From an uncultured Clostridia bacterium (GTDB taxonomy: Bacteria > Bacillota > Clostridia > Christensenellales > DTU072): a stretch of DNA of 64,000 nucleotides. Both the position numbers and the translations under genes were made by a program. Positions 1-64,000 of this stretch are shown in pieces. The notes under the pieces are model-generated. The model had not been told where the DNA came from and ran no database searches. It saw only the letters and a list, made by a program, of their open reading frames with translations. The stretch is from assembly GCA_944331875.1 (NCBI GenBank), contig CALVJA010000012.1:638-64637 (forward strand), in the 5' to 3' direction. How positions within the stretch are numbered: position 1 is the first letter of the stretch; each line of letters begins with the position of its first letter.

Positions 1-57
1 CTTCGCCCGTTCCTTATTCAGATGAAGCGCTATGCTTTTTACTTTCAGATACAGCAT

Positions 58-1464
58 TCAACACCTCTTTATAAGCCTGAGATAAAATTCCACCGCCTCG
101 AATATACCGCGGAAAGTGATCCTTTCGTCTACGCCGTGGACGAGCTTTCTTTCCTCGTTCGACATCGCCATAGCCGAGAAACGGTAGACCTTGTCGGATA
201 TCGCGCCGTAATGCCTGGAGTCCGAACACGCTATCATCAGATACGGCGTGACCACGGCGTCGGGGAACACTTCGTTTATTACCGAAACAAGCTTTTGATA
301 TTCCTCCCCGTCCGTCACCGACACCCTGGACGGCTCCGCGCCGCCGAAGTATTCTATCTTTACCCTGTCGTCAGCAAGCGTGTCCGTCAGGCGCTTTACA
401 ACCCCATCGCGCGTTTCGCCGCTGATGATACGGACGTTTGCAGTCATCTCGGCAGATGTCGGTATCACGTTGTACGCGTCCGACCCCTTCGCCGTCGTGA
501 ATGCGGTGGTGGTGCGCATCAAAGCGTTCATTTCGCCGCCCGATTTTTTGCCGATCATGTTCAAAACGGGCTTGAAAAGCCAAAGATTTGCAAAAATCAA
601 CCGGTACAGGAAGGTGGAATGCCTGCCCAATGTATCGAACATCTTCCTCACCGTCGGGGTGTAAACCATGGGGAAGGGATCGTTTTCAACCTTTACGCAC
701 GCCGCCGAAAGTATGCCTACGGGCGTGTGCGCGGGCGGCGCGGAGGCGTGCCCGCCGCCGGAACTTGTCGAAAAACGGATGTTCGTAACGCCCTTTTCGG
801 CGGTGCCCACGACCGCTATGCGCTTTTTGACTCCGGGGAATACGTTCTCTACGACGGCGCCCCCTTCGTCCACCACCAGCGCGGGCTTTATGCCGCGCTC
901 GGAAAGGAGTTTTACGATGTTAGGGGTGCTGTCGCCCTGCGTTTCCTCGTCGCCCGCAAACGAAAAATATATGTCGTTCGCGGGAACGAAACCCTCTTCC
1001 AAAAGCCTCTCCGCCGCCTGAAGGATGCCGTTCAAGGTGCCCTTCGTGTCCAAAGTGCCCCTGCCCCACAGCGTTTCGCCCTCGATGACCCCGCCGAACG
1101 GGGGACGGCTCCACTCGGAGTCCGCAGCGGGCACGACGTCGTAGTGCGCCATCAAAACGGTGGGGCTCACGCTCGAGCGCCCCGCCCACTTATACAAAAG
1201 CCCCTTCGGCGGAACGCGCTCCAGCGTCAGTTTCTTGTGAACCAGCGGGAACAGCTTAGCGATGACATCCGAAAATCTCGAAAACTCCGCCTCGTCCTCT
1301 TTCGAGGTATCGGTATAGCTGACGGTGCGTACCGTCACCATTTCCCTTAGCGCCGAGACCGCCTTTTGCCTGTCGAACTCGACCGGCTCCTGAGATACCG
1401 GAGCGGAGGGCGCGGGTTTGAACCTTAAAGCGCGGATAAGACATATCAATAGCAGCGTAAACAT
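58..1464 (-). CDS. M20/M25/M40-family metallopeptidase with hydrophobic N-terminal signal/anchor
   Basis: 468-aa ORF. Blocks MAHYDVVPA, LWGRGTLDTKG and FAGDEE resemble the metal-ligand blocks of M20 peptidases. N-terminus MFTLLLICLI is hydrophobic. GGGAGAG SD lies just upstream of the ATG at 1464. Confidence 0.8.
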   Translation of the reverse strand: MFTLLLICLIRALRFKPAPSAPVSQEPVEFDRQKAVSALREMVTVRTVSYTDTSKEDEAEFSRFSDVIAKLFPLVHKKLTLERVPPKGLLYKWAGRSSVSPTVLMAHYDVVPAADSEWSRPPFGGVIEGETLWGRGTLDTKGTLNGILQAAERLLEEGFVPANDIYFSFAGDEETQGDSTPNIVKLLSERGIKPALVVDEGGAVVENVFPGVKKRIAVVGTAEKGVTNIRFSTSSGGGHASAPPAHTPVGILSAACVKVENDPFPMVYTPTVRKMFDTLGRHSTFLYRLIFANLWLFKPVLNMIGKKSGGEMNALMRTTTAFTTAKGSDAYNVIPTSAEMTANVRIISGETRDGVVKRLTDTLADDRVKIEYFGGAEPSRVSVTDGEEYQKLVSVINEVFPDAVVTPYLMIACSDSRHYGAISDKVYRFSAMAMSNEERKLVHGVDERITFRGIFEAVEFYLRLIKRC

Positions 1465-1594
1465 TTATCTCTCCCGATGTTGATATTTTAATGATACCAC
1501 TTTCGCACGGCGTTTTCAATAGTTTACGCGCGCCCGCGTTGTTTTCCGCACATTCGCCGCCTGGAGGTGAATACGGTGTAGTGTACGGGGGCTT

Positions 1595-2191
1595 ATGATC
1601 TGTATAGCGGCAAACGATTTTCCGGAGATATTCTCGGCAGTGCACGGTACGGGCGCCATGCTGAACGAGCTGACGGCGCCGTATGTGCGACGCGCCGAAA
1701 TAAACGGGCGCGGGTTTCTGATAGCGGATGTCGGAGCCGCTCCCGAGGAAGTGGCGGCGAAAACGGCGCTTCTGATCAGACGTTTTTCGCTTTCCGGTGT
1801 GATAGGCGTGGGCGCCGCGGTGGGTACGGATATCCCGGACGGGACGGTCGTCCTCGCCGCCGTGTGCACAGGCGAAGGGCGCGAAAAACGGGGACTGTGG
1901 TCGGAGCGCGCTCCGGATAAATTGTACGGCGATCCGTCTATGCTGAGCATAGTCCGCGCCGCGTCGGGCGCGGCAAGACCGGCGAGGGCGTCTTCCGTCC
2001 CCGGCGCGTTAGATATATGGGATCCACCGGGCTACGCCGTTTACGTCGCGGCAAATATCATGCGAGTTCCCGCGGTCAATATAAAAGGGATCGCGGGGCG
2101 CGGAAAAAAGGACTACGCCTCGGGAAGACTTCCTGCCGCCATGAACGCGCTGGAGACGGCGCTAAGGGCGATTCCGCTCTTACCGCGTTAA
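1595..2191 (+). CDS. Divergent phosphorylase-superfamily (PNP/MTAN-fold-like) protein, function uncertain
   Basis: 198-aa ORF with a G-rich SD-like run before the ATG. The beta-alpha pattern GRGFLIADVGAAPEEVAAKTALLI..VIGVGAAVG recalls nucleoside phosphorylase/nucleosidase folds. I cannot see the expected catalytic acidic blocks. Confidence 0.4.
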   Translation: MICIAANDFPEIFSAVHGTGAMLNELTAPYVRRAEINGRGFLIADVGAAPEEVAAKTALLIRRFSLSGVIGVGAAVGTDIPDGTVVLAAVCTGEGREKRGLWSERAPDKLYGDPSMLSIVRAASGAARPARASSVPGALDIWDPPGYAVYVAANIMRVPAVNIKGIAGRGKKDYASGRLPAAMNALETALRAIPLLPR

Positions 2192-2220
2192 AAAAATTTT
2201 TTAACGCGTTTATATATAAG

Positions 2221-2262
2221 GGGCTCCCGAATATTCATATTCGGGAGCCCTGCTTTTTCATT
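2221..2262 (+). terminator. Intrinsic terminator between convergent genes
   Basis: Perfect 13-bp stem GGGCTCCCGAATA-TTCA-TATTCGGGAGCCC followed by TGCTTTTTCATTTTT. Confidence 0.7.
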
Positions 2263-2278
2263 TTTGTTTAGGGATAAA

Positions 2279-2926
2279 CTATCTGTCCGCGCGCGGGATA
2301 AGTCCGGAGGCGCCTATTCTGGAGGCGCCGGCAAGTATCAGTTCCTCCGCAAACCGTATATCCCTTATGCCGCCCGCCGCCTTTATTTTAAGGCTTTCGG
2401 GAGCGCATCTTTTGAACAATGCGACGTCCTCGACGGTCGCGCCGCCCTTTTGAAAGCCGGTGGACGTTTTGATATAATCGGCGCCCGAATCCGCCACCAG
2501 GCGGCAGGCGTCCGCTTTTTGTTCGTCCGTCAATAAACAGCATTCCACTATGACTTTCAATACGCGGTCGCCGTGAAGTTTTTTTAATTCTTCCAATTCC
2601 TTAAGGCAATACGCGTAGTCGCCGGAAACGAATCTTGCGATATTCAGGACGGTATCCGTCTCCGCGGCGCCCTGTTCCAAACAGTATTCCGTTTCCCTGA
2701 GCTTCGCCGCGGTGGAGTCGTACCCGTTCGGAAAACCGGTGACGACCGCTACCGGGACGCGCCCCGCGGAGCGGCGGACCGCTTCCCCTACGAACGACGG
2801 CGGCACGCACACCGCAGCGGTTTTATAGGCTATCGCTTCGTCCACCGTTTTTTCTATATCCTTCGCCCCCGCCGTGAGGCTTAGGCAGGTATGGTCGACT
2901 TTTGAAAGTATTTCGGATATCTCCAT
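2279..2926 (-). CDS. deoC: Deoxyribose-phosphate aldolase
   Basis: 215 aa. Class I aldolase blocks ADYIKTSTGF (Schiff-base Lys) and KAAGGIR. The start codon lies 1 nt after the ATPase stop. Confidence 0.9.
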   Translation of the reverse strand: MEISEILSKVDHTCLSLTAGAKDIEKTVDEAIAYKTAAVCVPPSFVGEAVRRSAGRVPVAVVTGFPNGYDSTAAKLRETEYCLEQGAAETDTVLNIARFVSGDYAYCLKELEELKKLHGDRVLKVIVECCLLTDEQKADACRLVADSGADYIKTSTGFQKGGATVEDVALFKRCAPESLKIKAAGGIRDIRFAEELILAGASRIGASGLIPRADR

Positions 2927-2927
2927 A

Positions 2928-5579
2928 TTATTTCGCTCTCTTTTTGTCTATGGCGTTTTCGATGAGCTTCTGCGCTTCCACCAAGGGGATTATGGCTATG
3001 GCGCAGCCTATCGCTATGAACCACTCGGCGGCGGTCAGCGGCGAGATATCGAATATACCGTGGAACGCGGGTATCAACGTGATGAATAGTATCAGCGCCG
3101 CGCCCACCAAAAACGATATGTTGAGCCACTTGTTGTCGAGTATGTCCTTGTGGAAGATGCTGCCATCCTGGCGCTTTAGGTTGTAGCTGTGGAACAGCTG
3201 TATAAGGCAAAGGCTTATGAACGCCATCGTCATGCCCACCTGCTCGTGGCTTGCGTCCAGGACGTAGTGCCCCAGGCAGAACGACATCATCACGAGTCCC
3301 GTCTGCATTATGCCCTGGATAATGATGTCCTTGCCCATCTTGCCGCGGAACAGGTTGCCGCCCGCTTTTCTCGGAGGCCTCAGCATGACGTCCGCTTCAG
3401 CTTTTTCTACGCCGAGCGACAGCGCCGGCAGACTGTCCGTCACGAGATTGACCCAAAGTATCATGATCGGTGTCAGGAACTCGAGATCCAAAAATACCGT
3501 CGCTATGAACAGGCACAGCACCTCGGCGATGTTCGCCGACAGCAGGAACTGTATCGCCTTTTTGATGTTCTGGAAGATCTTTCTTCCCTCTTCCACCGCC
3601 GAAACTATGGTCGCGAAGTTGTCGTCGGCAAGTATCATATCCGCGGCGCCCTTGGAGACGTCCGTTCCCGTGATGCCCATGCCGATGCCGATATCCGCTT
3701 CCTTTATGCTCGGAGCGTCGTTCACGCCGTCACCCGTCATCGCCACGACGTGCCCGAAGGAGCGGTACGCTTTTACGATACGCACCTTGTTTTCGGGGCT
3801 CACCCTCGCGAACACCGCGTAGTCCTTGATGACCTCGCGGAATTCCTCGTCCGACAACGCGTCTATCTCGGCGCCCGTCATCACTTTGTCGCCCTCGCGG
3901 AGTATGCCTATCTCCTTCGCAATAGCCGCCGCGGTGTCGCGGTGGTCGCCAGTTATCATTATCGGGCGCATGCCCGCGCCTATCGCGACGCTGACGGCGT
4001 CCTTGACCTCGGGGCGCGGAGGATCTATCATGCCGACGAGCCCTACGAAAGTCAGATCGTTTTCGACGGTATCCATGTCGGTGTTATCGCCGTATTTGAC
4101 CGCCACGCCCAATACGCGCAGCGCGCCGCCCGCCATTTCGGCGTTGGCTTCGTATATTTTTGCGACGTCGTCCGAAGTGATGGGGCGCGCTTTGTCGTTT
4201 TCGAGTATCGAGGTGCAGCGGCCTATCATTATGTCCGTCGCGCCCTTTACGTTCGCCACGCGTTCCGCGCCGTCGAAGTTCACCGTCGTCATCATCTTCC
4301 TGACGGAATCGAAAGGCACTTCGTCGACGCGCGCCCAATCCTCGCGGAGCTTATTAAAATCGCCGCCCTTGTCGATATAAAACTGCACCAGCGCCGTTTC
4401 GGTGGGGTCGCCCGTCAGGCGCCCCTCGCTTCCTATCGCGGTGTCGTTACAAAGAGTCATCGCCCTGACCAGCGTTTCGCGGTCGCAAGCGGGGTCGTAT
4501 TCCGCGTCGGAAACCAGGCCGCCCGCCGGCGTGTACAGGCTCCGCACCGTCATTTTGTTCAAAGTCAGCGTGCCCGTCTTGTCGGAACAGATTATCTCGC
4601 AGCACCCGAGCGTCTCCACCGCGGGAAGGTTTCTGATGATAGCGTTCCGCTTCGACATGCGCTGTACGCCTATCGCGAGTACGACGGTGACTACCGCGGG
4701 AAGTCCCTCCGGTATCGCCGCCACCGCTATCGCCACCGCCGTCATGAACGCCGCCATCCACTGGCTGACGTCGCGGATGAGAGCCGCGGCGAATATCACC
4801 AGCGCTATCACTATGACCATCAGCGACAATACTTTCGCGGTCTTGTCGAGCTGCTTTTGGAGAGGCGTCGTCTGGTCGCCGCCCTCTTCGAGCATCTTCG
4901 CTATCTTGCCGACCTCGGTGTGCATCCCCGTCGCGCACACGACGCCGCGACCCCTGCCGTACGACACGACGCCCGTGCCGTAAGCCATGTTCTTCCTGTC
5001 GCCGAGCGGCGCGTTTATGTCGATCCGGGCTTCCGCATCCTTTTCTACGGGTACCGATTCCCCGGTAAGCGCTGCTTCCTCTATCTTCAGCGAAGCGGAG
5101 TGGATGAGCCTTAGGTCGCACGGAACTATGTCCCCAGCCTCCAGCTGCACGATGTCGCCGGGGACTATCTCCTCGCTCTTTATCTGCATCAAAGCGCCGT
5201 CCCTTATCACCTTGGAATAGGGTTTGTTCATGTTCTTCAGCGCTTCCAAGGCGGACTCGGCTTTGTTTTCCTGCACCACGCCGATGACGGCGTTTATGAT
5301 GACTATCAAAAGTATGAGTCCCGATTCGAACAGATCGACATAGTTTTGGTTGACGATCGTGAGGATAGCCGAAACCACCGCCGCGGTGATCAGCACGATT
5401 ATCATTACGTCCTTGAACTGCTCGAAGAACTTAACGATGAGCGGCTTTTTCTTTTTGGAAGCAAGCTCGTTTTTGCCGTGCTCCTCCAGCCGTTTCGCCG
5501 CCTCCTCCGGGGATAGCCCGTCCTCGGATGCGCCGAGGTCGGACATCACTTCGGACAAATCTTCGGAATAATAGTTCAT
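2928..5579 (-). CDS. P2-type cation-transporting P-type ATPase (Ca2+/Mn2+ efflux type)
   Basis: Signatures TGES, CSDKTGTLT (phospho-Asp), PEGLPAVVT (P2-type M4 motif) and MTGDGVNDAPS. Start set at ATG 5579, preceded by AGGAGAGA. The track ORF continues to 5771, but that part is the riboswitch leader. Confidence 0.9.
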   Translation of the reverse strand: MNYYSEDLSEVMSDLGASEDGLSPEEAAKRLEEHGKNELASKKKKPLIVKFFEQFKDVMIIVLITAAVVSAILTIVNQNYVDLFESGLILLIVIINAVIGVVQENKAESALEALKNMNKPYSKVIRDGALMQIKSEEIVPGDIVQLEAGDIVPCDLRLIHSASLKIEEAALTGESVPVEKDAEARIDINAPLGDRKNMAYGTGVVSYGRGRGVVCATGMHTEVGKIAKMLEEGGDQTTPLQKQLDKTAKVLSLMVIVIALVIFAAALIRDVSQWMAAFMTAVAIAVAAIPEGLPAVVTVVLAIGVQRMSKRNAIIRNLPAVETLGCCEIICSDKTGTLTLNKMTVRSLYTPAGGLVSDAEYDPACDRETLVRAMTLCNDTAIGSEGRLTGDPTETALVQFYIDKGGDFNKLREDWARVDEVPFDSVRKMMTTVNFDGAERVANVKGATDIMIGRCTSILENDKARPITSDDVAKIYEANAEMAGGALRVLGVAVKYGDNTDMDTVENDLTFVGLVGMIDPPRPEVKDAVSVAIGAGMRPIMITGDHRDTAAAIAKEIGILREGDKVMTGAEIDALSDEEFREVIKDYAVFARVSPENKVRIVKAYRSFGHVVAMTGDGVNDAPSIKEADIGIGMGITGTDVSKGAADMILADDNFATIVSAVEEGRKIFQNIKKAIQFLLSANIAEVLCLFIATVFLDLEFLTPIMILWVNLVTDSLPALSLGVEKAEADVMLRPPRKAGGNLFRGKMGKDIIIQGIMQTGLVMMSFCLGHYVLDASHEQVGMTMAFISLCLIQLFHSYNLKRQDGSIFHKDILDNKWLNISFLVGAALILFITLIPAFHGIFDISPLTAAEWFIAIGCAIAIIPLVEAQKLIENAIDKKRAK

Positions 5580-5650
5580 ATATCTCTCCTTGTGTCGCGG
5601 ACGGCGTGCCGTCCCGTTTGACTTTCGCCGATTTTCCCCTTTTTTCGCCG

Positions 5651-5687
5651 GAAAACAAAAAGACTTCCGACCACTGTCAAAAGTCTT
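5651..5687 (-). terminator. Riboswitch expression-platform terminator (attenuator)
   Basis: On the minus strand, AAGACUU...AAGUCUU stem followed by UUUUUGUUUUC. The 5' arm of the stem overlaps the 3' P1 strand of the aptamer. Confidence 0.6.
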
Positions 5688-5762
5688 GACTGCCACCGGG
5701 GCGGCGCAAACCGGATTAGATCGTGATGGCGGCTTACGCACTTTCAGGCTACTCCCTTTTGA
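5678..5762 (-). ncRNA. yybP-ykoY (Mn2+-responsive) riboswitch-like aptamer
   Basis: Minus-strand RNA reads UCAAAAGGGAGUAGCC...GGCAGUCAAGACUUUUG. CAAAAG pairs with CUUUUG to close P1. GGGAGUAGC and CAAGAC match the two hallmark conserved strands of this family as I recall them. It sits directly after a sigma-A promoter and before a P-type ATPase. Confidence 0.65.
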
Positions 5763-5769
5763 TGAAGGC

Positions 5770-5798
5770 ATTATATCATACGCTTAGGACTTCGTCAA
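5770..5798 (-). promoter_or_regulatory. Sigma-A-type promoter of the riboswitch-ATPase-deoC unit
   Basis: Minus strand TTGACG-17 nt-TATAAT (-35 at 5793-5798, -10 at 5770-5775). Confidence 0.6.
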
Positions 5799-5807
5799 TA
5801 TTATTTT

Positions 5808-5972
5808 GTGGCGGCTCAAGCCGATTTTCGACTCAATAGGGCGCGTCCTTTCCGCTACGTCGTCGAAAACCCCGCTTGCTAAGACCGCAAGAGTATTAGC
5901 GGCGGGGGTTTTCTTAGACGTAACGAAAAATCCACTGCCCTATTGAGCCGAAAATCGACTTTCACCGCCACT
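5808..5972. repeat. Foldback element, copy 1 (inverted orientation relative to copies 2 and 3)
   Basis: Nested inverted repeats: GTGGCGG/CCGCCAC; a 23-nt arm GCCGATTTTCGACTCAATAGGGC pairing 21/23 with GCCCTATTGAGCCGAAAATCGAC; inner GAAAACCCCGC/GCGGGGGTTTTC. The core contains AGTATTAGCGGC, the reverse complement of the GCCGCTAATAC core of the neighbouring copies. Confidence 0.7.
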
Positions 5973-6009
5973 GACTGCTTACCAAACTTTCCTAAAAATT
6001 TTGTTAGAC

Positions 6010-6360
6010 AGCATAGTGTCGGTGAAGCTAAAATTTTGCTGTGATACGGTGATGGATCTCGGATACAGACGAAGAAAGGCGGTGCCGCTAATACCCGGAG
6101 GGTCTTGCGGCGCCGTTAGAAGCTTTTGGCTTGTGGCACTTAAATGATTGCGGCAACTCATGCATTTCAGCATTAGATTATTAGGAAGTATAGTGTCGGT
6201 GAAGCGGAAATTTTAGCGTTTTGCGGCAGGAGATTTTTCGTTAATGCGAAGAGAACTTCCGACGTTAATACCCGTAGGGTCTTAACTAGGAAGTTTTCAA
6301 AGCAGTAGCGGAAAAGATACGATGCAAAACGTTAAAATTTCCGCTGAGCCGACACAAAAA
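6010..6360. repeat. Foldback elements, copies 2 and 3 (tandem ~175-bp units)
   Basis: ATAGTGTCGGTGAAGC(T/G)(A/G)AAATTTT occurs at 6014 and 6190. Its inverted partner GTTAAAATTTCCGCTGAGCCGACAC is at 6331, giving a ~30-bp stem. Both units share the core TAATACCCG(G/T)AGGGTCTT. Confidence 0.7.
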
Positions 6361-6363
6361 AAA

Positions 6364-7836
6364 TCATGCTTTGCTCCAAGCCTTGGGATAGAAGAGAAGT
6401 AAAATGGGTATTATCTCGAGTCTTCCCATGAGCATTGTGAAGGAAAGCACTATTTTGGAAAATCCGGTGAGGTGCGCGAAGCTGTACATCGGACCGAAAG
6501 AACCGAGTCCGGGGCCAACGTTGTTGATGCAGGTGGCTACCGCCGAGAAGTTTTCCACAAGTCCCACGGAATCCACTTCGGCAAGCGAGATGAGTACCAA
6601 AGATATCACCGTTACCAGGAAATATCCGATAAAATAGTGTCCTACCGACGTTCTGAGCTCGTCCGAAAGCGGTCTGCCGTCCAGTTTTACGGGGAATACG
6701 CCGCGCGGCGAGTACACTTTTCTGACCCCCGCCACGGCGGATTTGGCGCCTATGACGATCCTGGAGACTTTTAACCCGCCCGCAGTGCTCCCGGCGGAGC
6801 CGCCTATGAACATCAATGCCAGCAAAACGACGTGGCAAAGCGTCGGCCATGTATTGAAGTCCGCCGTCGCGAATCCCGTCGTTGACATCACCGAAGCCGC
6901 CTGGAACGCGGCGTAGCGCAGCGATTCCCAGAAGTTGTCGTAAATATCGTATACCGTGAGGCTCACGGTCATCAAAAGCGTCGCGACCCCGAAGATTATA
7001 AACATCGTGCGGAACTCTTCGCTCCTCAGCGCCGCGGACACGCGCCCTATCAAAATGAAATAGAACACGTTGAAATTGGCGGCGAAAAGCATCATGAACA
7101 CCGTTATCACGACGTCGATATACACCGAATCGTAATACGCGACCGATATTCCCCTGTTGGAAAATCCGCCCGTGCCCGCGGTGGACATCGAAAATACCAC
7201 CGCGTCGTAAAGGTCCATTTTCGGAGAAGCGACCAGGAATATAACCTGCAAAACGGTGAGCGCCAGGTATATGCAATACAGTATGCGCGCCGTGAAGCGC
7301 AGCTTCGAAACGAGTTTGCCGAACTCCGGGCCGGGGACTTCCGCTTTCATCAGGTGCACGATCGCGGGACCCGTCTTCGGCAAAAGCGCCACCACGAAAA
7401 CCAGAATGCCCATACCGCCTATCCAGTGCGTCATCGAGCGCCAAAACAATATGCTTTTGGGCGCGGCGTCGATATTTGTCATTATGGTGGCGCCCGTTGT
7501 CGTGAATCCCGAGACCATTTCGAATATGCAGTCGATGAAATTCGGGATGACCCTGCTGATGCAAAGCGGCAGCGCGCCCGCTATACTCATCAATATCCAC
7601 GCCAGAGCCACCGTGACGAAGCCGCAGGAGGACGTTATATGCGTGTTTTTGGGTTTTTTGACGATAAACGGGATACCCGCCGCCAGCAATATCGCTATGG
7701 TGACGCCGAACCCCAGCGCGGTGCTCGACAGATCCTCGCCGTACCCGAACGTCATCAAAAAGGGTATAAGCATCAGACCCGCCGTTATGACGGCGATACT
7801 GCCCAGAATATACGATGTCATCCTGTAGTTCATCAT
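6364..7836 (-). CDS. trkH: TrkH/KtrB-family K+ uptake membrane subunit
   Basis: 490-aa polytopic protein with repeated pore-loop-like motifs GFTTTGATI, STAGTGGFSN, MSTTGFATADF and GGSAGSTAGGLK. Lies directly downstream of trkA. Confidence 0.9.
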   Translation of the reverse strand: MMNYRMTSYILGSIAVITAGLMLIPFLMTFGYGEDLSSTALGFGVTIAILLAAGIPFIVKKPKNTHITSSCGFVTVALAWILMSIAGALPLCISRVIPNFIDCIFEMVSGFTTTGATIMTNIDAAPKSILFWRSMTHWIGGMGILVFVVALLPKTGPAIVHLMKAEVPGPEFGKLVSKLRFTARILYCIYLALTVLQVIFLVASPKMDLYDAVVFSMSTAGTGGFSNRGISVAYYDSVYIDVVITVFMMLFAANFNVFYFILIGRVSAALRSEEFRTMFIIFGVATLLMTVSLTVYDIYDNFWESLRYAAFQAASVMSTTGFATADFNTWPTLCHVVLLALMFIGGSAGSTAGGLKVSRIVIGAKSAVAGVRKVYSPRGVFPVKLDGRPLSDELRTSVGHYFIGYFLVTVISLVLISLAEVDSVGLVENFSAVATCINNVGPGLGSFGPMYSFAHLTGFSKIVLSFTMLMGRLEIIPILLLFYPKAWSKA

Positions 7837-7840
7837 ATGG

Positions 7841-9193
7841 CTATTCTACCAAATCGTTCAGTTCGTCCGTGTATTCGCTGGCGGTCACGACGATAACGGT
7901 GTCTCCCGCTTTTATCTCGGACTCGCCGTCCGGTATGAAAACCTCTCCGCCCCTTATGATCGTGGCGACGAGCGCGTTGTTTTTGAGCCGCACGTTTTTA
8001 AGCGGCGTGTCAAGCGCGCGGAAAGACTGCTCCACCGTAAATTCAAGCGTTTCCGCGCGGTCGTTCATTATCCTGATGAGCTTTTTGACGGCGCCGCCCG
8101 ATTTCGAGCCGCTCCTGCTTCTCGCGAACCGCGCGATAAGGTCTGCGGTTATCGCCTTCGACGACACCACGGAGTCTATGCCCGACTCCTGCAGCATCGA
8201 ATAGTACCCGTTCTTTTCGACTCTCGCAATGACTTTTTTGGCGCCGCGGCTTCTGGCGAACAGCGACATTATGATGTTTTGTTCGTCCAAAGTGCAAAGC
8301 GACACGAATGCGTCCGTCTTCTTTATGCCCTCGTTGATAAGCAAAGTGTGGTCGGACGCGTCGCCGCATATCACCTCCGCCTTGTCCAAAAGCTCGGAAA
8401 GTACCTTGCATCTTTCCTCGTCCGATTCTATTATCTTGACTTTGACGCCCATGCGCTTTAAGTTTTTCGCAAGATAATATGCCACTCTGCCGCCGCCCGC
8501 TATCATAACGCGACGCATCTGTTTGTCGCCGGATATCTCCTTGAAAAAGGTACCTATGTCTCCGGACGCCGCGGCGATATACACGGTGTCGCGAGCGCGG
8601 AGCGTGAAATTGCCGCGCGGTATCGAAACGGTGCCGTCCTCTCTTTCCACGGCGCATACCAAAAACTTTACGGAAAAGCGCGTTTTGATGTCCTTGAGTT
8701 CCAGCCCGTCCATGACCGAGCCGGGGGCGACTTTTACTTCCGCGAGGCTCACCGAGCCGTCAGCGAAGGTCTCTATCTTTATCGCGGACAGATACTTGAG
8801 CGCCGACGCTATCTCCCGCGCAGTCTGGTATTCGGGGTTCACCATCATCGTCAGTCCCAGGTCGCGCTCCTTGAACAGCTCGAAGTACTCGGGGGATCTG
8901 ACGCGGGCTACTGTATCCTTCGCGCCGAGCTTCTTCGCGACCAGCGAACACAATATATTCAGCTCGTCCTGCGGAGTGCACGCCACGAACAGATCCGTCG
9001 TCGCTATGCCCGCTTCCTCCAAAACGTCGAAATCGGCGCCGTTGCCGACTACCCCCATCACGTCGTAAAGGTCAATGAATTCGGAAAGCTGTTTCGCGGA
9101 CGAATCCACCACGACGATGTCGTGTCCCTCTTCGGAAAGCCTTGCGACGAGTTCCTTGCCGACGTTTCCCGCGCCGACTATAACTATTTTCAT
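7841..9193 (-). CDS. trkA: Trk system NAD-binding peripheral subunit
   Basis: 450 aa. Two Rossmann GxGxxG motifs (VGAGNVG, IAGGGRVA), each followed by an RCK_C-like segment. Confidence 0.9.
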   Translation of the reverse strand: MKIVIVGAGNVGKELVARLSEEGHDIVVVDSSAKQLSEFIDLYDVMGVVGNGADFDVLEEAGIATTDLFVACTPQDELNILCSLVAKKLGAKDTVARVRSPEYFELFKERDLGLTMMVNPEYQTAREIASALKYLSAIKIETFADGSVSLAEVKVAPGSVMDGLELKDIKTRFSVKFLVCAVEREDGTVSIPRGNFTLRARDTVYIAAASGDIGTFFKEISGDKQMRRVMIAGGGRVAYYLAKNLKRMGVKVKIIESDEERCKVLSELLDKAEVICGDASDHTLLINEGIKKTDAFVSLCTLDEQNIIMSLFARSRGAKKVIARVEKNGYYSMLQESGIDSVVSSKAITADLIARFARSRSGSKSGGAVKKLIRIMNDRAETLEFTVEQSFRALDTPLKNVRLKNNALVATIIRGGEVFIPDGESEIKAGDTVIVVTASEYTDELNDLVE

Positions 9194-9252
9194 ATTCCGT
9201 ACCTCTCAACGAATGCGGGGCATTGCCCCGGAGTGAAAACCATCATAAAAAA

Positions 9253-9657
9253 TCATTCCCCCGCCCGAGCCTCGGCAAACGCAATAAGAGCGTCGGCGTT
9301 TTTTCCTCTGCGGAGCGAATAGTAATAGTCCCTGCCGCCGAATTTTCCCGCTACCGAACGCATGAACTCCATTCCGCACGACCCCGGAATAAGTTTTACC
9401 GCCAAAAGGTCGAACGGCATTTCGTTATAGATCTCGGTCTTCGCAAAAGAAAAAAGGACCCATACCCCCTCGTCTAGCGCCCTTTGCACCTCGGAGTCGA
9501 GAGAAACACCCAACGCGGGCATCTCGTAGCCGCCCGAAAATACCTCTTTCAGCAGAGTGAAAAACTCCGCTTTCCCATCCGGATCGAGCGTCGTACGCCT
9601 CCCCGAAACCGATACGCTCACTTCACGCGCCCTTTCGAGGCGCTCCGTTAGTCCCAT
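9253..9657 (-). CDS. Hypothetical protein
   Basis: 134-aa ORF co-oriented with and upstream of trkA. No motif recognised. Confidence 0.45.
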   Translation of the reverse strand: MGLTERLERAREVSVSVSGRRTTLDPDGKAEFFTLLKEVFSGGYEMPALGVSLDSEVQRALDEGVWVLFSFAKTEIYNEMPFDLLAVKLIPGSCGMEFMRSVAGKFGGRDYYYSLRRGKNADALIAFAEARAGE

Positions 9658-9900
9658 GATAGTATATTATACAACCCCGACGGCGCGTTGTACAGTATTT
9701 TTCGGATATCCTCGATACGCTCTCGCGCGCATATGCGTTTATTAATGATATATTCCGTAAAACAAAAGTAAATCGGGGTACGCCTCATTCGCCCCGTCGG
9801 GGGGCTTTCGGAAAAGCGGGATATCCGAATTTGCCGCGAAAGATTGATTTTCCCGCGCCGATGGTTTATAATTTCAATTACCGACTTTTCGGAGGGCGTT

Positions 9901-10770
9901 ATGTACGACGTGATTCTTAATCCCGTTTCCGGCAAAGGAAACAGCATGAAGGCATATATGACGGTGAAAGCCGTACTGGACAAAGCGGGCGTGGAATGGG
10001 CGCTGCACAAGACGGAATACCCCCTGCACGCTACCGAAATCGTCAGAAAATTGAACGAAAAGGAGCACGCCGACGTCATCGTCATGGGCGGCGACGGCAC
10101 TTTGAACGAAGTGTTGAACGGCATAACCGATTTTTCGCGTATAAACCTCGGGATAATCTCCTGCGGCACCGGAAACGATTTTATACGCGCGGCAGGACTT
10201 CCGTCCGATCCCGCCGAGGCAGTGAGGCTCATCCTCGCGGGCAACACGGGCTACGTCGATTTTCTGGAACTACCGATGAGGCGCGCCATGAACTGCGCCG
10301 GAGCGGGAATGGACGTCGACGTCCTCGTCAGATACGCTTCGATGAAGGCGTTCAAAGGTAAAATGAAATACTACGCTTCCCTTATCGACACCCTCATCAA
10401 ATGTAAATTCCACAAAATAGCGCTCGAGGTGGACGGCGTCAGATCGGAAAAATCGGTTTTCATGATAGCCGCGGCGAACGGCACCTGTATCGGCGGCGGC
10501 ATGAAGATAAGCCCCAATTCCGTCACCGACGACGGGAAACTGAACGTCGTTTTGATAAACGAAATGCCCAAAAGAAAGATACTTCCCACCCTCATAAAAT
10601 TTTTGAACGGCGGAAAGCATATAACCTCTCCGTATACCGAGGAGTATCTCGCGGAGCGCGTAAGGATAGAGGTTTTGGACGAGGGTCTTACCGAAGTGGA
10701 CGGCGAGGTCATGAACGAAAAGGTCATCGACTGCAAAATAGTCCCCCACACCCTTATGATTTTCAAATGA
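9901..10770 (+). CDS. Diacylglycerol-kinase-family lipid kinase (YegS/DagK-like)
   Basis: MYDVILNPVSGKG N-terminus and GGDGTLNEV catalytic loop. GGAGGG SD before ATG 9901. The track start at 9844 lacks an SD. Confidence 0.85.
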   Translation: MYDVILNPVSGKGNSMKAYMTVKAVLDKAGVEWALHKTEYPLHATEIVRKLNEKEHADVIVMGGDGTLNEVLNGITDFSRINLGIISCGTGNDFIRAAGLPSDPAEAVRLILAGNTGYVDFLELPMRRAMNCAGAGMDVDVLVRYASMKAFKGKMKYYASLIDTLIKCKFHKIALEVDGVRSEKSVFMIAAANGTCIGGGMKISPNSVTDDGKLNVVLINEMPKRKILPTLIKFLNGGKHITSPYTEEYLAERVRIEVLDEGLTEVDGEVMNEKVIDCKIVPHTLMIFK

Positions 10771-10910
10771 TTTTTTTGCCGAAAAGATGATAATTTAATG
10801 CTTTGACAGGAACATAAAAGCAATGTAATGAAAAATGGTGCATTCGACCGAATGCGCTTTTTTTCATAAGGTGAAAATATATTCGGCAAAAAAATCAATA
10901 CCACCGCTTT
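10768..10910 (+). repeat. 143-bp MITE-like module, copy A
   Basis: 141/143 identical to 20857-20999. 13-bp terminal inverted repeats TTTTTTTGCCGAA/TTCGGCAAAAAAA. An internal TTGACA box is followed ~40 nt later by hairpin GCATTCG-AC-CGAATGC plus GCTTTTTTT. Confidence 0.85.
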
Positions 10911-11835
10911 ACCGCGTCTTTCGGGCTCTTTTTTTCGAAATCTTCGACCCCCGCTTTGGAGACCAAACGGGGGCAGCGTCGGCGCGTATGCTATACGCGC
11001 TGTCCTTGTTTCGAAAAAAATAGCGCAGAAACTCACGGCAAATCGGCGCCAAGTATGCTGTTCGAAGCGATAAAATACACAGTGGACTATATTCTCATGT
11101 CGTGGAAAACACTAGTACAGTCGAACTGCTATTCATGGCGATTGCAATATGGTCTTTAGATTGAAGCCCCGCCCTCCCGCCCTATGTGGGGGTATAGGGA
11201 CATGGTAGGTATGGGCTTTATAATGAAGTAGGCTTTTGTGCTAAAGTGTTATACTGCCTTAAATCAAAAATCTTTTCTAGTGTTTAGCGGGGAAGAATGT
11301 GGAAAACTCCGATTTCGCGTATAGTTTTTCCCTTTCCCGTAATACACAAAGTTTATTATTCCTTTAACAGCATATCCCCAAGCCATTTCAACGGGGGAGG
11401 CGCGCGAAGCTTTAGCGGAGCACTTATTCGCCGGGGGTGAAGCGTAAGCGTAACCCCCTCCGATTACATGGCTTGGAAGGTTCAAAGTTTGTTTTCCTTT
11501 TCGTCTGTAATAGTGCCTTTATGAAAGAAATATACACAATGGGAACAGCGCTCCATACTGCTAAACTCTATGATGGGCAAATAAAACACAAAAGCAAATA
11601 CTACGCCTACAGCCGTAGATTTTCGGGTGATTTTTCGTGAACAAAATATCGGCATACGATGTATGCCGACATTTTTTCGCGGAAAAGGACCGAAAAGATA
11701 CGGGAAAGGAATGTTTAAGTTCTTTAATATTTTTTATATCGGAGCGTAGCGACCCTGAACAAAATCCGCGGACAAAAGCAAGAGTGGATATGATGTTTTT
11801 TTTATTTGAGCATTCTATAAAACTCTTAGCGGATT

Positions 11836-12011
11836 TTATTTCACAAATCGACACTTCGGAAAGTTGATTTAACTTCATAAATTTATAGTGTCGATTTATT
11901 TCACAACGCGCCCGTTACGGCTCTACTTCCTACCCTCGGGCGCGTTATTTCACAATTCCGCTTGCGGAATTATTTCACTTTTTTTGCGGCGGTTTCGCCG
12001 CCACAAAAAAA
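11836..12011 (+). repeat. TTATTTCACAA-punctuated hairpin array A
   Basis: TTATTTCAC(AA) at 11836, 11896, 11945 and 11970. Each is followed by a hairpin: ATCGACAC..GTGTCGAT; CGCGCCC..GGGCGCG; TTCCG-CTTG-CGGAA; T7-GCGGCGG-TTTC-GCCGCCAC-A7. Confidence 0.8.
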
Positions 12012-12038
12012 CTCATTCCAACCTTACAACGTGCGTAT

Positions 12039-12962
12039 TCAGTCGTTTTCGAGGAGTTTGTTTTTGAACGCCGCTTTGCGGGCGTTGGCTGAAAGGATCT
12101 CTCTTTCCTCCGCGGTTATGGCTAAAAGTTCGTATTCGCGCCTGAGGGTGGTGGCGGAAACGGCGGTGTTGTCGGTATTCAGTGTGACCGCTACGCCCTG
12201 TGCCATGAGCCGCCTTAGCGGATATTCGCCCCCTTTCCATGCGCCCGTTTGCAGATTCGAGGTGTAACAGAGTTCAAGCGTTACCCCCTCCGATATTATG
12301 CGGCGCAGCGTTTCCGGGTCCTCCACAGCCCTTACGCCGTGCCCCAGGCGCTTTGTACCCATATCAAGCGCCGCGCGGACGGACTCCGCGCCGCCTGCCT
12401 CGCCCGCGTGTATCGTAAACGGTATGCCCTTTTCGCGCGCACGGTCGAATATATATTTATACTCCTCGGTCGGGAAACGCCCCTCGTCGCCCGCAAGATC
12501 TATCGCGACTATTCCGGAGGCGGTTTTTACATATTCCTCTGCAAGCCTGAGCGTTTCGAGGTTCGCATCCCGTTCCCCGCCGCGCATACAACACAAAATT
12601 ATCCCTATCGGAAAACCCCTCTCGAAAGATCTTTTAGCGGCGAAAGAAGCCGCGGAAACTATCTCGCTTTGCGTTGCGCCCGTATCGGTACTGAGCGACG
12701 GCGCAAAGCGTATCTCGGCGTATTCCAGCCCTTCCTTTTCGAGCCTTTCAGCAAGGAGCATTATCGCATGATATACCGATTCGGGTGACTGCAAAAGCGA
12801 TAACGGGAGCCTGAAACGCTCTAGATATGCTTTAAGTCCGCCCTCGGGATCGGGCGGCGAGGACGGATACGTCACCCGCGTTTTCGCATTTTGTTTTGCC
12901 GCCAGCGCGTTTAATTCTCTTTCCCCCAGCGAGCCGTCCAGATGTATATGCAGGTCTATCAT
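12039..12962 (-). CDS. add: Adenosine deaminase
   Basis: 307 aa. Metal-site blocks IDLHIHLDG, FTIHAGE and LNTDN. Overlaps the punA stop. Confidence 0.85.
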   Translation of the reverse strand: MIDLHIHLDGSLGERELNALAAKQNAKTRVTYPSSPPDPEGGLKAYLERFRLPLSLLQSPESVYHAIMLLAERLEKEGLEYAEIRFAPSLSTDTGATQSEIVSAASFAAKRSFERGFPIGIILCCMRGGERDANLETLRLAEEYVKTASGIVAIDLAGDEGRFPTEEYKYIFDRAREKGIPFTIHAGEAGGAESVRAALDMGTKRLGHGVRAVEDPETLRRIISEGVTLELCYTSNLQTGAWKGGEYPLRRLMAQGVAVTLNTDNTAVSATTLRREYELLAITAEEREILSANARKAAFKNKLLEND

Positions 12963-13771
12963 ACGGCGGCGATAAGCGCTCGGACGATAGACCTGAAAAG
13001 CTCTCCGCCGCGTTCGGCGCTCTCCCTGACTTCCTCGTGCGACAGCTTTCCGCCCCCTAAGCCTGCGGCGCGGTTTGTGATGAAACTGACTCCCGCGACT
13101 TCCATTCCCGCGTGTCGTGCGGCGATCGCCTCTATCGCCGTGCTCATCCCCACCATGTCGGCGCCGAGAGCGCGGTATGCGTTTATCTCCTCGGGCGTTT
13201 CGTATTGGGGGCCCGTGACCTGAAGATATACGCCCTCGCGGTATTTAACGGAGCGTTTCTCGAAAGCAGAGCGCGCGATATCCCTTATCCGCGCCGAATA
13301 AACCTCGGTCATATCCGGAAAGCGCACGCCGAGAGCACTTGGGTTTTCCCCGACGAGCGGCGACGGGACGAAAGAGGATATTTGTCCCGATATCATCACG
13401 GGGTATCCGACCTCGAAGTCCGCGTTTATCGCGCCGGCAGCGTTGGTGAGTATCAGCTTTTCCGCGCCCGCCAGGCGCATGAGCCTTACGCCGCGCACCG
13501 CTTCCGCGGGGGAATATCCCTCGTACAGGTGCGCCCTTCCCGACATGAACAGCACGCGTTTTCCCTGCACTTCGTCCATGCAGAACGCCCCGTCGTGCCC
13601 GGGAACGGTGGAACGCGGCATTCCGGGTATCAGCGAATAATCGACCCTTATCGGCGACGCTTGCGCCATTTCCCCGAGCCCCGAGCCCAATACCACCGCG
13701 ACGTCGGGCTTTTTGTCAATTTTCATTGCCAGCGCTTCGGCGCCCCGAAGCAGGATATCGTATTCTTTCAT
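12959..13771 (-). CDS. punA: Purine nucleoside phosphorylase (trimeric PNP family)
   Basis: 270 aa. Blocks VVLGSGLG, HLYEGY, VTGPQYETPEE and MSTAIEAIAARH. Confidence 0.9.
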   Translation of the reverse strand: MKEYDILLRGAEALAMKIDKKPDVAVVLGSGLGEMAQASPIRVDYSLIPGMPRSTVPGHDGAFCMDEVQGKRVLFMSGRAHLYEGYSPAEAVRGVRLMRLAGAEKLILTNAAGAINADFEVGYPVMISGQISSFVPSPLVGENPSALGVRFPDMTEVYSARIRDIARSAFEKRSVKYREGVYLQVTGPQYETPEEINAYRALGADMVGMSTAIEAIAARHAGMEVAGVSFITNRAAGLGGGKLSHEEVRESAERGGELFRSIVRALIAAV

Positions 13772-13879
13772 ATTAAGATGTTATCACCCCGTGCCGCCGA
13801 AGTCAATCCCATCGCCGACTCGTCGCCGTTTCGTATATAAAATTATGTCGAATAAGTCCGTTTGACGTAATTTACCGTC

Positions 13880-13908
13880 TTTACAGAAACAGACGTTTCT
13901 GTTATAAT
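13880..13908 (+). promoter_or_regulatory. Sigma-A-type promoter of the alpha-galactosidase gene with embedded palindromic operator candidate
   Basis: TTTACA-17 nt-TATAAT. The spacer is filled by ACAGAAAC-AGAC-GTTTCTGT (13883-13902, 8-bp perfect arms). Confidence 0.55.
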
Positions 13909-13939
13909 TTTCTAGGAAAAAAACCATCTCGGAGGGTAT

Positions 13940-15577
13940 ATGAAACGCAACGGAATGTGTCCCATTTGCTATTTGAAACAATTTTTCACCAAAAGACAGG
14001 CTGTGACCGATCTGCACACGGCAAAGCCCTATCCGACGGGGGCGCTGACCGCTCCTCCCATGGGTTGGTCCAGCTGGAACACCTTCAAAAACCGCATAGA
14101 CGAGGATCTCATATACGAACAGGCGGTGTGCATGAAGGAAAAAGGGCTTCTGGACGCGGGATATACATATATAAATCTCGACGACAACTGGCACAGCTCG
14201 CTGAGGGACGCGGAGGGAAGACTGCAAGGCGATCTCGCGACGTTCTCGCGCGGGATACCCGATCTGGTCCGTAGGATAAACGCGCTCGGATTGAAAGTAG
14301 GCATATATTCCTCGAACGGAACGGAGACCTGCGAAGACCTCCCCGCAAGCCTGTATCACGAACGCGTGGACGCGGACACTTTCGCGAAATGGGGTATCGA
14401 ATATTTCAAATACGATTTCTGCCATAACGAGCCGCTGTCGGGATATGCGCCGCTCATATACGGGATATCTGTGGCGGCGAAGGGTGAACGGAAGGAGACG
14501 TTCTATCCCGCTTCCGAGGCGCGCCTCGAGGGGCTCGCGCGTTTCATGCCCGCGAAGAATCTGCCCACCGACAAATACATAAGCGGACTCGATAGAAACG
14601 GCGGCTCGGCAGAGTTCAAAGTGAGCGTGCCCGCGGCGGGCGAGTACGTTCTGACCCTGAACGTCTACAAAAAAGGAAAATACAAAAAATGCGCGATGAT
14701 GCTGATAAACGGCGAGGACGACTATATCGTGGAAACGCCGCCGCAGAAGATATGGAACTATACCGCCCGCTTCCAGATACCCGTATCGCTGAAAGAGGGC
14801 GAAAATACCGTAAAAGTTTTCAACCCCGTCTTCAAGCGCGCGGATTCGGCTATGCTCCAGTACCGCAGGATGGGTAAGTACCTAGTCGAAGCGGCGGAAA
14901 AGGTAGCAAAGGATACAAATATGCCCGTAAAACCGATCGTATTCTCCATTTGCGAATGGGGCGCGAACCGTCCGTATATGTGGGGAAAGACCGCGGGGAA
15001 CCTGTGGCGCACCACCCCGGACATACGACCCGTATGGACGTGGATGGTGACTATATACAAATTAAACGTCGACCGCTACCCCTATTCCGACGTCGGGCAT
15101 TACAATGACCCGGATATGCTGGAGGTAGGAAACGGCACCCTGACATACGACGAGAATTTCGCGCATTTCGCGGTTTGGTGCATGATGGCGGCGCCGTTGA
15201 TACTCGGAAACGACCTGAGAGCCATGCCGGACAACGTTGTGAAGATCGTTACCGATCCCGACCTTATCAAAATAGATCAGGATCCCCTCGGCAAAGCCGC
15301 AAAGCGCATCGTCAAAGGTTTAGACGCGGATATTTTGGCAAGACCTTTATCGGACGGCAGCGCCGCTGTATGCTTTTTCAACAAATTCGGCGGCGAAAAG
15401 GATATGGCTCTCGACGTAGCGGCGCTCGTAAACGACGGTTACGTCTCGCTGAAACCCGCGAAGAGCTATATCGTTCGCGAGATACAGGGCGGAGACGCCG
15501 CGGAAACGGATCGCATCGTTTCGCGCGTGCGCACGCACTCGGCGAGAGTATACATCGTGACCCCGAAAGAGCAATAG
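13940..15577 (+). CDS. GH27 alpha-galactosidase with internal beta-sandwich (CBM-like) insertion
   Basis: PMGWSSWNTF, YINLDDNW, KYDFC (nucleophile block) and SICEWG. GGAGGG SD. About 175 aa separate KYDFC from SICEWG, against roughly 40 aa in the canonical GH27 I recall. Confidence 0.85.
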   Translation: MKRNGMCPICYLKQFFTKRQAVTDLHTAKPYPTGALTAPPMGWSSWNTFKNRIDEDLIYEQAVCMKEKGLLDAGYTYINLDDNWHSSLRDAEGRLQGDLATFSRGIPDLVRRINALGLKVGIYSSNGTETCEDLPASLYHERVDADTFAKWGIEYFKYDFCHNEPLSGYAPLIYGISVAAKGERKETFYPASEARLEGLARFMPAKNLPTDKYISGLDRNGGSAEFKVSVPAAGEYVLTLNVYKKGKYKKCAMMLINGEDDYIVETPPQKIWNYTARFQIPVSLKEGENTVKVFNPVFKRADSAMLQYRRMGKYLVEAAEKVAKDTNMPVKPIVFSICEWGANRPYMWGKTAGNLWRTTPDIRPVWTWMVTIYKLNVDRYPYSDVGHYNDPDMLEVGNGTLTYDENFAHFAVWCMMAAPLILGNDLRAMPDNVVKIVTDPDLIKIDQDPLGKAAKRIVKGLDADILARPLSDGSAAVCFFNKFGGEKDMALDVAALVNDGYVSLKPAKSYIVREIQGGDAAETDRIVSRVRTHSARVYIVTPKEQ

Positions 15578-15597
15578 ATCATGCCCGAAGCATAGCT

Positions 15598-15640
15598 AAG
15601 CGGGCGCATTTGCGCCCGCTTATTGTTTCCTCTTTTATTT
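15598..15640 (+). terminator. Intrinsic terminator after the alpha-galactosidase gene
   Basis: AAGCGGGCGCA-TT-TGCGCCCGCTT followed by the T-rich tail ATTGTTTCCTCTTTTATTTT. Confidence 0.7.
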
Positions 15641-15844
15641 TCCGCGCGAGTTTTTCGCATTTTCGATACGCTTTTCGGCTTCCGCCTTTCCGGTTTCCGC
15701 TTCAGCTATGCGCGCGTCGTGCTTTTCTTTTTCCTTTTCTTTGCGCACCGACGCCTTGCTCATCGCCTTCATTTCCGCCCGATCGGCTCTTGATTCCGCC
15801 TTTACCGCCTTGAAACAGCGGTTTTCCGGCATTATGAAACGCAC
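15635..15844 (-). CDS. Possible small highly charged (Lys/Glu/Ala-rich) protein
   Basis: 65-69-aa ORF directly after the tuf terminator. No clear SD. Coiled-coil-like composition. Weak call. Confidence 0.25.
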   Translation of the reverse strand: MRFIMPENRCFKAVKAESRADRAEMKAMSKASVRKEKEKEKHDARIAEAETGKAEAEKRIENAKNSRGK

Positions 15845-15847
15845 AAT

Positions 15848-15872
15848 AAAGGGCGCGTTATACGCGCCCTTT
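15848..15872 (-). terminator. Hairpin terminator downstream of tuf
   Basis: AAAGGGCGCG-loop-CGCGCCCTTT. Only a modest U tract follows on the minus strand. Confidence 0.5.
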
Positions 15873-15915
15873 ATATCAGGGATAAAATCCGTGTATTTAA
15901 CTTGCCGTCACTCGA

Positions 15916-17118
15916 TTATTCGAAGATCTTCGCAACGACGCCCGATCCGACGGTCCTGCCGCCTTCACGGATAGCGAAGCGCAGTCCCTGCTCGATAGCG
16001 ATGGGGGTGATAAGGGTGATGTCCATGTCGATGTTGTCGCCGGGCATGACCATTTCAACGCCTTTCGGAAGAGCGATGGTGCCGGTAACGTCGGTCGTAC
16101 GGAAGTAGAACTGGGGACGATAGCCGTTGAAGAACGGGGTGTGGCGTCCGCCTTCTTCCTTGGTGAGGACGTAGACCTGACCTTCGATGTGGGTGTGGGG
16201 ATGGATGGAACCGACCTTCGCGAGGACCTGTCCTCTTTCGATGTCCTTCCTGTCAACGCCGCGCAGCAGTGCGCCGATGTTGTCGCCCGCCTGAGCGTAG
16301 TCAAGGAGCTTACGGAACATTTCAACGCCGGTAACGGTGGTTTCGCGGGTGGGTTTGATACCTACGATCTCGACCTTGTCGCCGACTTTGACTTCGCCGC
16401 GCTCAACTCTGCCCGTAGCCACGGTGCCGCGGCCGGTAATGGTGAACACGTCTTCGACAGGCATAAGGAAGGGCTTGTCGTTCGCGCGCTCGGGGGTGGG
16501 GATATAGGAATCCACCGCGTCCAAAAGCTCACGGATGCAATCGCAGTCGGGGCTGTCGGCATTACCTGCGGCAGCGGCTTCCATCGCCTTCAAAGCGGAG
16601 CCTCTGATGACGGGGATGTCATCGCCGGGGAAGTCGTACTGGGTCAGCAGCTCGCGGATCTCCATTTCGACGAGGTCGAGAAGTTCGGGATCGTCGACCT
16701 GGTCGGTCTTGTTCATGAATACGATGATATAAGGAACGCCGACCTGACGGGCGAGCAGGATGTGCTCACGGGTCTGGGGCATCGGTCCGTCGGTAGCCGC
16801 GACGACCAGGATAGCGCCGTCCATCTGCGCCGCGCCGGTGATCATGTTCTTGACATAGTCGGCGTGTCCGGGGCAGTCGACGTGAGCATAGTGCCTGGTG
16901 GCGGTCTGATACTCGACGTGAGCGGTGTTGATCGTTATACCTCTTGCCTTTTCCTCGGGCGCCTTGTCGATCTGGTCATATCTCATGACCTCGGCGTTGC
17001 CGGCGGCAGCCGCGACCATCGTGATAGCGGCGGTAAGAGTGGTTTTGCCGTGGTCAACGTGGCCGATGGTGCCGATGTTGACGTGCGGTTTGCTTCTGTC
17101 AAACTTTGCTTTTGCCAT
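15916..17118 (-). CDS. tuf: Elongation factor Tu
   Basis: 400 aa. [18 protein letters not shown] and NKTD GTPase motifs. The full-length EF-Tu sequence is recognisable. Confidence 0.98.
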
Positions 17119-17190
17119 ATTAGATTTTATCCTCCAAATTATGGTTTATTAATTTTTTCCGTCCGCCTTTTTCGCGGACAGTAAATTCAT

Positions 17191-17219
17191 TATATAATAA
17201 TTGAAGCGCCTTGTCTAGT
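17191..17219 (-). promoter_or_regulatory. Internal sigma-A-type promoter for tuf
   Basis: Minus strand TAGACA-17 nt-TATAAT within the fusA-tuf spacer. Confidence 0.5.
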
Positions 17220-17260
17220 TTTTTCCACGCTTTTTTCTAAATTTTCGGTGTGAGCCGGGT

Positions 17261-17281
17261 GAAAAAAGCGTGCCGTACGCT
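17261..17281 (-). terminator. Partial terminator after fusA
   Basis: Minus strand AGCGU-ACGGC-ACGCU followed by UUUUUUC. Confidence 0.45.
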
Positions 17282-17285
17282 CATA

Positions 17286-19355
17286 TCAGTGCTTTTTGCC
17301 GGTAATACGTTCGTATTCCGCGCGCGGCACTTCCTGGTAGTGGCTCAGCTGCATCGTGTAATTGCCCCTGCCCTGAGTCGCCGAACGCAGCGTCGTCGCG
17401 TAACCGAACATCTCCGAAAGCGGCACGTCCGCGTCCACGACCTTTATGCCCTTTCTGTCCTCCATGCTCTTGATCGAGCCGCGGCGCGAGCTTATCGTAC
17501 CGAGAACGTCGCCGAGGTAATCGTCGGGGCAGGTGATCTCCACCGCCATGACGGGTTCGAGTATCGTGGCGCCCGCCTTTTGCGCCGCTTCCTTCAGCGC
17601 CATACTGGCGGCGATCTTGAACGCCATTTCCGAGGAGTCCACCTCGTGCGAGGAGCCGTCCACCAGCCTTACGCGGAAATCGACGAGCTCGTAGCCCGCG
17701 ACAACGCCCGCTTTCGCGGCGTCGCGGATGCCTTCTTCGACGGGTTTGATGAACTCTTTCGGTACCGATCCGCCCACGGTCTCGTCCACGAATTCTATGC
17801 CGGAACCGGGTTCCAGAGGCTCGATGTCGATGACGACGTGGCCGTACTGACCTTTACCGCCCGACTGGCGTATGAATTTGCCCTCGGCGTGCGCGGGATT
17901 TTTGATGGTCTCGCGGTATGCGACCTGCGGTTTGCCGACGTTGGCTTCCACCTTGAACTCCCTCAAAAGTCTGTCCACGATTATCTCGAGGTGCAATTCT
18001 CCCATTCCCGCGATGATGGTCTGTCCCGTTTCGCGGTCGGTATAGGTCTTGAAGCTGGGGTCCTCGTCGGAAAGTTTGGCTAAAGCGAGGCTCATCTTCT
18101 CCTGACCGAGTTTGGTCTTCGGTTCTATCGCTACTCGTATGACGGGGTCCGGAAACTCCATCTTTTCCAAAACGACGGGTTTGTTGAGGTCGCAGAGCGT
18201 GTCGCCGGTGGACACTTCCTTCAGCCCCACCAAAGCGATGATGTCGCCCGCGTACGCTTCCTCTATCTCCTTTCTGGAGTTTGCGTGCATACGCAGTATC
18301 CTGCCGATACGCTCGCGCTTTTCCTTTACCGAATTATAAACGGTCATGCCCGTTTTGATGATGCCGGAGTATATGCGGTAGAACGCGAGTTTTCCGACGA
18401 ACGGATCGACCATGATCTTGAACACCAGGCCCGAAAGCGGTTCGGAATCGGAGGGGTGCCTCAGCTCTTCCCTGCCGTGGTATTCCCCTTTTATCGCCGG
18501 AATATCCGTGGGCGCGGGCAGAATGTCGACTATAGCGTCCAGAAGTATCTGCACGCCCTTGTTGCGGTACGCGCTGCCGCAGATGACGGGGACGACCTTC
18601 ATCTGTACCGTCGCCTTCCTCAAAACCGTCAAAAGCTCTTCCGGGGTTATCTCTTTGCCGTCTAAATATTTATTGAGCAGTGCGTCGTCCTGTTCCGCGA
18701 CGGATTCCACCAGCTTTTGGCGGTATTCCGCGACGACCCCGGCATATTCTGCGGGGATATCCACGACGTCGTATTCCTTTCCGAGGTCGTCGTCGTGATA
18801 CATAAGCGCATGGTCGTGGATAAGGTCTATGATGCCGCGGAAAGAGTCCTCTGCGCCGATGGGCAAAGTAATTGGCACCGCATTCGCGCCGAGACGCTCG
18901 TGCATCATTTTGATGACGCGGTAAAAATCGGCGCCGTTTATATCCATTTTATTTACGAACGCGATCCTCGGAACGCCGTATCTGTCTGCCTGGCGCCATA
19001 CCGTTTCGGACTGCGGCTCGACGCCGCCTTTGGCGCAGAACACCGCCACGGCGCCGTCCAGGACTCTGAGGCTCCTCTCGACTTCGACGGCGAAATCGAT
19101 GTGCCCGGGGGTGTCGATAAGGTTTATGCAGCAATCGCGCCAATGCGTGGTGGTCGCGGCGGAGGTGATGGTTATGCCTCTCTCCTGCTCCTGCACCATC
19201 CAGTCCATCGTCGCGTCGCCCTCATGCACTTCGCCGAGTTTGTGCGTTTTTCCCGTATAGAAAAGTATACGCTCCGATGTCGTGGTCTTGCCGGCGTCGA
19301 TGTGCGCCATGATTCCGATATTTCTGATTTTTTCCAGCGGATACTCTCTTGGCAT
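17286..19355 (-). CDS. fusA: Elongation factor G
   Basis: 689 aa. [18 protein letters not shown] and NKMD motifs. Canonical position in the str operon. Confidence 0.98.
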
Positions 19356-19416
19356 TTACTTACTCCTGAATGATTTCAAACGTGTTGTTTCGATATAGAC
19401 CGAAAACAAACGGGCT

Positions 19417-19473
19417 AGAAAATGCCCAAAGGCAGGGTTTAGTTCGACCTAAATGACTGCTTTTGGGCGTTTA
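19417..19473 (+). repeat. Long-stem hairpin element, copy 1 (inside the rpsG-fusA spacer)
   Basis: 16-bp stem AAATGCCCAAAGGCAG/CTGCTTTTGGGCGTTT around the apical module GGTTTAGTTCGACCTAAATGA. Sibling copy at 39769-39826. Confidence 0.8.
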
Positions 19474-19572
19474 GACAAGCGAACGGGAAACTATATCTTC
19501 CCGGGCGCGACGTTTATCTCCGGCGCAAAACGGTACGCGCGTACCGTCCGGCTTACGGTATTTTTCGTCAGA

Positions 19573-20043
19573 TCACCAGCGGAAGTGCGCGAACGCTTTG
19601 TTCGCTTCCGCCATGCGGTGCGTGTCTTCCTTCTTTTTGATGGAGCCGCCCGTGTTGTTGTAAGCGTCCAAGATCTCTCCCGCAAGTCTTTCCGCCATCG
19701 TCCTCTCGCCGCGCTTTCTGGCGTAAAGCACCAGCCAGCGGATACCCAGGGTCTGTCTGCGGACGGGACGGATCTCGAGCGGTACCTGATAGTTCGCTCC
19801 GCCTACGCGGCGCGCTTTGACTTCGAGTACCGGCATGACGTTCTCGAGCGCTTTGAAAAACACTTCGTCGGGCGCGTTGCCCGTCTTTTTGTTGATGATG
19901 TCGAACGCGCTGTAGACTATTTTCTGAGCCGTGCCGAGCTTGCCGTCGTACATGACCTGGTTGGTAAGTTTCGTGATGACCTCGGAATTATATACGGGAT
20001 CCGGAAGTACGTTTCTTTTTGGAACTCCGCTTCTTCTAGGCAT
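19573..20043 (-). CDS. rpsG: 30S ribosomal protein S7
   Basis: 156 aa. [19 protein letters not shown]-terminus. str operon context. Confidence 0.97.
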
Positions 20044-20081
20044 TTTTCAGTCCTCCTGTAGTTGATTGGCGGCGCGCCCCG

Positions 20082-20453
20082 TTATTTGGGGGTCTTTGCG
20101 CCATACTTGGATCTTGCCTGCTTGCGCTTTGCAACGCCCGCAGTGTCCAGCGTTCCGCGTATGATATGATAACGCACGCCGGGCAGATCCCTGACTCTTC
20201 CGCCTCTGATGAGCACGACGGAGTGCTCCTGCAGATTGTGGCCCTCGCCGGGAATGTAGATGGTTCCTTCCATTCCGTTTACGAGACGTACCCTTGCAAT
20301 CTTTCTGACCGCGGAATTAGGCTTTTTGGGAGTGGTCGTCGTGACCGAAAGGCAAACGCCCCTCTTTTGCGGGCAGCCGTCCATGATAGGAGTCAAGGAC
20401 TTTTTGGTCTGACGCTTCCTTCCCTGCCTGATGAGTTGGTTGGTAGTTGGCAT
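20082..20453 (-). CDS. rpsL: 30S ribosomal protein S12
   Basis: 123 aa. [20 protein letters not shown]. Confidence 0.97.
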
Positions 20454-20514
20454 TATGGTCCTCCTTTTGTTCCGTCCGCTTTCAACCCAACAGCGAACCT
20501 TCTACAGTAAAACT

Positions 20515-20766
20515 TTACCCGATTATCCCTACCGCCGCCGACGCGACGTCGATGCCCGCTGCGCGCCCCAGTTCCTCCTTGGAAGGGACGAACACCGCCT
20601 CGACTCCCGCCAAACGGCATTGAGATACGAGTTCCAGCTTTATATGCTCCTCGGCGTCCTCGGCGATCAGCACACACCTTATCCGACCGTCGCGGAAACC
20701 GCGCATTATTTGTCTTGATCCGATAACCTTTTCCCGCGCCAGAAGCGCCTCGGCTTTACGGTCCAT
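20515..20766 (-). CDS. L7Ae-family ribosome-associated protein (YbxF/RplGB-like)
   Basis: 83 aa from ATG 20766, preceded by AGGAGAAATA. Lies upstream of rpsL as in Bacillus. The track start at 20808 lacks an SD. Confidence 0.75.
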   Translation of the reverse strand: MDRKAEALLAREKVIGSRQIMRGFRDGRIRCVLIAEDAEEHIKLELVSQCRLAGVEAVFVPSKEELGRAAGIDVASAAVGIIG

Positions 20767-20816
20767 TATTTCTCCTGCAACACAGAAATAAGCCTGCTGT
20801 CTCCGCAAGCTTTGTC

Positions 20817-20845
20817 ATTATATCAACCCGTATCCCCAAAGTCAA
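20817..20845 (-). promoter_or_regulatory. Sigma-A-type promoter of the str operon
   Basis: Minus strand TTGACT-17 nt-TATAAT. Confidence 0.65.
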
Positions 20846-20856
20846 GCATTTACCAT

Positions 20857-20999
20857 TGATTTTTTTGCCGAAAAGATGATAATTTAATGCTTTGACAGGA
20901 ACTTAAAAGCAATGCAATGAAAAATGGTGCATTCGACCGAATGCGCTTTTTTTCATAAGGTGAAAATATATTCGGCAAAAAAATCAATACCACCGCTTT
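20857..20999 (+). repeat. 143-bp MITE-like module, copy B
   Basis: 141/143 identical to 10768-10910, with the same TIRs, TTGACA box and hairpin/T-tract. Confidence 0.85.
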
Positions 21000-21632
21000 G
21001 CGCCTCTTTTCCGCCGTATCGCACGAAATTACTTAAAGCCTTTAATATCACCCCGTTTTGGAGACCAAAACGGGGCGCGGACGGCGCATAGTCCCGCTAT
21101 AGCGCCGCCCGCGTTTCTTGCGATACGACGCAAAATAGTCTGCAAATCGGTGCCGAGTATGCTTTCCAATGCGCCAAAATACACAGTGAACTAAACACTC
21201 TCAACGTAGCGAAAAAATACAAAGTGAACTATACACGCTCTACTTGGCAACAAAATACATAGTGGACTGCATTCTTCTTTCATGCAAAACACTAATGCAA
21301 GCAAACTGCTGTTCATGGCTAAAGCAAATCGGTGCCGAGTATGCTTTCCAATGCGCCAAAATACACAGTGAACTATACACGCTCTACTTGGCGACAAAAT
21401 ACACGCCTACAGCCGTAGATTTTCGGGGGATTTTTCGTGAACAAAATGGCGGCATACGATGTATGCCGATATTTTTTCGCGAAAAAGGACCGAAAAGATA
21501 CGGGGACTAAAGTATATAGTTGATATATGACTCTTCAATCTAACGACCGCAACAAAATTCGAAACTTTTTGCTTGAACGGGGGAGTGTATATCTTTTTGC
21601 TTGTGCGAGGATATAAAAGTGCGGTTCGAATT

Positions 21633-21768
21633 TTATTTCACAAATTGAAACTTTGCCCGCGAAGTTTCAATTTATTTCACAACGCGCGCCCATGGGGCGC
21701 GCGTTATTTCACAATTCCGCTTGCGGAATTATATCACCGTTTTTGCGGCGACAACGTCGCCGCAAAAA
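21633..21768 (+). repeat. TTATTTCACAA-punctuated hairpin array B
   Basis: Motif at 21633, 21672 and 21704, plus the TTATATCAC variant at 21729. Hairpins: ATTGAAACTT..AAGTTTCAAT; CGCGCGCCC-ATG-GGGCGCGCG; TTCCG-CTTG-CGGAA; GTTTTTGCGGCGA-CAAC-GTCGCCGCAAAAAC. Confidence 0.8.
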
Positions 21769-21769
21769 C

Positions 21770-22420
21770 TCACCCTCCCTGTTTTATCTTCGTGTCGAGT
21801 ACATGGCGGGCGGCGAGTTCTTTGAATACGTCTTTGGGTTCGATACCCATTTCCACCATCATGACCATGGCGTGGTAATAAAGGTCGGCAAGTTCGTATA
21901 TCGCCGCTTCCTTGTTCCCCGCTTTCCCTTCGATGATGACTTCGGTGGATTCCTCGCCCACTTTTTTCAGTATCTTGTCTATCCCCTTATTAAATAGGTA
22001 TGTGGTGTAGCTGCCTTCTTTCGGGGAAGTCTTTCTCCCCTTTATGAGTTCGTAAAGCCCTTCTATCGAAAAAGGCTTCATGTCCTTACCTACGAACAGC
22101 GTTCTGTAAAAACAGCTTTCGTTTCCCGTGTGGCAGGCGGGGCCGTCCTTTATGACCTCGGCTACGAGCGAGTCGCCGTCGCAGTCGAGGCGCATTTCGA
22201 CTACGTGCTGGAAGTTTCCGCTCGTTTCGCCCTTTGTCCAGAGCGTCTTCCTCGAGCGGGAATAAAGGCAGGTGACTCCCTTTTCGAGGGTCGCTTTCAG
22301 GCTTTCCTCGTTCATGTACGCGAGCATCAGCACCTGTTTCGAGTAGTAGTCCTGCACGACGCAGGGCACCAGCCCTTTTTCGTCGAATTTTACTTTGGAT
22401 AAAATATCTGCCGCTATCAT
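21770..22420 (-). CDS. hisIE: Bifunctional phosphoribosyl-AMP cyclohydrolase / phosphoribosyl-ATP pyrophosphatase
   Basis: 216 aa from ATG 22420, overlapping the hisF stop. LVPCVVQD and CHTGNESCF (HisI) plus a C-terminal HisE helical part. The track extension to 22606 runs inside hisF. Confidence 0.9.
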   Translation of the reverse strand: MIAADILSKVKFDEKGLVPCVVQDYYSKQVLMLAYMNEESLKATLEKGVTCLYSRSRKTLWTKGETSGNFQHVVEMRLDCDGDSLVAEVIKDGPACHTGNESCFYRTLFVGKDMKPFSIEGLYELIKGRKTSPKEGSYTTYLFNKGIDKILKKVGEESTEVIIEGKAGNKEAAIYELADLYYHAMVMMVEMGIEPKDVFKELAARHVLDTKIKQGG

Positions 22421-23175
22421 ATTCTTACCTCCACGCCCCGAGTGCGGAGCCTTTGCTTTATATCGGATATAGACACTTCGCCGAAGTGGAAAATGCTCGC
22501 CGCAAGCGCCGCGTCCACGCGGGGCACCTTGTCGAAAAGCTCCTCGAAGTGCTCTATCTTCCCCGCGCCGCCGGAAGCTACGACGGGCACGTCCACCGCG
22601 CTGCATACGGCGTCAAGCATCTCTATGTCGAAGCCGTCCTTGACGCCGTCGGTGTCGATGCTGTTCAACACTATCTCGCCCGCGCCGAGGCTTTGTCCCT
22701 TTTTCGCCCAGGAGACCGCCTCGAGCTCCGTTTCCTCCCTGCCGCCGCGCGCGAAAACTTTGAATATCCCGTTCACACGCTTTACGTCCATGGAAAGCAC
22801 CACGCACTGGTCGCCGTATTTTTTTGCCGCGGCGGTTATGACGGAGGGGTCGCGTATCGCGCCCGTATTGACGGACACCTTGTCCGCACCGCTTTTCAGC
22901 ACGCGGTCGAAGTCCTCGACGGTGTTTATGCCGCCGCCCACGGTAAGCGGGATGAATATCTCGCGCGCCACTTCGCTTAAAACCGACGTGAACAGTTTTC
23001 TTCCCTCGTTCGAGGCGGTGATGTCGTAAAATACAAGCTCGTCCGCGTTCTCCGCGTTGTATCTGCGGGCAAGCTCCACAGGGCTTTCGACGTCGCGGAT
23101 ACCGACGAAATTTTTGCCTTTGACCACTCTGCCGTCGCGCACGTCAAGACATGGTATTATACGTTTAGCTATCAT
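22417..23175 (-). CDS. hisF: Imidazole glycerol phosphate synthase cyclase subunit
   Basis: 252 aa. RIIPCLDVRDGRVVKG. his operon order. Confidence 0.95.
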   Translation of the reverse strand: MIAKRIIPCLDVRDGRVVKGKNFVGIRDVESPVELARRYNAENADELVFYDITASNEGRKLFTSVLSEVAREIFIPLTVGGGINTVEDFDRVLKSGADKVSVNTGAIRDPSVITAAAKKYGDQCVVLSMDVKRVNGIFKVFARGGREETELEAVSWAKKGQSLGAGEIVLNSIDTDGVKDGFDIEMLDAVCSAVDVPVVASGGAGKIEHFEELFDKVPRVDAALAASIFHFGEVSISDIKQRLRTRGVEVRI

Positions 23176-23893
23176 ATTCGTCTCCCGTTTTTACGGCTTC
23201 GGATACCGAAACGATGTTTTCGTAAATGGCTTTGCCGATTATCGCGCCGTATACGCCGGTATTGCGGAGTTTAACGACGTCGTCTAGCGAACCGACGCCG
23301 CCGGAGGCTATTATTCTCGCGGAGGAGATCCTCGCGAGCTCCGCGTACATATCCGCGTTTATACCTTGGAGCCGTCCGTCCCTGGAGATATCCGTATATA
23401 TCACCGTTTCGACGCCGATGTCGGAAAGTTTTTTGACGAACCCGAAGCCGTCCAGATCGCACTCCCGTTCCCAGCCGCGCGTTCTGACCTTGCCGTTCAG
23501 CGTATCGACCCCTACCGCAATTTTACCGCCGAAGCGCCTGACGGCGTCCCGCAAAAACTTTTCGTTTTCCGCGGCGGACGTGCCGAGTATGACGCGGTTT
23601 ACGCCGAGCGCAAGGTACGTTTCTATCCGTTTTTCGTCGCGGATGCCGCCGCCTACCTCTATATCGGGTATGCCCGCCGCCGCGACAATTTTACCTATAG
23701 CGGAAAAATTTACGTTCTCGCCGCTCCTCGCGCCGTCGAGGTCTACAATATGCAGGTGTCTCGCGCCCTCCGCACGGAAGCGCGCCGCTATTTCCTCGGG
23801 GCAGGCGGAGTAGACTTTTTTGGAGTCGAACGCGCCTTTCGTCAGACGCACCGCCTCGCCGTTCATTAGATCTATCGCCGGAAATATCTCCAT
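23165..23893 (-). CDS. hisA: ProFAR isomerase
   Basis: 242 aa. IFPAIDLMNGEAVRL. his operon order. Confidence 0.93.
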   Translation of the reverse strand: MEIFPAIDLMNGEAVRLTKGAFDSKKVYSACPEEIAARFRAEGARHLHIVDLDGARSGENVNFSAIGKIVAAAGIPDIEVGGGIRDEKRIETYLALGVNRVILGTSAAENEKFLRDAVRRFGGKIAVGVDTLNGKVRTRGWERECDLDGFGFVKKLSDIGVETVIYTDISRDGRLQGINADMYAELARISSARIIASGGVGSLDDVVKLRNTGVYGAIIGKAIYENIVSVSEAVKTGDEYDS

Positions 23894-23894
23894 A

Positions 23895-24500
23895 TCACAA
23901 CTTACCGAACGCGCGAAGTATCTTCAGCCCGTCGTTCCCGCTTTTTTCGGGGTGGAACTGGGTGCCGAACACGTTTTTTCCGTTCCACGTCACCCCGGAC
24001 ACTTCGGCGCCGTACTCCGAATACGCCGCTGTAGACGCGCCGCGCGGCACAAAGTATGAATGCACGTAGTACACGTATCCGCCGTCGGGGAAGTATTTCA
24101 GGATGGGGCACTCCTTTACCGCTTTCAGCGCGTTCCAGCCCATCGCGGGGACTTTGAGCCCCGAGGTGTGCGCCTTTAGCGGCTCCACCCTGCCGGGGAT
24201 GAGCCCCAAACCCTTGTGCCGCCCGTATTCCGAGCTTTCCTCGTGAAGCATCTGCATACCGAGGCATATGCCTAGAAAAGGTTTACCTTTTCCCGCTTCC
24301 GAAATCAGCACGTTTTCGAGCCCCTTGTCCCTTAGTTTGTCCATCGCGTCGCCGAAAGCGCCGACGCCGGGAAGGATTATCCTGTCCGCGGCGGCAATCA
24401 TCGCGGGATCGCCCGTGACGACGTTTCCGAGTCCCAGACTGTTCAGCGAAGCGGTCAGACTGAACAGATTCCCTACACCGTAATCGACTACCGCAATCAT
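23895..24500 (-). CDS. hisH: Imidazole glycerol phosphate synthase glutaminase subunit
   Basis: 201 aa. MIAVVDYGVGNLFS, GICLGMQ (catalytic Cys). Confidence 0.95.
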   Translation of the reverse strand: MIAVVDYGVGNLFSLTASLNSLGLGNVVTGDPAMIAAADRIILPGVGAFGDAMDKLRDKGLENVLISEAGKGKPFLGICLGMQMLHEESSEYGRHKGLGLIPGRVEPLKAHTSGLKVPAMGWNALKAVKECPILKYFPDGGYVYYVHSYFVPRGASTAAYSEYGAEVSGVTWNGKNVFGTQFHPEKSGNDGLKILRAFGKL

Positions 24501-25117
24501 AACACTCCTTTTGTGGACGGCACCGCGCCCGCGTTCGCGGGATCTATTTTTATCGCCTCGCCGAGCGCCTTGCCGAAGCCTTTGAATACGGCCTCGATGA
24601 TGTGGTGCGTGTTTTTACCGCATATCTTTTTGATGTGCAACGTGACGCCCGCGCTTCTCGTAAACGCGGTGAAAAATTCCTCCACGAGCTCGGTGTCGAA
24701 TACGCCTACCTTTGCAGCGGTGAGCGCGCCGTCGTCGTTTAGGCGCGAGGCTCTGAGTTCGACGTCATAGCTTAGATACGCTCTGCCGGAAATGTCCAAA
24801 GCCACCATCACCAGCGCTTCGTCCATCGGCATTATGCGCTGACCGTAACGGTTGATCCCCTTTTTGTCGCCGAGCGCCTCTTTGAATGCTTCCCCCATCG
24901 CTATACCGATGTCCTCGGCGCTGTGGTGGAAGTCTACCCACGTGTCGCCGGAGCATTTGACTTTTAGGGATATGCCCGCAAAGGACGCAAAAAGCGTCAG
25001 CATATGGTCGAAAAATCCGGAGCCGGAATCTATCTCGGGCTCCCGGGATACATCGAGCTCTAATTTTACCTCGACGTCCGTTTCCTTCGTCTTTCTCGTT
25101 ATGTTTGCTACTCTCAT
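24497..25117 (-). CDS. hisB: Imidazoleglycerol-phosphate dehydratase
   Basis: 206 aa. GFFDHMLTLF and HHSAEDIGIA-type blocks. Confidence 0.93.
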   Translation of the reverse strand: MRVANITRKTKETDVEVKLELDVSREPEIDSGSGFFDHMLTLFASFAGISLKVKCSGDTWVDFHHSAEDIGIAMGEAFKEALGDKKGINRYGQRIMPMDEALVMVALDISGRAYLSYDVELRASRLNDDGALTAAKVGVFDTELVEEFFTAFTRSAGVTLHIKKICGKNTHHIIEAVFKGFGKALGEAIKIDPANAGAVPSTKGVL

Positions 25118-26181
25118 TTTCGGACTCCCGAAAGTATTTTTTCAAGTACCTTTATAAAGGTTTTCATTTCATCCATGCTCCCTATCGTCACGCGTATGTA
25201 CGGCGACAAAAGCGCGGGAGAGGAGAAGTGCCTAACGATTATCTTTTCGTCGTAGAGGCGGTTTTTGAGTTCGCCGCCGTCGATATCTTCGGAGCTCATC
25301 AGTAAAAAATTCGCTTTCCCGCGTATGACGCGCAAACCGAGCGCCTCCGCCCTTCGCAAGGTGTATTCGCGCGCCTCGATGATTTTTTCGCGGCAGGTAT
25401 CGAAATATTCCTTGTCCTCGAGTGCGCCCGTCGCCGCAGCCTCCGCCGCGCGCCCGAGGTTATAGGGATTGAAGGAATACTTCACGAGTTTCAGATCGGC
25501 GACGATATCCTCCGCCGCTATTACGAAACCGATCCTTGCGCCCGCAAGCGAGCGTGACTTGGAGAACGTGCGCACGACTACGATATTCGGGTACTTCCGT
25601 ATGAGCGCCACCGCGCTCTCCGCGCCGAAATCGACATATGCTTCGTCGACTACGACGAGGCGCGAACGCTTTCTCGCTATCTTCTCGATATCGGATATCG
25701 GCATGAACGTGCCCGTCTGCGCGTTCGGATTGGCGAAGATGACGTTTAGGTCGCACTTAGCGAACGCTTCCGCATCAACCGAAAGGTCCTCTTTCAGCGG
25801 GTATGTGACTATATCCGCGCCCACCAGCCGCGAGAACACGGGATAAAAACCGTAGCTCACCTCGGGCGCGGCGAAGGGCTTCCCCTTTTCGGCGTACGCC
25901 ATATATATGAACGCCAAAGCTTCGTCGGAGCCGTTGGTGACCAGGACGTTTTCGCGTTTCAAACCGAATTCCTCGGCTATCGCCCCCGTCAGCGTACCGT
26001 TTTCGGGGTCGTTGTACAGGTTCAGTTTATCGAACGCCCGCATATACCTTTCGCGCGCCTTTTCGGAGGGCGGGAAGGGAGATTCGTTCGTGTTCAATTT
26101 GATATAACCCGCTTCCTTCGGCTGTTCGCCCGGTACGTAAGGGGAGATACCGCGGTATTTTTCAAGCAAAAACCCACTCAT
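25114..26181 (-). CDS. hisC: Histidinol-phosphate aminotransferase
   Basis: 355 aa. Class II aminotransferase with the PLP-Lys block RTFSKSRSLAGARIG. Confidence 0.9.
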   Translation of the reverse strand: MSGFLLEKYRGISPYVPGEQPKEAGYIKLNTNESPFPPSEKARERYMRAFDKLNLYNDPENGTLTGAIAEEFGLKRENVLVTNGSDEALAFIYMAYAEKGKPFAAPEVSYGFYPVFSRLVGADIVTYPLKEDLSVDAEAFAKCDLNVIFANPNAQTGTFMPISDIEKIARKRSRLVVVDEAYVDFGAESAVALIRKYPNIVVVRTFSKSRSLAGARIGFVIAAEDIVADLKLVKYSFNPYNLGRAAEAAATGALEDKEYFDTCREKIIEAREYTLRRAEALGLRVIRGKANFLLMSSEDIDGGELKNRLYDEKIIVRHFSSPALLSPYIRVTIGSMDEMKTFIKVLEKILSGVRK

Positions 26182-27452
26182 TTCGATCTCCTTGCCATTA
26201 CCGACGCCGCGTGCGCGTCGAGCCCTTCCGACGCGGCAAACGCGGCGATGTCGTCGGCGTAGGCGTCGATACTTTCGGGGGTGAAACGGATGTACTGCGT
26301 CTTTTTTATGAAATCGTCCACGCCGAGTGCCGACGAAAAGCGCGCGGTGCCGCCCGTAGGAAGCGTGTGGTTCGCGCCCGCCATATAGTCGCCCGTCGCC
26401 TCCGGGGTGTAATATCCCAAAAACACCGATCCGGCGTTTCTGACGTACGGCAGCAGTTCGTCCGCGTTCGCCGCGGCAAGTTCGAGGTGCTCGGGCGCGA
26501 GTTCGTTCGAAAGCTCCACCGCCTCGCGGATACTTTCCGTCAAAACTATCTTTCCGTTCCTTTCAAGGGACGCAGACGCTATTTCGCGCCTCGGCAGCGT
26601 TTTAATGCGATTATCTATCGCTTCGCTCACCTTTTCGGCAAACGCCCTGTCGTCCGTTATAAGGATGGCGGTAGCCATTTTGTCGTGCTCCGCCTGCGAT
26701 AATAGGTCCGCCGCGATCCAGTCGGGATCGGCGCCGCCGTCGGCGACGACGAGTATCTCGCTGGGGCCCGCTATCATGTCTATCCCGACTTCGCCCTGTA
26801 CCAGCTTTTTCGCGGTGGCGACATAGACGTTGCCGGGACCCGTTATTTTATCGACCTTGGGTACGGATTCGGTGCCGTATGCAAGCGCCGCCACTGCCTG
26901 CGCGCCCCCCGTTTTGTATATCGCGGTGACTCCCGCGACCCTTGCCGCCGCCAGAATGTTGTCGGGAATGCTGCCGTCCGAGGCGGGCGGCGTGGTCATC
27001 ACGATATTTTTTACGCCCGCGATACGCGCGGGTATCGCGTTCATCAGAACGCTCGAAGGATACCTCGCGGTGCCGCCGGGAACGTATATCCCCGCGCTCT
27101 CGAGCGGCAGAAAGAGCTGTCCCGCCGTGATACCGTCGTATTTAAGTTCGAAATCGCTCCTGAGCTCTGCCCTGTGGTAGCGCTCGATATTGTCCGCCGC
27201 GCGCTCGAGTATCCTTATATAATCCGCGCCCACCCTTTCCATGGCGCGGGAGATCTCCTCCTCGCTTACTTTGAGGGCGGGTATTTCGGCTTTGTCGAAG
27301 CGGCGCGCGTAATCGATGAGCGCCTCGTCGCCGCGCGCGCGTACGTCCGCTATTATAGCCTTTACAGTCTCCTCGACGTCGGCGTAATCGGCGTTTCTAG
27401 CCGAAACGAGCTCTTTTGCCGTTATGTCCTTTGCGTATACGATCTTAGGCAT
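26178..27452 (-). CDS. hisD: Histidinol dehydrogenase
   Basis: 424 aa. LLSQAEHD block. his operon order. Confidence 0.93.
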   Translation of the reverse strand: MPKIVYAKDITAKELVSARNADYADVEETVKAIIADVRARGDEALIDYARRFDKAEIPALKVSEEEISRAMERVGADYIRILERAADNIERYHRAELRSDFELKYDGITAGQLFLPLESAGIYVPGGTARYPSSVLMNAIPARIAGVKNIVMTTPPASDGSIPDNILAAARVAGVTAIYKTGGAQAVAALAYGTESVPKVDKITGPGNVYVATAKKLVQGEVGIDMIAGPSEILVVADGGADPDWIAADLLSQAEHDKMATAILITDDRAFAEKVSEAIDNRIKTLPRREIASASLERNGKIVLTESIREAVELSNELAPEHLELAAANADELLPYVRNAGSVFLGYYTPEATGDYMAGANHTLPTGGTARFSSALGVDDFIKKTQYIRFTPESIDAYADDIAAFAASEGLDAHAASVMARRSK

Positions 27453-28071
27453 TTGCTGTTTCTCCGAGTTTTTTCGTCAGAAGATCTATCTCGCCGCGCT
27501 TGAAGCGGTAGGAAGCTTTGTTTGCGATGAGCCGCGCGCTTATTTTCGTTATCTCGCGCACGACGCCCATGTTGTTTTCCTTCAACGTCGTCCCCGTTTC
27601 CACCAGGTCGACGATGACGTCGGACATGTTCAGAAGGGGCGCAAGCTCTATCGAGCCGTTCAGCTTTATGACCTCTATGTCGCGCCCTATGGAGGCGTAA
27701 TAGCGTTTGGCGCAGTTGACGAATTTGGTGGCGACGCGTATTTTTTCGGAGGGGTCGTCCCTGTATCCGTTTACGGCGCATACCGCGAGGCGGCATTTAC
27801 CGATGTTCAGGTCCATCAATTCGTAAACGTCGGGGGAGTTTTCGTCGATGACGTCCTTTCCCGCGACCCCCACGTCCGCTATACCCCTTTCGACGTACAC
27901 CGGAACGTCCCACGGCTTGACCAGAAAGTACCTTATGTCGCCCGCGGCGTTTTCGAAAACCAGCTTCCTGCCGGAGTCCTCTATCGACGAAAGTATCCCC
28001 GCGCGGAGCATCATATCCAATGTCTTGTCGGCAAGCCGTCCTTTCGGCAAAGCGATGTTAAGCATTTTCAC
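27445..28071 (-). CDS. hisG: ATP phosphoribosyltransferase, short form
   Basis: 208 aa. LNIALPKGRL. Short form, consistent with an adjacent hisZ. Confidence 0.92.
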   Translation of the reverse strand: MKMLNIALPKGRLADKTLDMMLRAGILSSIEDSGRKLVFENAAGDIRYFLVKPWDVPVYVERGIADVGVAGKDVIDENSPDVYELMDLNIGKCRLAVCAVNGYRDDPSEKIRVATKFVNCAKRYYASIGRDIEVIKLNGSIELAPLLNMSDVIVDLVETGTTLKENNMGVVREITKISARLIANKASYRFKRGEIDLLTKKLGETANA

Positions 28072-29149
28072 CCTCCCCGAATATATACACCTTTTCTCTG
28101 CCGCCCGAATAGCTTTTTTCGGGAAGCACCGAAACCTTTAAGCCCCCTAAGCGAAGCTCTTCCGCCTTTTTCATGACCGCACTAAGCGGAGCGCCTTCGG
28201 GATACAACAGGACCGCGTCCGCGGCTCCGGAGCCGGGGGCGGTGAGTTTTTCTATTTCGTTCATATAAAGCGCGAACCCCACCGCGCCCTTTCCGGCTAA
28301 GCCCGCGGGATCCACGAGCTTATCGTACCTTCCGCCCTTCAGCACCGCGCCCGCGGCGCCCAGAGCGTAGCCCGAAAACAATACGCCGTTATAGTAGCGC
28401 GTGTTGCCCGTCAGGGAAAAGTCTATCTGCAGATTTCCCTCGAATCGGGTACCCTTAAACGCGCAAACGATATCCTTAAGTTCCTCTATCGCGTGCTCCG
28501 CCTCCGAGCCGAAAGCGAAACGGCGGGCGGAGTCCAACGCTTCGAAAGCGTTTTCGGGAAGCGCTATGACGTTTTCGAGCGCGAGTTTTATATCGGCACC
28601 GAACCCGTATTTCGCGGCGGCTAGAGGAATATCGCCCGCGCGCTTTTTGGAGAGGATATCCTTCAGTTCCGCCCTTATGCTCTCGTCCCGTGCCGCGGCG
28701 GATAAAAGCCCCTCGGTGAACCTGACGTCGGAAAGCGCCAACACGAACTCGGCACCCGTTGCCGAAAGCGTTTCGAGCGCGAGCTCCACCGCTTCCGCCG
28801 TCGTGAACGCGTCGACGTCCCCCAAAGCCTCGAGCCCCGTCTGGATGACCTCTTTGAACTCCGTGCCCGCGCGGTCGGGGCGGTAGACCGCCTCGGAATA
28901 GTAATATTTCCCGACTCCCTTTTCGGGGGTCGCGTTTTTGACAATGGACAAAGTGACGTCCGGTTTCAACGCCATCAGCCGCCCGTCCAGATTGTTGAAA
29001 GTGATTATCTTGTCGCTTATCAGGAAATTCTTGTTTTCCATGTAAAGCGCGTACTCCTCGAACCCCGACATCCTGTATTCGCGGTATCCGAATGAGGAAT
29101 ATAATTTTTTGAGTTCGCCGTTCAATGCGGCGGCGCTTTTTTTCGTCAT
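28058..29149 (-). CDS. hisZ: ATP phosphoribosyltransferase regulatory subunit (HisRS paralog)
   Basis: 363 aa. Class II aaRS-like fold signals. First gene of the his operon, directly before the short hisG. Confidence 0.85.
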   Translation of the reverse strand: MTKKSAAALNGELKKLYSSFGYREYRMSGFEEYALYMENKNFLISDKIITFNNLDGRLMALKPDVTLSIVKNATPEKGVGKYYYSEAVYRPDRAGTEFKEVIQTGLEALGDVDAFTTAEAVELALETLSATGAEFVLALSDVRFTEGLLSAAARDESIRAELKDILSKKRAGDIPLAAAKYGFGADIKLALENVIALPENAFEALDSARRFAFGSEAEHAIEELKDIVCAFKGTRFEGNLQIDFSLTGNTRYYNGVLFSGYALGAAGAVLKGGRYDKLVDPAGLAGKGAVGFALYMNEIEKLTAPGSGAADAVLLYPEGAPLSAVMKKAEELRLGGLKVSVLPEKSYSGGREKVYIFGEGENA

Positions 29150-29176
29150 AACGCTCTCCTAAGACGGAATGCAAAC

Positions 29177-29205
29177 ATGATATCACACTTTAGCGATTTA
29201 GTCAA
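29177..29205 (-). promoter_or_regulatory. Sigma-A-type promoter of the his operon
   Basis: Minus strand TTGACT-17 nt-TATCAT. The leader is only ~25 nt. Confidence 0.55.
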
Positions 29206-29223
29206 TTAAATTGCTAAATTAAA

Positions 29224-29937
29224 TTATTTGATTTTTCCGAGAGTTTCTCCCACTTTTCCGCAAATAAACAGTGCGCCGCTCGCGGGAACGGGCTCGCGGT
29301 TGATGACGACGAGGTTTTCGCCCGTAAAATAATTTATGAGCCCCGCCGCGGGATATACCGTAAGCGACGTACCCGCAACGATGAGAGTGTCCGCCGCCGA
29401 TATCGCCCTTACCGCGCCCGCAACGGTGTCTTCGTCCAGATTTTCGCCGTACAATACGACCTCGGGTTTCACCACGCCGCCGCATTTTATGCAGCGCGGT
29501 ATGCCTTCGGAGTTTTTTATGAATTCGACGTCGTACCGATGGCCGCACTCCGTACAGCGGTTTTTTAGGACGGAGCCGTGCAGTTCGTATACCGCTCGGC
29601 TCCCCGCCGCCTGATGCAGTCCGTCTATGTTTTGGGTGACGACGGCGATAAGTTTTCCCAATTGCTCCCATTCCGCGAGTTTATAGTGCGCCGCGTTCGG
29701 TTTGACGCCGCCGACAAGTATTTTATCGCGGTAGAAGCGGAAAAATTCCTCGGTATGGCGGTAGAAGCAGTCGCGGCTGAGCATATATTCGGGCGGATAG
29801 ACGTATTTTTCGCGGTAGAGCCCGTCCTCGGAGCGGAAGTCCTTCAGTCCCGATTCCGTGGAAACGCCCGCTCCGCCGAAAAAGACGATCCGATGCGAAC
29901 GATCGACTATATCCCGGAGCCGTTCGATATCCGTCAT
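29224..29937 (-). CDS. cobB: NAD-dependent protein deacylase (Sir2 family)
   Basis: 237 aa. GAGVSTESGLKDFRS, TQNIDGLH, and a CxxC...CxxC zinc ribbon. The ATG overlaps the pyrE stop (ATGA). Confidence 0.9.
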   Translation of the reverse strand: MTDIERLRDIVDRSHRIVFFGGAGVSTESGLKDFRSEDGLYREKYVYPPEYMLSRDCFYRHTEEFFRFYRDKILVGGVKPNAAHYKLAEWEQLGKLIAVVTQNIDGLHQAAGSRAVYELHGSVLKNRCTECGHRYDVEFIKNSEGIPRCIKCGGVVKPEVVLYGENLDEDTVAGAVRAISAADTLIVAGTSLTVYPAAGLINYFTGENLVVINREPVPASGALFICGKVGETLGKIK

Positions 29938-30569
29938 TTGACCTCGAACCAGTTGCCGCCGGGATCCAAGCGGAACGCGGTGACCATTTCGTATTCCGAT
30001 TCGGTGATGTATTTTTCCGCCAAAGCGACGCGTGACAAGGTCTCGAAATCGCTGAGGGAGACGTTTTTAAGCTCCGCCGCCGCCAGACGGTCTATGCCTT
30101 TTTGCAGACCGTAGGTAAAAAGCGACGCGATGCCAAGGACGTTGCCGCCCGCTTCGCGGAGCGCCTCCGCGACCTCGATGACCGATCCGCCGGTGGATAT
30201 GAGGTCCTCGACGATGACCACGTTTTTACCGTTGGGGTCGGCGCCCTCTATGCGGTTTTGTCTGCCGTGGTCTTTGTTGCCGGAACGCACGTAGCCCATG
30301 GGGAGCGCCATGCGCTCCGCGACTATAGCGGCGTGGGGTATCCCTGCGGTGGCGGTGCCCATCAGCACCTCGGCGCCGGGGTACTCGCTTTTTATAAGTT
30401 CGGTCAGAAGCGATTCGACCTCCGACCTTATCTCGGGATACGCGAGGATGAGCCTGTTGTCGCAGTATACCGGGGATTTTATGCCCGAAGCCCATGTGAA
30501 CGGCTCCGACGGGCGCAGGAATACGGCTTTTGCTTTCAGTAACGCTCTTGCGGCGCGCTCTTTATCCAT
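29934..30569 (-). CDS. pyrE: Orotate phosphoribosyltransferase
   Basis: 211 aa from ATG 30569 (GGAGCGATATAT upstream). PRPP loop VIVEDLISTGGS. The track extension to 30803 overlaps pyrF. Confidence 0.9.
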   Translation of the reverse strand: MDKERAARALLKAKAVFLRPSEPFTWASGIKSPVYCDNRLILAYPEIRSEVESLLTELIKSEYPGAEVLMGTATAGIPHAAIVAERMALPMGYVRSGNKDHGRQNRIEGADPNGKNVVIVEDLISTGGSVIEVAEALREAGGNVLGIASLFTYGLQKGIDRLAAAELKNVSLSDFETLSRVALAEKYITESEYEMVTAFRLDPGGNWFEVK

Positions 30570-30583
30570 ATATATCGCTCCTT

Positions 30584-31273
30584 CTAGGAAAATTGTCTTA
30601 CGGTTTCCAGGTACGCGGCAAGCGGATCGGCAGCCGCGGTGATGCTTCTCCCCACCACGATGTGCGTGGAGCCCAATGCCCTCGCCATCGCCGGGGTGGC
30701 GACGCGTTTTTGGTCGTTTACGTCGTCGCCCGCAAGCCTTATCCCCGGGGTGACGGAGATGAGCCCCATTTTGCTTATAGCGGGCGCTTCGTGCGCGGAG
30801 CACACCACGCCGTCGAGCCCCGCCGCTTTAGCGTTCAGCGCGTACTTTTCGACGGTGACCGAAAGCGGCTCCGGTATGAGAAGTTCTTCGTGCAGCGTCC
30901 TTTCGTCGGTCGAGGTCAGCTGCGTTATCGCTATGAGTTTGGTGTCCGCGCCGGGTGCGCCTTCGCGGAGCCCTTTCAGCGCCCATTCCATCATCTTTAT
31001 GCCGCCCGCGGCGTGCACGTTGGTGATATCTGCGCCGAGCCGCGCGATATTCTTCATCGCCTTGTATACGGTATTCGGGATATCGTGGAGTTTGAGATCC
31101 AAAAATATCCTGTACCCCGCGTCCTTTAGCCTAATTACCATGCCGGGGCCCTCTTTATAAAAAAGCTCCATGCCTATCTTCAGGTACGGCCTCTCGCCGC
31201 CCAGCTTTTTCAAAAACGAAGTGACTTCGTCCTCGGACGAAAAGTCCATCGCAACAATTACTTCGTGCTCCAT
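30584..31273 (-). CDS. pyrF: Orotidine 5'-phosphate decarboxylase
   Basis: 229 aa. DLKLHDIPNT block. Confidence 0.93.
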   Translation of the reverse strand: MEHEVIVAMDFSSEDEVTSFLKKLGGERPYLKIGMELFYKEGPGMVIRLKDAGYRIFLDLKLHDIPNTVYKAMKNIARLGADITNVHAAGGIKMMEWALKGLREGAPGADTKLIAITQLTSTDERTLHEELLIPEPLSVTVEKYALNAKAAGLDGVVCSAHEAPAISKMGLISVTPGIRLAGDDVNDQKRVATPAMARALGSTHIVVGRSITAAADPLAAYLETVRQFS

Positions 31274-32199
31274 TTGTGCGCCCTCCCTATGATGTCTTCG
31301 AGTTTTTCTATGCCGAGTTTTTCCATTACCCGCGGCAGGTCTTCGATTATTTTTTTCGCGGCGAACGGATCGATAAGGTTCGCCGTCCCCACCATCACCG
31401 CCGAGGCGCCCGCGTACATCATCTCGACGACGTCTTCCGCAGTCATTATGCCGCCCATGCCGATGACGGGGATATTTACCGCTTCGTATACGTTATATAC
31501 CATGTTCAACGCAACGGGGAACACCCCGGGCCCCGAATATCCGCCGCGCCCCACCGATATTATCGGCCGCGCCGTCTTTAGGTCCAAACGCATACCCACC
31601 AGTGTGTTTATAAGGCTTACGCCGTCCGCGCCGCCGCGCTCCGCGGCGCGCGCCGTTTTCGTGATGTCGGTGACGTTCGGCGACAGTTTTACGATGACGG
31701 GCTTCAAGGAAGCTTCCTTTACCGCGCGGGTCAGCTCCTCCAATATCCCCTCGTCCAGCCCGAACGCCATGCCGCCGCCCTCGACGTTGGGGCAGGAAAC
31801 GTTCAATTCCACCGCGAAAACCTCGTCCGCGGAGGAAAGTATCCTCGACGTTTCGACGTACTCATGAAAGCTGTGTCCGCCGACGTTCGCGATGACCTTT
31901 TTGGGATAGACCTCTTTTAGTTTTTTGAGTTCTACGTCCTTTACCGCCGCGGCGCCGGGGTTTTGCAGTCCTATCGCGTTTATCATGCCGGCGGGGCATT
32001 CCGCTATCCTCGGGAGCGGGTTTCCGTAGCGCGCTTCAAGAGTCGTCCCCTTCAGCGCTATAGAGCCTAGTATCGATATGTCGTACCAGTCCCGAAATTC
32101 GTACCCGAAGCCGAACGTCCCCGAAGCGGGTATCACGGGATTGTCCATTACGTTTCCGAAAAGCGATATTTCGGTATCCCTGACGCAATTTTCACGCAT
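31258..32199 (-). CDS. pyrD: Dihydroorotate dehydrogenase B catalytic subunit
   Basis: 313 aa. Class 1B DHOD blocks (NPVIPASGTFGFG, LSPNVTDI). Follows pyrK. Confidence 0.92.
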   Translation of the reverse strand: MRENCVRDTEISLFGNVMDNPVIPASGTFGFGYEFRDWYDISILGSIALKGTTLEARYGNPLPRIAECPAGMINAIGLQNPGAAAVKDVELKKLKEVYPKKVIANVGGHSFHEYVETSRILSSADEVFAVELNVSCPNVEGGGMAFGLDEGILEELTRAVKEASLKPVIVKLSPNVTDITKTARAAERGGADGVSLINTLVGMRLDLKTARPIISVGRGGYSGPGVFPVALNMVYNVYEAVNIPVIGMGGIMTAEDVVEMMYAGASAVMVGTANLIDPFAAKKIIEDLPRVMEKLGIEKLEDIIGRAHKWSTK

Positions 32200-32920
32200 C
32201 GAAGATCACCTCCCCCGCTTCGAATACGGGACCCTCGCGGCAGACGCGTTTGTATCCGGAGCGCGTTTTGACGCTGCACCCCATGCACGCGCCGAAGCCG
32301 CAGCCCATCCTGGCTTCCAAGGAAAGCTCCCCCTTTTCGGAATACGCCTTCATGCCCTTCAGCATCGGCACGGGGCCGCAGGCGTAGTAGCGGTCGAACG
32401 ATATATCGTTATCTTTCAGATACATGACGGCGTTGCCGTTATATCCCGCGGAACCGTCGTCGGTAGTTATCCTTAGGTCGCAAATCTTTTCGAGCTCGTC
32501 CCTTAATATCACCTCGGAGGCGGTTCTGAAACCCGCGACGAACACCGGCTTTATGCCGCGCGCGTAAAACTCCTCCGCCAGATATTTCACCGGCGCTATC
32601 CCGAGCCCGCCCGAAACGATGAGCGGCTTTTTAGTGCCGCCAAAGTCGAAGCCGTGCCCGAGCCCGGTCAGCGCTTCCGCTTTCGTGCCTGCGGGGAGCG
32701 CCGCCATTTTTTCGGTGCCCGCGCCGACAACGCGGTAATATATCGTAACTATCCCGTCCGACCAGCCCGCCGCGCCGAAGGGGCGTTTCAGGAAAAATCC
32801 GTCCACGGCAATCTCGAGGAACGTCCCCGGTTCCGGGCGCGACGTGCCCGAAAGGCGCATTTCGAATATATCCGCGGCGAGCCGCCTGTTTTCCTCGACG
32901 GTCAATATCTCTTTTTTCAT
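32192..32920 (-). CDS. pyrK: Dihydroorotate dehydrogenase B electron-transfer subunit
   Basis: 242 aa. C-terminal 2Fe-2S motif [11 protein letters not shown]. Confidence 0.9.
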
Positions 32921-35900
32921 ATCGTGGATATCCCCATCGTCGTTTCCTCAAGGACGTCCAGAAGCACTCTCACCGTGTCCAGCGACGTGAATACGGGCAC
33001 GTTGTTCTCGACGGCGGTACGCCTTATCAGCATACCGTCCGCGTGGCCGGAGCCGCCCTCGGTTATGGTGTTGACGACGTACGTCACATAACCGCGCCTG
33101 AGAGACAGCAGTATCTCGTCGCTTCCCTGCGATATCTTTTTCCTGACGCGCGTGCGGATGCCCGCCGCCTTCAAAAATTTCGCGGTGCCCAAAGTCGCCT
33201 CGATGTTGAATCCGAGGTCGTAGAAGCGCTTGATGAGCGGCAGCGCCGCCTCTTTGTCCTGATCGCCTATCGTGGCGAAGACGGTGCCGTAGTTATCCAC
33301 TCTGAGTCCGCTCGCCTTGAGCGCCTTGTACACCGCGCGGGTAAGTTCTGAGTCGTAGCCTATCGCCTCGCCCGTCGATTTCATTTCGGGGGAGAGCACC
33401 GCGTCGAGCCCGGTGAGCTTGGAGTACGAGAAGGTGGGTGCTTTTACATACCAGCGCGTCTTCTTCGGATACACACCGGTGTATCCGAGTTCCTTCAGCG
33501 TAAATCCCAGCATCACCTTTGTGGCGATATTCGCTATAGGCGCGCCCGAGGTCTTCGCAAGGAACGGTACCGTCCTCGAAGAGCGCGGGTTGACCTCGAT
33601 GATATACACCTTTTTGTCGCCGTCCACAACGAATTGGATATTGAACGGACCCACGATATTGAGTCCCAAACCTATCTTTTCGGTATACTCGATTATCGTT
33701 TTTTGTACTTCATCCTCGAGCGAATACGGCGGGTACACGCTCATCGAATCGCCCGAGTGCACCCCGGCGCGCTCGATGTGCTCCATTATGCCGGGTATGA
33801 AAACTTCGCGCCCGTCGCATACCGCGTCCACTTCGCATTCTCTGCCGAGGACGTATTTGTCGATGAGCACGGGGTGTTTTTTGTTCAAAGCCACCGCCTC
33901 TTTCAGTATCGGCTCCAGCTGCGCCCTGTCGTAAACGATGTGCATCATCCTGCCGCCAAGCACGAACGAGGGGCGCACCAATACGGGATATCCGATGTCC
34001 TCGGCGGCTTTTACGCCGTCTTTTACGGAAAACACCGATTCGCCGCGCGGCATGGGGATCTCCATTTTCTGAAGAGCCTCCGCAAACATATCCCTGTCCT
34101 CGGCGAGCGCTATCGCCTTCGCGTCGGAGCCGAGTATTTTTACGCCGGCTAACGAAAGATCCTCCGCAAGGTTTATCGCCGTCTGCCCGCCGAGCGCGAC
34201 TATCACGCCGTCGGGGGATTCGTAGTCGACGATGTTCATCACGTCCTCGAACGTGAGCGGCTCGAAGTAGAGTTTATCGGATATCGTATAATCGGTCGAA
34301 ACGGTTTCGGGGTTGTTGTTTATTATTATCGCCTCGTAGCCCGCCTCTTTTATCGCCCATATCGCGTGGACGGTGGAATAGTCGAACTCTATGCCCTGAC
34401 CTATCCTGATGGGTCCCGAGCCCAAAACGATGACCTTTTTGCCGCTTCCGACGACGGATTCGTTTTCGTGTTCGTAGGTCGAATACAGGTACGGGGTATA
34501 GCCGTTGAATTCGGCGGCGCAGGTGTCTATCATCTTGTATACGGGATAGATACCGTTTTCACGGCGCATTTCGTATACTTCGCGCGCGGTAAGCCCCTTC
34601 TTCGAAGCGATGTATTCGTCGGAAAAGCCCCATTCCTTCAGCGCCCGCAGAAAATCGGGGGTGAGAGAGGTCGTTTCCAAGCGCTTTTCCATTTCCACTA
34701 TGTGCTGCACCTTCTCCAGGAAAAACCTGTCTATTTCGGTCAGCTCGTACATATAGTCTATGGGTATGCCCCTTCTAATCGCCTCCGCGACGGCGAATAT
34801 CCTTTCGTCGGTGTTTTCGATGATAAGGTCGACGAGGTCGTGGTCGGAAAGCGTTTTAAGGCGCGGTATCTCGAGGTGTATAAGCCCCGTCTCCAGGCTC
34901 CTTACCGCTTTCAGCAAAGCCTCCTCGAAGGTCCTTCCGATACTCATCACCTCGCCCGTCGCTTTCATCTGCGTATTGAGTTTTCTGCTCGCTTTCGTGA
35001 ATTTATCGAACGGGAAGCGCGGCACCTTGCAAACGACGTAATCGAGAGTGGGTTCGAATGCGGCGTAGGTGTTCGGAAGTTTTATCTCGTCCAAAGTCAA
35101 TCCGCAGGCGATCTTTGCGGAAACGCGCGCTATCGGATAGCCGCTTGCCTTGGAAGCGAGAGCGCTGCTTCGGGACACCCTGGGGTTTACTTCGATGACG
35201 TAGTACTCGAAGCTGAACGGGTCGAGCGCGAACTGCACGTTGCATCCGCCCTCTATGCCGAGCGCGCGGATTATCTTCAAAGCGGCGCTCCTTAGCATCT
35301 GATACTCCTTGTTCGTCAGCGTCTGGCTGGGCGCCACGACTATGGAATCGCCGGTATGCACGCCGACGGGGTCCACGTTTTCCATGCAGCATATCGCCAC
35401 GACGTTGTCTGCGCCGTCGCGCATGACTTCGAACTCTATTTCCTTGTAGCCCTTTATCGATTTTTCGATGAGCACCTGGGTGACGGGCGAAAGTTTAAGC
35501 GCGTTTTTTGAAAGCGCGTAGAGCTCGTCCGCGTTGTCCGCGAAGCCGCCGCCCGTGCCGCCCAGCGTGAACGCGGGGCGTACAATGACGGGATACCCTA
35601 TTTTATCCGCTATCGCTATGCAGTCCTCGACGGTGTGCGCGGTATTCGATTCGAGAACGGGCTCACCGATCTTTTCGCAAAGGTCCTTGAACAGTTGTCT
35701 GTCCTCCGCTTTCGAAATGGAGTCGTAACCCGTGCCCAGAAGTTCCACCTGGCACTCCTCCAACACGCCCTTCGTATGCAGCTGCATCCCGAGGTTCAAC
35801 CCCGTCTGCCCGCCTATGGAGCATATAAGTCCGTCCGGGCGTTCGCGGCGGATTATCTTCGCGACGTGCTCCAAGTCCAGCGGCTCCATGTACACCTTGT

Positions 35901-36084
35901 CCGCCATCGCCTTGTCGGTCATGATCGTCGCGGGGTTGGAATTTACCAGAATGACTTCGTAGCCTTCCTCCTTCAGCGCGATACATGCCTGCGTTCCCGC
36001 ATAGTCGAACTCCGCAGCCTGTCCTATCACGATGGGCCCGGAGCCTATCACCATTATCTTTTTAATATCTGTTCTCTTTGGCAT
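32917..36084 (-). CDS. carB: Carbamoyl-phosphate synthase large subunit
   Basis: 1055 aa. Duplicated ATP-grasp halves, each starting (I/V)GSGPI(V/R)IGQ..EFDY. Confidence 0.97.
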
Positions 36085-37210
36085 GTTTGCCGCCTCCCGC
36101 TTTTTTCAGAAAACCGATGAAACTATCGAAAAGGTAGTCGGAGTCCTCCGGACCCGCCGCCGATTCGGGATGATATTGTATGCTGATGACGCTGTTTTTC
36201 TCGTCCAGCATCCCTTCGGGCTCCGAATCGGTCAGGTTGATGTGCGTGAGAGTCATCCCCGTACCCTCGAGGCTCGATTTGTCTATAGCGTAGCTGTGGT
36301 TTTGCGAGGTGATCTCCACTTTTCCCGTCGTCATGTCCTTTACCGGGTGGTTGCCGCCGCGGTGACCGAATTTCATCTTGTACGTCTTCGCACCGTACGC
36401 GAGCCCTATTATCTGGTGCCCAAGGCATATCCCCATTATCGGGAGTCTCCCTCTCGCTTTTTTTATAAGCTCCCTGACCTCGGGCACGTCCTCGGGGTCG
36501 CCGGGGCCGTTAGAGATGAACAGTCCGTCGGGTTTGAAACGCATGACCTCTTCGAACGGAGTGTTGTACGGCACCACGACGACGTTCGCGCCGTGCGCGT
36601 TTAATTTTTTGATCATGCTGAGCTTTACGCCGCAGTCCACGACGACGACGTTGAATTCGGGGTTTTTCGTCCTCGAATACCATATGTTTTTGGAGGAAAC
36701 GCGGCTGACCTGGTCGTGCGGCAGGCTGTATGCCTTGAGCTCGGCGACACACTCGGCGACGTCTCTTCCTGCGTCCGTTATCATCGCGCGCATCGCGCCC
36801 TCGTTGCGGATGAGCTTTACGATCTCGCGCGTGTCCACCTGCGATATCCCCGCCGCGCCGTTGTCGAACATGACCTCGGAGAGCGTTTTCGTAAAGCGGA
36901 AGTTCGACGGGGAGTCGTTGTACTCCCTGACGATGAATCCCGACATGTATATCCCCTTCGATTCGTAGTCCTCGTCCGCAAGTCCGTAGTTTCCGATGAG
37001 CGGATAGCTCATGACCACCATCTGCCCGCAGTACGAGGGATCGGAAAGTATCTCCTGATAACCCACCATCGAGGTGTTGAACACTATCTCGGCGATACGC
37101 GTTTCGGGGGAACCGAAGCCCTTTCCGATGAAATATCTGCCGTTTTCCAGAACGAGCATACGCCTCTTTTCGGGCTCCGCAAAGTCGCCTATGTACCTTA
37201 ACTTCTCCAC
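36062..37210 (-). CDS. carA: Carbamoyl-phosphate synthase small (glutaminase) subunit
   Basis: 382 aa. GICLGHQ catalytic Cys block. GTG start at 37210 with GGAGG 8 nt upstream. Confidence 0.93.
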
Positions 37211-38427
37211 TATAGCTCCTCCTTCGCTTTCGTTTCGTCGGTGAAGACGATCTCGCCATCTATCATCGTCAATATGTTGTACCCCGTCATGCGTCTCCCG
37301 ATGAAGGGGGAATTTTTGGCTTTTCCTCTTATCTCTTCCGCGGTATATTCGCGGTAAGAAGCGGTATCCAACGCGATGATCTCCGCCTTTTGACCTATAT
37401 CCAAAACGCCCGAGGGGATACCGAAGCGCTTCGCGGGCAATACGCTCGTAAGCTCCGAAAGCCTATCTATACCTATCACTCCACGCTCGACGAGTTCCGT
37501 CACGCACACCGAAAAAAGCGTCTCGAAACCTATTATCCCGTTCGGAGCCGCAGCGTATGCGACCGCCTTTTCGTGTGCCGCGTGCGGCGCGTGGTCGGTC
37601 GCTATCATGTCCGCGGTGCCGTCCGCGACCGCCTCGACGACCGCTTCCCTGTCAGCGGGTGACATAAGCGGCGGATTCATCTTCCAGTTTGCGTCCCGTA
37701 TCATCGTTTCGTCCAGGGCGATATGGTGCGGCGTGACCTCGATGCTCACGTCAAGCCCTTCGCGCTTCGCCCGGCGTATGACGTCCAGACTCTTTTTTGT
37801 GGATATATGGCAGAAGTGATACCTGACGCCCGTCTTTTTGACAAGCTCCGTTTCCTCGGAAACGGCGCGGTATTCCGCTTCCGCCGCGCTTCCCGCTCCC
37901 CGCCGCTCCGCGTGGGAGGCGATGATGCCGCCGCATTCTTTTACGCGGCGCATACCCTCTTCCAGAAGCTTGAGGTCGTTTACGCAAACGCCGTCGTCGC
38001 TGAACGCTTTCACGCGTTTCGACAGTGCCTCTATGTCCGAAAGGCACTCGCCTTTTTCTCCCTTTGTGAGCGAAGCGTACGGGTATACGAAGACCTTCGC
38101 GTTATTTTTTATGAGTTTCTCCTCGACCTCCAGGTTTTCCTCCGAATCCGGCACGGGTTTTAGGTTCGGCATCGCCATAACGCGCGTTATGCCGCCTTTT
38201 GCCGCGCTTTCGGTAGCCGAAAGTATCGTTTCCTTGTATTCGTATCCCGGTTCCCTAAGGTGCGCGTGGACGTCCACGGCGCCGGGGAGAACGGTGGCGC
38301 CGCCTAGATCTATGACGCGCTCCGCCCCGCTTTTATTCCCGTTAAACGAAGTGATGACGCCGTCCGTTATGAAAAGGGACGTCAGTCCTTTCCCCGGTAT
38401 GAAAGCGTTTTCGAGAAGCGTTTTCAA
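37210..38427 (-). CDS. pyrC: Dihydroorotase
   Basis: 405 aa. VDVHAHLREPG HxH metal motif. Confidence 0.92.
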   Translation of the reverse strand: MKTLLENAFIPGKGLTSLFITDGVITSFNGNKSGAERVIDLGGATVLPGAVDVHAHLREPGYEYKETILSATESAAKGGITRVMAMPNLKPVPDSEENLEVEEKLIKNNAKVFVYPYASLTKGEKGECLSDIEALSKRVKAFSDDGVCVNDLKLLEEGMRRVKECGGIIASHAERRGAGSAAEAEYRAVSEETELVKKTGVRYHFCHISTKKSLDVIRRAKREGLDVSIEVTPHHIALDETMIRDANWKMNPPLMSPADREAVVEAVADGTADMIATDHAPHAAHEKAVAYAAAPNGIIGFETLFSVCVTELVERGVIGIDRLSELTSVLPAKRFGIPSGVLDIGQKAEIIALDTASYREYTAEEIRGKAKNSPFIGRRMTGYNILTMIDGEIVFTDETKAKEEL

Positions 38428-39302
38428 AGTTTGCCCTCCAGCGCCAGCGTCAGCACCGCCATGCGGACGTAGACGCCGTTTTCCATCTGTTTATATATCC
38501 TCGATTTTTCGCATTCGGCGACTTCGCTCGCTATCTCTATGCCGCGGTTTATCGGCGCGGGGTGCATGATGATGGCGTTTTTCTTCATCTTCGCCACCCT
38601 CTCCACCGTAAGCCCGTAGCGGCGGAAGTATTCCTCTTTCGTGATGTTCATCGCCTGCTCGTGCCTTTCGAACTGCACCCGAAGAAGATTTATTATATCC
38701 ATTTTTTCGACCGCTTCGTCCAAAGGCATGTATTCGCCCGTTTTATCGGACAGCTGCTCGGGTCCCGATACATAGACTTTCATCCCCAGCCTTTTCATGA
38801 CCTCGGAATTACCGTGCGCCACGCGGGAGTGGGATATATCGCCCACCATCGCTATCTTGAGCCCCTCGAACGCGCCGTATTCCTCGTATATGGTCATCAG
38901 ATCCAAAAGCGTCTGCGTGGGGTGGTCGGACGTGCCGTCGCCGCCGTTGAAAATTGGTATTTTTATGGTTTCGAGATCCTTGTAATAAACGTCTTTGGTG
39001 TGTCTTATCACCACGCCGTCCACGCCGAGAGATTCGAACGTTCTGACCGTATCGTACAGCGTTTCGCCCTTTTGTACGCTGGACGACGCCAGATTGAACG
39101 AAAGCGGTGTGATACCGAGATTTATCATCGCTATCTGGAAGCTGTATTGCGTTCTGGTGGAGTTCTCATAAAAAAGGTTGACCATTTTCTTCCCGGGGAA
39201 GTTGATTGACCAACCTTTTTTGAAACGAATAGCAAGCTCTATGATGTCCATTATCTCGGGCGAGGACAGCGTCCTCAAAGTCAGAAGACCTCTCATAAAC
39301 AC
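38424..39302 (-). CDS. pyrB: Aspartate carbamoyltransferase catalytic subunit
   Basis: 292 aa. ENSTRTQYSF and SDHPTQTLLD signature blocks. Confidence 0.95.
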   Translation of the reverse strand: MFMRGLLTLRTLSSPEIMDIIELAIRFKKGWSINFPGKKMVNLFYENSTRTQYSFQIAMINLGITPLSFNLASSSVQKGETLYDTVRTFESLGVDGVVIRHTKDVYYKDLETIKIPIFNGGDGTSDHPTQTLLDLMTIYEEYGAFEGLKIAMVGDISHSRVAHGNSEVMKRLGMKVYVSGPEQLSDKTGEYMPLDEAVEKMDIINLLRVQFERHEQAMNITKEEYFRRYGLTVERVAKMKKNAIIMHPAPINRGIEIASEVAECEKSRIYKQMENGVYVRMAVLTLALEGKL

Positions 39303-39333
39303 CTCTTTTGAACGTTAAAATTTTATCTTTCCG

Positions 39334-39362
39334 ATTATACCAAATACCCGCGCCAAAGTAAA
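39334..39362 (-). promoter_or_regulatory. Sigma-A-type (extended -10) promoter of the pyr operon
   Basis: Minus strand TTTACT-17 nt-(TGg)TATAAT. The leader is ~25 nt to the AAGAGG SD. Confidence 0.6.
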
Positions 39363-39394
39363 GCGTTTTCCGCCCCAAACGGACTTGAGTTTCA

Positions 39395-39700
39395 TTTTTA
39401 GCCTTTCGGCTAAAAGTGATATGCACGTTCCGTGCGTGATATTTTCAGCCCGAGGGCTGAAAGTTACCTTAACTTCTCCCAACGGGAGAAATATCACTCT
39501 GCGAAGCAGAATATCACTTGACGAAGTCAAATATCACTTTGCGAAGCAAAATATAACTTGAGTGTTTAAGTGATATTTTTTAGCCTATCGGCTAAAAAGT
39601 GATATGCACGTTCCGTGCGTGATATTTTGCCCTAAAGGGTCAAAGTTATATTTTCAGCCTTGCGGCTGAAAGCTTTTTCAGCAGTCCGGCTGAATAGAAG
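39395..39700. repeat. ATATCAC/GTGATAT-punctuated mini-hairpin array with a 4 x 20-bp iteron-like core
   Basis: GTGATAT at 39416, 39436, 39570, 39599 and 39619. ATATCAC at 39491, 39511 and 39531. Degenerate ATATAAC at 39551 and GTTATAT at 39645. 12 or more hairpins lie between the motifs. See findings. Confidence 0.85.
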
Positions 39701-39768
39701 CAAGCGAGACAAGGCTCGCACCCTTTCTAGCGTGCTCTGACCGGATAGAAACGAGCTAGACGAGGCTC

Positions 39769-39826
39769 GAAAACGCCGCGGGACAGGAGTTTAGTAAAAC
39801 CTAAATGACTGTTCCGCGGCGTTTTC
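39769..39826 (+). repeat. Long-stem hairpin element, copy 2 (possible terminator after the 878-aa protein gene)
   Basis: 18-bp stem GAAAACGCCGCGGGACAG/CTGTTCCGCGGCGTTTTC around GAGTTTAGTAAAACCTAAATGA. Same architecture as 19417-19473. Confidence 0.8.
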
Positions 39827-39848
39827 AGTAAACGAAGTATAGCGAAGT

Positions 39849-42485
39849 TTATATCCGGTCAGAGCCGGTGAGACGATCATAGAGGGTTTGATCGTTGGGA
39901 ATTTGGTCGCCCGGTTCGATGAGGGGCGGACCGGAGGTAAAGTCGGCGCAGATGAGGAAGCAGTCGTGGTTGATGGTGAGTCCGTCGACGAGCATACTGG
40001 CAATGTTTGCGATGGCGCGTATGGTATCGCTGTCGGCGATGGCGAGGTCGGCTATGCGCATACCGGTCTCGGGAGCCACGGTGACGCCGGTAAGGTCGTA
40101 GGAGCACATGAGCCCGAGGCCGAAGCCCGCTATCGAAACGTACTCCGCGCCACCGTAATTATAGATCAACCCGTCGAAAGCGCCTGCGGCAAACATTTCG
40201 TTTACGGCGGTTGCGAAAGGTCCGTCCAGAAGAGAGCTCGCCGCCTGCAGCGCGGGTACCATGGTATAGACGGTCGTGGTCAGAATGTTGTAGACTTCGT
40301 CCGTCGTTTTCCAGTTATACACGTCCATTATCCCTTCTATCGTGATATTGGGGATTATGTTACGATTCATGTTGTTGGCGTCTATGACGCGCGGGACGAT
40401 CTGTACCGATGCGCCGTAACTCATCTTGAAGACGTTGTTGCGCAGCGTGACGTGGCAGTTTTTGGCGTCCTCTCTGTAATATCCGAGCTCTATGCCGGAG
40501 GTGTAGTTATCGCCCAGAATGCAGCCTTCTATCGTCAGGTCGCCGACGGAGTGCGCCTGCAGTCCGCGGGTAGTATTATAGATCTGGCAGTAGCGGTATG
40601 TGACGGAACTGTTCCTTACATCGCGCGCACGAATAAGATGGGAGGTCTTTCCCGCGTCGTCCAGAGTCAACGCGCCGCGCATGACGATGTCCTCGAATAC
40701 GAAACCGTCCGTATAGACCTCGCCCGCATACTCCTGCCCCTCGGCAAAGTGCGTGCCGCCGTTGATCTCGAAAACGAATTCGGTGGACTGCGACTCGGTC
40801 GGTCTGTGCGCCGAAAAGTCGAAGAGGAATCCGTTTCCGTATATGCTGGAGCGCATGGTTTTCGCTCTGACGTCGTTGGTGGCGTATGCGTCGCCCTGCA
40901 TAACGATGTCGTGACTGCCGAGGTCTATCGCGCTCAGCACGTCCTCGAAATCGTAGGTGTTGAACGCAGGAAGTTTATGGAAGCGGAAAGTAAAGCTTCT
41001 TCTGACGTCTACGGGACGGTTGTTTACCATCAGCGTCGCGGTCAGTGTCACGTTCTTCCCGAGCGCCCGGACGGGATCGACGGTAATCAGAGCGGCTTGA
41101 GAGCCTTCCTCTTTCGCCACGCTCACGGGCTGCACGGCGCCCTCTTCGAGCCCCTCCGTGGACACGCTCCACCTGACGTCGAAGGAATTCGAGTCGCCCA
41201 CTATCCCCAGGCGGAAAGTGTTCGTGGGTTCGTTGTTTTCGTTAAGCCACTCCGTCCCCCATATCCTCGACATTTGGATGCCGCGGGCGGCGTCGGCGGT
41301 GGTAAGTTCCAGCGTGAACGATACCGGTCGTTCGCGCACGGTGACGATCTTGGATACCGTATGTCCGTTGTATTCGGCAGTCAGAGTGACCACCCCGGCT
41401 TTTACCGGTTTTAACTCGAAACCTTTACCGCCCGATATCGTTTCGACAATTTCCACGCCGAGAACGTCGGTATCGTCCGAAACCAGCGTCAGAGATTCGT
41501 CCTCTATCGCTTCTCCGGAGATCAAGTATCCGAACGTCGCATAATAGGGACCGTTCTGCGTATATATCGTGGTGAGTCCGTCGGTAAATCCCCATTCGTC
41601 CTCGGCGCAGTAGATAACGCCTATCTCCACGGTGGTGAGCTCTCCGCCGGAGACGATCTCCACGGCATAGCGGTCGTCGGACAGCCTTTCGATGCCTGAT
41701 ACGGATACGTCATCGCCCGTGACGACGTTCATTCTGATCAGCTCGTCTATATCCCGAATACCGTCCGCCACGTAGATCTCGGTCTTCTTGACCAAAGCCT
41801 CGGAAGTGTCCACATAGACGGTCCTGCGATGATGGTTGCCTTCGCGGTCGGTCGCCGCCAGCGTGACCGTGGTAATGCCGCGGGATACAGGCGTCACTGT
41901 GCCGTTCACGGAAACGGAAACTATACCGGAATTTCCGCTTATCCACTCCACGTTGGATTCGTGGAGCGCCGCCATCGGGTTTATGTCGTAATAAAACTGC
42001 TCCGTGGTCTTCAGGGAGTAGACGGCGCTTTCCGCTATCTCCGCGCCCTCGCCGTTATAGATGTCGATGGAAGCTATTTCGGTCGTGGTCACGTAAAAAT
42101 GCAGGGTGAATACAACGTTGATGTTCTTTGACGCACGGATGATGAGATCGGTCGCGCCCATCTCGAGAGCGCGTATACGGTAACGGTTCGTCCCTTCTAT
42201 CGGCACGAGCTCCACGGAACCGGAACCCGCCCCCTCGTCGCGTTCCTGCAGAATGCTTTTATCGGGCGTCATGGACGGATAGACTTCGATAATCAGAAAG
42301 TCTTCGGTATTTATATCGACCGTTATCAGTTCGCCCGCGGCGATCTCCTCGTTACGGGAATTTTTAACGACGATGCTCTCCGGATTGACCGGAGTCGTCA
42401 GCAAAATGATATTCGACGTCACGCTGAGCGCCAGTACAGCCACTATCGGTATTATACAGATCACGGCTATCAGAAATTTTTTCAT
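39849..42485 (-). CDS. Signal-anchored surface protein with Big_2 (Ig-like) repeats and a C-terminal beta-helix-like region, paralog 1
   Basis: 878 aa. N-terminus MKKFLIAVICIIPIVAVLALSVTS. Big_2-like block NVEWISGNSGIVSVSVNGTVTPVSRGITTVTLAAT. The C-terminal half has PbH1-like strands (IYGNGFLFDF, LTIEGCILGDN, VTLRNNVFKM). Confidence 0.75.
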   Translation of the reverse strand: MKKFLIAVICIIPIVAVLALSVTSNIILLTTPVNPESIVVKNSRNEEIAAGELITVDINTEDFLIIEVYPSMTPDKSILQERDEGAGSGSVELVPIEGTNRYRIRALEMGATDLIIRASKNINVVFTLHFYVTTTEIASIDIYNGEGAEIAESAVYSLKTTEQFYYDINPMAALHESNVEWISGNSGIVSVSVNGTVTPVSRGITTVTLAATDREGNHHRRTVYVDTSEALVKKTEIYVADGIRDIDELIRMNVVTGDDVSVSGIERLSDDRYAVEIVSGGELTTVEIGVIYCAEDEWGFTDGLTTIYTQNGPYYATFGYLISGEAIEDESLTLVSDDTDVLGVEIVETISGGKGFELKPVKAGVVTLTAEYNGHTVSKIVTVRERPVSFTLELTTADAARGIQMSRIWGTEWLNENNEPTNTFRLGIVGDSNSFDVRWSVSTEGLEEGAVQPVSVAKEEGSQAALITVDPVRALGKNVTLTATLMVNNRPVDVRRSFTFRFHKLPAFNTYDFEDVLSAIDLGSHDIVMQGDAYATNDVRAKTMRSSIYGNGFLFDFSAHRPTESQSTEFVFEINGGTHFAEGQEYAGEVYTDGFVFEDIVMRGALTLDDAGKTSHLIRARDVRNSSVTYRYCQIYNTTRGLQAHSVGDLTIEGCILGDNYTSGIELGYYREDAKNCHVTLRNNVFKMSYGASVQIVPRVIDANNMNRNIIPNITIEGIMDVYNWKTTDEVYNILTTTVYTMVPALQAASSLLDGPFATAVNEMFAAGAFDGLIYNYGGAEYVSIAGFGLGLMCSYDLTGVTVAPETGMRIADLAIADSDTIRAIANIASMLVDGLTINHDCFLICADFTSGPPLIEPGDQIPNDQTLYDRLTGSDRI

Positions 42486-42547
42486 AGCTTTCTTTAATTT
42501 ATCTCCGTTGTCATTAGTTTTTCACAAATCCGCCGCCACACCATGCG

Positions 42548-45463
42548 TCACCGAGTATATTTCGCCCACGGAGCAGCCTCTCCTCTAGACGCCGTGAGCT
42601 TATCGTACAGCGCGTCGTTTGCGGGCACCGGGTCGCCCGGTTCTATTTCGGACATACCGGACGAGAAGTTGTTACACAATATCATGCATGTGTTGGACGC
42701 CGTGCTGAAGCCGTTGAGTTTCATAGTTCTGACGAGGTCTTCTATTGCTTGGAGATTTGAGGGAATGCTGCCGTCGGCGTACCTCATCATCATTTTGATG
42801 ATCTCCACGTCCGACGACGTCGCTTCCGATATACGCACCCTGTCGAAATCCCATCCGTATACGCAGCCCATGCCGAACATGCCGAGCCCTATATATTGGT
42901 CGCCGGCGTACGAGTAGTACAGGTTGTCGTTTTCGGAAATGCCCAAAAATTCGTTCACCACCCTTTCGAGATAGCTGTCCAGAAGCGTAGTGACCAAAGT
43001 TTCGAATTGCTCTCCGGCGACCATAACCAAATAATAAGCGATGAGATCTTTTACGCTTTTATAAAAAGTATCTTTCGTCATCCAGTTGTATATATCCAAA
43101 GAGCCCTCGACATACAGGTTGGGCGCCACCGAATAGTCGCCCCAATTATAGTTGTAACCGCCGGGCATGCCCGTACCGGAGAAGACCACGGCGGGACCGG
43201 AGCTCATTTTGAACACGTTGTTGCGGAAGGTGAGGTTGTACCCGGGGCGGCGGTCGTCGGTATAAGTATTCGGCGCCGACGAGACCACATTGCGCCCGGA
43301 ATCGAATTCGTAGATGTAGTTCGAGTACCTTCTGAGCGGTTCCATATGATAGACCGTGAGCACGGAATGCTTGAAGTTGTCGCCCAGTATGCAGCCCTCT
43401 ATAAGCACGTCGTTGACGCGGTCGATATGGATACCGCGCTCGGAATTGTATACCTCGCAGTATTTTATCGACATGGGCGGGTCGCGCGGCACGTTCGCGT
43501 TTATCGCCGGCTCGTTGTAGAATCCCAGAGTATAACCGATCACGCCGAAGCTGCCGTCGGCTTCCTCCAGCGTTTCGGCGCCGCGTATTTTAAGGTTGTA
43601 CACGGTAAATTCCGATATGCCGAGCTCTTCCATTTTGTCCAGCATTATCTCTTTCGAGGGCGTAGCCCCGCCGAAATACGTACTTCTGAGCCTGTTGTAT
43701 ATGTCCTCCCAGCGGTACCTGAGGGCTGAATCTCCGTTCGTCGGCACATCGACCGCCGCCGCGTCGTACAGGAAACCGTTGCCGTATACGGAGCCCGTCA
43801 TGCTCGAGAACATCCTGTCCGCGGCAATATCGGACTGCAGCACATAATCGTACGTCGGATAAGAATCGTAGACGGCGGCGAAATCCCCGGCGTCGTATAC
43901 GTTCACCGAATTCTGTTTTTCGAGCATGGAGAACACGAAACTTCTCTGCATACTCTCCACCACTCTTCCCTGCATATACAGTTTCGCGGTCACTCTGACG
44001 TCTTTACCCGCCGCCGCTTCGGTGAACGTGATGTACACGTCCGAGGTGGAATCGTACGCCGGAGTAAGTTCCGCGAGCTCGGGATCGTTCACGAACCAGC
44101 GCACCTCGAACGCGCCCGTATCGTTTTTCAGACCGAAACGCATCGTCCGACTCAATCCTCCCTCCTCATCGAGCCAATAATTACCCCAATAGCGGTCGCG
44201 CGCTATGCCGCGCTCGGTGTCGGTCATCTGGAGCATAAGGTCGAACGCGACGGGACGCTCTTTTACCGTAAAAGACGCGGATACGCTCTCGCCGCCGTAC
44301 GTCAGCGTGACGGTCGCCGTGCCCGCTTTCAGCGGAATGAGACGCGAAGTTTCCGCGTCCACCCCCAAAACGTCGGGAGCATCGCTCGACGCGGCGAATC
44401 CCGTCGCGATCCTTTCACCGCTCGTATAATCGAACACGGTGAACGGATACGCGCCGTTTCCGGAATATATCGTTTCGTCCATGGCGCCGAAGCCCCAGCC
44501 CGTATCGGAGTAGCGCACCTCGACGTCGACCGAGTATATGCCCGAAGTGACTCTGAACAGCCTTACCGTGCCCTGAGCGCCGCCTGAAACGGCGATCTCG
44601 GAGACTTCGGCTTCCGGGTCGAGGAGTTCGGTTTCGTTGAGCCACGCGGCGATTTCGCGTTCCGTCGAACCGAACAGCGCCTCGTCCGTGACGAACACCG
44701 TCGTATCCGACACCAGCGCTCCGGAAAGATCGACCGTGAACGAAGCCGTAAACTGTTTGCCCGCTCCGTCGTAGGCGGTGGCGGTTATCTGCACTCTCTC
44801 GTCGGTGCGCTGCATCGGAGTGACCAGCCCCGTTTCGTCCACCGTCGCGAGCTCGGGATCGGAGGACTGCCAGATTATATCGTTATCGAGCGACGTATAC
44901 GCGCTGTGCGGCTCCGCCGCGGTATAAAAGCGCTCCGCTCCGACAAGCTTTATCTCGCCCGAGTATTGCGTTTCGTTTTTCGTCGCGTACGCTATCGGTT
45001 TATCGGGGTCGTCGCCCGTATCGGTATATATCTCGAAGCGGTCTATTTCCTTCGTCGTGACGTTGAAAGTGACCGTTTTGTACACGTCTCTTGCGGACGC
45101 GGCGCGTATCGTCAGCTTGGCGACTCCCGCGGATACGGGCACTATCGTGTAGCGGTCGGAGGAACCGTCCCGCTTTTCGAGCTCTACTCTGCCGCTCATG
45201 CCCTCTTCGGACGCGTCTTCGTAGACTATCTCTTTGTCCCTGACGAAAGAGGGAAGGATCTCTATCACCAAAAACTCGTCCGTTTCAGCGACGTCGATAT
45301 CGACGACCTCGTCCGAACCAAGCTCCACGTTCGAGGAATTTTTGATGATCAAGTCGCTCGCGTTGGGGCTCGTCGCGGACAATATGAGCGAACTCGTGAC
45401 GCTCAATGCCAGCACGACTATGACGGGGATTATGCAGATGACGGCTATCAGAAATTTTTTCAT
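42548..45463 (-). CDS. Signal-anchored surface protein with Big_2 repeats and a C-terminal beta-helix-like region, paralog 2
   Basis: 971 aa. N-terminus MKKFLIAVICIIPVIVVLALSVTS. Big_2-like block IIWQSSDPELATVDETGLVTP. VYGNGFLYDA, LIEGCILGDN, LTFRNNVFKM. The C-terminal tail is shared with paralog 1. Confidence 0.75.
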   Translation of the reverse strand: MKKFLIAVICIIPVIVVLALSVTSSLILSATSPNASDLIIKNSSNVELGSDEVVDIDVAETDEFLVIEILPSFVRDKEIVYEDASEEGMSGRVELEKRDGSSDRYTIVPVSAGVAKLTIRAASARDVYKTVTFNVTTKEIDRFEIYTDTGDDPDKPIAYATKNETQYSGEIKLVGAERFYTAAEPHSAYTSLDNDIIWQSSDPELATVDETGLVTPMQRTDERVQITATAYDGAGKQFTASFTVDLSGALVSDTTVFVTDEALFGSTEREIAAWLNETELLDPEAEVSEIAVSGGAQGTVRLFRVTSGIYSVDVEVRYSDTGWGFGAMDETIYSGNGAYPFTVFDYTSGERIATGFAASSDAPDVLGVDAETSRLIPLKAGTATVTLTYGGESVSASFTVKERPVAFDLMLQMTDTERGIARDRYWGNYWLDEEGGLSRTMRFGLKNDTGAFEVRWFVNDPELAELTPAYDSTSDVYITFTEAAAGKDVRVTAKLYMQGRVVESMQRSFVFSMLEKQNSVNVYDAGDFAAVYDSYPTYDYVLQSDIAADRMFSSMTGSVYGNGFLYDAAAVDVPTNGDSALRYRWEDIYNRLRSTYFGGATPSKEIMLDKMEELGISEFTVYNLKIRGAETLEEADGSFGVIGYTLGFYNEPAINANVPRDPPMSIKYCEVYNSERGIHIDRVNDVLIEGCILGDNFKHSVLTVYHMEPLRRYSNYIYEFDSGRNVVSSAPNTYTDDRRPGYNLTFRNNVFKMSSGPAVVFSGTGMPGGYNYNWGDYSVAPNLYVEGSLDIYNWMTKDTFYKSVKDLIAYYLVMVAGEQFETLVTTLLDSYLERVVNEFLGISENDNLYYSYAGDQYIGLGMFGMGCVYGWDFDRVRISEATSSDVEIIKMMMRYADGSIPSNLQAIEDLVRTMKLNGFSTASNTCMILCNNFSSGMSEIEPGDPVPANDALYDKLTASRGEAAPWAKYTR

Positions 45464-45584
45464 TTACAGAATGCCTCTTTCAAGTACGATTTTTTTGCCT
45501 TTTGCCGATCGGGATCGGCGTATTTTTTCGACTTTTTGTTTTTTCACGCTTCTCCGGGAACCCAAACAAGCGTTTTATATGCGA

Positions 45585-47246
45585 TTATTTCGCGATTTTG
45601 TTATATGCCTTTTTCAGCCCTATCGTGTATATCAGGACGGAAACCACGAAGAACGCTCCCGCCAGCGCGGTGACCAGGATATACATGAATCGCATGTCGA
45701 ACGTCAGTGTGAACGTGCCGAACGCAAGGGCTATCGGAGTCTCCAGGGAGCCGATATAGCTAAGGAACATACACAGTATTCCTACCGTCAGCGCGACGGC
45801 GAATCCGAGCGCCACCGAAAACGTCGTCGAGGCGTTGTTGTTGACGACCTCGCCTTCGCCGGAGAGGTTGAAGTACGGACGCGCTATGTCCATGCGCATC
45901 GACACCAGAGTCAGTCCCACGGAGCACATCTCGACGACGGCGAAAAGCCACAGCCCGTTCGACACCGCTACCTGTTCGGAGCCGATGAGCACCCCGACGC
46001 ATATCGCGTTGGCAATGACGGACACGATAAGGTACATGACGAATTTGGCGAAAAGCTGCGTCCTTATCGACACCGGCGCCACCTTGGTATGATAGAAGTT
46101 ATCGCCCTCGCGGCTGGTGGACGTCGCCGAAAACGAGGTAATAACGGTGGCGAAGATAAGCATGACGAGCATCGACATGCCGAGAGATATCTGCTCGCCG
46201 ACCTGGTTTTGCCCCAGCTCCCTGGTGATGTTGTTGCAGAAAAACACCATTACCGGCATCGCGCACGCCAAAACGAAGTATTGGAAGGAGTAGTTGACGG
46301 AGCGGAATACCTGCAGAAACTCTTTGTGCATCAGCGTTACGAACACGGGGCGGCGGCGGTTTCCGGTAACGTGTTTGAACGCGCTGCCCTCCACCTCGAC
46401 GTTGTTCAGAAGCGTTTTGGCATACAGGAAATATATCACCATGATGGTCCCTATGAGCGTGATCCCCGTCAGTCCTATCAGCACGGGATATGCGATATAT
46501 AACTCATGCCCCACCATGACGTCGGCAAAATACTTCATCGGTATCAGCCATTTTGCGACGTTTTCGATTATTTCGACCATACTGTCGCTGAAAACGGAGA
46601 ACTCCCTGTCGTTCATGAACGTCACCATACTGTTGAACAGCAGCATATATACCGCGAACGCCGCGGTGACGAGAACGGCAAGTCCTATTATGATCAGCGC
46701 GAATTTGTTGCGGATCTTGTTCGTCAGGTGCATTATCGGTATCGCGAGTATGTTGCTCAGGAAAAACGTAATGAACACCAAAAACAGTATCGGAATTGGT
46801 ATTTTGGCGTAAAACGCCGCCCCCAGCCCGCTCACCTCGGCATACGCCACCAAAAAAGGCGCCATTATTATCGCGGTGGCGAAAAACTGGGTCAGGAACA
46901 AAAACAGCGTTTTGGATATGAAAACCTCCGTACCCGACACGGGATAGCGCATGAGTATCTCGTTGTCGCCCTTGTAATACAGTACTTTTATCGTGCTGGT
47001 AATGCCGGCGAACAGCATGAACAGGAATATGACCGACACCAAAAGCACCAACGCTTCGTACAGCAGTCCGCCCGTGTCGAACATATCGAAAAACAAGCCT
47101 GCCGCCCAGTATATCGCGTATATCACGGCGGCGAGGAGAACAAGCGTCCCGAACAGTCTGAAATAGGATTTGTAATCGCTGACGGAATAGTTCGAGAACC
47201 TGTTTTTTATCTCGAGCCTCAGGAGAGTGCGGATGTTGCCGTTCAT
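45585..47246 (-). CDS. Large polytopic ABC exporter permease (ABC-2 / putative ABC-exporter type)
   Basis: 553 aa from ATG 47246 (ATGA overlap with the ATPase stop). Roughly a dozen hydrophobic segments. The track extension to 47573 runs inside the ATPase gene. Confidence 0.75.
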   Translation of the reverse strand: MNGNIRTLLRLEIKNRFSNYSVSDYKSYFRLFGTLVLLAAVIYAIYWAAGLFFDMFDTGGLLYEALVLLVSVIFLFMLFAGITSTIKVLYYKGDNEILMRYPVSGTEVFISKTLFLFLTQFFATAIIMAPFLVAYAEVSGLGAAFYAKIPIPILFLVFITFFLSNILAIPIMHLTNKIRNKFALIIIGLAVLVTAAFAVYMLLFNSMVTFMNDREFSVFSDSMVEIIENVAKWLIPMKYFADVMVGHELYIAYPVLIGLTGITLIGTIMVIYFLYAKTLLNNVEVEGSAFKHVTGNRRRPVFVTLMHKEFLQVFRSVNYSFQYFVLACAMPVMVFFCNNITRELGQNQVGEQISLGMSMLVMLIFATVITSFSATSTSREGDNFYHTKVAPVSIRTQLFAKFVMYLIVSVIANAICVGVLIGSEQVAVSNGLWLFAVVEMCSVGLTLVSMRMDIARPYFNLSGEGEVVNNNASTTFSVALGFAVALTVGILCMFLSYIGSLETPIALAFGTFTLTFDMRFMYILVTALAGAFFVVSVLIYTIGLKKAYNKIAK

Positions 47247-48001
47247 TGTCCCCTCCTCAGAAGCGTCTGATCGTTGATCCTGTCCTGCTCGGTAGCGGTG
47301 ATCTCGACGAAACGTTTTTCGAGAGTTTCCTTGTTGCCCTTTACGTGCAGATCGATGACGTCCTGCAGCTTGCCGTCTTTGATTATCGCGGCGCGGTCGC
47401 ATATCTTGGCGACGAGATCCAGGTTGTGCGACGAGAAAAACACCGTATTCCCGTCCGCGCAGTGATCGTCCATCCTCTTCAATATCTCCGCCATCGACTG
47501 ATGGTCTAGTCCCATCATCGGTTCGTCCAGCACCCACAGTTTCGGATTGTGGATGAGCGCGGCGATGATGCATATCTTCTGTTTCATTCCGTGTGAATAC
47601 GATTTTATCTGAGTGTCGACCGCTTTCGTCAGTTTGAACTGCGAAACGTATTTGTCGAAGCGTTCGTTTCTGTCGCGTTTAGAAACTTTATACAGGTCCG
47701 CGGTGTAGTTGACGTATTCGCGGCCCGTCAGCTTTTCGTATACCGAGTGGTTGTCGGGAACGTATCCCATATTCAGTTTGGCGTTGATGGGATCGCGGGC
47801 TATGTCGTATCCGCAGATCGTTATTTTCCCGGAGTTGAACGGGTAGATCCCGGTCAGGCACTTTATCGTAGTAGATTTTCCCGCACCGTTTTGTCCCAAA
47901 AACCCGAAGATTTCGCCCGGGTTCAGTTTCAGCGACAGATCTTCCACCGAAAAACGTTCGGAGTTGAGGTACTTTTTATACAGATGACTTATTTCCAGCA
48001 T
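47243..48001 (-). CDS. ABC transporter ATP-binding protein
   Basis: 252 aa. Walker A GQNGAGKST, signature YSHGMKQK, Walker B LWVLDEP. AGGAGAAATAA SD. Confidence 0.92.
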   Translation of the reverse strand: MLEISHLYKKYLNSERFSVEDLSLKLNPGEIFGFLGQNGAGKSTTIKCLTGIYPFNSGKITICGYDIARDPINAKLNMGYVPDNHSVYEKLTGREYVNYTADLYKVSKRDRNERFDKYVSQFKLTKAVDTQIKSYSHGMKQKICIIAALIHNPKLWVLDEPMMGLDHQSMAEILKRMDDHCADGNTVFFSSHNLDLVAKICDRAAIIKDGKLQDVIDLHVKGNKETLEKRFVEITATEQDRINDQTLLRRGQ

Positions 48002-48065
48002 TTATTTCTCCTATTTATGTATTCGCGCGCGCACGCGCGCCTTTTATTATATATAATCTTTTAAT

Positions 48066-48094
48066 ACTCTATCATATTATTATATATCTGTCAA
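48066..48094 (-). promoter_or_regulatory. Candidate sigma-A-type promoter of the ABC/surface-protein cluster
   Basis: Minus strand TTGACA-17 nt-TAGAGT. The ~58-nt leader contains the GC-only hairpin GCGCGCG-UG-CGCGCGC. Confidence 0.4.
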
Positions 48095-48159
48095 CGAAAT
48101 TTTACCGTTTACTCCGTTCGGGACGCCCGAACCGCAAAAAAAGAGCTCTTTTTAATTTA

Positions 48160-48188
48160 TTGCAATTGCGCTCCCCGCGTGATAAAAT
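48160..48188 (+). promoter_or_regulatory. Candidate sigma-A-type promoter of nagB
   Basis: TTGCAA-17 nt-TAAAAT. Confidence 0.5.
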
Positions 48189-48227
48189 AAGAAAAAACGG
48201 AATATAATTACCCGAACAGGAGTTATT

Positions 48228-48956
48228 ATGATAGTCATTCAGGCAAAAGACTACGATGAAATGAGCAAAAAAGCGTACGAATCGATGAAGATCGTACTCA
48301 CGGAAAAACCGGACGCCGTCCTCGGTCTCGCGACGGGCTCCACGCCGATAGGACTGTACAAGGAAATGATCGCCGACTACAAAGCGGGCGCGGTGAGCTA
48401 CAAAAAAATGACGAGCATAAACCTGGACGAATACGTAGGTCTCCCCGTCGAGCACCCCGAGTCATACAGGAGCTTCATGAACAGAAACCTGTTCGATCAC
48501 ATCGATATCGTAAAGGAAAACACCCACGTTCCCGACGGACTCGCGGCGGATCTGAAACTGGCGGCGGACGAATACACCGCATTCGCCGCGGCGCACCCCA
48601 TCGACATACAGATCCTCGGCATAGGCGCGAACGGTCACATCGGATTCAACGAACCCGGCACCCCCTTCGATTCCCACACCCACGTCGTCGAACTAAAAGA
48701 AGGAACGCGCCGCGACAACGCGCGCTTTTTCGATAACGACATAGACCTCGTTCCCACCCACGCGGTCACGCTCGGCATGGCGGATATCATGAACGCGAAA
48801 GCGATAATCCTCTTGGCCTCCGGTGCCGGCAAGGCGGAAGCGGTGCGCGACATGGTGCTTGGTCCCGTCAGCGAGAACTGCCCCGCGTCGATACTGCAGA
48901 CGCATCCGAACGTGCTCGTCGTGACGGACGAAGCGGCGGGATATTATTTGAACTGA
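48228..48956 (+). CDS. nagB: Glucosamine-6-phosphate deaminase
   Basis: 242 aa. GLATGSTP, NLDEYVGL and GIGANGHIGFNEPG blocks. Confidence 0.93.
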   Translation: MIVIQAKDYDEMSKKAYESMKIVLTEKPDAVLGLATGSTPIGLYKEMIADYKAGAVSYKKMTSINLDEYVGLPVEHPESYRSFMNRNLFDHIDIVKENTHVPDGLAADLKLAADEYTAFAAAHPIDIQILGIGANGHIGFNEPGTPFDSHTHVVELKEGTRRDNARFFDNDIDLVPTHAVTLGMADIMNAKAIILLASGAGKAEAVRDMVLGPVSENCPASILQTHPNVLVVTDEAAGYYLN

Positions 48957-49026
48957 TTTTGTATCTGGGGATACGGAAAATCAGTTCAAATAAGTAAAAA
49001 GTAATAGTGAAGAGTGAAAAAGTAGA

Positions 49027-49057
49027 GCGGCAGTCGGATGACTGCCGCCTTTGCTTT
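49027..49057 (+). terminator. Intrinsic terminator after nagB
   Basis: GCGGCAGTC-GGAT-GACTGCCGC followed by CTTTGCTTT. Confidence 0.65.
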
Positions 49058-49125
49058 AAGGGCAAATTTCCGCGTGCGGATCTACCGCCGCATACCACTA
49101 AAAATTAATTTTTATGTTGCTTTAG

Positions 49126-49737
49126 CTACAGATTTTCCTCGTTTATTTCCCTGTCCCTGTAGTAATATCTTTTGTCGCGTTCTCCTATTTCGCGCGCCAC
49201 CCTGCAGGGATTGCCGAAAGCCACGGAATTCGCGGGAATATCTTTCGTGACCACAGCCCCCGCGCCTATCACGGAATTGTCGCCTATCGAAACTCCGGGA
49301 ACTATGACTACGCCCGCGCCTATCCAGCAATTTCTTCCTATCCTTACGGGCATATTGAATTGGTACGCCTTCTCCCTCAATTGCGGAAGTATCGGGTGTC
49401 CCGCCGTCGCCACGGTGACGTTGGGGCCGAACATCGTATTGTCGCCGACATATATATGCGTGTCGTCCACGAGCGTCAGACCGAAATTGGCGTACACATT
49501 GTTGCCGAGGTGAACATGCCTTCCGCCCCAATTTGCGTGAAGCGGAGGTTCTATATACACGTTTTCGCCGACCTCGGCAAACATCCGTTTCAGGAGATCT
49601 CCCCGCTTTTCCGCTTCCCCGGGGCGCGTCGCGTTGTAATCGTATAATAGTTCCATGCACTCCGCCTGCCGTTTCATGAGATCTTCGTCGCCAGGCAGAT
49701 AAAGTTCACCCGAATGCAGCTTTTCGTATATATCCAT
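49126..49737 (-). CDS. maa: Maltose/galactoside O-acetyltransferase (hexapeptide-repeat)
   Basis: 203 aa. N-terminal Mac domain (MKRQAECMELLYDYN) and left-handed beta-helix hexapeptides (IGRNCWIGAGVVIVPGVSIGDNSVIGAGAVV). Confidence 0.88.
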   Translation of the reverse strand: MDIYEKLHSGELYLPGDEDLMKRQAECMELLYDYNATRPGEAEKRGDLLKRMFAEVGENVYIEPPLHANWGGRHVHLGNNVYANFGLTLVDDTHIYVGDNTMFGPNVTVATAGHPILPQLREKAYQFNMPVRIGRNCWIGAGVVIVPGVSIGDNSVIGAGAVVTKDIPANSVAFGNPCRVAREIGERDKRYYYRDREINEENL

Positions 49738-49879
49738 GATCCGTATCCTTTTATAGTCTTTGCAGCCATATTATATCCGCTCTCCCATTCTTTTTCAAGA
49801 TTATTTTCGAGGCGAAGTCGGTATTTTTTTGTTTTCGCGGGCAATAATCATCGATATCAACAGGATACCGGAGGTAAAA

Positions 49880-50467
49880 ATGAAACTCAAAGAAAGTAAA
49901 ACTTATTTGAACCTCGCAAAATCGTTCGCGGGCGAATGTCAGGCGATGGTGCGTTACAGATTCATGGAGTACGGGCTCAGAAAAGAGGGCTACAAGTGTC
50001 TGGCGGAGATGGTAGACAACGTTGCTTACAACGAATTCCAGCACGCCAGGATGTTCTATACGAAGCTGCAGGGCGCGGACAACATGCAGATAGACAACAT
50101 AGATATCTCGTCGGGATATCCTTTCCGCCAAAAATGGGATCTGAAGGAGAACCTGAGGCTTGCCGCCATCGACGAGGGGGACGAGTCGGACAGGATTTAT
50201 GCCGAATACGAACGGACGGCGCGCGAAGAAGGTTTCGAGGACATCGCCGAGCTTTACAAAAACGTGCGCCAGGTGGAAAACTGCCACAGAATGCTTTTCG
50301 AGGATCTGTTCGAACAGATGAATACGGGAACTCTGTATTCGAAGCCGACAAAACAAAAATGGAAATGCTCCGCATGCGGATACGAGGAAGAAGGAAAGAA
50401 CGCTTTCTCCGTATGCCCGCTTTGCGGCGAGATGCAGGGCGCGGTCATGCTGAAAGTGGAGTCGTAA
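49880..50467 (+). CDS. rbr: Rubrerythrin
   Basis: 195 aa from ATG 49880 (GGAGGTAAAA SD). Ferritin-like di-iron helices plus a C-terminal rubredoxin-like CSACG...CPLCG. Confidence 0.9.
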   Translation: MKLKESKTYLNLAKSFAGECQAMVRYRFMEYGLRKEGYKCLAEMVDNVAYNEFQHARMFYTKLQGADNMQIDNIDISSGYPFRQKWDLKENLRLAAIDEGDESDRIYAEYERTAREEGFEDIAELYKNVRQVENCHRMLFEDLFEQMNTGTLYSKPTKQKWKCSACGYEEEGKNAFSVCPLCGEMQGAVMLKVES

Positions 50468-50492
50468 GCGCCTTGAAACGCAGTATGTGACG

Positions 50493-50522
50493 AAAAAGTC
50501 CGCTCGTTCGAGCGGACTTTTT
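50493..50522. terminator. Bidirectional intrinsic terminator
   Basis: AAAAAGTCCGCTCG-TT-CGAGCGGACTTTTT between convergent rbr and the ROK-family gene. Confidence 0.75.
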
Positions 50523-50539
50523 ATGTCATATCGAGAATA

Positions 50540-51874
50540 TCACAGCTGGGTCGCGGTAAAACTCTGTCCGAGCCGTCTGGACATTTCGTCGGGAAGTTCT
50601 ATCGTAACGGCGCTGCCCTCTTTTTTCAGAAGCTCCCTCGCCGTGGAGATCAGCGTATCGCCGCCCTTGCCGCTCGTCACCCTGCCCAGGAAAATGGCTT
50701 TGTCGAAATCGTAGAATTCGTTGAACCACATCAGAGTATAAGCCGCGTATTCGCCTAATCTCGTGAATATCGCCGCCGCCCTTTCGTCGCCCTCTTCCGC
50801 AAGGTTTTGAACGACTTTCAGCTTCTCCGCGGGTGTCAAAGAGGGATCGAGCTCTATCCCCGCCTCCGGCGCAAGACGTATGACCGCGTCCTGGGAATGG
50901 TACATACCGCCCACGCCTCTGTCGCCGCTCCATTCGTCCGCCGCGGCCTCCCTGTTCGCGTCCACGGGAACGAAGGCGAGCTCGTTCAGATACCCGCGTA
51001 TGCGCATATCCCTGTCGACGTATCCGCCCGCGAGACTTGTGCCCATCGCTATCCCGAGAACGCCGCCGCGCTTCAAGCCGAACGCGCCCGCAAGCGCCGC
51101 CACGTCGCCGTCGTTTGCCACCTTGACGGGGCAGCCGTACTCCGCGGCGAGATTTTTGTATATCGGGAATATCTTTTCGGCGTACACTTCCTCGGGAACT
51201 TTACGGAACAACGAAGCGACCCTCACCTCGTTATCCACCACGATGCCCGCAGTCGATACGCCTATCGCGTCCACTTCGCCGCCGAGAGCCTCGAGCGCCG
51301 CGTCGACGCTTTCGTGAATTCCGTCAATGTGGTACTGCGGATCGGAATTGAGCTTCGGGTGCCATATCGTTTCGTTTTCGTATACCGGAACGCCGTTTAT
51401 GCACGCGGTGACCTTTCTGTCTGAGCCGCCCGCGTCGAAGCCTATGCGCTTTCCCGCGCCCTCGGGGGCGGCGGGAGCGGCTGTGACGGACTCGGCGGGG
51501 AGTTTGTCCGGGGACGTTACCGCCTCGAACTCAAGACCCCTAAGGTACACGCCTTTCATGAATTTATAGTCGAAACTTCTTTCGCCCATGTCCGAATAGC
51601 ATTCGGAGAGCCTATTTAGAAGCTTTTTGTCGGCTCCGTATATGTAAAACTTATAGCCGCCGTACGCCCACAGCAAAAACTTTATTATGCGTTCGGCATA
51701 CGCGAAATTTTCGTCGTCGTGCCCCTCGGCGTACAGTACGGTCGAGTACCTCGCAACCTCGCCTTCGCCGCGCCTCAAGGCGATCTCAAAGGGCTTTTCG
51801 CCCGCCTTTACCGCCGCGTCGGTGAAATCGCGCGCGTACAGGTACATAGGGTAATAGTTTTTATCTAGCATCAT
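50540..51874 (-). CDS. ROK/ASKHA-family sugar kinase with ~190-aa N-terminal extension
   Basis: 444 aa from ATG 51874 (ATGA overlap with the upstream stop). GFDAGGSD, ANDGDVAALAGA and GIAMGTSLAGG blocks in the C-terminal two thirds. Confidence 0.75.
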   Translation of the reverse strand: MMLDKNYYPMYLYARDFTDAAVKAGEKPFEIALRRGEGEVARYSTVLYAEGHDDENFAYAERIIKFLLWAYGGYKFYIYGADKKLLNRLSECYSDMGERSFDYKFMKGVYLRGLEFEAVTSPDKLPAESVTAAPAAPEGAGKRIGFDAGGSDRKVTACINGVPVYENETIWHPKLNSDPQYHIDGIHESVDAALEALGGEVDAIGVSTAGIVVDNEVRVASLFRKVPEEVYAEKIFPIYKNLAAEYGCPVKVANDGDVAALAGAFGLKRGGVLGIAMGTSLAGGYVDRDMRIRGYLNELAFVPVDANREAAADEWSGDRGVGGMYHSQDAVIRLAPEAGIELDPSLTPAEKLKVVQNLAEEGDERAAAIFTRLGEYAAYTLMWFNEFYDFDKAIFLGRVTSGKGGDTLISTARELLKKEGSAVTIELPDEMSRRLGQSFTATQL

Positions 51875-52710
51875 TCCAGCCTCCATTTTTCGATATGGAC
51901 TATCTCCTCGCCCGGTGCGACGGTCACCGCGGGCGACAGCGTTTCGCACTCGTGAATGAGGTCGCTGGTGTATGTTTCGAAATTCGACGTAAAATCGGGA
52001 TACGCGCCGGGTAAGGCTGTGCATTCCTTCGTAAAAAGCGTGTCGCCGTAACGGTAATACGCGCGGATGTTATCGAGATACGTTCCTATCTTCAGCGGTT
52101 TTTCCGCCTCGGTGGAGCCGGTGAGTATGATGCGGTCGTTCGCTATCGTGAGGCGCGGGTCGTTGATGTCGGTATAATGCCACAAAACGATGTTCCTGTT
52201 CGCCAGATATCCCGTGTCCTCGGTGGAAAGCGGCAGCGTAAGCGTACCGCCGCATTTCATTACCGTCAACGCCCATACGATGAGCGTTTGGGGCGCCGAG
52301 GATATGTTTTTGACGCGCATTTTGACTTCCAGCGCGCCGTCCGGAGTAAACGTAAGTTCCAATACGGGCTGCACGCCCCTTTCCGTCCACGCGGGCGGCG
52401 TGAACATCGCGCCGTCCGGCTTCAGTTCCGACACCACCGGCGCGTTGTCGGGGTAGTATGTCGCGAGAGACTCCGGCGAAAGCCATATCCTGTGACCGCC
52501 GTATATGTGCCACTTTTTGCCCTCGCCGTACACCTCGGAAACGTCCTTGGACACGTTGTCGCCGACATCCTCGAACATTATGTTTTCGCCGTCCGTTTTC
52601 TGCAGCTTGATGATCCTGGGACCCACGTCCAGAGTCACTCCCACGACGATATTGCCGTTAGTGAGCTCCAATGTCCTTCCCAAAAAACAACTTCCTATCT
52701 TTGCTTCCAT
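51871..52710 (-). CDS. Hypothetical protein, possibly mutarotase-like (DUF4380-like)
   Basis: 279 aa, all-beta-looking. The GGHRIWLSPE block resembles what I recall of DUF4380. The functional assignment is tentative. Confidence 0.6.
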   Translation of the reverse strand: MEAKIGSCFLGRTLELTNGNIVVGVTLDVGPRIIKLQKTDGENIMFEDVGDNVSKDVSEVYGEGKKWHIYGGHRIWLSPESLATYYPDNAPVVSELKPDGAMFTPPAWTERGVQPVLELTFTPDGALEVKMRVKNISSAPQTLIVWALTVMKCGGTLTLPLSTEDTGYLANRNIVLWHYTDINDPRLTIANDRIILTGSTEAEKPLKIGTYLDNIRAYYRYGDTLFTKECTALPGAYPDFTSNFETYTSDLIHECETLSPAVTVAPGEEIVHIEKWRLE

Positions 52711-52739
52711 ATAAACTCCCGAAATCGATTTTTTATACG

Positions 52740-55700
52740 CTAAAACGTTATATGCAGGATGAGTTTGACGAGCGTTCCGCGCGAAATTAACGAACTTGCA
52801 ATGCTGATACCCATTTCCCGGGCGATGTCGCGCGCTTCGTCTATGACGCCCTGGGTGCCGCCGAGAGACGTCGTGAACTCATTGTCCAGCGCTACGCTGA
52901 ACCACGCGTTGCCGGGCATCCTCGACGTAACGAATTCGAACGCCGCCGCGAGTTCCTCGACGGAGCCTATCGTTAGATCGGTGCCCTCGCCGGTGGATAT
53001 CTCGTATGCGTACAGTCTGCTGTCCGTAGGAGTTGCGTAGTGGGTGCCGTAGAACCGGCGCGAGACTGCCGCGTCGTCGTAACTGAGCAGGAAATACTCG
53101 TGGTCTATCGTTTCGTAATTATCGTTTCCTACCTGTATGGTCATGTTCGCCCACGTCGGGTCGACATAGAAGTAGCGTCCGTCTATCACCAACGCGTTCC
53201 ATGTGTGTCCCACGGCGGGGACGTTCCTGGTGACGCCCATTATCTTGTAACTATGTATACCTTCCATGCTGCACATCAGCGCATACGCTTTGGCGATGCC
53301 GTCGCATACGGCTGTGCCGTCGTCGAAAACGCCCTCCGGATAGAACGCGTTATACGAGCCTATGCCTGCGACTCCGACCCTAGCCGCGGCAAGGTTGTCG
53401 TAGCTGACGTTGACGGCTATCCAATCGTATATCGCAAGAGCTTTGTCTATGTCGCTCATACCGCTATCGATGATCGAGTTCAGCGCGCTTTTCGCCTTGT
53501 TATATATCCTTTCCGCGGCGGAACCCTGAGCGGGGAGCGGTCTGTAGCCGTTTATCGCCGCATAATAAAGCTGGTTAGACGTGCTCACCTCAAGCGTGTA
53601 TTCCAGGCTCTCTATCGGGAGTGCCGCGCCCGTGCCCCTCGGGTCGGAGGAATAATTCGTCAGCGCGTCCTCTACGTCGGGATAACGACCGTCGGTATTG
53701 TCCGGCTCGTACATCCCTACGGGGGATAAGTCGGACAGGACCGCAACGGAATATGTGACTCTGCCCGCCCGATCGGCGGATGTCACCCTTATCCCGAGGC
53801 TCACCGATTCGACGTATCCGTACACCGCCGCCACCATGATATGGTATGCGTCGCGTTGGTCCTCGCTGTAGCCGGAGATGCTGTCGGGATCGAGGACAGC
53901 GTCGTCGAACGTATAGAACTCCGCGGGAAGATCCTCGAAATCGAACGGTATAAACAAATCGACGCTGTACCATGTATTTTCGCCCGATGCGGTCGCGTCG
54001 ACCAGCTCCGCGGGTCTGAACAGGGAAATGTAGTTTATGATATCCCCGAGCTCTTCGACGTCGGATATGTAACCGTCGAGTCCCCCCGCGACCTCGGCAA
54101 AGTATTCGTAATGCGAGGGAGTGAAAGTCCCCGCCTCGTAATTCACCCAATCCGTCCAGTTATCGTATCGGGAACCCCGTACTCTGACGGCGAAACTTTC
54201 CGCACAGTTCGCCATGTCGTCGGGAATGACCGCATGGTTCCTGCCGAAATACTCCGCGTTGAGGACGGAGTTCAACGACACGATGGCGCCGTTTACGTTT
54301 ATCTCTATATAATAGTCGCTCTCGTACGGGAGCGCGTCCCACAGGACTTTGACCTGCCCTTCCGGCGTTCCCTCCACGGTCACGCCGTAAATATCGTTTT
54401 CGGAGCCGCCCGCGCCTACGACGACGGTGACGGTTTCGGAGACCACTCCGGAGGCTACGCTCTTGACCACCGCTTCAGCCGTGAAAGAATATGTGCCCGT
54501 TTCCTCGAAGATATATGTCAGATCGCTTATGACGTCTGCGCCGCCCGTCTGCGCCGCGGGCGCGCGGTTGAACGTTTGACTGGTAACGACGCCGTCCTCG
54601 TCCGTATGCGTGACGGTCCAGCGGTACTGCTCCGGCGGATACTGACCGCTCGTATACGTCACCAGGAAGCGCGCGGAATCGCCTACGAGATAATCGTAAT
54701 TTTCGCCTCCCCCGATAACGTCAAGACTGATGCTCTCGAGCGGACTGTAGATTATCAGCGGATCCGATTCAAGCACCTGCCGCTGCGTGCCGTTCGAAAG
54801 CTCCGCCCTGATGACATACTCGCCCGGAGGCAGCGTCGACGGAGTGTAATTCAATATCTTGCTCCCCCTGGACACGCCGTCCTCTATGGGGAACGTGTTT
54901 ACATACCACACTATCTCCGGCTCCGGGTCGGATATCGAATCCAGCTGTATCAGATTGAATTGCAGCGTTTCGGGGCTTCCCGCTATCTGCCGCATCGCGC
55001 TTTCGTCCGTTATAAGCTCCATGCGGTAATTGAGCGCGGAATATCTGACGTCTATCGTGACGTGCGTTTCCACCTGCGTGTCGAACGCGCCCTGCCGCGG
55101 AGTTCTGACCCATATAGCGACCTTGCCGATCCCGCGCGGAGTCACGAATCCCGAGGAATCTACCGTCGCTATCGAGGTGTCGTCGGAGGAATATTCGACG
55201 TTTCTGCCTATCGACGCGTGCGAGGGTCTGAATTGCGGGTTAAGCTGTACGCCGCCGCTGTGCAGTTCGACCACGATGACGTTTTCCGAAAAAATTATCT
55301 GCTCGACAGCGACCTCCTCTATCGTCACGGTCACCTCGACATACACGTCTGAAGACTGGTCGGAAGTGATGACGACTATAATGTCCTGTACGTTGCCCTC
55401 TTCGTCCTGCTTCACCTCTCCCCTTGCGGTCAGCGTGCCGTCCGTCCCGACCAGAAGATATCTCCTGTCCGAGTTGTCCCTGAGGGAATAATGCACGCCC
55501 TGGCTCGCCGTTTCCGTGGGATATACCCTGGGCTCCAATTTGTAGGTGGAAGCGTCGCCCGTCGGCGAAAGATAGATATGCGTCGTTTCAATTTCGATAC
55601 GCTCGGCGGCGCCCTCCGAAGGAGTGCAGCCCGCGGCGATCGAAACGACGATAAGCGCCGCCATAACGATCAATATGATGCCGATAGCCCTTTTTCGCAT
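52740..55700 (-). CDS. Lipoprotein with Big_2 repeats and C-terminal transglutaminase-like cysteine protease core
   Basis: 986 aa. Lipobox SIAAGC. Big_2-like block VEYSSDDTSIATVDSSGFVTPRGIGKVAIWV. Cys-His-Asp core AVCDGIAKAY ... VGHTWNALV ... YVDPTW. Confidence 0.8.
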   Translation of the reverse strand: MRKRAIGIILIVMAALIVVSIAAGCTPSEGAAERIEIETTHIYLSPTGDASTYKLEPRVYPTETASQGVHYSLRDNSDRRYLLVGTDGTLTARGEVKQDEEGNVQDIIVVITSDQSSDVYVEVTVTIEEVAVEQIIFSENVIVVELHSGGVQLNPQFRPSHASIGRNVEYSSDDTSIATVDSSGFVTPRGIGKVAIWVRTPRQGAFDTQVETHVTIDVRYSALNYRMELITDESAMRQIAGSPETLQFNLIQLDSISDPEPEIVWYVNTFPIEDGVSRGSKILNYTPSTLPPGEYVIRAELSNGTQRQVLESDPLIIYSPLESISLDVIGGGENYDYLVGDSARFLVTYTSGQYPPEQYRWTVTHTDEDGVVTSQTFNRAPAAQTGGADVISDLTYIFEETGTYSFTAEAVVKSVASGVVSETVTVVVGAGGSENDIYGVTVEGTPEGQVKVLWDALPYESDYYIEINVNGAIVSLNSVLNAEYFGRNHAVIPDDMANCAESFAVRVRGSRYDNWTDWVNYEAGTFTPSHYEYFAEVAGGLDGYISDVEELGDIINYISLFRPAELVDATASGENTWYSVDLFIPFDFEDLPAEFYTFDDAVLDPDSISGYSEDQRDAYHIMVAAVYGYVESVSLGIRVTSADRAGRVTYSVAVLSDLSPVGMYEPDNTDGRYPDVEDALTNYSSDPRGTGAALPIESLEYTLEVSTSNQLYYAAINGYRPLPAQGSAAERIYNKAKSALNSIIDSGMSDIDKALAIYDWIAVNVSYDNLAAARVGVAGIGSYNAFYPEGVFDDGTAVCDGIAKAYALMCSMEGIHSYKIMGVTRNVPAVGHTWNALVIDGRYFYVDPTWANMTIQVGNDNYETIDHEYFLLSYDDAAVSRRFYGTHYATPTDSRLYAYEISTGEGTDLTIGSVEELAAAFEFVTSRMPGNAWFSVALDNEFTTSLGGTQGVIDEARDIAREMGISIASSLISRGTLVKLILHITF

Positions 55701-55785
55701 ACCACCTCACGTTCGGGATGGACCCGTTCACTGCCGGGGATCCGCCGTAACATATGCGCGCATACGCGCACACATATACATAATG

Positions 55786-55814
55786 ATACTACACCGTATC
55801 CCGAGATTTGTCAA
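55786..55814 (-). promoter_or_regulatory. Sigma-A-type promoter of the lipoprotein operon
   Basis: Minus strand TTGACA-17 nt-TAGTAT. The predicted transcript begins at the 33-nt alternating purine-pyrimidine tract. Confidence 0.55.
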
Positions 55815-55987
55815 CCCCCCTTATCTCTTTTGCCCGCCGACGCCGGGAAAGCGGCGTTTCTTTGAAACGGTAAAATTTCATTATCGTTACGATTTATGTG
55901 TTATAATACTGCCGAGAACGCAGGAAAGGTGCAAACTTGAACGAAATCCCGGCGGTCATCAAAACGAAAGGAAACCACGGAACGACC

Positions 55988-56782
55988 ATGAAAATCATCG
56001 ACGCGCATTGTCACATATATCCTCAAAAAATCGCGGGAAAAGCCGCTCGGAGCATCGCGGACTTTTATTCGATAGATTCCGCGAGGCTCGGCGGCACGGA
56101 TACGGAGCTACTCGAGACAGGCAAAAAAGCGGGCGTAGAGCGTTTCGCGGTGTGTTCCGTCGCAACGAAAGCGGCGCAGGTGAAGTCCATAAACGAGTTT
56201 TTATACCGTGAGACCCGGGCTCATCCCGAATTCGCGCCGCTTATGGCGCTGCACCCCGATATGAGCGAGGAAGATATCGAAAATGAAATAGACTTAAATC
56301 TCGCCCGCGGCTTTTGCGGGATAAAGCTGCACCCCGACTTCCAGCATTTTTACCTGGACGACGAAAAGGCGTTCCCGATATACGAAGCCGCCTCGGGGCG
56401 TCTGCCGATACTGTTCCATACCGGGGACAAACGCTACGAATTCTCGGCGCCGAAACGCATGGCGCGCGTAGCCCGGGAATTCAAACGCCTGACGTGCGTC
56501 GCCGCCCATTTCGGCGGCTGGTCGAGGTGGGAGGAGATATCCTGCTACAAGGGATTGGAGAACGTCTACGTGGACACCTCCTCTACTCTCGAATACATCG
56601 GCGCCGACGAAGCGGAACGCTTCATAAAATTTTTCGGCGCCGAATGGTTCATGTACGGGACCGATTACCCGATGTGGACCGAAGGAAACGAGCTCGAGCG
56701 TTTCATGAGCCTGAAACTCACCGACTCCGAATTTGAAATGATTCTTTCGGGTAACGCTATGCGTGTTTACGGCATCCGATAA
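55988..56782 (+). CDS. Amidohydrolase-2 family metal-dependent hydrolase (TIM barrel)
   Basis: 264 aa from ATG 55988. MKIIDAHCHIYP HxH motif, HPDFQ, FHTGD, GTDYPMW. Confidence 0.8.
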   Translation: MKIIDAHCHIYPQKIAGKAARSIADFYSIDSARLGGTDTELLETGKKAGVERFAVCSVATKAAQVKSINEFLYRETRAHPEFAPLMALHPDMSEEDIENEIDLNLARGFCGIKLHPDFQHFYLDDEKAFPIYEAASGRLPILFHTGDKRYEFSAPKRMARVAREFKRLTCVAAHFGGWSRWEEISCYKGLENVYVDTSSTLEYIGADEAERFIKFFGAEWFMYGTDYPMWTEGNELERFMSLKLTDSEFEMILSGNAMRVYGIR

Positions 56783-56789
56783 TAGCGTT

Positions 56790-57491
56790 TTATAGCGAAT
56801 ATTCGATTATCAGTTTATCCGCCACGAGCGCAATGAGTTCGCCGTTGGTGGGCTTTTCCCCGCGGCCGAAGATCTTTATGCCGTATATATTGTTTATGTT
56901 TTCTATCTTGCCCCTGGACCATGCCACTTCTATGGCGTGGCGTATGGCGCGTTCCACTTTCGACGGCGAGGTCATGAACCTTTTAGCGACCGCGGGATAG
57001 AGTTGCTTTGTGATATTGTTTATCATTTCCGGAACGTCCACGGTCTGCTTTACCGCCTCGCGCAGAAACTGGTATCCTTTGATGTGCGGCGGTATGCCGG
57101 CGGTGATGAATATGTTGGCTATCCTTTCGTCGAGCGCTTTTTCGCGGCTTAAACGGATCTCCTTTTTCCCGTCCGAGTCGAGAACCGTTTTCAGCGCCCG
57201 ATAGCCGTCCGAACAATCTGCGTATTTTACTCCGTCCGCCTTTTTCGTACCGGCACGGGCGACGAATACCACTTCCGTTTTACCCGAGCCGAGTTTCAGG
57301 TAGTCTTCTTCCGTTTCGCCCTCCTTTACGGCATAGACAATGACCGCGTCGGGTACCCTCTCGGTCATAAGCGCCGCCGCCTCATTCAGGTCGTCGGCAA
57401 ACCCGACAACGTTCAGCCGGTCCGACACTCCGGGCAGCAAAGCGTTCAGTTCCGCCGTCGGGAATCCGATGGCAATGCAAGTTTTCAACAT
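56790..57491 (-). CDS. Spo0A-type DNA-binding protein with degenerate (pseudo-)receiver domain
   Basis: 233 aa. The C-terminal half matches the Spo0A effector domain (GIPPHIKGYQFLREAV, SKVERAIRHAIEVAWSRG, KPTNGELIALVADKL). The N-terminal half lacks the DD, phospho-Asp and Thr positions. Confidence 0.8.
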   Translation of the reverse strand: MLKTCIAIGFPTAELNALLPGVSDRLNVVGFADDLNEAAALMTERVPDAVIVYAVKEGETEEDYLKLGSGKTEVVFVARAGTKKADGVKYADCSDGYRALKTVLDSDGKKEIRLSREKALDERIANIFITAGIPPHIKGYQFLREAVKQTVDVPEMINNITKQLYPAVAKRFMTSPSKVERAIRHAIEVAWSRGKIENINNIYGIKIFGRGEKPTNGELIALVADKLIIEYSL

Positions 57492-57656
57492 ATCGTCCCT
57501 CCGTGTTTCAGGCTCCGCGTTTTACTCCTTGCGAAGCCGTTGATTTTCGATATTTTCCGCACTCGTGCGTTCATCCCGGGTAATTTGGCGCTTACGGGGA
57601 AAAGTTCCCGTTTCGGCGTAATAAAATCGTGTATTTTGCCTAATCTTGTTGCTACG

Positions 57657-57686
57657 ATTATAGCATCGCGAAACGATCGCGTTCAA
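57657..57686 (-). promoter_or_regulatory. Sigma-A-type (extended -10) promoter of the Spo0A-like gene
   Basis: Minus strand TTGAAC-18 nt-(TGc)TATAAT. Confidence 0.5.
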
Positions 57687-57733
57687 CGCGATTTCAGGTG
57701 TAATTTATCGTAATTTTGTCGAATATGGGCTTA

Positions 57734-58621
57734 TTAAGTAGATAGTTTTTCGCGCTCCAGGCAGAGTATCGTTTCCGCTATTTCACGCGCCGCGTTTATG
57801 CCCGTCGCGCGCTCGAATCCGCCGAAAAAGGGATTGGAATTTACTTCCGTAAGATAAAATTTTTCTCCCGAGACCAAAAAGTCGACGCCGCAGTAGTCAA
57901 GCCCCAATACTCTCGCCGCTTTGAGTGCCGCCGCGGAAAGTTCCTCGCCCGCCTCTATCGCGCGCGCCGTGCCGCCGAGAGATACGTTCGCCCTGAAATC
58001 CCCCTCGGAGCGCCGCTCTATTGCGCCTAACACCCTCTCGCCCGCGACCATCACCCTCACGTCGCGCCCGGCGCTTTCCCCGATAAATTCCTGGAAAAGA
58101 TGGGGGCGCGTTTTTACATTTTCGGCGATAACGGAGAGTTCTTCGGCGTTGCGGGCAAGATACACGCCTCTTCCGCGCGAGCCGTAGCACTCCTTTACGA
58201 CGACCGGTGAGCCGAGAGCGCCGAGCACCTCGTCCTCGAGCCCCTCTTTCAACGCTGCCTCGGGGCGGTAACACATCAGTCCCGGCATCGTTTTCGGCAT
58301 GGGTATCCCCTCTCCGGCAAGGCGTATCGCACACTCCGCCTTGTCGTCCGCAAGGCGTATCGCCTCGGCGCCGTTATACAGAGGTATCCCCGCGCGCTCG
58401 GCAGCCGCCGCGACATATTTGTCCTTGTCGTAATAAACAATGAAATCGATATCCGGTATGGCGGAAACTATATCGCCGCCCTCTATCGAAAAAGGGAAAA
58501 AATCGTTTGCCCTTATCTTTGCCTCCACGCCGAGCGCATTGAGCTCCTCCGCTATCCTTCGCGGAGCGTACATGTATTCCTCCGCACGGTAATAGGCGTT
58601 GGTCAGAACAAGCGCTCTCAT
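57734..58621 (-). CDS. RimK-like ATP-grasp ligase
   Basis: 295 aa. VVVKECYGSRGRGVYL, QEFIGESAGRDVRVMV, GDFRANVSLGG, GVDFLVSGEKFYLTEVNSNP. The ATG overlaps the upstream stop. Confidence 0.85.
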   Translation of the reverse strand: MRALVLTNAYYRAEEYMYAPRRIAEELNALGVEAKIRANDFFPFSIEGGDIVSAIPDIDFIVYYDKDKYVAAAAERAGIPLYNGAEAIRLADDKAECAIRLAGEGIPMPKTMPGLMCYRPEAALKEGLEDEVLGALGSPVVVKECYGSRGRGVYLARNAEELSVIAENVKTRPHLFQEFIGESAGRDVRVMVAGERVLGAIERRSEGDFRANVSLGGTARAIEAGEELSAAALKAARVLGLDYCGVDFLVSGEKFYLTEVNSNPFFGGFERATGINAAREIAETILCLEREKLST

Positions 58622-59940
58622 CTTGCGCCCCGCGTGCCCGTCTCGCGCAGATTGGAGCTTATCTCCACCTCGAGCCCCAGCTCCGTAAGTATCCCGAAAA
58701 AGTGTTTTTCAAGTTCCGTACTCACCAGCATTCTGGTAAACGATATCGCGGTTATGCCGTTATAGGTAACTATACCCATATTTACGGGACACTTTCTGCT
58801 GATATTTATGTTGAACGTGAATCTGGATACGAATTCGGACATCGCGGGCGGCATCTTTACCACTCCGAGGTTGGAGATTATGATCGTCTGCTTCGTCTGC
58901 ACCGATACCGCCTTTCCGAACTTGGTGAAAAAGGTCTTCAGCCCCACGGGCAGTATCTTCATGAAAGGGTTGGTCGAATAAAATGCGGAAAGCGACAGTT
59001 TTTCCTTCAGCTCGCGCTTATCGGAAAGCCCTTCCCGAAGCATCCTTTTCGAGATATCGACATATGTTTTCAGATCGTCCGGCGTGACCGCGGGACACAC
59101 CGAGCACTTTGTGAGCGTCGTAAAATTCCTGAGCGTTTCCGAGGGGAATATCTTCCTCAGGTTTATCGGGATCATCGCCACGATGTCGCGCCCCGATTCG
59201 TTGTCCTTGTAAAACGCTTTTTTTATCGCCAGCATCGCCGCGCCCGCGATGAGCGCGGTCACCGTGCAATCCATTTCCTTTGCCGCGGCGTGCAGTTTCT
59301 CCGCGGATACATAGCCGTGGATGAGCCCGTATCCCAGCGTTTTGAAACGCTTGGCGCGTATGCCGAAAGCGCTTTTTCCCGCCATCTTTCCGACTACGCC
59401 GCCGGTAAGTTTGTATTGGGTGTAATACTTCGAGATACTGTCCTCCGTTTCGGAGTCCCTGATGGGCTCGCCGACCACCTTTATATCGCCGTGCGGCGGA
59501 AGCTCCTTGCCGCATTCGTCCAGGTACCTGTAGACCAACGATCTTAAAAACTCCATCGCCCCGGAGCCGTCGCACAGCCCGTGAAAAAAATCGACCGATA
59601 TTCGTTTTTTGTAGTACAGCACCCGGAACAGATAGCGGTTGTTCGCAAGCATATCTATCTTCTGAAAAAGCACTCCGTTGTCCGGGAACACCCTGGGTTC
59701 CAGATCGTTTGCGTCGAAATAGTAGCGGAAAAAGCCCTTCCTAAGTTGAACGGCGAAAGTGGGAAAACGCGTGATGACGTCTTTCAGGGCGGTCAGAAGG
59801 TTATCGCCGTCGACGAATTCCTCCATCTCGGCGGAAAGTCTGAATATCGACATCGTAGTCATGGTCGAACTCATCGGATATATATCCGCCGAGTTGTCCA
59901 TCCTGTACCATTTGCCGAGCGATTCGTTCCCTTTTCTCAT
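58618..59940 (-). CDS. HxxxD-motif acyltransferase (condensation / alcohol-acetyltransferase-like superfamily)
   Basis: 440 aa. FFHGLCDGSG matches the HxxxDG catalytic motif of condensation-type acyltransferases. No other domain recognised. Confidence 0.65.
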   Translation of the reverse strand: MRKGNESLGKWYRMDNSADIYPMSSTMTTMSIFRLSAEMEEFVDGDNLLTALKDVITRFPTFAVQLRKGFFRYYFDANDLEPRVFPDNGVLFQKIDMLANNRYLFRVLYYKKRISVDFFHGLCDGSGAMEFLRSLVYRYLDECGKELPPHGDIKVVGEPIRDSETEDSISKYYTQYKLTGGVVGKMAGKSAFGIRAKRFKTLGYGLIHGYVSAEKLHAAAKEMDCTVTALIAGAAMLAIKKAFYKDNESGRDIVAMIPINLRKIFPSETLRNFTTLTKCSVCPAVTPDDLKTYVDISKRMLREGLSDKRELKEKLSLSAFYSTNPFMKILPVGLKTFFTKFGKAVSVQTKQTIIISNLGVVKMPPAMSEFVSRFTFNINISRKCPVNMGIVTYNGITAISFTRMLVSTELEKHFFGILTELGLEVEISSNLRETGTRGAR

Positions 59941-60027
59941 ACACTAATTATATTATCGCAAAGGCGTTTAGTCAATCTCTCCCACATAATCGGGATGCCT
60001 CCGGCGTAAAATAGTGCGTGAGGTAAT

Positions 60028-60276
60028 ATGGCGCATTCTTTTTCCTATGCAAACGACGAGATATCCGTCACGGGCATCACCGACGTCAAAGAGTTCGGCG
60101 ATACGGAGATAGTCGCCGCCCTAGAAAACGAGAGCATCACCGTGCAGGGCAGCGGTCTGAAAATAGTTTCGATGGACCTTGCCGAAGGAAAACTGAGGGC
60201 TACGGGGAAACTCGCGCTTCTGAAGTACGGCTCCGCACCCGCCGCCAAAGGTTTTCTGAACCGCATTTTCAAATGA
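60028..60276 (+). CDS. yabP: Sporulation protein YabP
   Basis: 82 aa. ISVTGITDVKEFGDTEIV...LKIVSMDLAEGKLRATGKL matches the YabP/YqfC pattern. Confidence 0.75.
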   Translation: MAHSFSYANDEISVTGITDVKEFGDTEIVAALENESITVQGSGLKIVSMDLAEGKLRATGKLALLKYGSAPAAKGFLNRIFK

Positions 60277-60602
60277 CCGCTCCCGTATGGGCGGAAGCGC
60301 TGAGCGCGGGAGCGTATCTTGCCGCGGGGGTGCTGACGTGTATCGCCGCAGGGGTAAGACCGCCGCTTAGATCGAAAGCGCTCGCGGCGCTTTTCGATCT
60401 CGCCCTCGGCGTTTCGGCGGGGGTATTGTTCATAGGAGTGACGGAGCTTTTTTTCGACGGCACCGTCACCGTTTCCGCCTGCTCCGCGTTTGCCGCGGGA
60501 GTCGTGATATCCGCCGCTTTTGCCGTGAGATCCCCGCCGAAACCGGTCGCGGCGCGAGAACGCCGCAAAGAGAAAAAGGCGGACGCGCGCGAAGAAGATT
60601 GA
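60273..60602 (+). CDS. yabQ: Probable spore cortex protein YabQ (small membrane protein)
   Basis: 109 aa, 3-4 hydrophobic helices. ATGA overlap with yabP. Called mainly on position. Confidence 0.5.
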   Translation: MTAPVWAEALSAGAYLAAGVLTCIAAGVRPPLRSKALAALFDLALGVSAGVLFIGVTELFFDGTVTVSACSAFAAGVVISAAFAVRSPPKPVAARERRKEKKADAREED

Positions 60603-60633
60603 CATTATCTTTTAAGTCCCATATAATAAGCGC

Positions 60634-61569
60634 ATGGAAATGAGAAAAGCATACGCCGCGGCGCTTGAAAAAATAATGAGGGAAGACCCCCGCGTCGTCA
60701 CCGTCGACGCCGACGTCGGAAAGGCTTTGGGGACCGAAAAATTCCGGGATATTTTCGGCGCGCGCGCAACGGACGTCGGTATTGCGGAACAGAACATGGT
60801 CGGTGTCGCCGCAGGGCTAGCGTCCTACGGGTTCAAGCCCGTGTGTCAGAGTTTCGCGCCCTTCGTCACTAGGAACGTATGCGATCAGATATGTATGAAT
60901 CTTCGATTTACGGGTCTCAAAGCGCTCATTGTGGGAGCCGATCCGGGGATCTCGGCGGAACTTAACGGCGCCTCGCACATGGCGACGGAGGATATTTCCG
61001 TTATGCGCGCCATACCCGGGATGCAGGTATTCGAACCGGCGGACGACATAGAACTTACCCGGGCGCTTCCCTGTATTATAAACTCCGAGGACACCGTATA
61101 TATGCGGATGTATAGAAAAACGCTTCCGCGCGTACACGGCGAGGATTATAAGTTCCAATTCGGCAGGATAGACGTTTTGGCGGAAGGCGGCGACGTCGCC
61201 TTGTTCACCTCCGGGATATTCGCCGCGGACGCCATGAAAGCGCGCGGGGTACTCGCCGAAAAAGGCATATCCTCAGCGGTCGTCAACATACACACCGTAA
61301 AACCGATAGATACCGAGGGCATCCGGCGCGTGTTGTCACGGGTAAAGCTCGGAGTCGTCTACGAAAACCACAACGAATGCGGGGGATTGTACTCCGCCGT
61401 CGCGGAGGTAAATTCCGCTTCGCCGCGCCCGCGGCCGGTGTACCCGTTCGGCATTCGCGACAGGTTCGGCGTTCGCGGCACTTTGGAGGGGATAAAAGCG
61501 GAGCTCGGACTGACGCCCGCGGATCTCTCCGCGTTTATTTCGGAGCTACTTGACGACCTTGTCGAATAG
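60634..61569 (+). CDS. Transketolase-family protein, C-terminal (Pyr + C domain) subunit only
   Basis: 311 aa. DVGIAEQNMVGVAAGLA block typical of the pyrimidine-binding half of split transketolases/DXS. No N-terminal TPP-binding subunit gene is adjacent. Confidence 0.8.
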   Translation: MEMRKAYAAALEKIMREDPRVVTVDADVGKALGTEKFRDIFGARATDVGIAEQNMVGVAAGLASYGFKPVCQSFAPFVTRNVCDQICMNLRFTGLKALIVGADPGISAELNGASHMATEDISVMRAIPGMQVFEPADDIELTRALPCIINSEDTVYMRMYRKTLPRVHGEDYKFQFGRIDVLAEGGDVALFTSGIFAADAMKARGVLAEKGISSAVVNIHTVKPIDTEGIRRVLSRVKLGVVYENHNECGGLYSAVAEVNSASPRPRPVYPFGIRDRFGVRGTLEGIKAELGLTPADLSAFISELLDDLVE

Positions 61570-61803
61570 CGCCGCGAGCTCGTTCAGCTTCTCCTCTTTC
61601 GCTTCCCCCGCCGCATCGTTCACGCATCCGTACAGATGCGCTTTCAGCACTTCGCGGTTGACTTTTCCGAGTATCGCCTGGCACGCCATTATCTGATTCG
61701 AAATGTCGATGCAGTACTTCTTTTCGACGAGCATTTTTTCGATACCCTCGATCTGTCCTGCCGCCGTTTTCAAAAGGTTTATGAGCTTTTTATCGTCCCT
61801 CAT
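61546..61803 (-). CDS. csoR: CsoR/RcnR-family metal-sensing repressor
   Basis: 85 aa. The YCIDI...H...C pattern gives the Cys-His-Cys Cu(I) site. ATGA overlap with the copA ORF stop. Confidence 0.85.
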   Translation of the reverse strand: MRDDKKLINLLKTAAGQIEGIEKMLVEKKYCIDISNQIMACQAILGKVNREVLKAHLYGCVNDAAGEAKEEKLNELAALFDKVVK

Positions 61804-62006
61804 ACCCGTTTTATCTCCGTCACGGTGTAGCCCGCCTCTTCGACCGCTTTTTTCAGCGCCTCGGGTTCGCCGCCCGATACGACGGCGTTTTTGTTCTCGA
61901 GCGAAACTTCGACTTCGCTTACTCCCGCCGTTTCCTTAAGCGCCTTCTCGACGCGCGAAACGCAGTGCATGCACATCATGCCGTCAATGTTCAATTCCGT
62001 TTTCAT
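61800..62006 (-). other. CopZ-like HMA domain with its own SD and ATG, in frame with copA
   Basis: MKTELNIDGMMCMHCVSRVEKAL... (68 aa). GGGAGG lies 9 nt upstream of ATG 62006. Confidence 0.7.
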
Positions 62007-64000
62007 AGGACTATACCTCCCTGTATCGATTTTATAGTTGTTTGTATCCGCTATGGGACACGCCCCTGCGGCGCACCCGTCCGGGGATTTTTTGTAATGT
62101 TCTTCGTGCGTTCCCTGCGATAAACTCTTTGCAGGGCGCAGCGGTTTGAACAGTTTCAGCCTCAGCGCGTTCCCCACCACGAACAGGCTCGACAGACTCA
62201 TCGCGAGAGCGCCTATCATCGGGTTAAGCCTTATGCCGAACGGAACGTATAACACGCCTGCCGCGAGCGGGATACCCAAAGTGTTGTAAAAGAATGCCCA
62301 AAACAGGTTTTCTTTGATATTCCTCATCGTCCTTGCCGACAGGCGCAAAGCGTTCACGACATCCATCAGATCGTTTTTGACCAAGATGATATCCGCCGAA
62401 TCCACCGCTATGTCGGCGCCGGAGCCTATCGCTATCCCGACGTCCGCGCGAGTCAGGGCGGGCGCGTCGTTTATACCGTCGCCTACCATCGCGACTTTGC
62501 CTTTTTCCATAAGCACTGCGACCGCTTGTTCTTTGTCCTCGGGGAGAACCTCGGCTATCACTTCGTCCACGCCCGCGACCCGCGCTATCGCCTCGGCGGT
62601 GCGCCTGTTGTCGCCGGTGAGCATGACCGTTTTGATGCCCTCTTTTTTGATGAGAGATATCGCCTCCGCGCTCGTTTCCTTTACGGAGTCTATCGCGGCT
62701 ATGAGCCCGAGATACTTCCCCTCCGCCGCGACCATAAGCGGCGTTTTCCCTTCACTCGTTACGCGCTCGAGCTCCTTCGAGTACTCTTTTTCGTCGACGC
62801 CGCTCTCGCGCATGAAAAGAGCGTTTCCGATACAATAGGTCTTTCCCGCGACCTCGCCCTTTATGCCGCGCCCGGGTATCGTTTCGAACGCGCCCGTCTC
62901 GGGTGCGGATATGCCGCGCCCCTCGGCGTATTCGACAACGGCGGAGCCCAGCGGATGCTCGCTTTTTTTCTCGAGAGCGTAGACCGCACGGAGCGTTTCT
63001 TCGTCCGTCGTGACGTCGGTAACGCCGGGTCTTCCCTCCGTTATAGTGCCCGTTTTATCCAAAACGACGTATTTTACGGTATGGAGCGTTTCGAGCGCCT
63101 CGCCCGATTTTATCAATATCCCGTTTTCGGCGCCCTTTCCCGTGCCCACCATGATGGCGACGGGGGTTGCGAGTCCCAGCGCGCACGGACAGCTGATGAC
63201 CAATACGGATACCGAGGTCTGCCACGCGGTCTCGATGTCGCCCGTGCCCCACGCCCAGCCGATGAACGTGGCAAGTGCTATCGCCATCACGACGGGTACG
63301 AAGATACCCGAAACTTTGTCGGCGATCTTCGCTATCGGCGCCTTGTCCGCGCCCGCTTCCTCGACAAGGTTTATTATCCTTTGCAGCACCGACTCGTTCC
63401 CCACGGCGCTGACTCTGGCGCGGACGTAGCCGGAGCGCGAGATAGTGCCGCCGATGAGGCGCGCCCCTTCGCTTTTTTCGACGGGCACCGACTCGCCGCT
63501 TATCGCCGATTCGTCCACGAACGCGTTCCCCTCGGTGACCACGGCGTCCTGCGGCACCGCCATGCCCGATTTTACCGCTATGATATCGCCCACCGCGAGC
63601 GACGAGGACTCCACTTCGATCTCCCTGCCGTCACGCACCAAAAGCGCCGTTTCGGGGGCGAGCTTTTTCAATTTGTCCAACGCGTCGCCCGTCCTGCGCT
63701 TCGAGAGCGTTTCGAGGTATTTCCCCACCGTAACGAGCGCCAATATCATGCCTGCGGATTCGAAATACAGGTCGTGCATATAGCCTTCTACGGTCGCGAT
63801 ATCCCCCGCGCCCAAAGCGTAACTCATCCTGTATATCACGAATATACCGTATATGAGCGAGGCGACCGAGCCCACCGCTACCAGCGTGTCCATATTCGGA
63901 GCGCGCCGAATGAGCCGCTTGAAGCCGTTGATATAATACGCTCTGTTGACGTATATTATCGGCAGCGTCAGCAAAAGCTGTGTGAACGCATACGACACCG
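61800..64000 (-). CDS. copA: Copper-translocating P1B-type ATPase (5' end outside window) with in-frame C-terminal HMA domain
   Basis: CPC motif (SCPCALGLATP), DKTGTIT, GDGINDAPAL. The ORF continues without a stop through a ~45-aa linker into a GMMCMHC HMA domain. The N-terminus lies beyond position 64000. Confidence 0.9.
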   Translation of the reverse strand, partial: VSYAFTQLLLTLPIIYVNRAYYINGFKRLIRRAPNMDTLVAVGSVASLIYGIFVIYRMSYALGAGDIATVEGYMHDLYFESAGMILALVTVGKYLETLSKRRTGDALDKLKKLAPETALLVRDGREIEVESSSLAVGDIIAVKSGMAVPQDAVVTEGNAFVDESAISGESVPVEKSEGARLIGGTISRSGYVRARVSAVGNESVLQRIINLVEEAGADKAPIAKIADKVSGIFVPVVMAIALATFIGWAWGTGDIETAWQTSVSVLVISCPCALGLATPVAIMVGTGKGAENGILIKSGEALETLHTVKYVVLDKTGTITEGRPGVTDVTTDEETLRAVYALEKKSEHPLGSAVVEYAEGRGISAPETGAFETIPGRGIKGEVAGKTYCIGNALFMRESGVDEKEYSKELERVTSEGKTPLMVAAEGKYLGLIAAIDSVKETSAEAISLIKKEGIKTVMLTGDNRRTAEAIARVAGVDEVIAEVLPEDKEQAVAVLMEKGKVAMVGDGINDAPALTRADVGIAIGSGADIAVDSADIILVKNDLMDVVNALRLSARTMRNIKENLFWAFFYNTLGIPLAAGVLYVPFGIRLNPMIGALAMSLSSLFVVGNALRLKLFKPLRPAKSLSQGTHEEHYKKSPDGCAAGACPIADTNNYKIDTGRYSPMKTELNIDGMMCMHCVSRVEKALKETAGVSEVEVSLENKNAVVSGGEPEALKKAVEEAGYTVTEIKRV

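Follow-up and report, generated by a model that had tools for sequence, protein, structure and literature searches.

Two mosaic regions in the window

The window analysed here, 64,000 nucleotides from the genome (MAG) of an uncultured Clostridia bacterium, contains two regions, A (10768-12030) and B (20857-21769), that look like mosaics of the same parts. What are these mosaics, and how did they come to be alike? A preliminary description had named six modules, a to f. All of them were found in their places, with order and orientation common to both regions. Module a was 97% identical over 152 nt (10759-10910 vs 20848-20999), and the hairpin of module b at 10949-10988 matched 21051-21090. The stretch 11038-11117 of modules c and d, treated below as one unit, cd, had counterparts at 21142-21221 and 21324-21403. 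Identities were 95% for module e (11603-11704 vs 21403-21504) and 87% for module f (11940-12009 vs 21699-21768). The duplication of c and d in region B was confirmed, with four copies counted. The resemblance of the two regions is far beyond chance.

Both regions had been described as lacking credible open reading frames, and we found no conserved frame in either. Coding potential was rejected: module I, introduced below, was stopped in all six frames in 12 of 12 full copies, and the cd unit measures 113 nt, which is no multiple of 3. An insert of ~430 bp in region A (11151-11536), previously regarded as private, was indeed missing from region B, but it is the module I repeat, present in ~20 genomic copies. 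Genome-wide BLASTN gave 260 HSPs for region A and 417 for region B, with modules a to d covered 60-110-fold.

Judging from the sequence, the mosaics probably belong to a lineage-restricted, non-coding modular repeat system: a new kind of BIME/BOX-like terminator cassette at gene ends, reshuffled by ectopic recombination and template switching.

Arrays and their grammar across the genome

About 135 co-oriented arrays were found at ~130 loci of the whole MAG, which is 95.9% complete and fragmented at repeats. High-copy repeats made up ~5% of its 1.96 Mb. The order of modules was near-invariant: a, b, cd (repeated), I (optional), e, g, f. The 135 arrays comprised 360 adjacent steps, with a single order violation if restarts are set aside; step a to b was counted 71 times, b to cd 98 times, cd to cd 54 times and g to f 27 times. 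Modules were 100-390 nt long and stood head to tail in a single orientation. Their junctions were fixed, that of g to f being TT and identical in most copies. Arrays held 0-5 cd units, and composites reached ~1.7 kb. Restarts, in which a follows cd, numbered ten, all at one and the same point of cd. Arrays were enriched between convergent genes (34 of 209 pairs, vs 9 of 212 divergent pairs). Many contigs of the MAG end inside these repeats, indicating that they disturbed the assembly.

Copies were 70-90% identical to each other across the ~130 loci. Over 39 loci, the identities of modules a, b and cd were uncorrelated (r = 0.01, 0.00 and 0.08). Three clusters of module b with at least 95% identity were flanked by a copies averaging 85% and cd copies averaging 71%. 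Neighbouring modules thus have unrelated histories. The near-identity inside the b clusters could instead reflect a sequence-specific function, or b could be a recently active mobile unit.

Array ends are docked on gene ends

Module a of region A (10768-10910, + strand) begins with a TGA (10768-10770), which is both the left end of the element and the stop codon of a DAGK/YegS-like kinase gene. On the same strand, it has a left terminal inverted repeat (TIR), GATTTTTTTGCCGAA (10769-10783), a right TIR, TTCGGCAAAAAAATC (10882-10896), and a hairpin plus T-run (10837-10866) that is predicted to be an intrinsic terminator. The copy in region B (20857-20999, + strand; TIRs 20858-20872 and 20971-20985) does not occupy a gene end but borders the promoter of the str operon, TTGACT-17-TATAAT (20845-20817, - strand). 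The GC-rich hairpins of the two copies (10837-10858 and 20926-20947) are each followed by TTTTTTT, and the module is placed at gene 3' ends. A promoter candidate within a, TTGACA-17-TAATGA, was discarded, its -10 element lacking the final T and the terminator following directly.

The genome holds 77 non-overlapping copies of a, and its core motif occurs 61 times. The 15-nt TIRs, GATTTCTTTGCCGAA and TTCGGCAAAGAAATC, seemed particular to this module, since no TIR-like terminal pairing stood out on inspection of the consensus sequences and folds of the others. An AATT-like flank was present on both sides. By crude ORF calls, on which these docking statistics rest, the 5' side of a lay at the 3' end of a gene in 47 cases (median distance -2), and the TGA of the element was the stop codon of 23 of 33 real upstream genes. 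Genes docked in this way are co-directional with a.

Comparison with relatives revealed what stood at these gene ends before. The kinase next to region A ends in IFR, a TAA stop and a simple terminator in relatives, and in IFK, TGA and the element here. FtsX ends in ALR(T/A)Q in relatives vs ALRN here, and a lysA-like gene in EFR vs EFRN. Scans with the neighbouring GH27 gene gave, as the ancestral state of locus A, a gap of 40-150 bp with a plain terminator. As judged from these orthologues, module a has evidently replaced the native stop codon and terminator, often supplying the TGA. In all three proteins compared with orthologues (FtsX, the lysA-like enzyme and an unnamed one), the last residue or two were altered.

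The flanks of a carried inverted copies of the upstream sequence, 3-12 nt long. Copies of at least 7 nt were found at 19 of 64 a copies, with 1.9 expected. In another genome of the genus (G013), the inverted copy was 12 nt long and included native FtsX codons. At locus A, the native TTCAAAT recurs as its reverse complement ATTTGAA in strains L248 and L250; the strain of the window has a B-type allele in its place. Direct target-site duplications were not found at module a: flanks were inverted rather than direct, with ambiguity at the palindromic AATT alone.

At the far end, module f of region A (11836-12011, - strand) consists of the word TTATTTCACAA alternating with hairpins, and finishes with a predicted bidirectional terminator. 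The distance from the module to the stop of the gene for adenosine deaminase (12039, - strand) is 28 nt. In region B, module f (21633-21768, - strand) is Gut-1-like and comes within 2 nt of the hisIE stop codon (gene at 21770-22606, - strand). The 3' side of f was on the 3' end of an opposing gene 28 times (median distance +4), and the - strand folded better in 29 of 29 copies. Read along the same strand as the gene that precedes it, module f fits the Gut-1 RNA model (RF01706), scoring 25.3 bits (E 0.027) at region A and 38.9 bits (E 7e-6) at region B. Both scores are under the Rfam gathering score of 50 bits, and f is here the last module of a far larger ordered composite. A bona fide Gut-1 RNA lies elsewhere in the window (39486-39559, 66.4 bits).

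Strains differ in array content and alleles

The preliminary description had proposed comparing the two loci in related genomes. Strain contigs were found by exact look-up of rpsL and EF-Tu, in independent assemblies of about ten other samples; the same search with adenosine deaminase returned the same sample only, and with hisIE nothing. Strains 98.65-99.6% identical in fusA had mosaics at the same two loci, with sequence identities of 70-90%. Their content differed. At region A, the strings were a b cd I e g f (90% identity), a b cd e g f, and a b cd cd cd together with a different repeat. At region B, at least eight distinct strings were seen among 10 contigs, in gaps of 861-1065 bp and one of 1783 bp. 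A given module could occur once, several times or not at all in strains with 99.5% fusA identity, and arrays at the same locus differed in module alleles as well as content between near-identical strains. At these two loci the elements are fixed in place and change allele, which points to conversion and not transposition. No part of the genome changes faster from strain to strain than the arrays, which should therefore be useful strain markers.

Under the cassette reading, the modules would have moved without any dedicated transposase. Spread and reshuffling would occur via ectopic gene conversion and replication template switching among the ~130 dispersed copies, with the shared modules and fixed junctions providing the homology for exchange. 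Inverted repeats are known to become more perfect and longer through template switching (PMC8794818, PMC13100816, PMC7202029). A switch on the palindrome of module a would also place an inverted copy of the last bases of the gene beyond the module. The cellular role of modules a and f may be mainly that of transcription terminators and transcript-end hairpins, and the inner modules are probably passengers.

Search for a mobilising enzyme

The arrays could also be made of classical MITEs mobilised in trans, by a transposase whose gene is missing from the MAG or was lost; their order would then arise because each module inserts site-specifically into the previous one. The 15-nt TIRs and AATT-like flanks of a, its restarts at one fixed cd point, foldback repeats inserted in the apex of e and a copy in I with a ~28-nt direct duplication are consistent with this. 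So is the patchy distribution, with occurrence in G000 and G013 only. Within the genus, the core motif of a was abundant in just one other species. A search of 300 genomes of the order with region A gave marginal short matches only, and phages and plasmids gave none. Metagenome and species-level scans with the GH27 gene yielded no conspecific contigs.

Searches for the enzyme itself were negative. Y1/RAYT transposases (PF01797) and reverse transcriptases (PF00078) had no match in the MAG; control genomes were positive, 6 of 14 for PF01797. No pair of module a TIRs lay 0.6-4 kb apart in the genome, as expected for an IS with matching ends, and other large repeats considered as IS candidates proved to be repeats within LRR and Sel1 proteins. 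With 95.9% completeness and contigs that break at repeats, the MAG may have left IS copies unassembled and may lack a transposase or recombinase acting in trans. However, the flank duplication is inverted rather than direct, native stop codons and terminators were replaced and not merely interrupted, only module a has TIRs, and at the two loci followed through strains the elements stay while alleles change. We consider trans-mobilised MITEs rather unlikely, though the best-placed of the alternatives.

Structure of the inner modules

Module b of region A (10911-11037, + strand), one of 127 genomic copies, folds into a predicted three-way junction. P1 joins TTTTTTTCGAAA (10929-10940) with TTTCGAAAAAAA (11009-11020), P2 is CCCCCGCTTTGG-AGA-CCAAACGGGGG (10948-10973), and P3 covers 10980-11002. 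Region B has a variant, b2 (21000-21141, + strand), in which P1 is formed by GTATCGCACGAAA (21016-21028) and TTTCTTGCGATAC (21114-21126) and P2 lies at 21051-21075. The cd unit (11038-11139, + strand) is weakly structured, with conserved motifs GCAAATCGG, AAAATACACAGTG and CTGCTGTTCATGGC, and is followed by a fixed 11-nt linker (11140-11150, + strand). It has 161 copies in the genome, often in tandem; region B carries several, whole and partial (21142-21403, + strand). Module I (11151-11536, + strand) is a 387-nt repeat without coding capacity whose core (~11378-11475) is highly conserved; 12 genomic copies of the module are full length. Module e (11580-11705, + strand; 35 genomic copies) forms a long hairpin with 36 pairs in the consensus fold. 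Its apex (11649-11669, + strand), with a T-run after it, is terminator-like. The hairpin of e in region B spans 21403-21512 (+ strand). Module g (11730-11835, + strand; 28 genomic copies) is a linker repeat ahead of f. Other foldback repeats sit inserted in the apex of e, and the foldback copy within module I is bordered by the direct duplication.

These structures raise the question of whether a large structured ncRNA is encoded, in many copies, by the composite or by a part of it such as I plus e, with the modules as RNA domains. Both b and e fold far better than shuffled sequences (z -4.9 and -8.3; MFE of b -53 kcal/mol), and P1 and P2 of b show compensatory variants of several pair types. 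The alifold energy of e was -47.9 on the + strand vs -23.1 on the - strand, and its G-U positions were conserved on the + strand (43 G-U vs 1 A-C). Modules b and e are thus stable structures kept paired by compensatory changes. Such changes can be produced by template switching alone (PMC8794818) and are therefore no proof of selection.

A single long multi-hairpin RNA from the + strand had been suggested earlier. In its favour are the better + strand folding of a, I and e in nearly all copies, the core of I, conserved at >90%, and a promoter-like GGGACA-16-TATAAT in module I (11197-11224), upstream of the e terminator. Against it, a predicted terminator ends a at the very start of the array, f favours the opposite strand, and shuffled sequences were about as stable as the core of I (z -1.8). 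The -10 TATAAT was kept in only 4 of 12 full-length I copies, and the promoter candidate was dropped as poorly conserved. Module content varies between strains 99.5% identical in fusA. Rfam, searched with the whole window at gathering scores and with regions A and B at E<=1, matched the regions with Gut-1 only, sub-threshold and on f. An ncRNA gene is accordingly improbable as an explanation of the arrays.

What recombination leaves unexplained

Random recombination by itself leaves two features unexplained: the exact seating of a on stop codons, and the position of all ten array restarts at the same cd point. The arrays may come from a dedicated copying process that works without a transposase and both installs gene-end cassettes and rewrites them. 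Copying of an ordered master array would start with a hairpin-primed template switch at the stop codon and proceed away from the gene, which would thereby gain a new stop and terminator. The last bases of the gene, copied in inverted form, would be the signature left behind. The highly homogeneous three-way junction of b, or else the conserved core of I, would be the functional element, a site or an RNA, by which the process is driven or guided. We regard this as a speculative proposal with a small chance of being correct. An old segmental duplication of A and B, or a mosaic created by short-read MAG assembly, deserves almost no weight: many contigs do end in the repeats, but modules recurring at ~130 loci in fixed order rule out a plain duplication found nowhere else, the copies are 70-90% identical rather than collapsed identical ones, and the same architecture was seen in the independent strain assemblies and in another species.

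Comparison with known repeat systems

REP units are imperfect palindromes of roughly 20-40 nt with a conserved head. In E. coli, they form BIMEs, in which palindromic units alternate with defined linkers as mosaics of regular configuration. BIMEs occupy hundreds of extragenic sites, mostly after genes, where they are thought to affect terminators and transcript ends (PMC3333891). BIMEs are paired with RAYT/TnpA-REP Y1 transposases (Ton-Hoang et al. 2012, PMC3333891). The arrays share this architecture, a regular mosaic of units and linkers at many extragenic sites, with its one violation in 360 steps. To this extent the earlier label BIME-like holds. It does not extend to family membership: units are 100-390 nt long, short REP units, the conserved REP head and inverted pairing are absent, modules run head to tail in one orientation, the MAG lacks a Y1 transposase, and the host is a Firmicute-type bacterium.

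The BOX elements of Streptococcus pneumoniae, boxA-(boxB)n-boxC, are likewise strongly folded intergenic modules in fixed order with a middle module of variable number. A Firmicute genome of 2 Mb carries about a hundred of them, and they are confined to one species and its close relatives (Croucher et al. 2011, PMC3049150). SPRITE, like RUP a companion of BOX, is terminator-like and lies near gene 3' ends, as module a does (PMC3049150). The likeness to BOX is an analogy of the A-Bn-C order; no Rfam family matched regions A and B apart from sub-threshold Gut-1. BOX elements are 67-637 bp long, whereas the arrays combine seven or more kinds of module in composites of up to ~1.7 kb. Unlike BOX, they have end modules that dock on stop codons and provide the stop, an inverted flank copy instead of a direct target duplication, and content reshuffled between strains 99.5% identical in fusA. 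NIME arrays also have repeat units with a short conserved word between them, as TTATTTCACAA stands between the hairpins of f, and are linked to recombination and strain variation. Their sequences are unrelated and their units 70-200 bp long, and no link to a phage integrase was seen here.

The arrays are thus comparable to BIME in E. coli and BOX in pneumococcus, but larger and without a known moving enzyme. They offer a natural case for how such mosaics arise without a RAYT or IS partner. About 5% of a small gut-bacterial genome consists of ordered non-coding repeats that appear to replace the native stops and terminators of dozens of ordinary genes, and assemblies of this lineage break because of them. 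Gene callers can be expected to report spurious ORFs in the arrays, and may mis-set C-termini at an element-supplied TGA.

Regions A and B belong to a genome-wide repeat system

All modules listed in the preliminary description of the two non-coding mosaic gaps, region A (10768-12030) and region B (20857-21769), were recovered by a repeat finder, with identical order and orientation in both. Module a (10759-10910 and 20848-20999) was 97% identical over 152 nt, module e (11603-11704 and 21403-21504) 95% and module f (11940-12009 and 21699-21768) 87%. The CCCCG...CGGGG hairpin was found at 10949 and 21051, and modules c/d at 11038 in A and at 21142 and 21324 in B. As assigned by Pfam, region A is flanked by genes for a DAGK/YegS-type lipid kinase (left, 9844-10770, + strand) and an adenosine deaminase (right, 12039-12962, - strand), and region B by the L7Ae-rpsL-rpsG-fusA operon (left, - strand) and hisIE (right, 21770-22606, - strand).

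The MAG comprises 1.96 Mb in 38 contigs, with the window at C12:638-64637. A and B are no mere pair, being two members of a genome-wide repeat system. BLASTN searches of the whole genome gave 260 HSPs for region A and 417 for region B, with a depth of 60-110-fold over modules a to d. What had been taken for a private insert of region A is itself a repeat, module I, with ~18-fold coverage. Profile searches seeded from region A counted 77 non-overlapping copies of a, 127 of b, 161 of cd, 20 of I, 35 of e, 28 of g and 47 of f. In a genome self-comparison, repeats with a depth of at least 5 occupied 98 kb (5.0%) in 167 regions. Modules a-f, I and g accounted for 50 kb of this fraction and related families for a further 28 kb, among them an alternative ~150-nt hairpin module able to take the place of b after a.

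Module order and junctions

Splitting the loci into co-oriented arrays yielded 135 arrays with 360 adjacent steps. Arrays restarted from cd to b 27 times and from cd to a 10 times; of all other steps, a single one broke the order a < b < cd < I < e < g < f. Junctions were fixed: cd is followed by GATTGCAATGC and then I, or by TCTAAAGAAA and then e; a 45-nt linker joins I to e, two alternative linkers join e to g, and TT joins g to f. With such well-defined borders, the modules behave as cassettes. Their genome-wide occurrence, order and junctions uphold, as a description of the architecture, the BIME-like mosaic first proposed. The best-supported interpretation is that these BIME/BOX-type mosaic repeats form a new family and act as gene-end cassettes.

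Docking on gene ends and replacement of native stops

Crude ORF calls supplied the gene positions for this analysis. In 47 instances, module a had its 5' side docked on the 3' terminus of a co-directional gene (median distance -2); in 28, module f had its 3' side docked on that of an opposing gene (median distance +4). Loci were more common between convergent (34/209) than divergent genes (9/212), and convergent pairs often held two opposed arrays, e.g. a b cd I cd b a. In region B, 2 nt separate the f end from the stop of hisIE; the a end is an exception, as it adjoins the str promoter, where there is no gene end.

Of 33 upstream ORFs with 80 codons or more, 23 stopped at the TGA in the left end of a (aatTGAtttc), and the proteins ending there frequently had a ..N* C-terminus. 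Comparison with orthologues in the genus showed that the element had replaced the native gene end. At locus A, the kinase gene of the relatives closes with IFR*-TAA and has a plain hairpin terminator behind it, in a gap of 40-150 bp; here IFK*-TGA leads into the element. Likewise, the C-terminus of FtsX reads ..ALRN* here vs ..ALR(T/A)Q* in relatives, that of a lysA-like gene ..EFRN* vs ..EFR*, and that of a third gene ..GRVN* vs ..GRV(VK)*.

The end modules a and f, with their putative terminators, probably cap the two facing genes, and the structured inner modules are probably carried along. The arrays as a whole are probably spread and reshuffled by recombination and by template switching among their many copies.

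Inverted flank copies and mobilising enzymes

Module a has 15-nt terminal inverted repeats (TIRs), an internal GC hairpin and a T-run. The bases before its left TIR often recurred in inverted form directly after the right TIR, over at least 7 nt in 19 of 64 copies vs 1.9 expected from permuted pairings. The inverted copy was also seen in a second species of the genus, G013, where one case spans 12 nt including native FtsX codons and the stop (GAACGCAATAAT, a, ATTATTGCGTTC). At locus A, the last bases of the kinase gene (TTCAAAT) recur as their reverse complement, ATTTGAA, in strains L248 and L250; the window's strain has AATA at this position, as in the B copy. Intramolecular template switching on inverted repeats yields inverted copies (PMC8794818, PMC13100816, PMC7202029), and the flank copies at a may have arisen in this way.

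A classical MITE whose transposase was left unassembled would account for the TIRs of a; we consider this unlikely. Direct target duplication was rejected, since the flank copy is inverted, and no pair of a-type ends enclosed 0.6-4 kb anywhere in the genome. Neither PF01797 (Y1/RAYT) nor PF00078 (reverse transcriptase) had a match in the MAG; both matched in control genomes. Other large repeats, considered as IS candidates, proved to be repeats inside LRR and Sel1 proteins.

Structure of the modules

Folding stability was expressed as z relative to shuffled sequences. Module b folded into a three-way junction (z -4.9), with a long closing stem P1 and a hairpin P2 in several mutually compensatory versions; compensatory double changes occurred even within one variant family. 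The consensus fold of e was a long hairpin of 36 pairs (z -8.3) in which G-U pairs are conserved on the + strand. Module I is non-coding and has a very conserved core, which folded no better than shuffles (z -1.8). One long structured RNA is improbable, as is an RNA gene within modules I to e.

Modules a, I, e and g folded better on the + strand and f on the - strand, consistent with a and f serving the two facing genes as 3'-end structures. Module f gave a below-threshold match to Rfam Gut-1 on the strand of the gene preceding it. Module cd was weakly structured, with 38-nt sub-repeats. Its most conserved word, GACAAAATACACAGTG, was found at 11073-11090, at 21178-21260 and in all cd copies; it has a ~38-nt spacing in region B and is an A-rich stretch adjoining the heptamer CACAGTG. 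This word could be a protein-binding site, or the likeness to recombination signal heptamers may be chance.

Module histories and strain variation

Across 39 a-b-cd loci, pairwise identities of a, b and cd were uncorrelated (r = 0.01, 0.00, 0.08). Module b formed three clusters of at least 95% identity (15, 13 and 6 copies), next to which a averaged 85% identity and cd 71%. Some b copies were chimeras with their junction in the conserved P2 loop.

Contigs of conspecific strains from ~10 other samples were retrieved by exact rpsL and EF-Tu protein look-ups; their fusA was 98.65-99.6% identical to that of this genome. They carried mosaics at the same two loci, with docking and order kept and content different. 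At region A, the window's strain and L247 share the string a b cd I e g f and are 90% identical across 1.29 kb. L248 lacks I (a b cd e g f), and L250 has a b cd cd cd, with another repeat in place of the f end. This swap of the f end changed the C-terminus of the deaminase, which has 339 aa in L250 (L250:8892-9911) vs 307 in its window orthologue (12039-12962). Region B gaps measured 861-1065 bp and varied in b allele, cd number and presence of e and g, giving at least 8 distinct module strings among ten contigs; in L237 (L237:1-3188) the gap was 1783 bp.

Between strains, the locus A kinase was 94-100% identical up to the stop codon and ~86% inside a; the elements therefore stay put and change allele. 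As judged from these alignments, the pattern points to probable ectopic conversion, with paralogous copies as donors, and away from transposition.

Two other strain differences were noted. In L237, a Bmp-family lipoprotein gene adjoins the f side of mosaic B in place of hisIE, so that a rearrangement breakpoint falls on the mosaic; B is likewise where synteny to other species stops. In one strain (L242/L252), ribosomal protein S7 was called with 178 aa vs 156 (orthologue of 19356-20061) and the rpsG-fusA spacer was shorter; this hairpin-filled str-operon spacer varies between strains.

Distribution

Region A had no match in phage or plasmid collections and no convincing one among 300 genomes of the order, and none of 40 relatives matched an a-b-cd query (383 bp). 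The core word of a, TTTTTTCATAAGG, occurred 61 times in this genome, 90 times in G013 and 0-3 times in each of the other 20 species of the genus; its count in G001, the closest relative when three proteins were compared for identity, was not above that of the reversed control pattern. G013 has its own arrays (e.g. L227:940-3020) with a ~400-bp period, in which about 90 a-like elements stand together with inner modules particular to that species; a closing stem resembles that of b, and the remaining modules are unrecognisable by sequence. The richness of G013 and the lack in G001 suggest that the repeat system spread horizontally or was lost repeatedly.

Inserts within modules and a Gut-1 RNA

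In two copies of e (contigs C7 and C15), the hairpin apex was split by a ~240-bp foldback repeat (TAGGAAGTC..GTCGGTGAAGCGGAAATTTT), which looks like a nested insertion into the loop; the same family lies in tandem at 6001-6214. A ~230-bp insert inside module I (C1:10734-10989 and C17, start of the module) was bracketed by a direct duplication of the first ~28 nt of I (GGTCTTTAGATTGAAGTCCC.CCC); long direct duplications of this kind were absent from every other junction examined. A bona fide Gut-1 RNA (RF01706, 66.4 bits) was found at 39486-39559 (- strand), bracketed by two perfect 34-nt direct repeats, AAAAGTGATATGCACGTTCCGTGCGTGATATTTT (39412-39445 and 39595-39628).

Follow-up and report, generated by a model that had tools for sequence, protein, structure and literature searches.

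The window analysed, a stretch of 64,000 nucleotides from an uncultured Clostridia bacterium, contains two arrays in which a short motif alternates with hairpins. Array 1 (11836-12011, minus strand) lies directly downstream, in the gene sense, of add, encoding adenosine deaminase (12039-12962, minus; Pfam A_deaminase, 1.3e-58). Array 2 (21633-21769, minus) abuts the stop codon TGA (21770-21772, minus) of hisIE (21770-22606, minus; Pfam PRA-CH and PRA-PH). Each array comprises four hairpins and four linkers, and the distances to the adjacent genes given by an initial sequence-only reading, 28 and 2 nt, agree with the gene coordinates (12011 against the low end of add at 12039; 21768 against the low end of hisIE at 21770). 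The hisIE ORF is Pfam-confirmed, yet was not selected by the dicodon coding model; neither Pfam domain covers its first ~90 residues, and in several relatives the alignment does not begin until residues 61-69.

The motif, TTATWTCAC on the plus strand, occurs 8 times in the 64-kb window, compared with 0.79 occurrences expected and with 0 of 100 shuffles reaching 8. All eight sites fall inside the two arrays, at 11836, 11896, 11945 and 11970 in array 1 and at 21633, 21672, 21704 and 21729 in array 2. The site at 21729, a TTATATCAC variant, is the one departure from an otherwise invariant motif, as had been noticed at the outset. On the minus strand the motif reads UUGUGAAAUAA, with the core GUGAAAU. 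Every inter-motif stretch in arrays 1 and 2 is a near-perfect hairpin with a stem of 7-12 bp, and the alternation of motif and hairpins, with stems that differ between the loci yet remain complementary, is thereby borne out at both arrays. The motif has some resemblance to the DnaA box, TTATNCACA, but is one base too long and occurs at ~40 gene ends; it also recalls the parS half-site, GTGAAAC.

Array 1, described from the gene outwards and on the minus strand throughout, opens with the gene-proximal hairpin (11979-12011), U7-GUGGCGG-loop-CCGCCGC-A7, which contains a single U.G pair, equivalent to a C-A mismatch when the plus strand is read, and has no U-tract after the stem. A GUGAAAU linker core (11972-11978) follows, then the hairpin of slot A (11954-11971; AATTCCG-CTTG-CGGAATT in plus-strand reading, 7-bp stem) and a second GUGAAAU core (11947-11953). 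The slot B hairpin (11905-11946) is a long allele, with a AACGCGCCCG stem of 10 bp and a 22-nt loop, and is separated by a third GUGAAAU core (11898-11904) from the slot C hairpin (11845-11897), likewise a long allele, with a AAATCGACACT stem of 11 bp and a 31-nt AT-rich loop. The distal GUGAAAU core (11838-11844) leads into a further module of the repeat, beginning AAAATCCGCTA.

Array 2, also on the minus strand, has the same plan. Its gene-proximal hairpin (21739-21769; GTTTTTGCGGCGAC-loop-GTCGCCGCAAAAAC) again consists of a U-run, a stem and an A-run, and is followed by the linker variant GUGAUAU (21731-21737). The slot A hairpin (21713-21730) is the same module as in array 1, the identity of this third hairpin at the two loci having been recognised in the sequence-only reading. 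After a GUGAAAU core (21706-21712) comes the short allele of slot B, AACGCGCGCCC-ATG-GGGCGCGCGTT (21681-21705), whose 11-bp stem belongs to a palindrome that is perfect through its centre. Another GUGAAAU core (21674-21680), the short allele of slot C with a 12-bp AAATTGAAACTT stem (21642-21673) and the distal GUGAAAU core (21635-21641) complete the array, which then passes into a module beginning AAAATTCGAACC.

The gene-proximal hairpins (11979-12011 and 21739-21769) carry a T-run 5' and an A-run 3' of the stem on either strand, and the claim that they are not canonical terminators stands: an A-run rather than a U-tract lies 3' of the stem, and the terminator scan made no call on the gene-proximal hairpin of array 1 or array 2. 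Across the genome the U-run 5'/A-run 3' arrangement is found in 29 of 37 copies and the reverse in 0 of 37. Ordinary Rho-independent terminators of add and hisIE accompanied by chance repeats, as might be suspected from the position just past the stop codons and from GC-rich gene-proximal hairpins flanked by homopolymer runs, are very improbable in the face of this inverted arrangement, the lack of a scan call, and a motif that is ~100-fold enriched genome-wide. Since the first hairpin is without a 3' U-tract, the upstream transcript would be expected to read into the array. At both window loci a bidirectional terminator-like hairpin lies ~170 nt beyond the array, but the family in general does not show this. 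A terminator module shared downstream of all arrays was considered and rejected, as the strict scan found a terminator at only 8 of 40. In the gene sense the linker, GTGAAATAA, contains stop codons in two frames (TGA and TAA), and at five loci (C1:67054, C1:157689, C8:43089, C27:3355 and C33:965) an upstream ORF predicted by our own ORF caller runs across the first hairpin, its stop codon being the TGA in the linker that follows.

The arrays form the outer, gene-proximal ends of composite repeat mosaics of ~1 kb, the modules of which are present in 15-100 genome copies each. Mosaic 1 (10758-12017) fills the gap between a convergent yegS/dagK-like gene (plus, ending at 10770) and add (minus, ending at 12039). 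Mosaic 2 (20849-21772) extends from the stop codon of hisIE towards the L7Ae-rpsL operon and its promoter. This near-consensus promoter (20817-20845, minus; TTGACT, 17 nt, TG-TATAAT) lies exactly at the edge of mosaic 2, so that the mosaic fills the space from the hisIE stop to the promoter without overlap. The commonest repeat module, with 60-100 copies, is found at 10758-11130 and 20849-21200; it starts at the yegS/dagK-like stop codon and includes a canonical intrinsic terminator (GGTGCATTCGACCGAATGCGC then T7), meaning that even ordinary terminators in this genome are supplied by repeats. A third composite mosaic (5799-6364), comprised of modules with 20-55 genome copies, lies between two minus-strand genes and holds a ~170-nt palindromic element that opens with a TTTTGTGGCGGC arm, shared with the gene-proximal hairpins of the arrays. 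At 21044-21075, within a module of ~55-70 copies, ATATCAC is followed by the hairpin CCCGTTTTGG-AGAC-CAAAACGGGG; the word had been reported immediately 5' of the hairpin at 21050, which the sequence confirms, and its occurrence in this module indicates that a linker-like word is also used singly, outside arrays. For annotation, the repeat family accounts for ~1 kb of intergenic sequence that would otherwise be puzzling and that follows many genes in this uncultured bacterium of the gut.

Within the 1.96-Mb assembly the 11-mer TTATTTCACAA is present in 112 copies. Clusters with three or more linkers number 48; 40 are long-linker arrays, the type to which arrays 1 and 2 belong, and the rest canonical Gut-1 arrays with a 20-nt phase, and the long-linker arrays contain 109 exact TTGTGAAATAA linkers. 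Perfect end-stems of at least 7 bp are found in 102 of 110 inter-linker segments, the mean being 9.2 bp as against 0.39 bp in shuffles; together with the 112 copies of the 11-mer, this provides the genome-wide enrichment of motif plus hairpin for which the sequence-only reading had proposed a search. Linker spacings in the long arrays are 25-26, 30-33 or 48-50, and 37-39 or 60-61 nt.

The order of parts, in the Rfam sense, is the same in every copy: an AU-clamped first hairpin, slot A, slot B and slot C, with GUGAAAU before each, and then, after slot C, GUGAAAU and one of two continuation modules. The stem modules of slot A are AATTCCGC, AATTTTGC or AATTCCTC. Slot B is occupied by AACGCGCCCG or AATGCGCCCG with a 22-nt loop, by AATACGACCC with a tetraloop, or by AACGCGCGCC, and slot C by AAATCGACACT or AAATCGGCAT with a 31-33-nt loop, or by AAATTGAAACTT. 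Array 1 represents the 'long' module combination and array 2 the 'short' one, and further combinations occur in the genome. Equivalent hairpins thus differ between loci because a slot can be filled by any of several ready-made stems, and arrays 1 and 2 are two of ~40 copies of a dispersed modular repeat and not an independently covarying pair. The initial interpretation survives in part: the alternation of motif and hairpin, the non-terminator character, the link to the array at 39.4 kb and the genome-wide enrichment were upheld, and the two loci now take their place among ~40 modular copies of one repeat.

Pairing within the family is close to perfect. The 126 inter-linker hairpins contain 1134 Watson-Crick pairs, 0 G-U pairs (on the Rfam-sense strand), 9 A-C pairs, mostly from one allele, and 8 other mismatches. 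When 13 short and 13 long arrays were aligned, the paired cells made up 98.7%, compared with 27-44% in slid controls; one-sided changes are almost absent, and the cells changed on both sides, 25 and 21 in the two alignments, are reached by 0 of 500 shuffles. Wobble pairs were uninformative as an indicator of strand, with 0 G-U against 9 A-C in the arrays and 1 against 1 in the canonical Gut-1 units. The only sense-specific pairs are invariant A-U and U.G pairs that RNAalifold places inside the linker.

The loops vary in a different manner. Those of the short hairpins are near-saturated with variation, as against 109 letter-perfect linkers. Loops that are reverse complements of each other on the same stem (GAA/TTC, TCC/GGA, TAC/GTA, GAT/ATC and TGCG/CGCA) number 5 where 0.95 are expected (P = 0.0004), and self-complementary loops, e.g. 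CGCG and CATG, also occur among the arrays. Perfect palindromes, the lack of wobble intermediates, flipped loops and module exchange at identical linkers are the outcome to be expected when inverted repeats in DNA undergo templated correction, spacer inversion and recombination. As DNA palindrome dynamics yield the same pattern, complementary stem differences alone are neither proof of selection on an RNA fold nor evidence for a protein-binding function. The same signature implies that, where genomes are rich in repeats, structured RNAs called from covariation may need re-examination. The linker is another matter: 109 exact copies beside saturated loops suggest that something may read it, a feature for which a purely structural 3' cap would offer no explanation.

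Placement with respect to genes is distinctive. Gene context was taken from our own dicodon gene caller, which is crude (it missed hisIE), and the gene-context counts given here are therefore approximate. Most long-linker arrays have their first hairpin within 0-60 nt of the stop codon of an upstream gene that runs in the same direction. Array orientation matches that of the adjacent gene in 20 cases and opposes it in 4, equally for leading- and lagging-strand genes, and 15 of 31 arrays lie between convergent genes, compared with 10.5% expected (P = 1e-7). A replication-linked orientation, as seen for ssDNA transposons, was rejected, with 16 arrays on the leading and 18 on the lagging strand where GC skew is informative. 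Polarity that tracks the transcription of the neighbouring gene and not replication argues against a mechanism like that of ssDNA transposons and for a constraint at the gene 3' end.

Polarity also bears on whether the arrays could act purely as DNA, the GC-rich palindromes in AT-rich linkers serving as cruciform-prone or protein-bound sites that handle transcription-induced supercoiling, with RNA being irrelevant. Such a function, proposed by analogy with BIMEs, would be in keeping with the perfection of the palindromes, the 0 G-U pairs, the self-complementary and flipped loops, the AT-rich flanks and the strong enrichment in convergent gaps. A symmetric DNA function, however, would not predict a polarity that agrees with the neighbouring gene at 20 of 24 arrays, independently of the replication strand; in addition, hairpins with 22-31-nt loops make poor cruciforms, and the long loops never flip. 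A DNA-only role therefore seems rather unlikely.

The relationship of the family is indicated by the Rfam collection. At the gathering threshold a scan of the window returned a single match, Gut-1 (RF01706), with 66.4 bits (minus strand, 39486-39559). This belongs to a canonical mirrored Gut-1 array (39361-39630) with GUGAUAU linkers and a 20-nt phase, for which the plus strand gives further scores of 37.8 and 27.6 bits. That the motif recurs in the array at 39395-39700 had been noted from the sequence and is correct for the 7-nt core, found there as ATATCAC/GTGATAT, with A or T at the fourth position. In sensitive scans Gut-1 is the best-matching family for both arrays, in each case on the minus strand, with 38.9 bits and E 3.2e-6 for array 2 (21630-21739) and 25.3 bits and E 0.0099 for array 1 (11893-12018). 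Neither array 1 nor array 2 reaches the curated Gut-1 cut-off of 50 bits at these scores, and a match below this level marks the arrays as a divergent relative of a catalogued, unexplained motif. The Rfam consensus of Gut-1 consists of three hairpins of variable sequence with GUGAAAU between them. Gut-1 was originally described from human-gut sequences and rated as a non-coding/small RNA, with no function given (Weinberg et al. 2010, PMC2864571). Rfam has listed it since 2010, with the grade 'certain', among structured small RNAs, at that time from gut metagenomes only, and no later functional work on Gut-1 was found in the literature.

Among relatives the distribution is patchy. The exact linker pair, present 76 times in this genome, has 0 occurrences in the 40 relatives searched, 21 of which are of the same genus. 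Canonical Gut-1 was found in 10 of 41 genomes searched, namely in 9 of 22 in the genus, the present genome included, and in 1 of 3 from other genera of the family, and in 0 of 16 from other families of the order. The yegS-add gap, a 1269-nt mosaic here, differs in the nearest relatives: it is ~160 nt long in one (G018), with an ordinary terminator and no repeat, and contains two extra genes in another (G001). A scan of genome contigs with a two-linker pattern gave mostly single chance matches in unrelated phyla and a few real small arrays in Clostridia MAGs; a scan of metagenomes with a three-linker pattern gave ordinary tandem repeats only. With no exact linker pair in 40 relatives and no more than a handful of public arrays, the amplification is specific to the present lineage. 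Only one further record encodes the same Add protein; it agrees at 100% over 5 kb and is the same assembly; no exact record of hisIE was found.

A candidate partner for arrays of this type emerges from the same comparison. Genes for PF05635 proteins (Avd-like, annotated as '23S rRNA intervening-sequence protein') are carried by 10 of 10 genomes positive for Gut-1, as against 5 of the 31 without it (Fisher P = 2.7e-6; within the genus 4.6e-4), neither value allowing for phylogeny. Of the 16 PF05635 genes inspected in relatives, 6 have mini-hairpin arrays within ~250 nt, with linkers that are locus-specific, and the array-associated proteins avoid one well-supported PF05635 subclade. In one relative (G017:C153; arrays at 676-795 and 1228-1310 of locus L146) the PF05635 gene is flanked on both sides by mirrored mini-hairpin arrays, the linker of which is CGWTAACTA / TAGTTAWCG; this genome was scored Gut-1-negative by the Rfam model, which evidently misses linker variants of the same architecture. 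The present genome has a single PF05635 gene (C2:14714-15019), following four tRNA genes (Asp, Phe, Thr and Tyr). At this locus (C2:14200-15800, outside the window) the gene is embedded in four units spaced 164 nt apart. These tandem units form long hairpins (z = -6.6), the arms of which are 7-nt periodic, CTTCACT/AGTGAAN. The protein gene and its repeats beside tRNAs resemble the rRNA intervening-sequence arrangement.

The arrays could accordingly be considered as ligands of a dedicated protein, the Avd-like four-helix bundle of PF05635 reading single-stranded GUGAAAU linkers at ~160 sites at gene ends. The co-occurrence, the arrays beside PF05635 genes in relatives, the avoidance of one subclade and the far better conservation of linker than of loops would all suit such a role, as would the GTGAA core that the linker has in common with the repeats around the genome's PF05635 gene. 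That shared core was noticed post hoc, however, with a chance of ~1%; none of the ~40 long-linker arrays and no Gut-1 array lies beside the PF05635 gene of this genome; the protein also occurs in five Gut-1-negative genomes; and the co-occurrence may stem from shared ancestry or from a shared mobile element. The link of PF05635 to the long-linker arrays is at best suggestive, being indirect, and we regard the ligand interpretation as unlikely, albeit the main alternative. A broader version, in which Gut-1-type arrays would be no independent small RNAs but the nucleic-acid half of a two-part system with an orphan Avd-like PF05635 protein, the ligand having been multiplied in 3'UTRs, is speculative and, on balance, doubtful. 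Were it true, the protein would read a clade-specific 7-nt linker between sequence-free hairpins, and the ligand would have escaped its gene to give ~40 arrays (~160 linkers) in the 3'UTRs of housekeeping genes; what arose might be a post-transcriptional regulon spanning the genome, or else a selfish repeat riding on the protein. In this respect the arrays sharpen a testable hypothesis as to partner, namely the Avd-like PF05635 proteins.

Two other possible sources of the repeat were searched for by protein family. No match to PF01797, the Y1/RAYT (IS200-type) transposase, was obtained in the genome (0 matches), and an origin of the hairpins from a reverse transcriptase or DGR-like system was rejected, PF00078 not being found in the genome.

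The identity of the repeat, its copy number, modularity and pairing statistics, its placement at gene ends, its polarity and the non-terminator shape of its first hairpin are direct observations. The interpretation that we favour, with a probability of roughly 60%, is that the arrays are a REP/BOX-like dispersed modular palindromic repeat, a variant of the Gut-1 family that is enlarged, amplified and specific to this lineage, and which is probably read as a string of 3'UTR hairpins. In the sense of add and hisIE the array starts 0-28 nt past the stop with the AU-clamped hairpin and continues through slots A, B and C joined by the invariant linker UU-GUGAAAU-AA, and the alternative modules available for each slot make copies look covarying. 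At the DNA level, template switching within the palindrome could keep palindromes perfect and occasionally flip them, while recombination at the identical 11-nt linkers could shuffle modules between copies; spread within the species may have followed a route that is transposase-independent or supplied in trans. At the RNA level, a transcript reading in would fold into a row of four hairpins of high stability, between which a short GAA or GUGAAAU would stay single-stranded. The resulting 3'UTR cap could block 3' exonucleases and insulate neighbouring transcription units, in the manner of REP/BIME and BOX elements, and it would be generic, not a specific regulator of add or hisIE. A generic 3'UTR hairpin string built upon a DNA-palindrome repeat is thus the most likely mode, with a linker-reading protein as the main alternative.

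The arrays are a new, amplified, modular and enlarged variant of the known Gut-1 family. Like Gut-1, they consist of tandem hairpins with sequence-free stems, each hairpin being bordered at either end by a GUGAAAU or GUGAUAU linker, and they are found in gut bacteria, in multiple copies and patchily among species, a canonical copy being present in the same window. Unlike Gut-1, with its hairpins of ~13 nt and phase of ~20 nt, they have a linker lengthened to 11 nt (UUGUGAAAUAA), hairpins of 18-53 nt and loops of up to 31 nt, as well as a fixed order of slots with alternative modules and ~40 copies attached to gene 3' ends; the exact form of the array is also restricted to one species. In the present genome, then, the Gut-1 design has become an amplifiable, modular intergenic repeat that is species-specific and bound to gene ends, and the pattern of variation suggests that Gut-1, catalogued as an "RNA motif", acts in the manner of a mobile repeat made of DNA palindromes.

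Palindromic intergenic repeats of other bacteria offer further points of comparison. The REP/BIME elements of enterobacteria are short palindromes of conserved sequence with a RAYT (Y1) transposase as their cognate enzyme, and have been proposed to protect mRNA 3' ends and to bind gyrase; the BIMEs of E. coli in particular have been proposed as sites for gyrase or nucleoid proteins. As with REP/BIME, the arrays described here are multi-copy intergenic palindromes, set in mosaics at gene 3' ends and in convergent gaps. Their genome, however, is without the Y1 (PF01797) transposase, and their stems are drawn from several unrelated modules per slot, only the linker being constant. The BOX elements of Streptococcus pneumoniae (boxA-boxB-boxC) are modular hairpin repeats near gene ends without a transposase of their own. 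Judging from that description, BOX and the present arrays have in common a multi-copy intergenic distribution, stable hairpins and modules that vary in number and combination. There is no sequence relation between the two, and whereas BOX modules are conserved in sequence, the arrays conserve only a short linker.

Follow-up and report, generated by a model that had tools for sequence, protein, structure and literature searches.

BOX elements of Streptococcus pneumoniae and Correia elements of Neisseria are modular, multi-copy intergenic repeats that differ in their number of modules and can act as terminators or promoters. Avd-family proteins are RNA binders, and Avd acts together with the RNA of its retroelement. 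Proteins of the PF05635 family resemble Avd (PMC10053308). Rayt genes are flanked by inverted units of REP sequences, the head of which is GT(A/G)G (PMC2817692), and DNA mini-hairpins with GNA or GNNA loops are far stabler than their RNA versions (PMC13037366). Closest to the locus considered here is Gut-1 (Rfam RF01706, "Gut-1 RNA"), an orphan motif without known function, which was graded 'RNA? Y' from covariation and has been handled as an sRNA, its published description giving neither a function nor a host (Weinberg et al. 2010, PMC2864571). The seed alignment of that study contains, at several loci, forward-then-inverted arrays with a YYYYYCA prefix, and a search of the literature for Gut-1 or RF01706 found no mention besides Weinberg 2010.

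The 64,000-nt stretch of Clostridial DNA analysed here, called the window throughout, carries a hairpin array between the gene of an 878-aa protein and pyrB (Table 1). This array, proposed in the original prediction, is real, and its four 20-bp units of ATATCAC plus a 13-nt hairpin are found at 39491-39557 as three exact copies and one degenerate copy, with ATATAAC as the fourth linker. The core thus has four linkers, which read ATATCAC three times and ATATAAC once on the plus strand, and as many hairpins, among them TCTGC-GAA-GCAGA, TTGAC-GAA-GTCAA, and TTTGC-GAA-GCAAA, and Tandem Repeats Finder assigns it a period of 20 and 3.7 copies. The flanking hairpins TTAGCC..GGCTAA and TTTCAGCC..GGCTGAAA lie where they had been placed, and the 27-mer reported as duplicated is indeed an exact duplicate, although its extent had been understated, since it is part of a 34-nt exact repeat (39412-45 = 39595-628). 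The distance from the stop codon of the 878-aa gene to the pyrB -35 box is ~487 nt, not ~430. On one side of the core, the F1 array consists of three hairpins together with two GTGATAT copies (39416 and 39436) and a degenerate GTTACCT, and the pyrB -35 box begins 26 nt past its end; on the other, the 'Part-B-like' F2 array, antisense to the flanking genes, has five hairpins with linkers at 39570, 39599, and 39619 and a GTTATAT at 39645. The window contains 25 copies of ATATCAC/GTGATAT, whereas shuffled sequences have 5.0 +/- 2.2 (25 or more in 0/100 shuffles), and eight of these 25 copies are packed within 210 nt.

Table 1. Hairpin arrays of the window and the features that surround them
Feature	Position	Strand	Basis or remark
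Array A, paralogue of array B	11836..12010	-	Gut-1 25.3 bits, sub-threshold
Array B: three hairpins with TTATTTCACAA between them, plus one ATATCAC	21633..21770	-	Gut-1 38.9 bits, sub-threshold
pyrB (OTCace_N / OTCace), followed by pyrC, carA, carB	38424..39296	-	domain matches
pyrB promoter-like site: TTTACT, 17-nt spacer, TG-extended TATAAT	39334..39362	-	same in sister strain
F1 array, 'Part B' of the R core's composite	39395..39473	+	sub-threshold Gut-1 match 39361-39447 (+), 27.6 bits
183-nt strain-variable segment, missing in sister strain	39446..39628	.	pairwise alignment
R core, 'Part A' of the Gut-1 composite; sense strand minus	39474..39569	-	RF01706 match; centre homologous to MT835718.1 composite
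F2 array; GTGATAT (sense) strand plus	39570..39694	+	sub-threshold Gut-1 match 39544-39630 (+), 37.8 bits
Two more terminator-like hairpins at a distance of ~51 nt, with TTTCTAT or TTCTAT after each	39700..39769	-	minus-strand terminator-like matches
Probable terminator of the 878-aa gene, a long inverted repeat whose 26-nt arms are 85% complementary	39769..39826	.	repeat search
878-aa Big_2 / beta-helix surface-type protein gene (upstream gene)	39849..42485	-	stop codon 39849-51; Pfam marks

What the original prediction had missed is that the core is a known motif, as it matches RF01706 with 66.4 bits (39486-39559 on the minus strand, model positions 1-77 of 77), above the curated gathering threshold of 50 bits. 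It has the Gut-1 layout of tandem hairpins joined by GUGAUAU, with perfectly paired stems UUUGC, UUGAC, and UCUGC. The window copy is nevertheless not a canonical composite: neither a terminator T-run and CA before the first unit nor a closing 10-11-nt repeat is present, the first core unit being preceded by an antisense array and not by a terminator. The closing inverted repeat of the core has decayed, its best reverse-complement match having 4-5 mismatches, and a search for an enclosing repeat around the core found none. Arrays A and B directly follow the stop codons of an adenosine-deaminase-like gene (12039-12962) and of the gene at 21770-22606, respectively, and the exact proteins beside them are on record in the source scaffold only. 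The motif that they had been said to share with the core is represented by a single ATATCAC, most of their linkers being ATTTCAC. For REP sequences more than 100 copies per genome would be expected, and the 64-kb window holds three array loci.

Comparison with a sister strain, in which a neighbouring gene is 99% identical, shows that exactly 183 nt are missing there, including the whole core. Besides the core, this segment takes in two of the flanking hairpins and a single copy of the 34-nt repeat, and its ends are ambiguous within the direct repeat. The pyrB promoter region of the sister strain is essentially unchanged and its -35 and -10 boxes are identical. Moreover, no array was found upstream of pyrB in the 22 orthologous loci inspected; the relatives have AGUCCAGAGAGGCU leaders there, and an Rfam scan of the window matched no PyrR element nor any other known RNA element except Gut-1. 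On the 22 loci and the sister strain with its intact promoter, pyr-specific regulation was rejected. The array in the pyr gap is a solo copy of the Gut-1 element, rearranged and variable between strains, and judging from these sequences it appears to be a dispensable copy of a dispersed element, with no role specific to pyr. It fills, and may possibly insulate, the stretch that runs from the 878-aa gene's terminators to the pyrB promoter.

The family was surveyed at ~60 loci in gut Clostridia and Akkermansia, and the carriers met in a genome scan were mostly gut Clostridia. Its order runs from an upstream gene or tRNA through a hairpin/T-run terminator, a 'CA', Part A, and Part B to the -35 box of the next gene. 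Part A consists of four units of 5'-GTGA(A/T)AT plus a perfect mini-hairpin of 13-22 nt, amounts to ~93 nt (89-96 nt in 24 of 28 composites), and is closed by a 10-11-nt inverted repeat, while Part B consists of four inverted units (~80 nt) that reach the -35 box. In ~28 of 31 composites, the enclosing inverted repeat occurs on a single side, and most composites have four inverted linkers and 3-4 detectable forward ones, the first of which, on the terminator side, is usually degenerate. Part A is the sole source of threshold-level Rfam matches, which at nine loci lie downstream of an adjacent tRNA and on its strand; a tRNA 3' end is within 300 nt for 14 of 60 arrays, an enrichment behind tRNA genes. 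The intergenic settings are tandem in 34 cases, convergent in eight, and divergent in two.

Near-identical array copies are present at several loci and assemblies break at the arrays. The Gut-1 module would be duplicated and reshuffled through recombination between its own repeats, leaving many solo copies. Site-specific integration at one tRNA was considered and rejected, with 12 different tRNA species involved, as was a phage origin, only two of 120 viral-contig pattern matches being true arrays and both resembling host flanks. One unverified faecal 'phage' scaffold is among the array carriers. No match relating the arrays to plasmids or oriT was obtained, and a search for a transposase between the paired arrays at loci L061 and L021 met only housekeeping genes.

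The hairpins themselves are variable in sequence and regular in form. Among 220 hairpin units in the scanned loci, 191 are different and neighbouring stems differ, and the stems comprise ~1100 Watson-Crick pairs against 14 G-T pairs (24 A-C, if allowed), with G-U accounting for ~1.3% of stem pairs and being no commoner than A-C. Of 176 units, 148 close with a C-G pair, and in 102 the sense-strand loop reads T..C, that is, G..A on the opposite strand. The loops fit the C(GNA)G / C(GNNA)G rule of DNA mini-hairpins on the strand opposite to that annotated by Rfam; in the core, the plus-strand loop is GAA in all three exact units, two of which contain GCGAAGC. The sense-strand loops UNC/UNNC, set against GNA/GNNA on the opposite strand, belong to no stable RNA class, and the marks of RNA-specific folding (one-strand G-U pairs and RNA-type loops) were not found in the Gut-1 units. 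Array folding beats shuffled sequences on both strands (z = -10 to -11.6), and both strands are equally extreme as RNA or as DNA; folding energy is, therefore, uninformative on strand. A 'ladder' fold, with forward linkers pairing with inverted ones, appears in the energy minimum and was rejected because variant linkers in Part A are not matched by compensating changes in Part B.

There seems to be an even chance that Gut-1 is a protein-recognised, probably DNA-level repeat module, of which the array in the pyr gap would be a solo, rearranged copy. The 7-mer plus mini-hairpin unit would serve as a recognition site when the nucleic acid, which is more likely DNA than RNA, is folded as a single strand or extruded by supercoiling, and a dedicated protein would read the units, the leading candidate being a four-helix-bundle protein and the second, in Akkermansia, a RAYT-type HUH transposase. 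The next gene encodes a PF05635/TIGR02436 Avd-like four-helix-bundle protein at 9 of ~57 loci, starting 46-69 nt past Part B, and the clade of the protein varies together with the type of linker. When two homologues were looked up blindly in the reciprocal direction, the composite was upstream in 7/7 loci read (of 20 returned), with different tRNAs ahead. The family has over 8000 close homologues, most of which lie on short contigs, as would be expected from assembly breaks, and PADLOC gave no match that would make the protein a member of a defence system. No PF05635 gene was found in the window, near its three copies or elsewhere, and most copies of the family are without one. The link between the four-helix-bundle protein and Gut-1 is an association only.

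Gut-1 could instead act as RNA, Part A being co-transcribed with the tRNA or gene before it, or reached by read-through, and forming the tandem hairpins of a structured ncRNA or 3' trailer, with a role as partner RNA of the Avd-like protein, as an exonuclease block, or as a back-up terminator. This is a possible reading, albeit on the unlikely side, and it draws on the Rfam match with its compensated stems and the 'RNA? Y' rating, on the polarity of Part A, which is always that of the upstream gene or tRNA, on a conserved U-G closing pair confined to the sense strand, and on the PF05635 likeness to Avd (PMC10053308). Moreover, sense-strand hairpins followed by GUGAUAUUUU form seven terminator-like sites against 0.9 expected, with GAUAUUUU-type tails, although the GUGAAAU variant is not U-rich. 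Counted against a DNA-level interpretation were the orientation of Part A and its fixed terminator register, which fit read-through RNA equally well, together with RNA binding by the Avd family and the covariation-based RNA score of the Rfam authors. However, the motif starts 2 nt past a T-run hairpin in ~20 of 25 cases read and should therefore see little transcription, and a promoter of its own is not evident. The scarcity of G-U pairs and the assignment of the loops to the opposite strand likewise disagree with a functional transcript, in which the inverted Part B would have no role, and two of the window's three arrays lie antisense to the genes on both sides.

The protein-recognised module could also be given a more specific form, which we advance as a tentative conjecture, more probably wrong than right. 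Gut-1 would then be the recognition platform of an unrecognised module made of terminator, 4+4 arrays, promoter, and PF05635 gene, whose units are read linker-type-specifically, in single-stranded or extruded DNA, by the RAYT or four-helix protein, and which sits behind tRNA or rRNA genes and leaves solo arrays, rather than being an sRNA. If true, two families that are now orphans would gain their first function, Gut-1 and the stand-alone '23S rRNA intervening-sequence' proteins.

A mobile-element origin of REP/BIME type, in which the units are substrates of a RAYT Y1 HUH enzyme, cleaved and copied as single-stranded DNA, and the 4+4 composite is a REPIN-like non-autonomous derivative, looks doubtful. 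At the Akkermansiaceae loci L017, L327, and L328, a RAYT (PF01797, 76 bits) lies inside a split Gut-1 composite, between 4x GTGAAAT and 4x ATTTCAC arrays with their heads outward, as described for rayt genes (PMC2817692), and this is the only array-gene-array split among all loci. A GTGAWAT head followed by a palindrome occurs in both orientations in one gap, its GTGA resembling the GT(A/G)G head of REPs, and the near-identical copies at several loci also suit this explanation. Yet the stems differ from unit to unit, unlike those of REPs, no defined target-site signature is apparent, and two of four Akkermansia RAYT loci are without arrays. The RAYT also has its own 110-nt inner inverted repeats and a 54-nt direct repeat, because of which it may have inserted into a pre-existing composite. 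Searches with Y1 transposase and RAYT sequences gave matches in Akkermansia only, and no Y1/HUH transposase was found in 2.3 Mb of Clostridial carrier sequence or in the window. The earlier and broader suggestion of single-stranded DNA hairpin sites for HUH-type or other dedicated proteins is plausible, with indirect support from the loop rule, the lack of G-U enrichment, and the Akkermansiaceae RAYT.

The arrays might have no function at all and have arisen by slippage among their 7-10-nt linkers together with the 'correction' of quasi-palindromes by template switching, being tolerated in non-essential terminator-promoter gaps only. The strain-level indel bounded by the 34-nt repeat, the perfect stems without wobble, and the confinement of arrays to intergenic gaps agree with such an origin, which is nonetheless rather improbable, as the 7-mer, the 4+4 layout, the length of Part A, and the closing repeat are kept across Clostridia families and Akkermansia, the loops are strongly strand-asymmetric, and the linkage to a protein family is tight and type-matched.

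Finally, the iteron or multi-site operator of the original prediction, in which a protein would bind double-stranded DNA every two helical turns to control the pyr promoter or replication, is largely refuted for pyr and now barely credible: the array does lie upstream of the pyrB promoter with a local period of exactly 20 bp, but the family-wide unit period is 18-25 bp, the pyrB orthologues lack arrays and the core is missing in the sister strain, in numerous genomes comparable arrays stand in intergenic gaps unrelated to this one, neither replication genes nor origin features lie close by, and the perfect, variable palindromes between sites would be left unexplained. In canonical composites the -35 box of the next gene directly adjoins the last linker; as that gene frequently encodes a small protein of nucleic-acid-binding type, it could conceivably be autoregulated in an operator-like manner.

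The meaning of the locus itself is deflationary, as it is neither a pyr regulator nor a set of iterons. At the level of the family, an orphan Rfam motif becomes testable through its polar 4+4 architecture at transcription-unit boundaries, especially behind tRNA genes, its DNA-type hairpin stability rules, its type-specific link to an Avd-like protein, and the RAYT in one lineage. If functional, the link would account for a very abundant protein family of gut Firmicutes and for a repeat class that fragments metagenome assemblies.

Among known systems, the Gut-1 motif is matched by the core over the full 77-position model, with tandem short hairpins joined by GUGAAAU/GUGAUAU, and the window copy differs from it in having two extra opposite-polarity arrays at its flanks. 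The motif has been published as an sRNA, yet DNA hairpins account for the loop and stem statistics no less well. With REP/BIME sequences (PMC2817692, PMC3116915, PMC5581495), the family shares extragenic palindromes with a conserved 5' head, found in both orientations, prone to rearrangement, placed after genes, and in one case flanking a rayt gene as inverted arrays. However, REP stems are conserved within a genome whereas in Gut-1 conservation is limited to the 7-nt head and the stems are variable, REPs alternate whereas Gut-1 units are four direct and four inverted, and no RAYT was found in the Clostridial carriers. BOX and Correia elements are likewise modular, structured, multi-copy intergenic repeats of varying module number, but they have no sequence relation to Gut-1 and their modules are of ~45-60 nt, not mini-hairpins punctuated by a 7-mer. 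The 23S rRNA intervening-sequence proteins and the Avd of diversity-generating retroelements offer a parallel in the linkage of an Avd-like gene to hairpin-rich insertions at stable-RNA genes (PMC10053308), although here the gene follows a tRNA instead of lying inside 23S rRNA, and no reverse transcriptase is nearby. In structure, the units resemble the DNA mini-hairpins d(GCGNAGC)/d(GCGNNAGC), with 5-7-bp stems, a C-G closing pair, and GNA/GNNA loops (PMC13037366). Hairpin sites on single-stranded or extruded DNA are also found in the G4/ssiA primase sites and the promoters of the N4 virion RNA polymerase (PMC13037366), which are single sites with a known enzyme, whereas Gut-1 presents at least eight units in stereotyped arrays and candidate readers only.

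The hairpin array upstream of pyrB is real and non-random. Its core is built of 20-bp units in which ATATCAC is joined to a 13-nt hairpin, three exact and one degenerate, as the original prediction had it, and the TTAGCC and TTTCAGCC flank hairpins also lie where it placed them. In the window the 7-mer ATATCAC/GTGATAT is found 25 times, where shuffles give 5.0 +/- 2.2, and 8 of the 25 fall within 210 nt. Folding of the array gives z = -10 to -11.6 on each strand. The observation as a whole is confirmed. Along the minus strand, a terminator is followed by two terminator-like hairpins, an antisense, Part-B-like array (F2), the R core, F1 and the pyrB promoter, and an exact 34-nt repeat is present in two copies. 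A 19-nt inverted repeat, 95% complementary, brackets the 878-aa gene's terminator and overlaps the stop codon of that gene, and two hairpins spaced 51 nt come after this terminator repeat. The 878-aa gene adjoins a large paralogue of 971 aa (Big_2/beta-helix), the 5' ends of the two being 78% identical; the pair is kept in a sister strain and in relatives with 66-69% identity, and in the latter the downstream gene is not pyrB.

Coordinates of the features discussed (window positions, or positions in fetched loci where an L-number is given)
Feature	Position	Strand	Remark
Intergenic gap	39303-39848		between stop of 878-aa gene and pyrB-pyrC-carA-carB cluster
878-aa Big_2/beta-helix gene	39849-42485	minus
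pyrB	38424-39296	minus	first gene of pyrB-pyrC-carA-carB
878-aa and 971-aa genes	39849-45463		5' ends 42417-42485 vs 45395-45463
Core units	39491-39557
34-nt repeat	39412-45 and 39595-628
Gut-1 match, full-length	39486-39559	minus	66.4 bits
Gut-1 flank matches	39544-39630; 39361-39447	plus	37.8 bits; 27.6 bits
Segment absent from sister strain	39446-39628		183 nt
Promoter-like site	39362-39334		TTTACT-17-TATAAT
pyrB leader	39296-39362
Terminator	39826-39769	minus
Hairpins spaced 51 nt	39685-39769
19-nt inverted repeat	39734-39752 / 39847-39865
Paralogous intergenic blocks	10759-11089 vs 20848-21193; 11596-11704 vs 21397-21504		78%; 94.5% identical
38-nt tandem repeat	21176-21268		2.4 copies
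80-nt repeated segment	21142-21221 vs 21324-21403		92.5% identical
Four-helix-bundle gene after Part B	L016, L028, L031, L052, L071, L072, L101, L111, L114; L344-L363
RAYT gene between inverted arrays	L327 1760-2835 (also L328, L017 6985-7842)		Akkermansiaceae
Leucine-rich-repeat gene between composites	L122 4262-5190
Variant-linker arrays	L327 2860-3200; L338 860-1030; L009 5900-6030		Akkermansia

The sole match at the gathering threshold in an Rfam scan of the window was RF01706 'Gut-1 RNA' (threshold 50), which covers the R core; the flanks match it more weakly on the opposite strand, and sub-threshold minus-strand matches come from the related arrays at 11.8 kb and 21.6 kb. Rfam's structure model pairs the linker ends, AU..GU, as an extension of each stem and leaves only GAA/GAU unpaired. 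Gut-1 was described from human gut metagenomes only, with 43 representatives, and was rated 'RNA? Y, cis-regulatory n', with neither function nor host given (Weinberg et al. 2010, PMC2864571); no mention of it was found in the literature after that paper. The window array is a solo, rearranged, strain-variable Gut-1 member and adds to a known, functionally orphan family, its interest lying mainly in family-level leads rather than in the pyr locus itself.

Further repeats were seen near the two related arrays. Two long intergenic regions, of ~1.3 kb and ~0.9 kb, share paralogous blocks and gave weak, sub-threshold Rfam matches only; the one at array A lies between convergent genes and holds no called gene, and the 109-nt block is an imperfect ~95-nt palindrome around a CGGCATACGATGTATGCCG hairpin. 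The long gap that separates the gene at 21770-22606 from those at 20061-20790, which we take, from a by-eye reading of the sequence, to encode ribosomal proteins, contains a 38-nt tandem repeat (AAAATACAAAGTGAACTAAACACGCTCAACGTAGCAAA) and two copies, 182 nt apart, of an 80-nt segment. By arithmetic on contig coordinates, the source contig of the sister strain should end near array B. A third contig with the 878-aa gene (L002) stops 142 nt past it, at the array edge, as is typical of repeat-induced assembly breaks.

Family members were gathered from the Weinberg seed alignment and by a pattern scan, one genome per species, which returned 120 loci, ~57 of them true hairpin arrays, almost all in uncultured gut Clostridia (Oscillospiraceae, Acutalibacteraceae, Ruminococcus, Christensenellaceae), with Akkermansia(ceae) in addition. 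The composite opens with an A-run / GC hairpin / T-run terminator (T-run in ~20/25 cases), then 'CA' and a first linker that is often degenerate (CGAAAT, GTTATAT or GTGAAAT). In Part A, linkers of GTGAAAT or GTGATAT set four hairpins apart; its length is 89-96 nt in 24 of 28 composites, and every threshold-level Rfam match falls in it. A 10-11-nt closing segment, found on one side only, repeats in reverse complement the tail of the first linker and the 5' arm of the first hairpin, with 0-2 mismatches in ~28/31 composites. Part B (~75-83 nt) contains four ATWTCAC linkers and three hairpins. At the pyr locus the R core, as Part A, opens with GTTATAT, and F1 is Part B. A homologous composite in MT835718.1, a putative faecal 'phage' scaffold, has a centre (TTACCTTAACTTCTCTC..GAGAGAAATATCAC) that matches window 39465-39497 and thereby shows that the closing repeat of the window copy has decayed.

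Along transcription, the order is invariant: upstream gene or tRNA, terminator, Part A in sense, Part B in antisense, and the -35 box of the next gene, often abutted by the last Part B linker. The 44 arrays with both flanks called lie in 34 tandem, 8 convergent and 2 divergent gaps; a tRNA gene is found within 300 nt upstream in 14 of 60 arrays (12 tRNA species), one array comes after a 5S rRNA-tRNA cluster, and different loci carry near-identical copies. In one locus (L122), a 134-aa leucine-rich-repeat gene lies between two near-identical terminator-plus-composite copies directly after tRNA-Ala, and the second copy opens with 'CCAGAAAAAAGC', an echo of the tRNA 3' end.

Clustering of array-adjacent ORFs revealed a PF05635/TIGR02436 four-helix-bundle gene starting 46-69 nt past Part B in 9 of ~57 loci. 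These proteins form two distinct clades, six GTGAAAT-type versus three GTGATAT-type loci; identities are 63-95% and 75-77% inside the clades, and 50-58% from one clade to the other. For a blind reciprocal check, two homologues were picked from a protein search and looked up, and a canonical composite lay directly upstream in 7/7 of the loci read, out of 20 returned. The module together with its gene recurs in identical form immediately past the 'CCA' of various tRNAs or tRNA-3'-like fragments. Most of this very large family lies on contigs <2 kb, and the window contains no such gene.

Stem and loop statistics on 176 non-redundant units bear on whether the hairpins act as DNA or RNA. Stems are nearly pure Watson-Crick (14 G-T in ~1100 pairs, or 24 A-C if allowed instead), 148 units are closed by a 5'C-G3' pair, and the loop is 3 nt long in 103 units and 4 nt long in 69. 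The Rfam sense-strand loop is T..C in 102/176 (TTC 36, TGC 19, TAC 8, TTAC 8, TTGC 7, others); on the ATWTCAC strand, loops are C(GNA)G or C(GNNA)G, with GNRA not preferred. This is the rule of extraordinarily stable DNA mini-hairpins, the RNA versions being much weaker (review PMC13037366). The loop asymmetry reverses whenever the linker does, which makes each unit a rigid, oriented module. Gut-1 would most likely be a protein-recognised hairpin-repeat module that works at the borders of transcription units, chiefly as folded or extruded DNA, a proposal held with about even confidence. That Gut-1 functions as an RNA seems rather unlikely; in favour of this RNA reading, Part A strictly follows the orientation of the upstream gene and keeps a fixed register with the terminator. 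Gene orientation in Firmicutes tracks replication direction as well, and in the window GC skew and gene strand agree on that direction; the location behind strong terminators and the co-occurrence of the two polarities within a single gap are each at least as compatible with a DNA-level element as with an sRNA.

A crude Y1-transposase search matched one locus, in an Akkermansiaceae MAG, with a RAYT (PF01797, 76 bits) 220 nt from an array. In fuller contigs, four GTGAAAT lie upstream of the same RAYT and four ATTTCAC downstream, the sole composite split in this way among all fetched loci, and the gene also occurs with 110-nt inner inverted repeats and a 54-nt direct repeat; the RAYT unit could also be inserted into the composite. 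Arrays are absent at two other Akkermansia RAYT loci, one other has arrays with variant linkers, and no Y1 gene was found in the Clostridial loci or the window. The earlier suggestion of ssDNA hairpin sites for HUH-like enzymes is still plausible, and a pure REP/RAYT reading is improbable; that the arrays are purely a by-product is more improbable still. Further Akkermansia hairpin arrays carry variant linkers (GGTGAAAA / GGTGAAGA, TTTTTCACAA / TTCTTCACCA, ATATAAC), one of them with its own four-helix-bundle gene ~170 nt downstream.

Among 78 pyrB-encoding loci fetched from metagenomes (PyrB identity 39-82%), the upstream region was read in 22 (60-82%); GTGAWAT arrays were found in 0/22, and several have a PyrR-type leader in place of the array. 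Sister strain L201, with the same gene order and a neighbouring protein 99% identical, lacks exactly 183 nt comprising one 34-nt repeat copy, the entire Gut-1 core and two flanking hairpins; it has a Part-B-like array only, and its promoter-like site is unchanged. With the 34-nt direct repeat at its borders, the event would fit either deletion or recombinational insertion. The iterons or pyr operator first envisaged are thus unsupported and extremely unlikely. The window pyrB leader is short, without a PyrR-binding attenuator, and a AGUCCAGAGAGGCU-type leader is seen in many relatives with PyrB 60-69% identical (L127-L146).

For the protein-recognised hairpin-repeat module, the prime candidate reader would be the Avd-like protein, whose PF05635/TIGR02436 family resembles Avd, the DGR accessory protein (PMC10053308). 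In Akkermansia, RAYT could be the second candidate, and its placement between inverted arrays in Akkermansiaceae mirrors the published rayt organisation (PMC2817692).

Follow-up and report, generated by a model that had tools for sequence, protein, structure and literature searches.

Hairpins in a Clostridia contig as probable centres of an ERIC-like mobile repeat that occurs in several phyla

Introduction

The stretch of DNA analysed here, 64,000 nucleotides of a contig from an uncultured Clostridia bacterium and called the window below, contains two hairpins, at 19417-19473 and 39769-39826, whose tips are nearly alike and whose stems are not. What are these hairpins, and why do their irregular pairs favour one strand? 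The initial annotation took them for a two-copy family with a conserved apical module, covarying stems and strand-asymmetric G-T wobbles. We find that the family, the covariation and the strand asymmetry stand, whereas the annotation missed that the hairpins belong to a longer mobile element, that this element occurs in several phyla and that it shows kinship with ERIC. We consider it likely that the hairpins of the window are the centres of one intact (39734-39865) and one decayed (19392-19497) copy of a non-autonomous, ERIC-like mobile repeat.

Results

Two hairpins and the elements around them

Both hairpins are real at the coordinates given above. Their apical module had been described with a spacer of six nucleotides, which is wrong: GTTTAG-N6-CCTAAATGA has no literal match, and the true form is GTTTAG-N5-CCTAAATGA, which a pattern scan of the window finds exactly at 19437-19456 and 39789-39808 (two exact matches, against about one match expected by chance at up to three mismatches). 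The stems differ between the copies and are complementary within each (GCCCAAAGG/CTTTTGGGC versus GCCGCGGG/CCGCGG), and the three pairs that depart from Watson-Crick pairing, T19423:G19469, G19431:T19461 and G39782:T39813, are indeed all G-T on the + strand. We note that a G-T pair located five base pairs below the module is conserved in this subfamily and did not arise independently in each copy.

A family of two copies describes the window only. Genome-wide, a covariance model (R1), built from 47 diverse copies with no ERIC included, finds 8 copies in the source genome (1.96 Mb, 38 contigs), several of them at contig ends or in tandem. The window itself holds two copies and one 5' remnant only, with the following features.

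39734-39865, + strand (the folding strand): copy 2, an intact full element, a long hairpin of about 132 nt; R1 match at 39745-39853 (98.5 bits, E 3e-19)
39734-39752, + strand: 5' arm of the outer stem P1 of copy 2 (GCTCTGACCGGATAGAAAC), pairing with 39847-39865
39753-39769, + strand: 5' junction of copy 2, GAGCTAGACGAGGCTCG, with the conserved ..RAGGC.. of alignment A1
39770-39786, + strand: 5' arm of the stem P2 of copy 2 (AAAACGCCGCGGGACAG), pairing with 39809-39825, G39782.T39813 included; the P2 columns covary
39787-39808, + strand: apical module of copy 2, GA-GTTTAG-TAAAAC-CTAAAT-GA, with tandem G.A/A.G, G.T, a 5-bp stem P3 and a loop
39809-39825, + strand: 3' arm of P2 of copy 2 (CTGTTCCGCGGCGTTTT), from pairing and covariation
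39826-39846, + strand: 3' junction of copy 2, CAGTAAACGAAGTATAGCGAA, with the conserved ..AAACGMAG.. of alignment A1; the same block as GCAAACGCAGCA in E. coli ERIC
39847-39865, + strand: 3' arm of P1 of copy 2, overlapping the end of an 878-aa beta-helix ORF (39849-42485, - strand)
39692-39718, + strand: remnant, the solitary 5' end of another copy (GAATAGAAGCAAGCGAGACAAGGCTCG), seen as direct repeat D5; weak R1 match at 39694-39729
19392-19497, + strand: copy 1, a decayed element between rpsG (19573-20043, - strand) and fusA (17286-19355, - strand), with P1 GATATAG/CTATATC
19395-19500, + strand: R1 match of copy 1 (46.7 bits, E 6e-8); its 5' GA is reduced to G, the A being lost
19419-19472, + strand: P2, apical module and P2' hairpin of copy 1, with T19423.G19469 and G19431.T19461

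The outer inverted repeat of copy 2 (I5) is 19 nt long and 95% complementary, and its 5' arm includes a family-wide ATAGAA/TTATAT segment with a G.A mismatch. RNAfold gives copy 2 -78.9 kcal/mol on the + strand and -68.5 kcal/mol on the - strand. The 3' arm of its P1 provides the final five codons and the stop codon of the beta-helix ORF, and the copy is situated upstream of two features, a Gut-1 repeat array and a pyrB promoter-like site at 39334-39362. Copy 1 sits in the rpsG-fusA spacer in antisense orientation. The remnant is identical to the 5' ends of copies on contigs C4 and C31. We note that three contigs of genome G000 (C23, C28 and C31) stop within a copy, and that C23 and C31 overlap at their ends inside one copy, so that the element breaks this assembly.

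Beside copy 2, the window carries a dense mosaic of mini-hairpins joined by GTGATAT/ATATCAC at 39395-39700 (and also at 21630-21739). Gut-1 (RF01706) matches there at 39486-39559 on the - strand with 66 bits, above the gathering score, and more weakly at 39544-39630 on the + strand and 21630-21739 on the - strand; arrays of the Gut-1 type are also found next to further copies on contig C23.

Anatomy and covariation

When 170-nt stretches from every phylum were folded, all groups sampled gave a common fold, in which the hairpin is the centre of a long-hairpin element of 105-135 nt. From 5' to 3' the order is the outer stem P1, ..AAGGC.., P2, CAG-GA-[GUUUAG-loop-CUAAAU]-GA-CUG and ..AAACGMAG... 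P1 is variable in sequence and carries a conserved G.A mismatch, and P2, of 14-19 bp, is hypervariable and differs in sequence between lineages; above it stand CAG/CUG, a 2x2 loop of GA opposite GA, a G.U pair, UUUAG/CUAAA and a loop of the form U-N(2-4)-C. In alignment A1, G21 and C22 of the 5' junction are invariant and C17, A19 and G20 at least 90% conserved. The apical module is invariant among copies selected by exact pattern, a manner of sampling that skews the collection toward one apical variant; the 23-nt module and the two junction blocks do not differ from phylum to phylum.

That the stems covary around a conserved apical module, as had been proposed from two copies, is borne out by the family. 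Pairing holds for 91.5% of the cells in A1, for 72% once the alignment is shuffled and for no more than 50% when the partner is slid, double-change cells number 203 against 59, and double compensatory changes occur in 12 of the 14 variable pairs. P3 has compensatory variants of its own, GTTTAC/GTAAAT (a change at the top of P3, found among the congeners) and GTGTAC/GTACAT, with GCTTAC/GTAAGT and GCATAG/CTATGT in E. coli.

Several variants depart from this plan. The element of CASDQU01, a small-genome uncultured Firmicutes assembly, is termed CASDQU-type here, and six of its copies (L017, L078, L091, L096, L104 and L105) are of a 273-nt variant with an extra block of about 100 nt, containing three small hairpins, placed after the 3' arm of P2 and before the 3' junction. 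In Muribaculaceae (L024, L041, L063 and others) a different repeat, GTCATTTGGATTTTTAATC...AAAATACATTGACAAGACT, has only the apical module and a second tandem GA in common with the element, and R1 matches it in the hairpin part only; the apical module may thus be common to otherwise unrelated elements. A chimeric copy at G000:C23:62-136, which is without P1 and 5' junction, joins a 5' arm of GCCGCGGGG type to a 3' arm of CTCAGGCG type with the stem broken; it probably arose when copies recombined.

Distribution

Genomes that carry the element, as counted with R1, have from 5 to more than 50 copies and include some Clostridia, Bacteroidaceae, Spirochaetales, Desulfovibrionaceae, a gammaproteobacterial MAG and Legionella. 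CASDQU01 has 34, the Gammaproteobacteria MAG 26, a Bacteroidaceae MAG 21, a Spirochaetales MAG 14, Legionella quateirensis 8 and a Desulfovibrionaceae MAG 5. Congeners range from 0 to at least 23 copies, and among Legionella 12 of 66 species are carriers, with up to at least 56 copies. Tandem arrays of the element occur, and they are free of ORFs.

Exact-pattern scans of public genomes and metagenomes returned more than 200 loci; about 35 chance matches are estimated for the 18 fixed bases in the public sequence scanned. Marinifaba and a Flavobacteriaceae MAG, which match the pattern and have no further copies, are such chance cases, and nearly all of the remaining loci have complementary arms and the same flanks. 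Plasmid and phage collections gave chance matches only.

Mobility and target duplications

The element is very probably a mobile repeat (MITE). It is short, non-coding and multi-copy, with terminal inverted repeats and target-site duplications, and in sister species the spacer is short and element-free: the rpsG-fusA spacer, which is 217 bp long here with copy 1, measures 61 bp in both G001 and G018. These closest species are about 90% identical in fusA and rpsG, with spacers too diverged for exact insertion boundaries, and no target duplication can be demonstrated for the window's own two copies.

Duplications are clear in two other settings. In Legionella, where the element is 122-126 bp long with the ends CAGGACTT...AAGTCCTG, a perfect 5-bp direct repeat of varied, AT-rich sequence flanks 26 of 44 copies and a four-out-of-five match flanks 14 more; a shifted control gives no perfect 5-bp match. 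The CASDQU-type element, 171 nt long or 273 nt with a nested insert, stands in 9 of 19 copies between exact direct repeats of 13-21 nt, each of which takes in an entire terminator-like hairpin, a length of 12 being reached by none of 306 mismatched flank pairs. Relatives are too distant for an empty-site comparison; the length of the duplication tracks the size of the hairpin, which suggests that the cuts are placed by structure. The ends of the element differ widely between lineages (CAGGACTTACG.., TCAGACTGTTC.., GCTCTGACCGG..), and together with the differing duplications this indicates that different machineries may move a common core. A common core carried by different termini is a real possibility.

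No protein family recurs near the element in ORFs within 2.5 kb of 218 loci, none being present at more than 10 loci. As to an autonomous partner, no pair 1-3 kb apart was seen among the end matches listed for Legionella G134. Those matches comprise about 90 pairs of element ends with a few odd spacings (62 bp and 412 bp), namely a 62-bp end-to-end mini form at C5:1087-1149 and a form of about 410 bp at C7:8145-8557.

We also note that the element follows the rpsG stop codon directly on other Clostridia contigs (L080, L201 and L225), in antisense like copy 1 and with different P2 stems, so that the rpsG-fusA spacer looks like a recurrent landing site. In the congeners G013, G010 and G007 (L265, L267 and L268) this spacer contains unrelated repeat-like inserts, such as gaaattagcctg...ccggcttttttcatgtagcgg and caaagctcggtcggg..aaccgacc, and a hairpin aacggtatg..cataccgtt just 3' of rpsG is kept in all congeners.

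Placement and the folding strand

Copies are intergenic in 226 of 239 cases. The neighbouring gene on the 3' side is encoded opposite to the element 135 times against 49 (median distance 84 nt), and the element therefore usually abuts the 3' end of a gene; roughly half of the copies lack an upstream gene of their own orientation. Orientation follows replication. In G110, a complete Legionella genome of 3.38 Mb, 33 of 41 copies are oriented with the GTTTAG strand as lagging-strand sequence, with 18 of 20 on the - strand in the first half of the chromosome and 15 of 21 on the + strand in the second. GC skew at the sampled loci (+0.057 in the first half, -0.045 in the second) confirms an origin near position 0. 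The bias is not explained by gene orientation, since 33 of 81 flanking genes are co-oriented with replication and the four classes of element and neighbour orientation (12, 11, 10 and 7) show no clear preference. The GC skew of the GTTTAG strand is likewise negative at 101 of 139 MAG loci and in 7 of the 8 copies of the source genome, including both copies in the window. This means that the leading-strand template carries the strand that folds well and that the exposed template of the lagging strand carries the one that folds poorly.

The asymmetry of the wobbles, which had seemed no more than suggestive in two copies, is strong across the family. Inside P2, read on the GTTTAG strand, G-T and T-G pairs total 209 against 29 for A-C and C-A, and G.A and A.G total 152 against 11 for C.T and T.C. 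Nor does the orientation turn random over further copies when these are collapsed into 42 stem lineages to reduce shared ancestry: 22 lineages favour G-T and 5 favour A-C (p = 0.0015), while 20 favour G.A and 4 favour C.T (p about 0.0015). The GTTTAG strand is the more stable one in 187 of 192 copies with RNA parameters (means of -36.8 and -26.2 kcal/mol) and in 182 of 191 with DNA parameters (-18.1 and -14.6 kcal/mol). We considered a replication-strand mutation bias as the cause of the G-T excess and dropped it, because the usual bias would favour A-C on the lagging-strand sequence; the asymmetry is thus not a by-product of a bias that points the opposite way. Selection for folding of one strand is very likely. 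Whether the selected form is RNA or single-stranded DNA is about an even question: the ERIC precedent and the larger RNA energy gap favour RNA, and the replication bias favours DNA.

Relation to ERIC

The layout of the element, which we took to be that of the centre of ERIC, prompted a comparison. ERIC is a 127-bp MITE with terminal inverted repeats and a TA target-site duplication whose transcripts form long stem-loops, and in Yersinia it alters mRNA stability in a manner that depends on its orientation (PMC2229807, PMC3184786, PMC10969869). The duplicated TA stands at its termini (PMC2229807, PMC3184786), and reviews give its host range as Enterobacteriaceae and Vibrionaceae (PMC10969869).

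The ERIC core is found in all 5426 complete E. coli genomes. Its centre reads CCCCAG-GA-GCTTAC-ATAA-GTAAGT-GA-CTGGGG, with the flanks ..GCAGGAAGGCG.. and ..GCAAACGCAGCA.., and an E. coli copy that has ..TTGCAGGAAGGCG.. before this centre and ..GCAAACGCAGCA.. after it shows the same order of blocks as the element, with GA/GA and G.U. R1 aligns end to end with ERIC at 26.1 bits (24.8-29.1 bits for ERIC-type copies), and a 5.1-Mb E. coli chromosome has only three R1 matches at E <= 10, all of ERIC type, with genome-wide E values of 0.04-0.3. One of the three is a variant with P3 GCATAG/CTATGT. In pairwise alignment with ERIC, a Clostridial copy reaches a z score of 4.2 and a Bacteroidaceae copy 5.2, but copy 2 of the window only 1.8. 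We note that an ERIC-type variant in E. coli NZ_CP025916.1 (L332, about 1976384-1976490) has the apex CCAG-GA-GCATAG-CTAA-CTATGT-GA-CTGG, so that P3 shows compensatory change even inside E. coli.

On the basis of the common layout, three blocks of sequence and these weak scores, a common origin with the ERIC core is probable. The core would then be the same module as the ERIC/IRU centre, in an ERIC-like superfamily that reaches well beyond the enterics. We file the element as an ERIC-like MITE and not as ERIC proper, given its different target duplication and host range.

Discussion

If the hairpins are the centres of an ERIC-like mobile repeat, the whole element, as a single strand in GTTTAG orientation, would fold into one long hairpin. 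A putative transposase acting in trans would move it by cut- or copy-and-paste with staggered cuts at the target, and the conserved internal loop and apical module would be read in single-stranded form, either in a co-transcribed RNA, as for ERIC in Yersinia, or in single-stranded DNA. The two window copies would be passengers, copy 1 putting an antisense-oriented hairpin into the rpsG-fusA transcript. The orientation bias could arise from fork-coupled, oriented insertion, or from the loss of copies in the other orientation, in which the exposed lagging-strand template is the strand that folds well and hairpin extrusion on it would be counter-selected. Such counter-selection is familiar from long palindromes and SbcCD.

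Could the copies instead be independent structured ncRNA genes, each an sRNA, a protein-sponge RNA or a self-cleaving ribozyme expressed from the GTTTAG strand, with the internal loop and the tandem-GA apical module as the functional site? Such genes would account for the strong covariation, for G.U and G.A on one strand only, for loop and junction sequences conserved across phyla, for the tandem arrays and for an RNA energy gap of 10.6 kcal/mol between the strands, but not for target-site duplications or for a range of 0 to more than 50 copies among congeners. Orientation moreover tracks replication and not transcription, a co-oriented upstream gene is missing at roughly half of the copies, no conserved promoter or terminator accompanies them and no Rfam family matches; within Rfam 15, no family reaches its gathering threshold on the element, and only generic hairpin (miRNA-model) noise appears. 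We regard this reading as unlikely.

Less likely still is a single-stranded DNA element of REP/REPIN or IS200/IS605 type, for whose movement a Y1 (HUH) transposase or a RAYT would recognise the GTTTAG strand in its folded form. PF01797 (Y1_Tnp) is absent from G000 and from the Legionella genomes G093 and G123, with 50 and 56 copies, and is present in many genomes without the element; the clean 5-bp duplications are at odds with HUH single-stranded transposition, which leaves no target duplication. The folding asymmetry, the replication-linked orientation and the long hairpin form, as in REPINs, do fit such an element, though the folding strand lies on the leading-strand template, opposite to the strand preference of IS608. 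That the hairpins are ordinary gene-end hairpins (bidirectional intrinsic terminators), convergent, immobile and of no common origin, is scarcely credible despite their location just past stop codons and the A-rich 5' and T-rich 3' stem ends that give many Clostridial copies a hairpin and U-run on the mRNA strand, because the 23-nt apical module and both junction blocks recur unchanged across phyla, duplications flank the element, Proteobacterial and Bacteroidaceae copies have no U-runs, and a terminator scan calls none on the main hairpin of either window copy but only a minor 5-pair stem at 19411-19428 in copy 1.

Other candidates were set aside by eye. An integron attC site does not suit conserved boxes that are apical and internal, arrays without ORFs and copies in core operons. 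A small ORF or an SD-hairpin-AUG arrangement would keep the frame, which is not conserved; a kink-turn would have a 3-nt bulge, which is missing; the motifs of hammerhead, pistol and twister cores are absent; and the spread across phyla does not fit an uptake sequence. A CsrA GGA site was dropped because Bacteroidota are not known to have CsrA.

Starting from the ERIC-like repeat, a wider picture can be drawn, which we offer tentatively and hold to be doubtful as a whole. The ERIC core may be an ancient module, structured as a single strand and found in many phyla, which is borne by MITEs that differ in their termini, read by a conserved factor and tied in its orientation to the replication fork; in one Clostridial lineage the element would insert by structure, with cuts on both sides of a terminator hairpin so that the whole hairpin is duplicated. 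We know of no bacterial transposon with a mode of insertion that duplicates a whole terminator hairpin.

ERIC repeats have served in strain typing for decades. Their manner of moving and the reason for the conservation of their core are old questions, for which the distribution, the one-strand folding and the replication bias described here are new handles. Mobile repeats with the same core are present in Clostridia, Bacteroidota, Spirochaetota, Desulfovibrionaceae and cultured Legionella. Since one host can be cultured, has many copies and shows clean 5-bp duplications, experiments can be aimed at the transposase and at whatever reads the core. For annotation, such elements account for many of the conserved 'orphan' hairpins and of the contig breaks seen in gut MAGs, and they can supply stop codons, as well as hairpins within operons such as rpsG-fusA.

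Among known systems, the Gut-1 RNA motif (RF01706) is, like the element, an orphan hairpin repeat of gut metagenomes; it is a separate element made of mini-hairpins joined by GTGATAT, has no R1 match and favours the opposite strand. REPINs and REP-BIMEs are likewise multi-copy intergenic hairpin repeats with maintained structure that form mosaics with small hairpin repeats (here Gut-1-type arrays), but the element differs from those with RAYT in having target duplications, no GTAG/CGTC tag and no linkage to Y1/RAYT. Correia/NEMIS, RUP, QMITE2 and other bacterial MITEs resemble it in size, terminal inverted repeats, target duplication, 3'-UTR location and overlap with stop codons, and MITEs of these types are co-transcribed with their neighbours (PMC2229807, PMC5896051); they have no sequence relation to it, and its hypervariable, covarying stems with invariant loops, cross-phylum distribution and replication-biased orientation set it apart. 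Members of the IS1202 family have ends 5'-TGT..ACA-3' and duplications of 5-6, 16-17 or 27-28 bp (10.1101/2022.12.17.520857). These lengths are reminiscent of those seen here, but derivation from that family was rejected, as the element ends in CAG..CTG and its long duplications, 13-23 bp, vary with hairpin size.

ERIC is the closest counterpart. Both are long-hairpin MITEs (about 105-135 bp here, 127 bp for ERIC) with a core CAG-GA-[6-bp stem opening with G.U]-loop-GA-CUG and the junction blocks ..AAGGC.. and ..AAACGCAGCA.., both are intergenic with an orientation preference, beside or overlapping stop codons (copy 2 of the window overlaps one), and in both one strand folds well (-56.8 against -40.0 kcal/mol for ERIC). 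Longer variants with internal insertions occur here, and ERIC has such forms too. The differences lie in P3, which has changed in a compensatory way and is GUUUAG/CUAAAU here and GCUUAC/GUAAGU in ERIC between the CAGGAG...TGACTG common to both; in the ends of the element; in a target duplication of 5 bp in Legionella and of a 13-23 bp hairpin in one Clostridial lineage instead of TA; and in a host range of Clostridia, Bacteroidota, Spirochaetota, Desulfovibrionaceae and Legionella. The kind of element, an ERIC-type repeat, is already known; what is new here is its presence in several phyla and its clear preference for folding on one strand.
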